This document shows, in pieces, positions 1 through 33,598 of a stretch of DNA of 33,598 nucleotides. The stretch's first letter is position 1. Every line of letters starts with the position of its first letter. The stretch comes from Paraglomus brasilianum. Lineage: Eukaryota. A program made the position numbers and the translations under genes. The notes under the pieces are model-generated. The model did not search any database, was not told where the DNA came from, and saw only the letters and a program-made list of their open reading frames with translations. Location of the stretch: NCBI GenBank assembly GCA_910592345.1, contig CAJVPI010000356.1, positions 1-33,598 of the forward strand, in the 5' to 3' direction.

Positions 1-3000
1 GGATCCAAGATTTTCGTCGGCCAAGAATGTGTTCGAATCCAAAATTTCCAGAGTAATCTTCTCATTCGGACTATAAACGGATACAAAATGAACTTCTTCC
101 CACACTGGATTTCTAGTAGAACGAGCAACTACTGTGGTAGCAACTTCTTTAGCGGAACCATCGATAATACGGACATAGGGATCTGTTGTTGTAAGGAAAC
201 TGCTGCTCTTTGAAAGGTCCTTTGCACGACTAATCTTTAATCTGACAATACCGATTATACCACCCGATTCGGTTTCGGTTTCAGTTTCTTCCTCAACTTC
301 GCGTGCCAACTTCTTACGGTCTTCCTCGGTTATCTTGTCTTTACTCTTGAGAAGAGCTCCAAAGGATTTATCACTTTCAATAGCGTCTTCTTCGACTTCG
401 TATCTCTCGATGACAAGTTGCCGTGCTGCCTCGAGCACTTCTGCTTCGACCGCGGCGTCATTGATTTGAGCAGACAACCACTTGGACGACTTTTCGTATG
501 ACTGAGCCCATTCTTCACGATGATCGACGCACACATAACGTAGATACCAAAGCAAGACCGCGGTGATACGGACTTCAGAACTAACCGTGGTTGTCTTGGA
601 GTACGAAGAGTAGTGTTTGTCCAAGTGTTGCTTAGACTCTTCAACGCTTTCGTATCCGAGCAACTCTGAGATCTTTTGATTGTGTTCGTATGAACCGGTT
701 TCACTTTGATATGAGACGAAGCGGCGAACGATGCGGACGGTGATGATACGTCGAGTGATAATTGTCCGTTGAACCGTAGTGGCAACCATACGTTTGTGTT
801 CCTCGCTTTCCCACTGATCGAATTTGAAGTGTTCGATCACGAAGCGATTAGAGGCAATATATAGACGTTCTTCGACGTCTGCATCATTGATATTTACATT
901 GAGCCATTCTTCCGTTTTTGCACAGCTTCCAATCCACTCATTATTATGTTTCCACAATAAGATTCTCAAGAATGAAGTCACAAGGACTGCAGTGAGGACT
1001 TTCTTGTCGAGTAACTTGAGTTGTTCGTCGTCGGAAATTCGAGCTGTAAATGCAGAGATAAGTTCAGTCTCGGATGTAAAGTTGAACAGTCTCGCCAAGC
1101 GTTTGTTAAGTACGAAAGAACCATCTTGACGCTGGAGTGTGATGAGAAGGAACAAGTGACGAATATTTATAGTGCTGATATCAATTTTAGCTCCATCGTC
1201 CACGTCAAAGTCGGTGAATGAATAAAAGTCACAGATAACGTGCAACTGTCCTTTCTTAGATCCCTTGTATCTGAGGTCCACGTATTTGTCAATGTGCTTG
1301 CCTTCAACATGGCCATCCGCGCAAAGCTTGACAAAGTCTTTCAATTCTAGACTGTACAAGCCCAAGAGCGTGTCGCTGAGTAATGCGTTATAGTCGTAAA
1401 CGGTAAGCGTATACTTGTCTTTAATTTCGTATACTGGAATGTAAAAGATTTCGTTCCATCGCGGTGAGTTGTTATTATAGATTGTTTGCGTCTTTCCAAT
1501 TTGCCAGCCGGAATGTGCATTGGTAATCTTAACATATGGGTCAGATTTTCCACCACTGAACCACCAATCAGCTGAGGGGAGTTTCTTTGCGCTGACAATA
1601 TGAATACGTGCAATACCGAGAAGCTTCTTGGCGACTGTTGAGCATGAACGTAAAAAAAAAAAAAAAGGGGGGGGGGGGTAAATTCTCAAGAACGATGCAA
1701 CAGTACTTGGGGGGGGGGGTTCGAATCAAAAGATAATTACCAAGTTCTCGTGTACTCTGAGTTCTGCCTTCGCGGGTGTCGACCTTTTGCGATGCAATTT
1801 CTTTTTCCCAAGTAACGTCAAGGTTTACTGTTTCTGTGTCGACAGAATAATGGCTAATAGCAATTTCTTTTACGACGCGGAATGCATCGATTTCAACTGC
1901 CTCCTTGTTTCCAAATTGAGCCCAAAGCCATCGGTAAGCCGACCAATAGCTGTTAATCCAAATTTGCCGGTGATCTATAGCCACGTAGCGATAATAATAA
2001 AGCATGAAAATAGTAACCCAGACATGCGTTTCGAGTTGAGTTATCCTTGCGCTTAATTTGCGCTTAGCAACTGCATCGTTGATGCTATTACGAAGGTTTT
2101 CTGAATTCTTGAAACCAACGAGCTTGGCCAAATCATCATCTATCTTGAAGGCACCATTACTGCTTTGGTACTGGAAGGTACGACGAATGTGGCTAATTTT
2201 CACGGTTTTGCGGGTTGGCCTCGTTAACAAAGAGCCTAAAAAAAAGAGAGGGAAAATGATAAGTTTCGTTGCTTATTTCAAGCATAGATTACAATTTCAT
2301 AGTACGACTTTATACATACTTTGATCTAGCGAGATGTTAAACAGCTTGCTGACAGTATTTCCACCGGCGATGAAAACAACTTCTTCCACTTCCAGATTGT
2401 TAGCTTTTTCACTAATATATCGTTCCGCGCGATCATAGACACCACTCCATTCGCTTTGGTAGTCTTTCAACAGAAGCTTCAAAAACCAGATAACCATACT
2501 CGTGACCCAAACGGCTTCACTCAGCTTTTGCGCCCTCTCGTCCTTACACTCGGCTTTGAAGGCTTGAACAAGAAGAGTTCCTGTTTCCAAACCAAACAAA
2601 TTGGCCAATTTATCTGACGCCAAGAAACTACCATTTGGTTCTTGGTGGAAAAGAAGAGCGTAGAATGCCGATAGATCGTATGGTTTTTTGCGAAGATTTT
2701 CAATAAAGTCTGGACCAGGTTGATGAAGAGTCGATAGAGGGAAGAATTTGGCGCGGTAGTGAAGCTGTCCCTTCTTTGGTAGTTTTTCCCATCTAAAATT
2801 GACCAAAATAAAAGGTTTAGAGACGTGAATTCGATAATGGTGACTTGTGCAATTAAAAAGTTTGACTTTACCTGTCGATACCTTTCTCGGTGCCTACATA
2901 TGCACCCTTGACCAATTTGACAAGTTCATCAGTAACTTGGAAAGTTATCTTGCCGAGAGTCTTATGTTTCGTGAAAGTGTTAAAATCCATCAATTCGAAT

Positions 3001-4378
3001 ATAAATTTCTCGTTAAGTTGTTTTATTGGCAGATAATGAACTTCATTCCAAACAGGATTCAAATCATCGTCGATGACTCTGGTAGTAGCAATGATATTGT
3101 TGCTTCCATGTGGAAAGACGCGAACATAAGGATCCGATTTGCCTAATGACATTTTTTTTTTTTTCAAGAAATGAATTGTGAGTATTCTAAAACGTTTTCC
3201 TTGACTACAGAAATCGGCATGATGGTTAAGTTTTTAGTACCTCCAGGAACCCAATTGTCAACATTCAAAACGTCCTTTGCTTGAACAAACTCGATTCTCA
3301 ATACACCAATAGCATTGGCTGAACAGAAAAACAAATCGAATTATATTAAGTACGGGGCAATGCGGCTAGAAAATCATCAAAAAATTGACACCGAATGCAC
3401 TGACATCTCACATACCAGATTTAGGTGTGTTGATAGGTATCGTAACCCAAATTGCAGACTTGCCACTTTTTCCGAAAGCCTTGGAAGTAGTGTCGGCCAA
3501 CACGATTTGCGCAGTCTCTTTTACGGTGCCCTTGATGTCTAACACGAGCTGCGGATTGTTTTGTAAAGCGAGATGACCTTCTTTCGTGAAAATCCATCGC
3601 TGGTTGTTGGCATTAGCAAGAGTTTTTCGCGCGTTAAAGACGAGACGACCACCGACTTTGCCTGATTTGAGATTAGCAAACCAAACAAAGAGTATGAGTG
3701 CCAAGTAGGTAAATAGTCACGATCATGATGACAATGAGATTATATTATTATAAATGCGAGCACGATTTTAATTCTAAACTAATTCCGGGACGTTTTACGA
3801 TAATAAACTATCTACCCGAATGTTAGTATGACTATGATATTCCCGATCATTGTAGACGTCTTGATGTTGATAGTTTTTATAATAAACTATTTCTGTGATT
3901 TATTTACATGATACGTAGATACATATAAACAAACTAGGCAAGGCGGGGATAGAAAATACTTTTACATATTTCATATAACCCTGCATTAAAAAAATTATCT
4001 CCACAGTCACATGATCTAACCGCATCTATCTCGATTTGGGGCATGTGATTTTCATCTAATATCGATCTACATCTAAACTTAAGCATCTACATCAAATTAT
4101 CAAATTAAAACAGACACATTACCGCCTTCAACCTCGAGGACATTGTTCGAACTCTTGTGGACTATCCAGCCGTTGTCGTATCTCCATAATTGATTTTGAT
4201 CGTGATCAGTGTTACTCTTTTGACGTGCAAGGATACTCTTGGAACCACTCCAGAAACCACGTTCAAGGTCGATAACTAAATTCTGAGCGGGGGCAGCGGT
4301 TGTAGAAGTCCCAGAGGGGGAAGCCACCGACTTGATGTAAAAGTCTCCGCGAGGAAACTCTTGCGTTTCGATAGTCAT
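1..4378 (-). CDS. Multi-exon modular protein (>=1151 aa, 3' end outside window): ricin-B/CBM13 lectin-like N-terminus, three tricalbin-type C2 domains, four helical domains resembling the VWA5A/PARP4 C-terminal domain
   Basis: Exons 4378-4123, 3661-3416, 3318-3241, 3142-2872, 2792-2320, 2235-1741, 1634-<1. All introns are GT-AG, phases balance and there are no internal stops. QxW motifs (NQLWRY, NQRWIF) and VLEV/VLDI indicate ricin-B. C2 motifs: GVLRIEFVQAKD...GKSDPYVRV...LNPVWNE; GIARIHIVSAKK...GKSDPYVKI...SPRWNE; GIVRLKISRAKD...TDPYVRI...NPVWEE. The last exon is missing from the ORF track because it has no stop within the window. Confidence 0.88.
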
Positions 4379-5661
4379 GATCGTGTTTCGTTTAATACAC
4401 GTGCGTTGCCAAGATAGAAAATATTGAAGACTTTCTCTTGAAGCAACGAGGGTACAAGAAAATAAATATTAATAAACTAACGTTTTCCGAAATAAAATTT
4501 CGGTGCAAAGAGCTGACAAGTGGGATGATGGCATTTTATGAGTAAAGAGGACTGTGCTACAGATTGTTGATACTTTCCCATACAACAAAGATTTAGATTA
4601 GTATTGCAAAAAAGGGTCGGCTGAGGAAGAGGCTAAACTTATCCGGTCGCACAAGTAAGAGAAAAAGCTTTTCAACGGGATGGGATGATTATTGATGATT
4701 GATAATTGACAATTGATAGTTGATAGTCATGGTTGATTAAATGACATGGATTATGCATATATACATTCCAATTTTCGTGTATATTCAATTGAATTGATTA
4801 TTGCTTTCGTATTTTATTGTCATCGACTAATTTATTCTACAAGCCTTTGCATATCCAACTCTAACAAAGCCACAAGACTATTCCACAAGGTTGTTATTTG
4901 ATTGTATCATATTTGGGTTGTGTAAGACTGGATGATGGTGACGAATATGTTTCCGAGTAACTTGAGATCTTCCCAGATTATAATCATTCGCCTAAACACA
5001 ACAAAGATCATCCCGTTATTCTAAAACATTCTATAACTAAACGGGTTGGAACGTTTTTCATGAAGGGGGCTTGCGTTTTGTTTTACAATATATCTTTTAT
5101 ACAGAATGCAACGCATACGTATAATCATCGGTTTATATATGTTATTGTTATCGTGCATATACAGTAGGCGTGCTTTAGCGTGTCAGTACTCGATGCATAT
5201 AATAGTATTTGCTGTGTAAGGAATCTACAGGTTATGTATTGATTATCGATACTCATCTACTAATTGTGCCATTTTAGAAACATTAACCGTATTCTTTTCA
5301 ACTGCCAAGTCTTTTGTTGCTCTCGTAAATAACATTGTTATTCTAATACGGTAGGAGCCCCTGTCAGGGAACAGTCTAGGCAGAAAGCGACGAACTGGGC
5401 AACAATATGTCTAGAGCATCCTTTGGAACGAAATAACAACATTTGTCTCTTGTTTATTTGTGTGTACAACACAACAGTCATGATTATTGCTATCATATCT
5501 CATTATCACCATCACATCGTCCTATTTCATATTTGGCTATATTTGAGAGTTGGTGCTGCGTTGAACAAACACAGACTGTATTATAAGCTTAAATGCCTGT
5601 TAAGTACAGATTTTCCAGGACTTTCTGATAGTTCCTCCCCGCCCTTTTTGATAAAGAAACT

Positions 5662-5785
5662 TGCAGTATATTAGTATGCAGTTATTATTATACAGTACTT
5701 ATGCAGTATACAGTACTTGGATGCAGTATGTTAATATACAGTACTTGGATGCAGTATACTTGGATGCAGTATATTAGTAACAGTG
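5662..5785. repeat. Degenerate minisatellite built from CAGTACTTGGATGCAGTAT-like units
   Basis: Repeated (a)tgcagtat and cagtactt(gg) subunits in irregular tandem arrangement. Confidence 0.7.
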
Positions 5786-6992
5786 CATAGATATAATTAC
5801 ATCTTTTAATCTTCCAATGTGGCTTAGACGGTTTAAATCATTCCATCTGAAACCATGAACACGACAGAAGAATGGCGTAAGGTACATCCACCATTTTTGA
5901 GTTGAATGAAAAAAGCATTTGATTACAATGTTGTGATCGCCGTTCTTCCCCCCTTAACAATAAACTTCTCAGAATCCAAAACTAAACTGTTGGTCGAGAA
6001 TATGCATACGTAATTGCGGAATATACGTACAAGGAGTAAATGATAACGACACAACGTTTAAAAAAAGATTATACACAACTTTTTCCCTCCCCCACTTTCC
6101 CCCTTCTCCCTCCCCCCAGTTCTAAAACTTAATTGCCAGTAAGCTACATTTCTCGTACTCACATTCTGTTCGATGGGTGGGGATTGGCATAATTAAAAAT
6201 GCCGTGTACAACGTTGTGGAAACACAAGATGCAATAGAAGATAGGGTAAACCGACCCCTGTAGTTATGCAATCAGTGTAGCGCGTGCGATTGTCGACGGT
6301 TGTTCACATGGGTGTCAAAGAAGTCTGTTGGGGACTATCAAGGAGAAACAGTGTTCCAGACATTGCAGCAGAAAAAAAAAAGAGAAAAAAAAAAAAAGAG
6401 AAAAAAGAAAGTCAATTGTTACGTACTGCAGATACAACATTTCCAAACATGCACAGAGTGCATATATTTTAAATATGCATCTGAGAGATCGACATTATCT
6501 TAACACATCTAATTTATACTAAACGGTCGATTTTTAGTTTGACAGCAAGGGTATCCAAAGCACTAATTGATGGGTGTTTACTAGTGTGTTTTATAAACAA
6601 TATCAAGCGAAATTAGATAACAAAACCTTACCGATAACGAAATCGGCCTTGTTTCTTTTTAGTGTACAAGCAACTAGGACCGACTCTGATTGGCCTATCG
6701 ATCAATTGCAAACAGGGAAGAATTTATATCCTGACGATAACGCTAGTAAGAGCCAATTGCAAGAAAGGGGGATTGAGTCTGAGGAGTAGAGTGTGTGGGC
6801 GAACCACTCGACGAGTATATACAAGTTATTTCTAGACGCTGATTGAAGTAACCGTAATTGGAAGTATTCGCAATTGGCGTATTTGATTCACGTGGCAAAG
6901 CGTGAGGTCGGACGTAATTACGGTTTTCTGGAGACCTAACTGGGTATGACGAAGTAAATGGGCTGAAACATGATTTCCGTTAATGCATGTTA

Positions 6993-7040
6993 CAATAATA
7001 ATAATAATAATCATTATTATTATTATTATTATTACTATTA
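6993..7040. repeat. (AAT)n followed by (ATT)n microsatellite, quasi-palindromic
   Basis: An aataataat... run followed directly by an attattatt... run. It explains the poly-Ile ORFs on both strands. Confidence 0.85.
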
Positions 7041-8886
7041 TGCACATAACCCCAAACTTTCGCAATCACTACACGCCGGTTATACTTGACTCGTCAAAAA
7101 ATGTACCACCGGAACGCAATATCTGGTATTGCTTTGTTTATTTATGTCGCATTGCACAATCTTTACTTGCATCCTACGACATGCACCTCCTGCCAAAAGT
7201 GACCGCCACATTGTAATCGGCAAATAAAATTTTGCCTAGTGTCAAATTGGCGGCGCAAGTAATAATAATGATAATAATGGATAATAATGATGATAACAAT
7301 AATAACAATCAAATTACCAGTTTTCCTGTCTTCCGCTTTTTTTTTTTAAAAAAAAAAAAAACTTTCCCGAGCAACCGATCTTTTAAAATCGAAAAGCTAT
7401 GTGGGCTGACTCTTTTGGATCTTACAATGAGGCGGTCTCAGCGCTTGAGAATGGCCCGAACTAGCCATGTTTTCATGAACAATTTCTTAAAAGATTCATA
7501 TTCCCCAAACTGCTTCTCGTCCAGATTGACCACCAATTTTGAGCAAGCTCTTATTTGTACTGGTGAAACGAATCTCTTGAACAGATGATCTAATCTGGTA
7601 CAGTTTGCTTCACGCAGTCATTTGGAGTAATGAATCTCGGTTGAATAGTAGTTGCTTGAAAAGAGAAAAACTACGTTTTCTGCCCCCAATTGAACGAACA
7701 AAAACCCTTGTCAATAAATAAAAAAAGTTGGTAAGGTATCTTGAAGAGTTAACATATAATATACCTTTTATAATAAAACAGCATATCATCCAAAGAGGCA
7801 GTCACTTCTAAGCGCTATGTAACTGACATAGTTCTCGAAATTCGTCGAACATGACGGTAATCTCATTCAAGCGTCATGCTACCAATTTTGTAAGCCTCCA
7901 AGGCAGATAATATTGTTTACAGATATTAGTCTTTTCTCTCCAACAAACCTAAAAGTCGTATACACTCATCGAAAACAAAAGCCCAAGGTAATACTATCTT
8001 GTCAATCTACGCCAAAATGATTTTCCGCATAAATAAGTTTCGTGCCATCACGACCCTTTAATTGGATAACATTTTCCATATAAAGTTAAACGGCTTATTA
8101 ATCTTTGTTTAGAAAATAAAGTTACCTTCGTGAAATACAACATTGTCTCTGCAACTGGGGGGAAGTTTGATTTCTATCTAATAGAGTTCTTTGTTATTCT
8201 TGTCTTTTGTTTTCCAATAAGACAGAACAATCTGTTAGCAGAAAGTTTTGTTTGTTTTTTTTGCGACTGAAAACGTTGTTCGATACTTTTACAGTGATAC
8301 AGACAAATTTAAGGGGGGAAGGTACTGCAAGCAGATGTTGGTTCTTCCCCCAAAGACTAAGATGTTTTGCAGTGTAATCTCAGGAAATATACGGACTTGA
8401 TGACGATTACCACATCAGCCTGTAGGAGACATAATTCCCAAGTCGGAAAGCACGTGCGCATCGACATTAGCGAAATTATCTATGAAGAGCGTAGTCAAGG
8501 GTCCATCAAATACTTCGCTCTCCCGCATTAGTTGGCACTACACGAAAAACTTTCATAAATTTCGATGTTGTCACATAATATATTAATATGCACAACGGTT
8601 AGACTAATACCTTAAATATCTGGAACTCATTTCTTGAGACCATATATTAATATAGTCGAAAAATACATTGCTAAAACAACATTGTCTTTATTAAAAAAAG
8701 AGAGAGACCAATATTACTAATACTACTAATACTAAAGACAACATTAGTCTTTACTAAAACGAAGGGGGAAAGCGAAAAGGAAGAAAAAAAGCCATTTTGC
8801 TAGAAATACACAACAGAAATTATAACATTTGCTATTCTCTTAACAAATTTCTACATACCATGACGTAGATTCACGACGAAAATAAA

Positions 8887-9531
8887 CTATGCCTCACATA
8901 TTTTTCTAATTTCAACTTGTACGGCTGGCCAGTTTCTTTCGATATTTACATCTTTGAAACGGGTAAAATCCATTTCTATGTTGAATAGATTACCCTTAAT
9001 GAAATTTCTCCAATCGTGTTCACCAGCGATAGTGACCACAACGAGCTTTATAAGCTCGTAATATACCATACATCCTCTCTCGAAATCAGCCAAGTCTCCC
9101 CATGATTCCCTCGTATCCTTGGTTACGCAGTATCCAATTTCAAATATTGATTTATACAGACTGCCTTGCTGGGATCGAACGCGTTCGGCTAATGTCTTGA
9201 TGTGATCTCTATAATTATCAGGATCGGTGGGGTGGGGGTATAGTTCCTTACAGTCGTCGTCTCTCATTACCACGATCATTTGTTTTGCACAATGTACAAT
9301 GTGCGTGGTGATGTCGTCGTCGTCGTAAAATTTGGTTATCTGACCATCTTCATAATGATGAATGAACGCTCCACCACTAGGTTCAATTATTACACAAGTA
9401 ATTTTGTTTGCGTTATTGGCGTTGTAAAGATCTATTTCATTTCTTAAAAGATCTATTTCATTTTTTAAAAGATCTATTTCATTTCTTATAACAGCCTCTG
9501 ATGATGTTGGGACTTTATCGATAAAAGACAT
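8887..9531 (-). CDS. Hypothetical protein, 214 aa, intronless, with an N-terminal heptad repeat (K/R)NEIDLL x3
   Basis: ATG-started 645-nt ORF with globular-like composition in AT-rich DNA. TATA-like TATTTAAA lies ~80 nt upstream on the minus strand. No family recognised. Confidence 0.7.
   Translation of the reverse strand: MSFIDKVPTSSEAVIRNEIDLLKNEIDLLRNEIDLYNANNANKITCVIIEPSGGAFIHHYEDGQITKFYDDDDITTHIVHCAKQMIVVMRDDDCKELYPHPTDPDNYRDHIKTLAERVRSQQGSLYKSIFEIGYCVTKDTRESWGDLADFERGCMVYYELIKLVVVTIAGEHDWRNFIKGNLFNIEMDFTRFKDVNIERNWPAVQVEIRKICEA
9426..9488. repeat. 21-bp tandem repeat x3 (coding heptad)
   Basis: aaagatctatttcatt(tc/tt)tta repeated three times inside the 214-aa ORF. Confidence 0.9.
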
Positions 9532-10382
9532 GAGAAAATAGAACGCGTAGATAGATAAGAGGGAAAGAGGGAAAACGATATGTGGGTGATCCGCAAACCA
9601 AATTTGGGTTTAAATAGGGGGTAGTTGTTTAGATATCCACCAATGGCTCGAATTTCGCGTGAGCAATACGCGACATGTGAAACCATTTTATGGACATAAA
9701 GCACTACACACAGTTTGACAGTGGGTCAAAAGATTCCAATGATGGAGAAACTGCCTGGAAGATAAACCTTGATCTGGAAGGCCTTGTGAAGCAGTTTCAG
9801 AAAAAACGTCCACAACATGCATAGAGTGGGTGAGTTATAAAGAAATTAAGGGAAGAGCAACAGTCTGCAGTGTGATGCTGCCTAAATAAAGACCTCGAAA
9901 CCTCTGCAGTGTGATGCTGCACCACGTTGCACATCTCAGACAAGTTGAATTATTAATAATCATTCGCCTTGACATATTAATATGTAGAATACTATTACTT
10001 ACTACTACCAACGTTTCCGTTGTCGTCCGCTACTTGCATCATTCTTATGCACTGCTATTCATTATTCGCCTTGGTTACCCGTCGGCAAATGTATGACAAG
10101 GTAAATAACTATATGAAAATATTAGAATACTCTCAACCACAAGGATGGAAAACTCTTAGCAAGTCACTAATTTCCATCACCCGGTTGGCCTATCTGTACG
10201 AGCAGAACATTTACCGTCAGGATGGCAGGCAAAATCATTCCGCTTGCACTTCTGCGTTAATGTTTCGAGGAGAACAACGTCAAGCAGGACGTGTGGGTAA
10301 AAGGAATAGTGCCATCACGATCATGTTTCCCTAATACAAGGTTGACTTTACCCAGTCCCAATCGCATGACAAAAATTCAATA

Positions 10383-10625
10383 CACAGTGAAAGATATAAC
10401 GGATCCGCTTTATCGAAAAACCGATATAGTCAGAAAATGTTCGATATAGCGGTTTTTATTTATTACTTGATATTTATTAAGTTTGTCAATGTAAAAGTAT
10501 ATTCGTCAATAAGAATTGATCAAGGCACGTTTGCAAACTCCACTGTATTTAATCAGTAAAAACTCTGGTTCCAAGAAAAAACTCCGTACCCGTTATATCG
10601 ATGAACCGTTATATCGAGTGTATCT
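10383..10625. mobile_element. Possible degenerate pogo/Tigger-like MITE relic
   Basis: Left end (ca)cagtgaaagatataacggatc; right end gaaccgttatatcgagtg (reverse complement gatataacggttc). Extra internal cgatata / ccgttatatcga motifs. Termini and TSD are eroded. Confidence 0.4.
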
Positions 10626-11443
10626 GCTGATCACTGAATTTTGCATTTCTTGGAGATGGGCAGCTCAAAAATAATCCCGAGAGAAAGGCTTGCCGAATTA
10701 CGTAGCCGAGCAAGAGATATCTTTCATAGCTCAGCTGAAAACAATGAATGGTGGAGAAATAACCGCCAGAGCCAACGTCTGAAAAGGGAAATGCGTACCA
10801 ATAAGAGAGAGCTTACTACTGGGATCGCAATACACTTCTTTGCCAGAAAACGTATCTGGGATTGGTCGCAATTATTTGGAAACATTAGCAACGAACCGCG
10901 TGTGCCGCGATGGGAACCAAATAACCATTGACAAAGACACGTTCCATAGCGTGCATGTGCTCGTACATACAGTACATAAACGTGTTCTCTTTATACTATA
11001 AACTAATACGTTATCCGTTATCATGAATGTACTGTGGAAAATGATAGAGCTATTAAATGTCAAACGGTTTGTCTGCTAGTGGCACGAAATATATGTACGT
11101 GTATGCGTATGTATTTTTTTGTTTACTTATTTTTTCTTTTGATTTACTCGTTCTCCTTAGCAAGTCTGTTACATTTGTCATGTACAACGCAAACAGATAG
11201 ATTTACTTTACAATACATTACTGTTTACAAAAAATTAGACCCCAACCAAGTCCGAGAATCATTACAAATTAAAGCAGGCAGCACTATACATTAAATATAC
11301 AATTCCGTGTCTATGCTGTGATATTATTAAATTACATACGTTTTTTTTTCTTTCGAAAGTTCCGTTCAAGGCCAAAAGCAAATGCCACTTCGTAAGAGCC
11401 GGACGCGTAATCGGAGTGGTACGGAAAATATACTTTTCCTATT

Positions 11444-13890
11444 TTAGGTTTCCGGCCTCCCATCACTCCCTTCTGTATGGGTCATTGTAGTACATTCTAT
11501 TTCTTGATTTGTTTGGCTGGTGATTGAAATTTCTCCAGTTTCCTCGAACGCAGCATATGATTTTGGAAGGCAGCGGCCTATTGTCGAATCATGAAGAACA
11601 AATATTACTATAATCGCAGCTATTGCAGTTGCCATGTTTTGTGTTGACTGTTTTTGAAGTGGGAGAGAGAGAGAAAGAGAGGAAAGAGAATGAGTAATTC
11701 GTCATCAGGATGTATGTAATCCGTTTAAAACGTGTGTAATTCAAATTTACCTGTGATATCCAGAAATTTTTTGGCGTTATCGGTAGGAACGACATTGTAG
11801 ATGCACAAATATTAAAAACTATCGTAACTACCAACAATACCATCAACACTAACATCTATATAATAAAAAACAAAAAAACAAAAAAACAATTAGTAAACTT
11901 GGAACTAATAATTCTTCTCAATCTGTACTATAAAATATCTCCAGCCAGTTTAACTGACCTTTTTAGCCGCCTTCGATCTCAACCTTTGTTTCGCAGAGCT
12001 AATGACTGCTTTCTTTAACGCGGTAACCATAAACGTTCCGAATATAATAAATTCCAGAGCTAATATAAGTAGACACACACAATCTACCAAGAAAGCCACC
12101 TTCAACGCTGTCATCACCCATGGAAGATTCACGTGAGAATAAGAGACCATGCGTACAACGAATGCCATTGTAAAACAGAAAACGCATAAGCGGAGTAGAT
12201 AGGTGTATACTAGAGATAATCTACGAGAGAGCAATGTGTGGTGATTGTGTTTTTGACACATGATTTCGGCGGCTTTTTTCCATACCATTTCGACAGCAGT
12301 GAATATTATTATCAACATTAAATTTTTAAAGCAGATTATGAAAGCATAACCAATCAAAGGTATGCGGGCTTCATGAATGCTACCGGGACTCACTTCAAGG
12401 ATTATCGCCGAGGCTAAAAAGGGGAGGGAAGGAGGTGGAATTGTAAACATTTCAACCATATGTTTCAAGTGGTAGGATACTTTTAAAATTTATCAATTAC
12501 ACATACCAATACAAACAAGCATGATGCCGGGATAAATCCAATACTTTGCATTTGTTATCACATAGCCTATTCGACTATAAGTCTTTACCAGACAATACAG
12601 ACACATTGTGGTGATGGCAAAATATGCAATACCCATAACCAGTGACCACACTATCCATGCAGCACTCTGAACAAGAGTAATCCATGGGCCATGATCTATT
12701 AAATCGAATTAAGAAATTGTTATGGTATTTGTTTTAAACCCTGGTTAATTTAATATATCAGTGTTATGCATACCTGAAGTAATCTCACCCGTATATATAA
12801 TACTTCCCAATCCTCTGATTCCACTCATATCGTCTTGACTGACAAGACTAATCGATGGAATAGAATTAGCGAGAATTTTTCTGTCTCCGGCATAAATTTC
12901 GTCCAGTCCAGGTACGCCTCCATTACCAGAAGTTATTACGAGAATCTTTTGCGCCATATTATTTATGTCGCGTTTTCGATTTCGATTTCGAGGGCGTATT
13001 ATTGGCAATCCTACAGATAGGCTTGAGCTTAAGGAAGGAATCGGTAAAAGCGTTGTCAAGCCATTTATCGTAGTCGGTATGCCAACCCCAGTAACTACTC
13101 CTCCAACAACAGTATTCACTCCTCCAACAACAGTATTCACTCCACCAACAACAGTATTCACTCCTCCAACCACTCCACCAACAACAGTATTCACTCCTCC
13201 AACCACTCCTCCAACCACTCCTGTAGCTGTATTTACTATTGATGAAACGAGGGCGGTGGGTACTACACCCGCTGCTGTTGGAGTAGGGTTTCCAGCTGGT
13301 GTAGGTTGTGCCGGTTGTGAAGCTGAAGCAGGCTGTGCAGCTGTAGTAATTGTGGTGGGCATTGATCCAGGCGTAGAAGCAACGGTAATCGTCTCGACAG
13401 ATACCTTAGTACTAACAGATACTTGCCCATCAGGACCGGTTACTGTCTCGTACGTAGTCTGGGTGGTGACTAATTCTGCTAGCGTTGGCACGTCATTTTC
13501 GTCACCAGCCGCGGGATTTTTATCGGGGTCTTTATACCATCCATTATCCTTTAAGATATCAGCGTAGCTTCTACATCCTTGGCTAAAGGCTAGTTCGAAT
13601 GGCACGACCAGTATGTCTATATTATCTTGTAATGGATCTATCCGACAGGGGTTTTCTGTCGTACTATTAGCGAACGATACAATCTCTATTCGACCTTTAA
13701 TTGTTCCATAGTCAATTGAGTTTGCAAGCACAAAGTCTACATTTGAAAATGATCCGAGTACGGCTTGGGATTCGGAATATATAGTGAGAGTAGAGAGAAC
13801 TCGGGTGGGAGTAAAGAGAATGGTTGGTATTATTTTTAGAAACAAGGATGTGAAAAAACGGAATGTTGATGGTCGCGAGGATATGAGCAT
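11444..13890 (-). CDS. Signal peptide + PA (protease-associated)-like ectodomain with a low-complexity insert + seven-transmembrane (GPCR-like) domain, 689 aa
   Basis: Exons 13890-12774, 12695-12507, 12413-11959, 11855-11751, 11647-11444 (2070 nt, phases balance). Seven hydrophobic segments: AAWIVWSLVMG..., YWIYPGIMLVCIASAII, IPLIGYAFIICF..., LSLVYTYLL..., LKVAFLVDCVCLLIL..., MLVLMVLLVVTIVF, MATAIAAIIVIFVL. A basic loop KQRLRSKAAKK lies between TM5 and TM6. PA-like pattern IKGRIEIV...PC...ILVV...GCRSY...KILVI...PG...IPSISLVSQDD. Confidence 0.8.
13094..13222. repeat. Coding tandem repeat (21-bp GGVNTVV and 12-bp GGVV units)
   Basis: actcc(t/a)ccaacaacagtattc repeated four times, interleaved with cactcctccaac units. 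Confidence 0.9.
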
Positions 13891-14776
13891 TGTTAATTAG
13901 TAACGAATTCGAAGATAGAGTGAAGGTGGGGGGAAGCGCGACGTGTTAATATGGCAACGTCTGTGATTGAGTATACGCTTGCAGCCAAAGAAAGTTTAAA
14001 TGGTAATTAATAGGAGAGTGTACAACTATAAGCTAGTGTAGTTTGTATGCATTATTGATGGTGCAATTAAGTCGATGGAAAAGGAATAGTCGCCAAAAGA
14101 ATGAAAATATGTTTTCCTTGGTGCTGCCAAGCTCGAATGAACGATTGAAATCAAATTGGTGATCCAACTGCTACTTCTTATACCTGTCAATTTATACGAC
14201 GAAAATGAACAATGCCCTATCAGTATTTTGTAAATATTACATGCAGATTGAAACCCTTTGTGTGTTACATGCCCAAATGCAAATATTGCACATGGATTTT
14301 GATTAATTGAATGCACCTTTTATAGTAATGATATGATTAACAGATTGAGGGAACTGGTAATATTTGCAACGTACTCGTTCCAATACCGTTGATAGGGAAA
14401 ATAGTTTTTACAACGAATGTAACTCTAGATACATAGCTTCTAAACACAACATGTGTGTCGCCATTACATAAACAAGATCAAGAGTACAGAAACAAACTAC
14501 AATTTATTGTTGTCTTTCGCCATCGAGCCTGTCAGCTTTTTCCTGTGCGTCGATTAGTATTAGTAACCAATGGGGTAACTAGCAGGAGGTTAACCAAAGG
14601 AGTATTATTAAGGTTGGTGAATAACGCAAAACTTGGCACCAACTTTAGGCAACAATGTTCAGCATAATAAATAACACTTTATTACTTTTATGTACAAAAT
14701 AATATATATCTAATTATACAAACCCCAAAACAACAAGAAAAGGTATTACTATATGCACGCCCCCTGCAAACCGTAT

Positions 14777-15388
14777 CTACAACATAAACAACTGCACAAG
14801 AACAGCAAAAACTGGCACTATAGCAGACCCGATTCCTTCGGATAGTAACACAGAAACAATTGACGACGCTGACGATGACGAGCCAGAAGCGGGCGGGGAG
14901 GTTGTCGTAGTGGATGTGGAGTTACCGCTGCCAGTACCAGCGCCACTACTGGTGGTAGAAGAAGATGTGGTAGTTGGACTACCGGTCGCAGTGTCGGTAC
15001 CCGTAGTAGTGTTGGTAGTGGCAGTGTCGGTAGTGGCAGTGTCGGTAGTAGTGGGAGGATAATACTCGGAACTCGTGGAATTGCCTGGAGGATAATACTC
15101 GGAACTCGTGGAATTGCCTGGAGGATAATACTCGGAACTCGTGGAAGTGCCTGAAGTAGGAGTAGCATCGGGAGGGGGAGGACTGGCACCGGGAGGAGGA
15201 GTAGTAGTATCGGTAGTAGAACCGGGAGGGGGAGTAGCATCGGGAGGGGGAGGACTGGCACCAGGAGTAACACCGGGAGGGGGAGGAGCATCGGGAGAAC
15301 TTTTAGCATTTGCATGAATTGACGAGTGCGATAGAAGTAAAAGCGTTGCACAGAAAAGAATAGTGATGTATTTCAATTTGCGTGACAT
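14777..15388 (-). CDS. Secreted, probably GPI-anchored Pro/Ser/Thr-rich cell-surface glycoprotein (extensin/AGP-like), 203 aa
   Basis: Hydrophobic signal peptide (YITILFCATLLLLSHSSIHANA), SPPPP motifs, three SSEYYPP repeats, NST sequons, Ser/Thr stalk, small-residue omega region (SGSSSSAS) and hydrophobic C-terminus (AIVPVFAVLVQLFML). Confidence 0.85.
   Translation of the reverse strand: MSRKLKYITILFCATLLLLSHSSIHANAKSSPDAPPPPGVTPGASPPPPDATPPPGSTTDTTTPPPGASPPPPDATPTSGTSTSSEYYPPGNSTSSEYYPPGNSTSSEYYPPTTTDTATTDTATTNTTTGTDTATGSPTTTSSSTTSSGAGTGSGNSTSTTTTSPPASGSSSSASSIVSVLLSEGIGSAIVPVFAVLVQLFML
15054..15152. repeat. 33-bp coding tandem repeat x3 (G(N/T)STSSEYYPP)
   Basis: ggaggataatactcggaactcgtggaa(t/g)tgcct repeated three times. 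Confidence 0.95.
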
Positions 15389-15521
15389 CTTGGCTGCCGC
15401 GTTAAAAGAACGTCAATGAGGATGAATAAGTGTTTTTGAGCTTTTTGATTGGGAATTCGAAAATATGCGTTATCTAATTAGTAATAGTTATTGGAAATAC
15501 AAACCAGGCTGATAATTCAGG

Positions 15522-15603
15522 GATTCGTTAGAGATGCGTTATAGATGCGTTAGAGTCGCGTTAAAGGTGCGTTAGAGATTCGTTAGAGATGCGTTAGAGA
15601 TGC
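15522..15603. repeat. 11-bp minisatellite (GCGTTAGAGAT) about x7, upstream of the GPI-protein gene
   Basis: gattcgttagagatgcgttatagatgcgttagagtcgcgttaaaggtgcgttagagattcgttagagatgcgttagagatgc. Confidence 0.85.
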
Positions 15604-17066
15604 GCTTCTTGCGATAATGAATGCAAAATACGCAATCTCTGTACTTCGTTTTTCCTTTTCTTTATATAAGCATTACGAACTGCTCTTTGTATGTCCTGAT
15701 TCTACCATTATATCATCGGGGGCGCTGCACGGGTCACCCATTTCGATTGAACTTTGCCACTATTATAGTAATAGTATGATGTCTTGGCAAACTATGATAT
15801 GGCTATTTTGATCCTGCGAAAAAATTTGCGACTATAAATTCCCATTTCTGTCCTTGTGCAGCAGAAGCCAAGAATCTTGGCTGATTATCAAAATCCTGGT
15901 GGTTGTACTAGATTGTGTAACGACAATGCATAATAATAACTATTACTATATTTATACCAATAATAATAGCATGTCGATACTTGAAACAAAATCTCCCTTG
16001 CCGCATTAGCAACTTTTCGAACCGGAAAGTTTAAATTAGTTGAGATGTAGTTCGAGCATCTACGGTTCCACAAATACATTTTGATGTGCAAGCTTTGGAG
16101 ATTAAACTTTAATTATTTGACGACGACTGATAAACAGGTGATCGTCAGAAAAGAATTTGTGCCTTTTTTTTTAATCCCCCAAATTTAAATCAACGAGTAG
16201 ACTTTGTTTAATTTCTGGCGGTCTGGGACAAGTTATATCGTTTAAAATCATCGGCAAACATTTCTTACTTCATTATACAGATATGTCTGCCTTATGACTC
16301 GTAAGTACGATTTGGGGTACATATTTGACTTCTTGCAAAAACTTTACTATTACATTTGAGGTCAGGAAAAAGGCACAGTAGCATCCCCGAGTATATATCC
16401 CACATAAAAACCAAATTCGAACCCCAAATCACCAACTACCCATTTTCGTCGTCATTTTCGATCAATTATCGGCAAATACTTTTTGGTAGTACGATCGGAT
16501 GTACTGTAATTCTACGGGGGTATGCATTACCACGATCGGCATAGCCTACGAAAAGAATGTTTGTCTTGAAACTCTTAACAAAAGTTCACGTAAAAATGTC
16601 CAGTTAAAACAAAAATATATGCCCTACCGGCTAGAACTGACGAAGCTGGACAGGATAGTATTGTCAAACGTCGTGGGGTGCATGTAAACAATCACCGACA
16701 TCGAAAAAATCGAGGAATCGACCCGATTGGTAAAGATGACAAATTAACACTATAAGATGCACAAACTTTATTTGATAAAACTACAATTATTATCATATGC
16801 GAGTTATAGAATCCACGAACTAATTCAAGACATGAGACATAAAAAAGTTACCTGTAATCACAATCGAATTTTAATGTTAATTCGAAGTTCTTACTTACTA
16901 TACAGTATTTATCTAATGCGTTAATTCTAGGAAATCTAGAATCACATTTGATTATGATGGAATTTATCGGCAACCAATAGAATTTTAGAAAAACAAATCG
17001 AGATATGTACTACGATGTATCTGGGTACTAAAATGAACAAAGGGAATACCCCGGTACACATTACGG

Positions 17067-17595
17067 TACATTGTACTCATCTATGCATCAAACAGTCTAT
17101 TCACGGCGATGCGAATAAAGGATGTAAACGACAAGCTCGTTTTAGCAATATTTAAAATACGCATTTACGATGTCCTGTTTGCATGACTTAAATTTAGACT
17201 AAAGGGCTGCAAGGCATCACTTGGCACACATTGAAAATGTTAATCAGATTGCCATTGGTCGAAATGGTTCTGATAACGTCGAGACACAACTTTTGTGCAT
17301 GTTTATATAATACTGTTAAGGAAAATGGTGAACTACATTGTACTCATCTATGCATCAAACAGTCTATTCACGGCGATGCAAATAAAGAATGTAAACGACA
17401 AACTCTTTTAGCAATATTTAAAATACGCATTTACGATGTTCTGTTTGCATGACTTAAAATTTAGATCCAAATTGTGACTCCGACTGCCTGCATTACTTGG
17501 CATACATTGAAAATGCTAACCAGATTGTCATTGGTCGAAATGGTTCCGATAACGCCGAGACACAACTTTTGTGCATGTTTACATAATATTATTAA
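17067..17595. repeat. Tandem duplication, two diverged copies with ~267-bp offset
   Basis: tacattgtactcatctatgcatcaaacagtctattcacggcgatgc... starts at 17067 and 17334. Similarity continues through ...gagacacaacttttgtgcatgttta in both copies. Confidence 0.92.
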
Positions 17596-17743
17596 AAATT
17601 TCTGTCGAGACACTTGATATCATTAAGATTATTTCTTCACAAAGACTACTACTACGTGTTGTTAGTAATTGAAGACTTTTGCGTAACCTCGTTCAATCAA
17701 GATTGAATTTATTAACTTGTGAAACTCATAACCGAGTATTTAT

Positions 17744-17925
17744 CCGCCGCTTTTCCCGTGCATCCGCCGCTTTTACCGCGCTATTCCGCTTTTACCGTAA
17801 TTATTATCCCGGTTATTTGGGTTAATTTTTAGGTATGATTTTTTGATTTATGACCAATAATAACTGGACGAAAAAGTTATTGCGACCAGATTATTCAAGT
17901 TTGCAGATCACGGTAAAAGCGGCGG
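17744..17925. mobile_element. MITE-like inverted-repeat element with reiterated subterminal motif
   Basis: ccgccgcttttcccgtg (17744), ccgccgcttttaccgcg (17764), ccgcttttaccg (17786) and the inverted copy cacggtaaaagcggcgg (17909-17925), flanking an AT-rich core. No clear TSD. Confidence 0.5.
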
Positions 17926-20900
17926 CCCTTTTTTAAATGAATCCACACTAATATACAGTGTATTGTGATATGATACGTAATTGGGCACTAAAAAATCTGA
18001 TAATCCAAAGCAACTTTCTCTTGGTGAATCGAACAAGTTTCCAAGGTGCTACTCGGAAATCTCTTCCAGTAAATATTCTGTACATCCAGTAACTTAAGGA
18101 GTGGCCTATAGAATGTTAAACATCATATTTAATTAAACTTTATCCAAGAGGTAACCATGAACGTGATGCTATAGTACCGGACAAAAGCAGTAGTAGGTAT
18201 GTGGCTTTGTTTTTTGTTGATAGAACAGTAATTTGAAATATAAACAATAAGACGCAAAGGTGCATACTGTTTTTTAATTTCAAATGGAACCTACACCTAT
18301 TAAAACAAAATGTAAACTTTCCAAGTCTCTTTGGAAGCAACGCCTTCCATAGTGCAAAAAAAATCTTTCTTTTTTTTTTAAACAAAAAAGAATTGCTTTG
18401 TCTTCTGTGAACATTATGTTTTCTTTCTTTGAAAAATGGCAAAATTCCTAACATTTATTTGATCGAGCTGGTTGTTCACAAAGAATTAAAGACTATGCAG
18501 GAAACAAAAACCCCGAGTTAGATGTTAGTTCGTTGCAACCTTAATAAACTTGGTTTTTACCACGTAAAGTGCCTGTTAACCCAGCAAACAAAAGCCAACG
18601 GGCTAACTTGGGCATGTGATTACTCGCATTGCAATTGAGAATGTCTGGGCTGTTTTGAGCAGTTTTGAGCATAATATCGAAAAACGCATTAAAAATTTGT
18701 GAAAGAAATTTTTCTCCGCGCAGTTTTATTAGGGAGCGATGAGATGATCTCGAAAAATATATTATAGTTACAGCAACAGCAGTGTAAAAAGCATGTATTG
18801 AAGCTGAGTGACAAATATTAAGTAGCTAACAAATTTTGTAGCCATAATGCTCGGCTTTTATTAAAAAATTTTGCTCATTACGTCCCAAAAGCTGACCGCT
18901 ATTACTTTTGCTAGGGACTGTAAAATGTCTTGGATGCTTCCATTACAGTCTTTTATGCCTAAGCCTTAATGCCAAATTAAAGACTAGCATGTCCATTACC
19001 ATCATATAACAGAGAAAAGTAAAAGTGTCGAGTCAATAATCGCGGGAGAACAATCGATCGTTTAACTCTTGTGATTTAACTATCTTTCTATGGCTTCTCT
19101 TAGATAGTTAGTGACCTTTAAACACTCACGACCTAGTGTCGATCGGTAGACACTAATCCTAAGCCGTTATTCGCCTTCGAGTTAATCCTCTATGGAAGCT
19201 TCTATGTTGGGGTTTACTTATCTACTCATCTCATCTTTAGCAAATACAATTATAATGCCACGAGAATATCCCGAAATATGCTGCTGACATGCCCATTATG
19301 ATCATAATTGTGTATGCGGCTGTGTAATATTACTGACATGTTACTATCCGATCGAATATGCGTCACCATTAATATTAGTTTCCATAACACTCCATAAATG
19401 CACCATCTTTTATTACTTTAAATGCATGGTTCAAACAAACCTCACAATCCCAATATGTGCATTGGGAGAGAGTTGACTGTAGTTGGTTTCAGCCTCATTC
19501 GCCATTTTTTAACTCACACGGTGAAATGTTCAAGAACTGTTGACCCGAGTATGAAACGTCTATAAAGTTAAAAGAGTTAGGATTGCCAAACAAAAGTTAA
19601 TGACACAATCATCAACTTCTAGTGAGAAGATCAAGAATTTTAAACCTGTCTTATGTTGCGCTGAATTGTGGAGTATATTCAATGACATTACCAGTGACAT
19701 TATAAAAAATCAGCTTCTTAGTTACAAGCCTCAAATTTATTCCACGTCTACTAATAGAGAATAACTCGAATGGCGAGCTCAAAAAATCGATTTCTTGCCC
19801 TTTAATTGAATTCTTTCGTACCTATTGACTAATTAGGTACCTTAGCCTCCGATTTTATACATGAACTAAATTATAATCGACGCAACAAATAAATGTTATA
19901 CGGGTTCTTAGGATTAATCGATAATGTACATACTAATACAGGTAAAAATATTTCTCATCTCGAGTATCCTCAATCATGACGAATTTTGAGTTTGCTAATT
20001 TATTTGTGAAAGGTGTTATCTTTGAGGAATTACGACTATCGCTATTACTATTTTCTACTAAAGGCAATGATCACACGAAGCTTAGGAGCTAGGATAATAT
20101 AGGCGTGCTGAACTATGACGTCACTTTCGATCATTCGCCTATCGGCTTTGTTTTACTACAATGGGTAGTATCTCGTCCTTTTAAGACACAAGATCTTCTT
20201 CTGTGATAGAAGGAACGCGTTTTTCCTCCGAATACGCGCTCTTTGTCTGATAAAAACTTTATAGACAAATACACTTTCTAATTTGTAATTAGAATATACG
20301 CTTGGTGTGTCACGATTTATTTTACTGCTTTGTTGCAATACCTATTAGTCACCACACCCTTCTTGTTAGTATGGCTTTAAATAATGCCTTTCTATTAATG
20401 TCGCGACGGTCTATCTATTGCCGCTCTATTTGCTTGATACGTCCGGGTGTAAAAATCAACGAGTGTTGACACATTTTTTCTTCTACCACTCGCCACCGTT
20501 TGCAAGCCAGAAACTCATCCGTCGAGGCGCCCGCCAAAGACGGTGAGCAGGCTCTCCGTTTGCCGGGAATCTTACTGGTATGCTCGTGAAAGGATAAAAA
20601 AAAGAGATCTCGAAAACGAAGGAGAAGGGTCGGTGCTGGTGCTGGTGGCAAAGGCTAGGGGACCAGGACCCCGACCCTTCACAAAAGATGCAAGGGAGTT
20701 TGCATGTTCCAATAATCCTTTGTGATGAGACTAATGTGGTTGATAAAGTAATCGCCCACAGCCAAGTAGTAAATATGTGAATATAGAATGCTCGCTTATA
20801 CAGGTGAGAATCTCGCTGAGCATTTGTAGACTGTCATTAGATCCAAAGATGTAAATCAGAGAATTGAAAGCACATCATAGCCATGACTTGCACTTATTGG

Positions 20901-22010
20901 CTTTTGGAACCTCGACATTGACATAACGATTTGTTTATAATAGGCCCCGAAGCCGTAAGAGCATTGGTCGGCGACGCGGTTTGTTGGCAAACTATTTAAA
21001 GTTGTCAACTTTCCATCATATTACAACAGACTCGCTGTCGTTGACTCCCAAGAAAACACGGTGTCGCTGACACAGTGATTGCATATCCAACTAGTTAACG
21101 CTACGATTGATCGCGATTTCCAATAATCCTGGAGGAACTGTCTGTTTGGAGGTGACGACGACAGTAATAGCAACAAAAAAAAAAGCTTGGATTAACCCCT
21201 GATGTTGTTGAATCCGCCAAAATGGAGGAAAAACGCAGGTTTTTTAAACATATATATTTTTCACTAGCGTTGAACATTATCAGCGAACTCTTATAGCATA
21301 ATGTGAAATAACAGTGCCTTTGTGTTGCGTTTCACTGTTATTGCGTAGAAAGAACGTTTAATGATAGGATCAAATAAGGGTTTAGGTAGATTAAACAATA
21401 CAAACAATACTAGCTATTTTGCTTAAAGCGATTGGAAGTTAGTTCAATAAGCAAATATATGCCGAGTGATGTGGTGTTACGTTAACAAAAGTCTTAAATG
21501 ATTTGACCTACTAAGGTTGTCACATGTTCACTCGCGGCCTAAACTTTGTCCTAACGTTCTTTGATCTACTTAAATGATACTACAAGTTTTAACATTTAAA
21601 TTATGAAAGTTTATTAAATGCTATGAATCAACATGTAACGAATGCAATCAATACAAGATACTCGATGAAAGTAAAAGTCGCAATACAAACCAATGCTAAA
21701 TGTTCATATATATATATACACATATTTAAATTCAATGACCACATTACTAACGCAGTCAATGTAAACCCAAACAACTACCGAACAATTACGTCACTTTGCA
21801 GCCTGTAACAGCAATAGTGTTACGTGAACGTATAATTCAGATAATAAGATTAGAATAGGTAAATGTAGATAATATAGAAAGACTCCAGCTCTTTAAGCTA
21901 TCTCGGAACTACAATTATAAGATTGCTAATACATCTACTCACACAGCAAAACTGCATGGAAACGTTCTTCCTTTTTTAGTTCCCTTATTATGTTTACTTC
22001 TGTCGGGATA

Positions 22011-31735: not shown

Positions 31736-33598
31736 AAATGTATATGTCGTTACTTCCAGGCGTTAATTATAATCCAGCCAGCACTTGACAACTTGATTCA
31801 ATCCTCAGAAAACGCTTATAAACTTAAATGTATTCCTCCCTCAGAAATCACTGACATAAGTCAAATTGATGCTGTTCATTACGCTACTTACACGCAAACA
31901 TCGGACGATAGTGAATTCAAGGAAACGATGATAATGCTGGTACTCCTTGGAAACAGCGAAGAATATACACCAAAATTTGTGAGCGAGTTTGCTAGAATAT
32001 ACTCACTTCCAACACACAAGTACAATAATGACGTTAATCGGTTCATAAGATATTCCAAATGGCTTAATTATCGCAATAGCTTCATGATATATGGATTTAC
32101 CAAGTATGACGGTAACTATTACATGGTTGCTAACAGACAGTTTCACCGTTGTTATTCTCGATATGGATTCTGCTCCGCATGTGGAATGCTTAGATGTAGT
32201 CCTGTGTGGTGCATTTGCGGCCATAAACAATTATCTAGTGGATGGACTAGCAACAACATGAAACTCGACGAGTTTATTAAGAAATCACAGATACAAACAA
32301 ATTCAGCAAACGATGCCTATTTGGAATGGATTCCTTTGATTGTATTGATGATTGGGGATATGGCGTGCACTTATGTGATCTACCTACTTACTACTATTAC
32401 TATGCAGCCGTTAAATTGATTCCACTTGAAATAACGGTTGAGACGTCTGATTTATATTATGACAGGTAAGCCATTCAATTTTGCATCACATCTGTTGACT
32501 TATTATTATTTGGATAATGATTGACTTAATGTACCATATCATTTCCACTAGTTATGTGATGAGCATCCAGATATTCTTGCCACAGATGTTTGGATTACTA
32601 TTGGATTTACACATGATGCAAGTGAACAGAAGTATTATTTAATAAAAGACTGTGATGAGAGTCAATTATGTCTGGCATGTATACATAGATTGGCACATAG
32701 TATAAATACCTTCTGTTATTGGTGTAAAGCACCAAGACCTCTTGATTGGACAACTGGCAACAAGTCTTTGGATTCATTCATTATGGAATCATGGAATAAT
32801 ACAACCTATGAATATGATGCTTATATACAATGGGTAGAGTATTCCCTATTGACAAATCTACAAGAGATGACACTATTACACCATGGATGCACACATATAG
32901 CAGATTGGTTAGACTTGATAACAAATAAATGGGTAAAAGTAGTACTCAAACAGATAGCTAATGTTCAGTCATTTGATTTTCATCAGGTAATTTATTCATG
33001 TGTAAACAATGCAAGCAGTATTATTAAATTTGCTAATTGTTTCCTTAAATAGCTAACTAAGGAATACCCAGAGATATTAACAGGAGACAATATTTGGATA
33101 ATTGGAATCACTCAATATCAAAAGCCATCTACTCAAGCATATTATTTAGTTTTCTACCATGAAATACATGCAATATTGGACAAATTTATACAAATTCATG
33201 AAAGTGTACAATATATGCAGTATAGCAACTTTGGTGAAATTAAACAGATTGGAGTTGGTGGTTATGGAACAGTTTATACTGCCAAATATAAAACTTGTTC
33301 AGAAAAGGATATTAATATACCAGAAACTGTTGTGCTTAAAAGATTTAAGGATTTTGATCAAGTGCCAGAATTATTTATTTCTGAGGTAAGTATTCTTTGA
33401 TATTTTAACCAAAGTATTATTTAATTTATTATTCATCAGACTTTGGATTTATTTTATTAATAGCTCAGAAATCATGCCAAGTGCTCATGCAGAAATTATC
33501 CATTCCTTGAAATTTATGGAATCACACAAGACCCAGAAACAAAAGAGTACATGATTGTTATGCAATATGCTAACAATGGTAGTCTTTTGTCTTATTTG
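31736..33598 (+). pseudogene. Tyrosine-kinase-like (TKL) protein kinase with tandem degenerate N-lobe/Cys-cluster modules; apparent frameshifts; 3' end outside window
   Basis: Coding segments ~31736-32465, 32552-32986, 33053-33385, 33464->33598. Kinase motifs IGVGGYGTVY, VVLKRF, FISE|L, IYGITQDPETKEYMIVMQYANNGSL. WTSNNMKLDEFI...LEWIP and WTTGNKSLDSFI...IQWVEY motifs. A base appears missing at ~32335-37 (CCT TTT GAT expected, giving EWIPFD) and another before the 32466 donor. No in-frame ATG upstream of the first module (TGA at 31733). Confidence 0.7.

What the first reader, a model, noticed from the sequence alone, without database searches (positions are those of the whole stretch)
1..4378. 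Large modular protein: lectin + repeating [C2 + two VWA5A/PARP4-C-terminal-like domains]
Seen: after a ricin-B-like domain, the unit C2-H-H occurs twice and a third C2 begins. The four H domains share Q-x-x-(N/D/T)-G-(S/A)-(F/Y)...LA-x-L-x-G...(W)xT-hydrophobic helix...EW...(W)L (HQEPNGSF, YQSSNGAF, LQRQDGSF, YQSETGSY). Recalled knowledge: this resembles the C-terminal domain of VWA5A (Q.ANGSW.L...LA..LG...WAT.LA..WL......EW....KA..W) and the related MVP-interacting C-terminus of PARP4, which normally occur once and follow VIT/vWA domains. The C2 domains look tricalbin-type, but there is no SMP domain or TM anchor in the part seen. Inference: a cytosolic, possibly Ca2+/lipid- and glycan-responsive scaffold, for example in membrane damage sensing or repair. 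I do not recognise this architecture as characterised.
Basis: partly seen in the sequence, partly recalled or inferred. Interest (0 to 1): 0.7.

Follow-up and report, generated by a model that had tools for sequence, protein, structure and literature searches.

The report
Giant repeat protein of mycorrhizal fungi
This is the front end of a real, spliced gene of an arbuscular mycorrhizal fungus whose close relative encodes a chain of more than 3,300 amino acids made of likely calcium- and membrane-sensing C2 domains alternating with many copies of a helical domain that other proteins carry only once; it is predicted to cross-link membranes and may be part of the unknown clot that seals these fungi's open-pipe hyphae after injury.

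Summary
A 7-exon minus-strand gene (ATG 4378, open at 1) gives 1,151 stop-free residues: beta-trefoil, C2-H-H twice, and part of a third C2. RNA contigs support all six introns and contradict the public gene model, which splices out H3 and H4. A 94%-identical, intronless 10-kb contig continues it to 6 C2 and 16 H domains, still open. Named relatives with tandem H are Glomeromycota from 11 genera. H is the C-terminal domain of VIT-vWA (VWA5A-type) proteins: the profile hits one at E 1e-6 among 1.8 billion proteins, and the confident model's top structural match is such a domain (Z 10.2). The PARP4 MINT match is weak (Z 5.1). The C2s group with tricalbin C2C and keep most acidic calcium-loop residues; no SMP domain or membrane anchor was seen. 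The trefoil lacks the galactose-stacking tryptophan, so glycan sensing is doubtful. Best reading: a giant cytosolic Ca2+-triggered membrane cross-linker, plausibly for wound clotting in aseptate hyphae, where Gellins are reported absent. Function is untested, and no paper describing the family was found.

The parts
1..4378 (-). 5' part of the gene, 7 exons, 1,151 aa, open at window position 1
   Evidence: model; RNA joints; L001 94.4% identical over all 1,151 aa without gaps
3432..4360 (-). N-terminal ricin-B-type beta-trefoil (aa 7-162, split by intron 1) with an aromatic-rich inserted loop and no galactose-stacking Trp
2738..3313 (-). C2-1 (aa 170-302; introns 3 and 4 inside); D188, D197, D246, N248
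2321..2680 (-). H1 (aa 322-441), first-position (Ha) repeat
1835..2206 (-). H2 (aa 452-575), second-position (Hb) repeat
1219..1620 (-). C2-2 (aa 612-745); D629, D638, D687, N689, D694; aromatic loop WWF
814..1170 (-). H3 (aa 762-880), Ha repeat; the part aligned to the VIT-vWA C-terminal domain and to PARP4 MINT
388..747 (-). H4 (aa 903-1022), Hb repeat
1..255 (-). C2-3, cut by the window end (aa 1067-1151); first loop Asp missing; D1091, D1139, N1141, D1146, E1147
   Evidence: completed in L001
3662..4122 (-). Intron 1, 461 nt
   Evidence: joint in 4 of 4 RNA runs
3319..3415 (-). Intron 2, 97 nt
   Evidence: exact joint in 2 of 4 runs
3143..3240 (-). Intron 3, 98 nt
   Evidence: 4 of 4 runs
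2793..2871 (-). Intron 4, 79 nt
   Evidence: 3 of 4 runs
2236..2319 (-). Intron 5, 84 nt
   Evidence: 4 of 4 runs
1635..1740 (-). Intron 6, 106 nt, homopolymer-rich
   Evidence: not in the joint table (repeats skipped), but X4 record 22 joins 1741-2050 directly to 1069-1634; also absent from L001

Best explanation
The gene encodes a very long chain (more than 3,300 residues in a 94%-identical relative) of C2 domains spaced by tandem VWA5A-type helical domains, predicted to be cytosolic, which likely docks on membranes when Ca2+ rises and would thereby cross-link plasma membrane and organelles into the clot at a hyphal wound. Shown: the gene, its splicing, the domain order, the fold model of H and its homology to the VIT-vWA C-terminal domain (about 0.9). 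Inferred: cytosolic location; Ca2+-dependent binding through several C2 domains, with aromatic loop tips inserting into the bilayer (about 0.7); H pairs acting as stiff spacers and protein-docking units; extra anchoring by the trefoil's aromatic loop and, in relatives, by amphipathic tail helices and a terminal Cys cluster. Most speculative: that the job is wound sealing (about 0.35).
For: One spliced transcript, longer than the window; the neighbouring 6.7 kb is all but uncovered in the same runs, so the signal is RNA. Six C2 domains in 10 kb. The family C2s form one group next to tricalbin C2C; in yeast Tcb3 the C2C Ca2+ site is required for Ca2+-stimulated activity (PMC8163979, passages). 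The DPY Asp and the loop-3 D-x-N are kept in all three window C2s and most relatives, with W/F at the loop tips. No hydrophobic N-terminus, and no segment above KD19 1.64. C2-1, C2-2, C2-3 and H1-H4 each form position-specific groups across Paraglomus, Diversispora, Gigaspora and Acaulospora, so the layout is old and conserved. [quoted passage not shown]
Against: No binding, location or phenotype data. The C2 loops carry 3-4 Asp plus Asn rather than five Asp; C2-3 lacks the first Asp; the Rhizophagus members I saw have a degenerate C2 without these residues (P0205). A trefoil-headed version was named only in Paraglomus and Diversisporales; I did not identify one in Glomerales, which also clot. 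The match of the trefoil to 6lci (mdaA-1, recalled as a Gellin domain, not confirmed) came up in 1 of 3 queries (yes; no). H also occurs with kinases, Sel1, BACK and a jacalin-labelled domain, which suits a general interaction module. RNA contig depth cannot rank expression.
Confidence: 0.35

Rival explanations
1. A constitutive structural tether: it holds lipid droplets or other organelles to each other or to the cortex during bulk cytoplasmic flow, with Ca2+ only tuning the grip.
For: In Diversisporales relatives the tail H repeats come in triplets, each preceded by a conserved helix of hydrophobic moment about 0.5 (no control run). P0031 scores 30.7 bits on Pfam REF, cut-off 25, though no single stretch passes; REF as a lipid-particle protein is recalled. 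pTM 0.83 suggests a fixed H-H geometry.
Against: The Paraglomus chain shows C2-H blocks throughout the 10 kb seen, not this tail. The REF hit may reflect composition.
Confidence: 0.27
2. A signalling or non-self-sensing scaffold: H is a mobile docking module that joins sensors (trefoil, jacalin, Sel1) to kinases, and the giant is a membrane platform for such partners.
For: H is annotated with Tyr-kinase-like domains in 9 proteins (P0002, 5, 9, 36, 39, 96, 150, 159 by Pfam; P0006 by BLAST), six of them one related kinase group; also with Sel1 (P0111), BACK (P0055) and a jacalin-labelled protein (P0190).
Against: The kinase joins the array at different points in different models, as merged neighbouring genes would; no RNA support was checked. 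The window gene and L001 have no kinase.
Confidence: 0.17
3. A multivalent trans-regulator of vWA proteins: each H binds the vWA domain of free VIT-vWA proteins, as the domain is predicted to do in cis in VWA5A and Dictyostelium Vwa1.
For: Homology to the CTD. The CTD is modelled to pack on the vWA domain, about 905 square angstroms (PMC10539598, passages).
Against: That interface is itself a prediction. The best-kept H residues (Q, G, T, W) are shared with the CTDs and look structural. No AMF vWA partner was in hand.
Confidence: 0.1
4. A vault-docking protein: H repeats act like PARP4 MINT and bind major vault protein.
For: 9bw6_B 1570-1708 aligns at Z 5.1, rmsd 4.3, 103 of 136 residues; the QxxxG motif falls in register with PARP4 1580-1584 (score not significant). 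MINT binds MVP (PMC12280208, passages).
Against: Vaults are described as missing from fungi (PMC3762200, passages; a 2013 survey). The match is weaker than to the VIT-vWA CTD or to C4d.
Confidence: 0.03

Closest known systems
VWA5A/BCSC-1 and Dictyostelium Vwa1 clade of intracellular VIT-vWA proteins (PMC10539598); T. brucei VWFA protein in PDB 9e5c
   Same: H is homologous to their ~100-120 aa helical C-terminal domain (profile E 1.4e-6; Z 10.2).
   Different: They carry it once, at the end, after VIT and vWA. Here it is free of both and repeated at least 16 times, interleaved with C2 domains.
PARP4 MINT domain (PDB 9bw6, PMC12280208)
   Same: Similar helical arrangement (Z 5.1) and a QxxxG motif in register.
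   Different: No significant sequence match; no PARP, BRCT, VIT or vWA; MVP is not known in fungi.
Tricalbins / extended synaptotagmins (Tcb3 C2C, PMC8163979)
   Same: The C2 domains group with tricalbin C2C and share its loop pattern; likely the same Ca2+-triggered membrane docking.
   Different: No ER hairpin anchor and no SMP lipid-transfer domain, so no lipid transfer is expected; C2s are separated by H pairs.
Gellins of Mucorales (Nguyen et al. 2021; paper not held, seen only through passages of PMC12712441 and PMC10873517; the ten-trefoil layout is recalled)
   Same: Large repeat proteins of aseptate fungi with a beta-trefoil; proposed here as the functional counterpart.
   Different: One trefoil instead of ten; helical and C2 repeats; a Ca2+ trigger is inferred instead of shear unfolding.
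alpha/alpha-barrel thioester domains (C3d, C4d, A2M) and squalene-type cyclases
   Same: Partial structural overlap at Z 4-6.8; QxxxG resembles their repeat motif (recalled).
   Different: Middling scores for helical folds; H is a small separate domain, with no sign of a closed barrel or catalytic site.

Membership tests
VWA5A-type VIT-vWA proteins | VIT and vWA domains | tested here: not met
   Pfam finds only C2 and ricin-B in the window exons and both long frames of L001; the far C-terminus was not seen
VWA5A-type VIT-vWA proteins | Helical C-terminal domain homologous to the VWA5A CTD | tested here: met
   4-repeat profile hits P0162 744-842 (VIT-vWA by Pfam) at E 1.4e-6 in 1.8 billion; a 120-segment family profile scores four CTD-type tails 42-54 bits against at most 5.4 in 1,000 shuffles; top VIA match 9e5c_4t 728-842, Z 10.2, rmsd 3.8, 106 aligned. 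Human VWA5A itself was not in hand.
VWA5A-type VIT-vWA proteins | One CTD at the very C-terminus | tested here: not met
   4 internal copies in the window, 16 in L001
PARP4 / vault PARP | MINT fold | tested here: inconclusive
   Z 5.1, rmsd 4.3, 103 aligned; no Foldseek hit; sequence alignment at -0.2 bits
PARP4 / vault PARP | PARP catalytic, BRCT, VIT and vWA domains | tested here: not met
PARP4 / vault PARP | MVP present in the organism and bound | not testable with these tools
   no genome held; literature reports vaults missing from fungi
Tricalbin / E-Syt | N-terminal membrane hairpin | tested here: not met
   max KD11 0.87 in the first 45 aa; max KD19 1.64, in an H core helix
Tricalbin / E-Syt | SMP lipid-transfer domain | tested here: not met
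   no Pfam SMP in window exons or L001
Tricalbin / E-Syt | Tricalbin-type C2 domains | tested here: met
   18 family C2s group with 7 tricalbin third-C2 rows (83/72) inside a tricalbin C2A/C2C branch (90/96); 53 of 92 C2 segments used
Ricin-B (R-type) lectin | beta-trefoil with three subdomains | tested here: met
   PF00652 E 2e-6 (28.3 bits, cut-off 29) in L001; relatives pass (P0003 35.8 bits); PDB lectin hits. Not folded.
Ricin-B (R-type) lectin | Aromatic residue that stacks on galactose | tested here: not met
   Ala opposite the abrin B Trp in both subdomains aligned there; no aromatic at these places in 13 family rows. The role of that Trp is recalled.
Gellins | Ten tandem beta-trefoil domains (recalled) | tested here: not met
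   one trefoil in 10 kb
Gellins | Trefoil of the Gellin type | tested here: inconclusive
   6lci best hit for the L001 head (E 7e-7), absent for P0054 and the P0003 head; identity of 6lci as a Gellin domain is recalled
Gellins | Wound- or flow-triggered gelation | not testable with these tools
   needs bench work

The most novel reading that the evidence does not exclude
This is the missing clotting protein of arbuscular mycorrhizal fungi: a Glomeromycota-built giant, assembled from a tricalbin Ca2+ sensor, a freed VWA5A docking domain and a membrane-inserting trefoil, that gels cytoplasm and organelles at a wound on a Ca2+ signal, an independent solution to the problem that Gellins solve by shear in Mucorales.
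Probability: 0.25. Interest if true: 0.85.

Novelty: new variant of a known kind. Interest (0 to 1): 0.62.

Why it matters
How the unwalled, pressurised hyphae of mycorrhizal fungi stop bleeding within seconds is stated as unknown in a 2025 review, and this family gives a concrete, conserved candidate whose single units can be tested in vitro. It also frees the VWA5A C-terminal domain from its usual context and repeats it, which offers a way to learn what that domain does. Practically, the public model of this gene splices out H3 and H4 and most relatives are annotated as fragments, which helps explain why the family has gone unnoticed.

Tried and rejected
A single-sequence fold of exon 7 failed (pLDDT 35) and was not used. 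Foldseek on the good model gave no match at E<=0.001. Profile searches of PDB sequences with H alignments found no PARP4; one search listed the 9e5c VWFA protein only at E 0.61. ESM Atlas gave only unnamed clusters. A search for named VWA5A relatives from the P0162 tail returned only itself, so human and fungal VWA5A were not compared directly. The profile-profile match A4 vs A5 (98.7%) is partly circular and not counted as independent. P0098, a sigma-factor-like repeat protein, is a false positive (no hit with the refined profile). The prokaryote genome scan with the H alignment did not run. The Gellin paper is not held, and the role of the T. brucei protein was not found. Rejected: separate genes; the public splice form P0180 (unspliced RNA contigs span 274-1632, 408-1039 and 202-818); a tricalbin fragment. 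Earlier-findings look-ups gave nothing on this family.
Full report
1. The gene. Reading the minus strand and joining at GT-AG sites gives seven exons from ATG 4378 to the window edge and 1,151 codons without a stop. The order is beta-trefoil (aa 7-162), C2 (170-302), H1, H2, C2 (612-745), H3, H4 and a cut third C2. No genome is held. Protein P0180, named Paraglomus brasilianum and lying on a contig of 33,598 bases, the window's length, matches the model over aa 1-778 and 1037-1120, so it is the public model of this gene; it uses the same six introns but adds two more in exon 7 that drop H3 and H4 and shift frame.

2. It is one expressed gene and far longer than the window. Of 24 runs listed, 22 are on record as RNA, mostly rhizosphere metatranscriptomes. 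In the four best, introns 1, 3 and 5 are joined in 4 of 4, intron 4 in 3 of 4, intron 2 exactly in 2 of 4, and intron 6 by one contig of X4; contigs run unspliced through 274-1632, 408-1039 and 202-818, against the public model, and three runs go on past position 1. The stretch 4601-11270 is empty in three runs and nearly so in the fourth. Locus L001, an intronless 10,122-base contig, is 94.4% identical to the model over all 1,151 residues without gaps. It reads trefoil, C2-H-H, C2-H-H, C2-H-H-H-H, C2-H-H, C2-H-H-H-H, C2-H and is still open: 6 C2 and 16 H, with one short local frame slip near base 5,265. The protein therefore exceeds 3,300 residues.

3. The family. Nine long relatives at 39-82% identity are all named Glomeromycota. 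A profile of the four window repeats finds 227 proteins among 1.84 billion, 150 listed. With the genera are Paraglomus, Diversispora, Gigaspora, Scutellospora, Dentiscutata, Cetraspora, Racocetra, Acaulospora, Funneliformis, Rhizophagus and Entrophospora; no other fungal group was named, but most hits were not looked up. Diversisporales members read trefoil, three C2-H blocks, then a tail of H triplets (up to 17 full repeats in the partial P0026). Six proteins end in a shared domain with terminal cysteines, which touches Pfam DUF3759 at 20-26 bits, cut-off 25, in four. H repeats sort by position (first after C2, second after C2, tail) and C2s likewise, across Paraglomus and Diversisporales, so the C2-Ha-Hb block was duplicated early and kept. 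Rhizophagus members seen are a degenerate C2 plus eight H (P0205) and four H plus a jacalin-labelled end (P0190).

4. What H is. Pfam has no model for it. The window-only profile hits the last 100 residues of P0162, a VIT-vWA protein whose best PDB relative is PARP4, at E 1.4e-6. A profile of 120 segments from the model and 21 family proteins (five of them not looked up by name) scores P0162 and three similar tails at 42-54 bits; 1,000 shuffles reach at most 5.4 and reversed sequences less than 0. AlphaFold with 83 rows models H3-H4 at pLDDT 94.4, pTM 0.83, each repeat a helix, a short hairpin around QxxxG and five more helices. Against 48,161 chains the only match with Z>=8 is 9e5c_4t 728-842 (Z 10.2, rmsd 3.8, 106 aligned); the 842-residue sequence of that entry is named a VWFA domain protein, and I infer that chain 4t is its second copy. 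Z 10 alone is not proof for a helical fold, but it agrees with the sequence result. PARP4 MINT follows at Z 5.1, behind complement C4 and CD109 (5.5-6.6), and Foldseek finds nothing. So H is a VWA5A-type CTD, and MINT is at most a more distant cousin. In VWA5A and Vwa1 the CTD is predicted to dock on the vWA domain (PMC10539598, passages); MINT docks on MVP (PMC12280208, passages); vaults are described as missing in fungi (PMC3762200, passages).

5. C2 and trefoil. The family C2s form one group (93/81) beside tricalbin third C2 domains (83/72, not firm). They keep the DPY Asp and a loop-3 D-x-N, usually an acid near the loop end, and aromatic loop tips; C2-3 lacks the first Asp. Tcb3 C2C uses Asp or Asn residues for Ca2+ and is needed for the Ca2+ response (PMC8163979, passages). 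No SMP, TM segment or hydrophobic leader was seen (the hydropathy scan covered the model and the first 1,717 aa of L001). The trefoil has Ala where abrin B has Trp and an aromatic-rich insert in 11 of 13 rows (two of the rows are the same gene), which suits membrane contact better than galactose binding (inference). Its best PDB hit was 6lci, mdaA-1, which I recall as a Gellin domain but could not confirm; two other family heads did not hit it.

6. Mechanism. Shown: architecture, expression, homologies. Inferred: a cytosolic chain with many Ca2+-switchable membrane feet separated by stiff helical pairs would bind several membranes at once when Ca2+ floods in. [quoted passage not shown] I commit to a wound-triggered membrane cross-linker at 0.35, against a constitutive organelle tether (0.27), a signalling scaffold (0.17), a vWA regulator (0.10) and vault docking (0.03).

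7. Novelty. Every module has known kin, but the protein fails membership of VWA5A, PARP4, tricalbin and Gellin families. Full-text searches combining AMF with C2, ricin, VWA5A, MVP-ID and gellin terms found no description of it; subscription journals are largely not covered. Verdict: real, larger than reported, a new variant of multi-C2 membrane scaffolds built on a liberated VWA5A domain; interest 0.62.

Noticed in passing
window 22011-23594, minus strand: A 527-aa open frame with seven Tau/MAP tubulin-binding repeats (PF00418, E 1.4e-82), partly covered by RNA contigs. Tau-type repeats in a fungus are unusual by my recall.
   Followed up: partly
P0002, P0005, P0006, P0036, P0039, P0096 (also P0009, P0150, P0159): A related group of Tyr-kinase-like domains is annotated in front of the H/C2 array in several Diversisporales, joined at different points; either true fusions or a conserved neighbour merged by gene callers.
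   Followed up: partly
P0190 cluster (Rhizophagus irregularis), P0111, P0055: H repeats fused to a jacalin-labelled end, to Sel1 repeats and to a BACK domain: H is a mobile module in these fungi.
   Followed up: no
C-termini of P0001, P0030, P0037, P0110, P0143, P0176: A shared end domain, borderline DUF3759, finishing in cysteine clusters, a possible lipid-anchor signal.
   Followed up: partly
window 3761-4115: RNA contigs inside intron 1 in three runs (depth 2-11): retained intron, pre-mRNA or another transcript.
   Followed up: no
run X1 record 4, laid on window 2646-4380: A more diverged spliced copy with the same introns, from a relative or a paralogue.
   Followed up: no
window 28219-30776, minus strand: Multi-exon Kelch-repeat gene with a hydrophobic stretch near its end.
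   Followed up: no
window 31736-33400, plus strand: Three open frames that look by eye like pieces of an AMF kinase-type gene; no Pfam hit.
   Followed up: no
window 12745-13896 and 14777-15412, minus strand: Two Ser/Thr/Pro/Gly-rich repeat frames with hydrophobic ends, possibly surface proteins; both touched by RNA contigs, no Pfam hit.
   Followed up: no
P0001 (Paraglomus occultum model): Lacks the second C2 and holds a long exact internal duplication, probably annotation or assembly errors like those in P0180.
   Followed up: no
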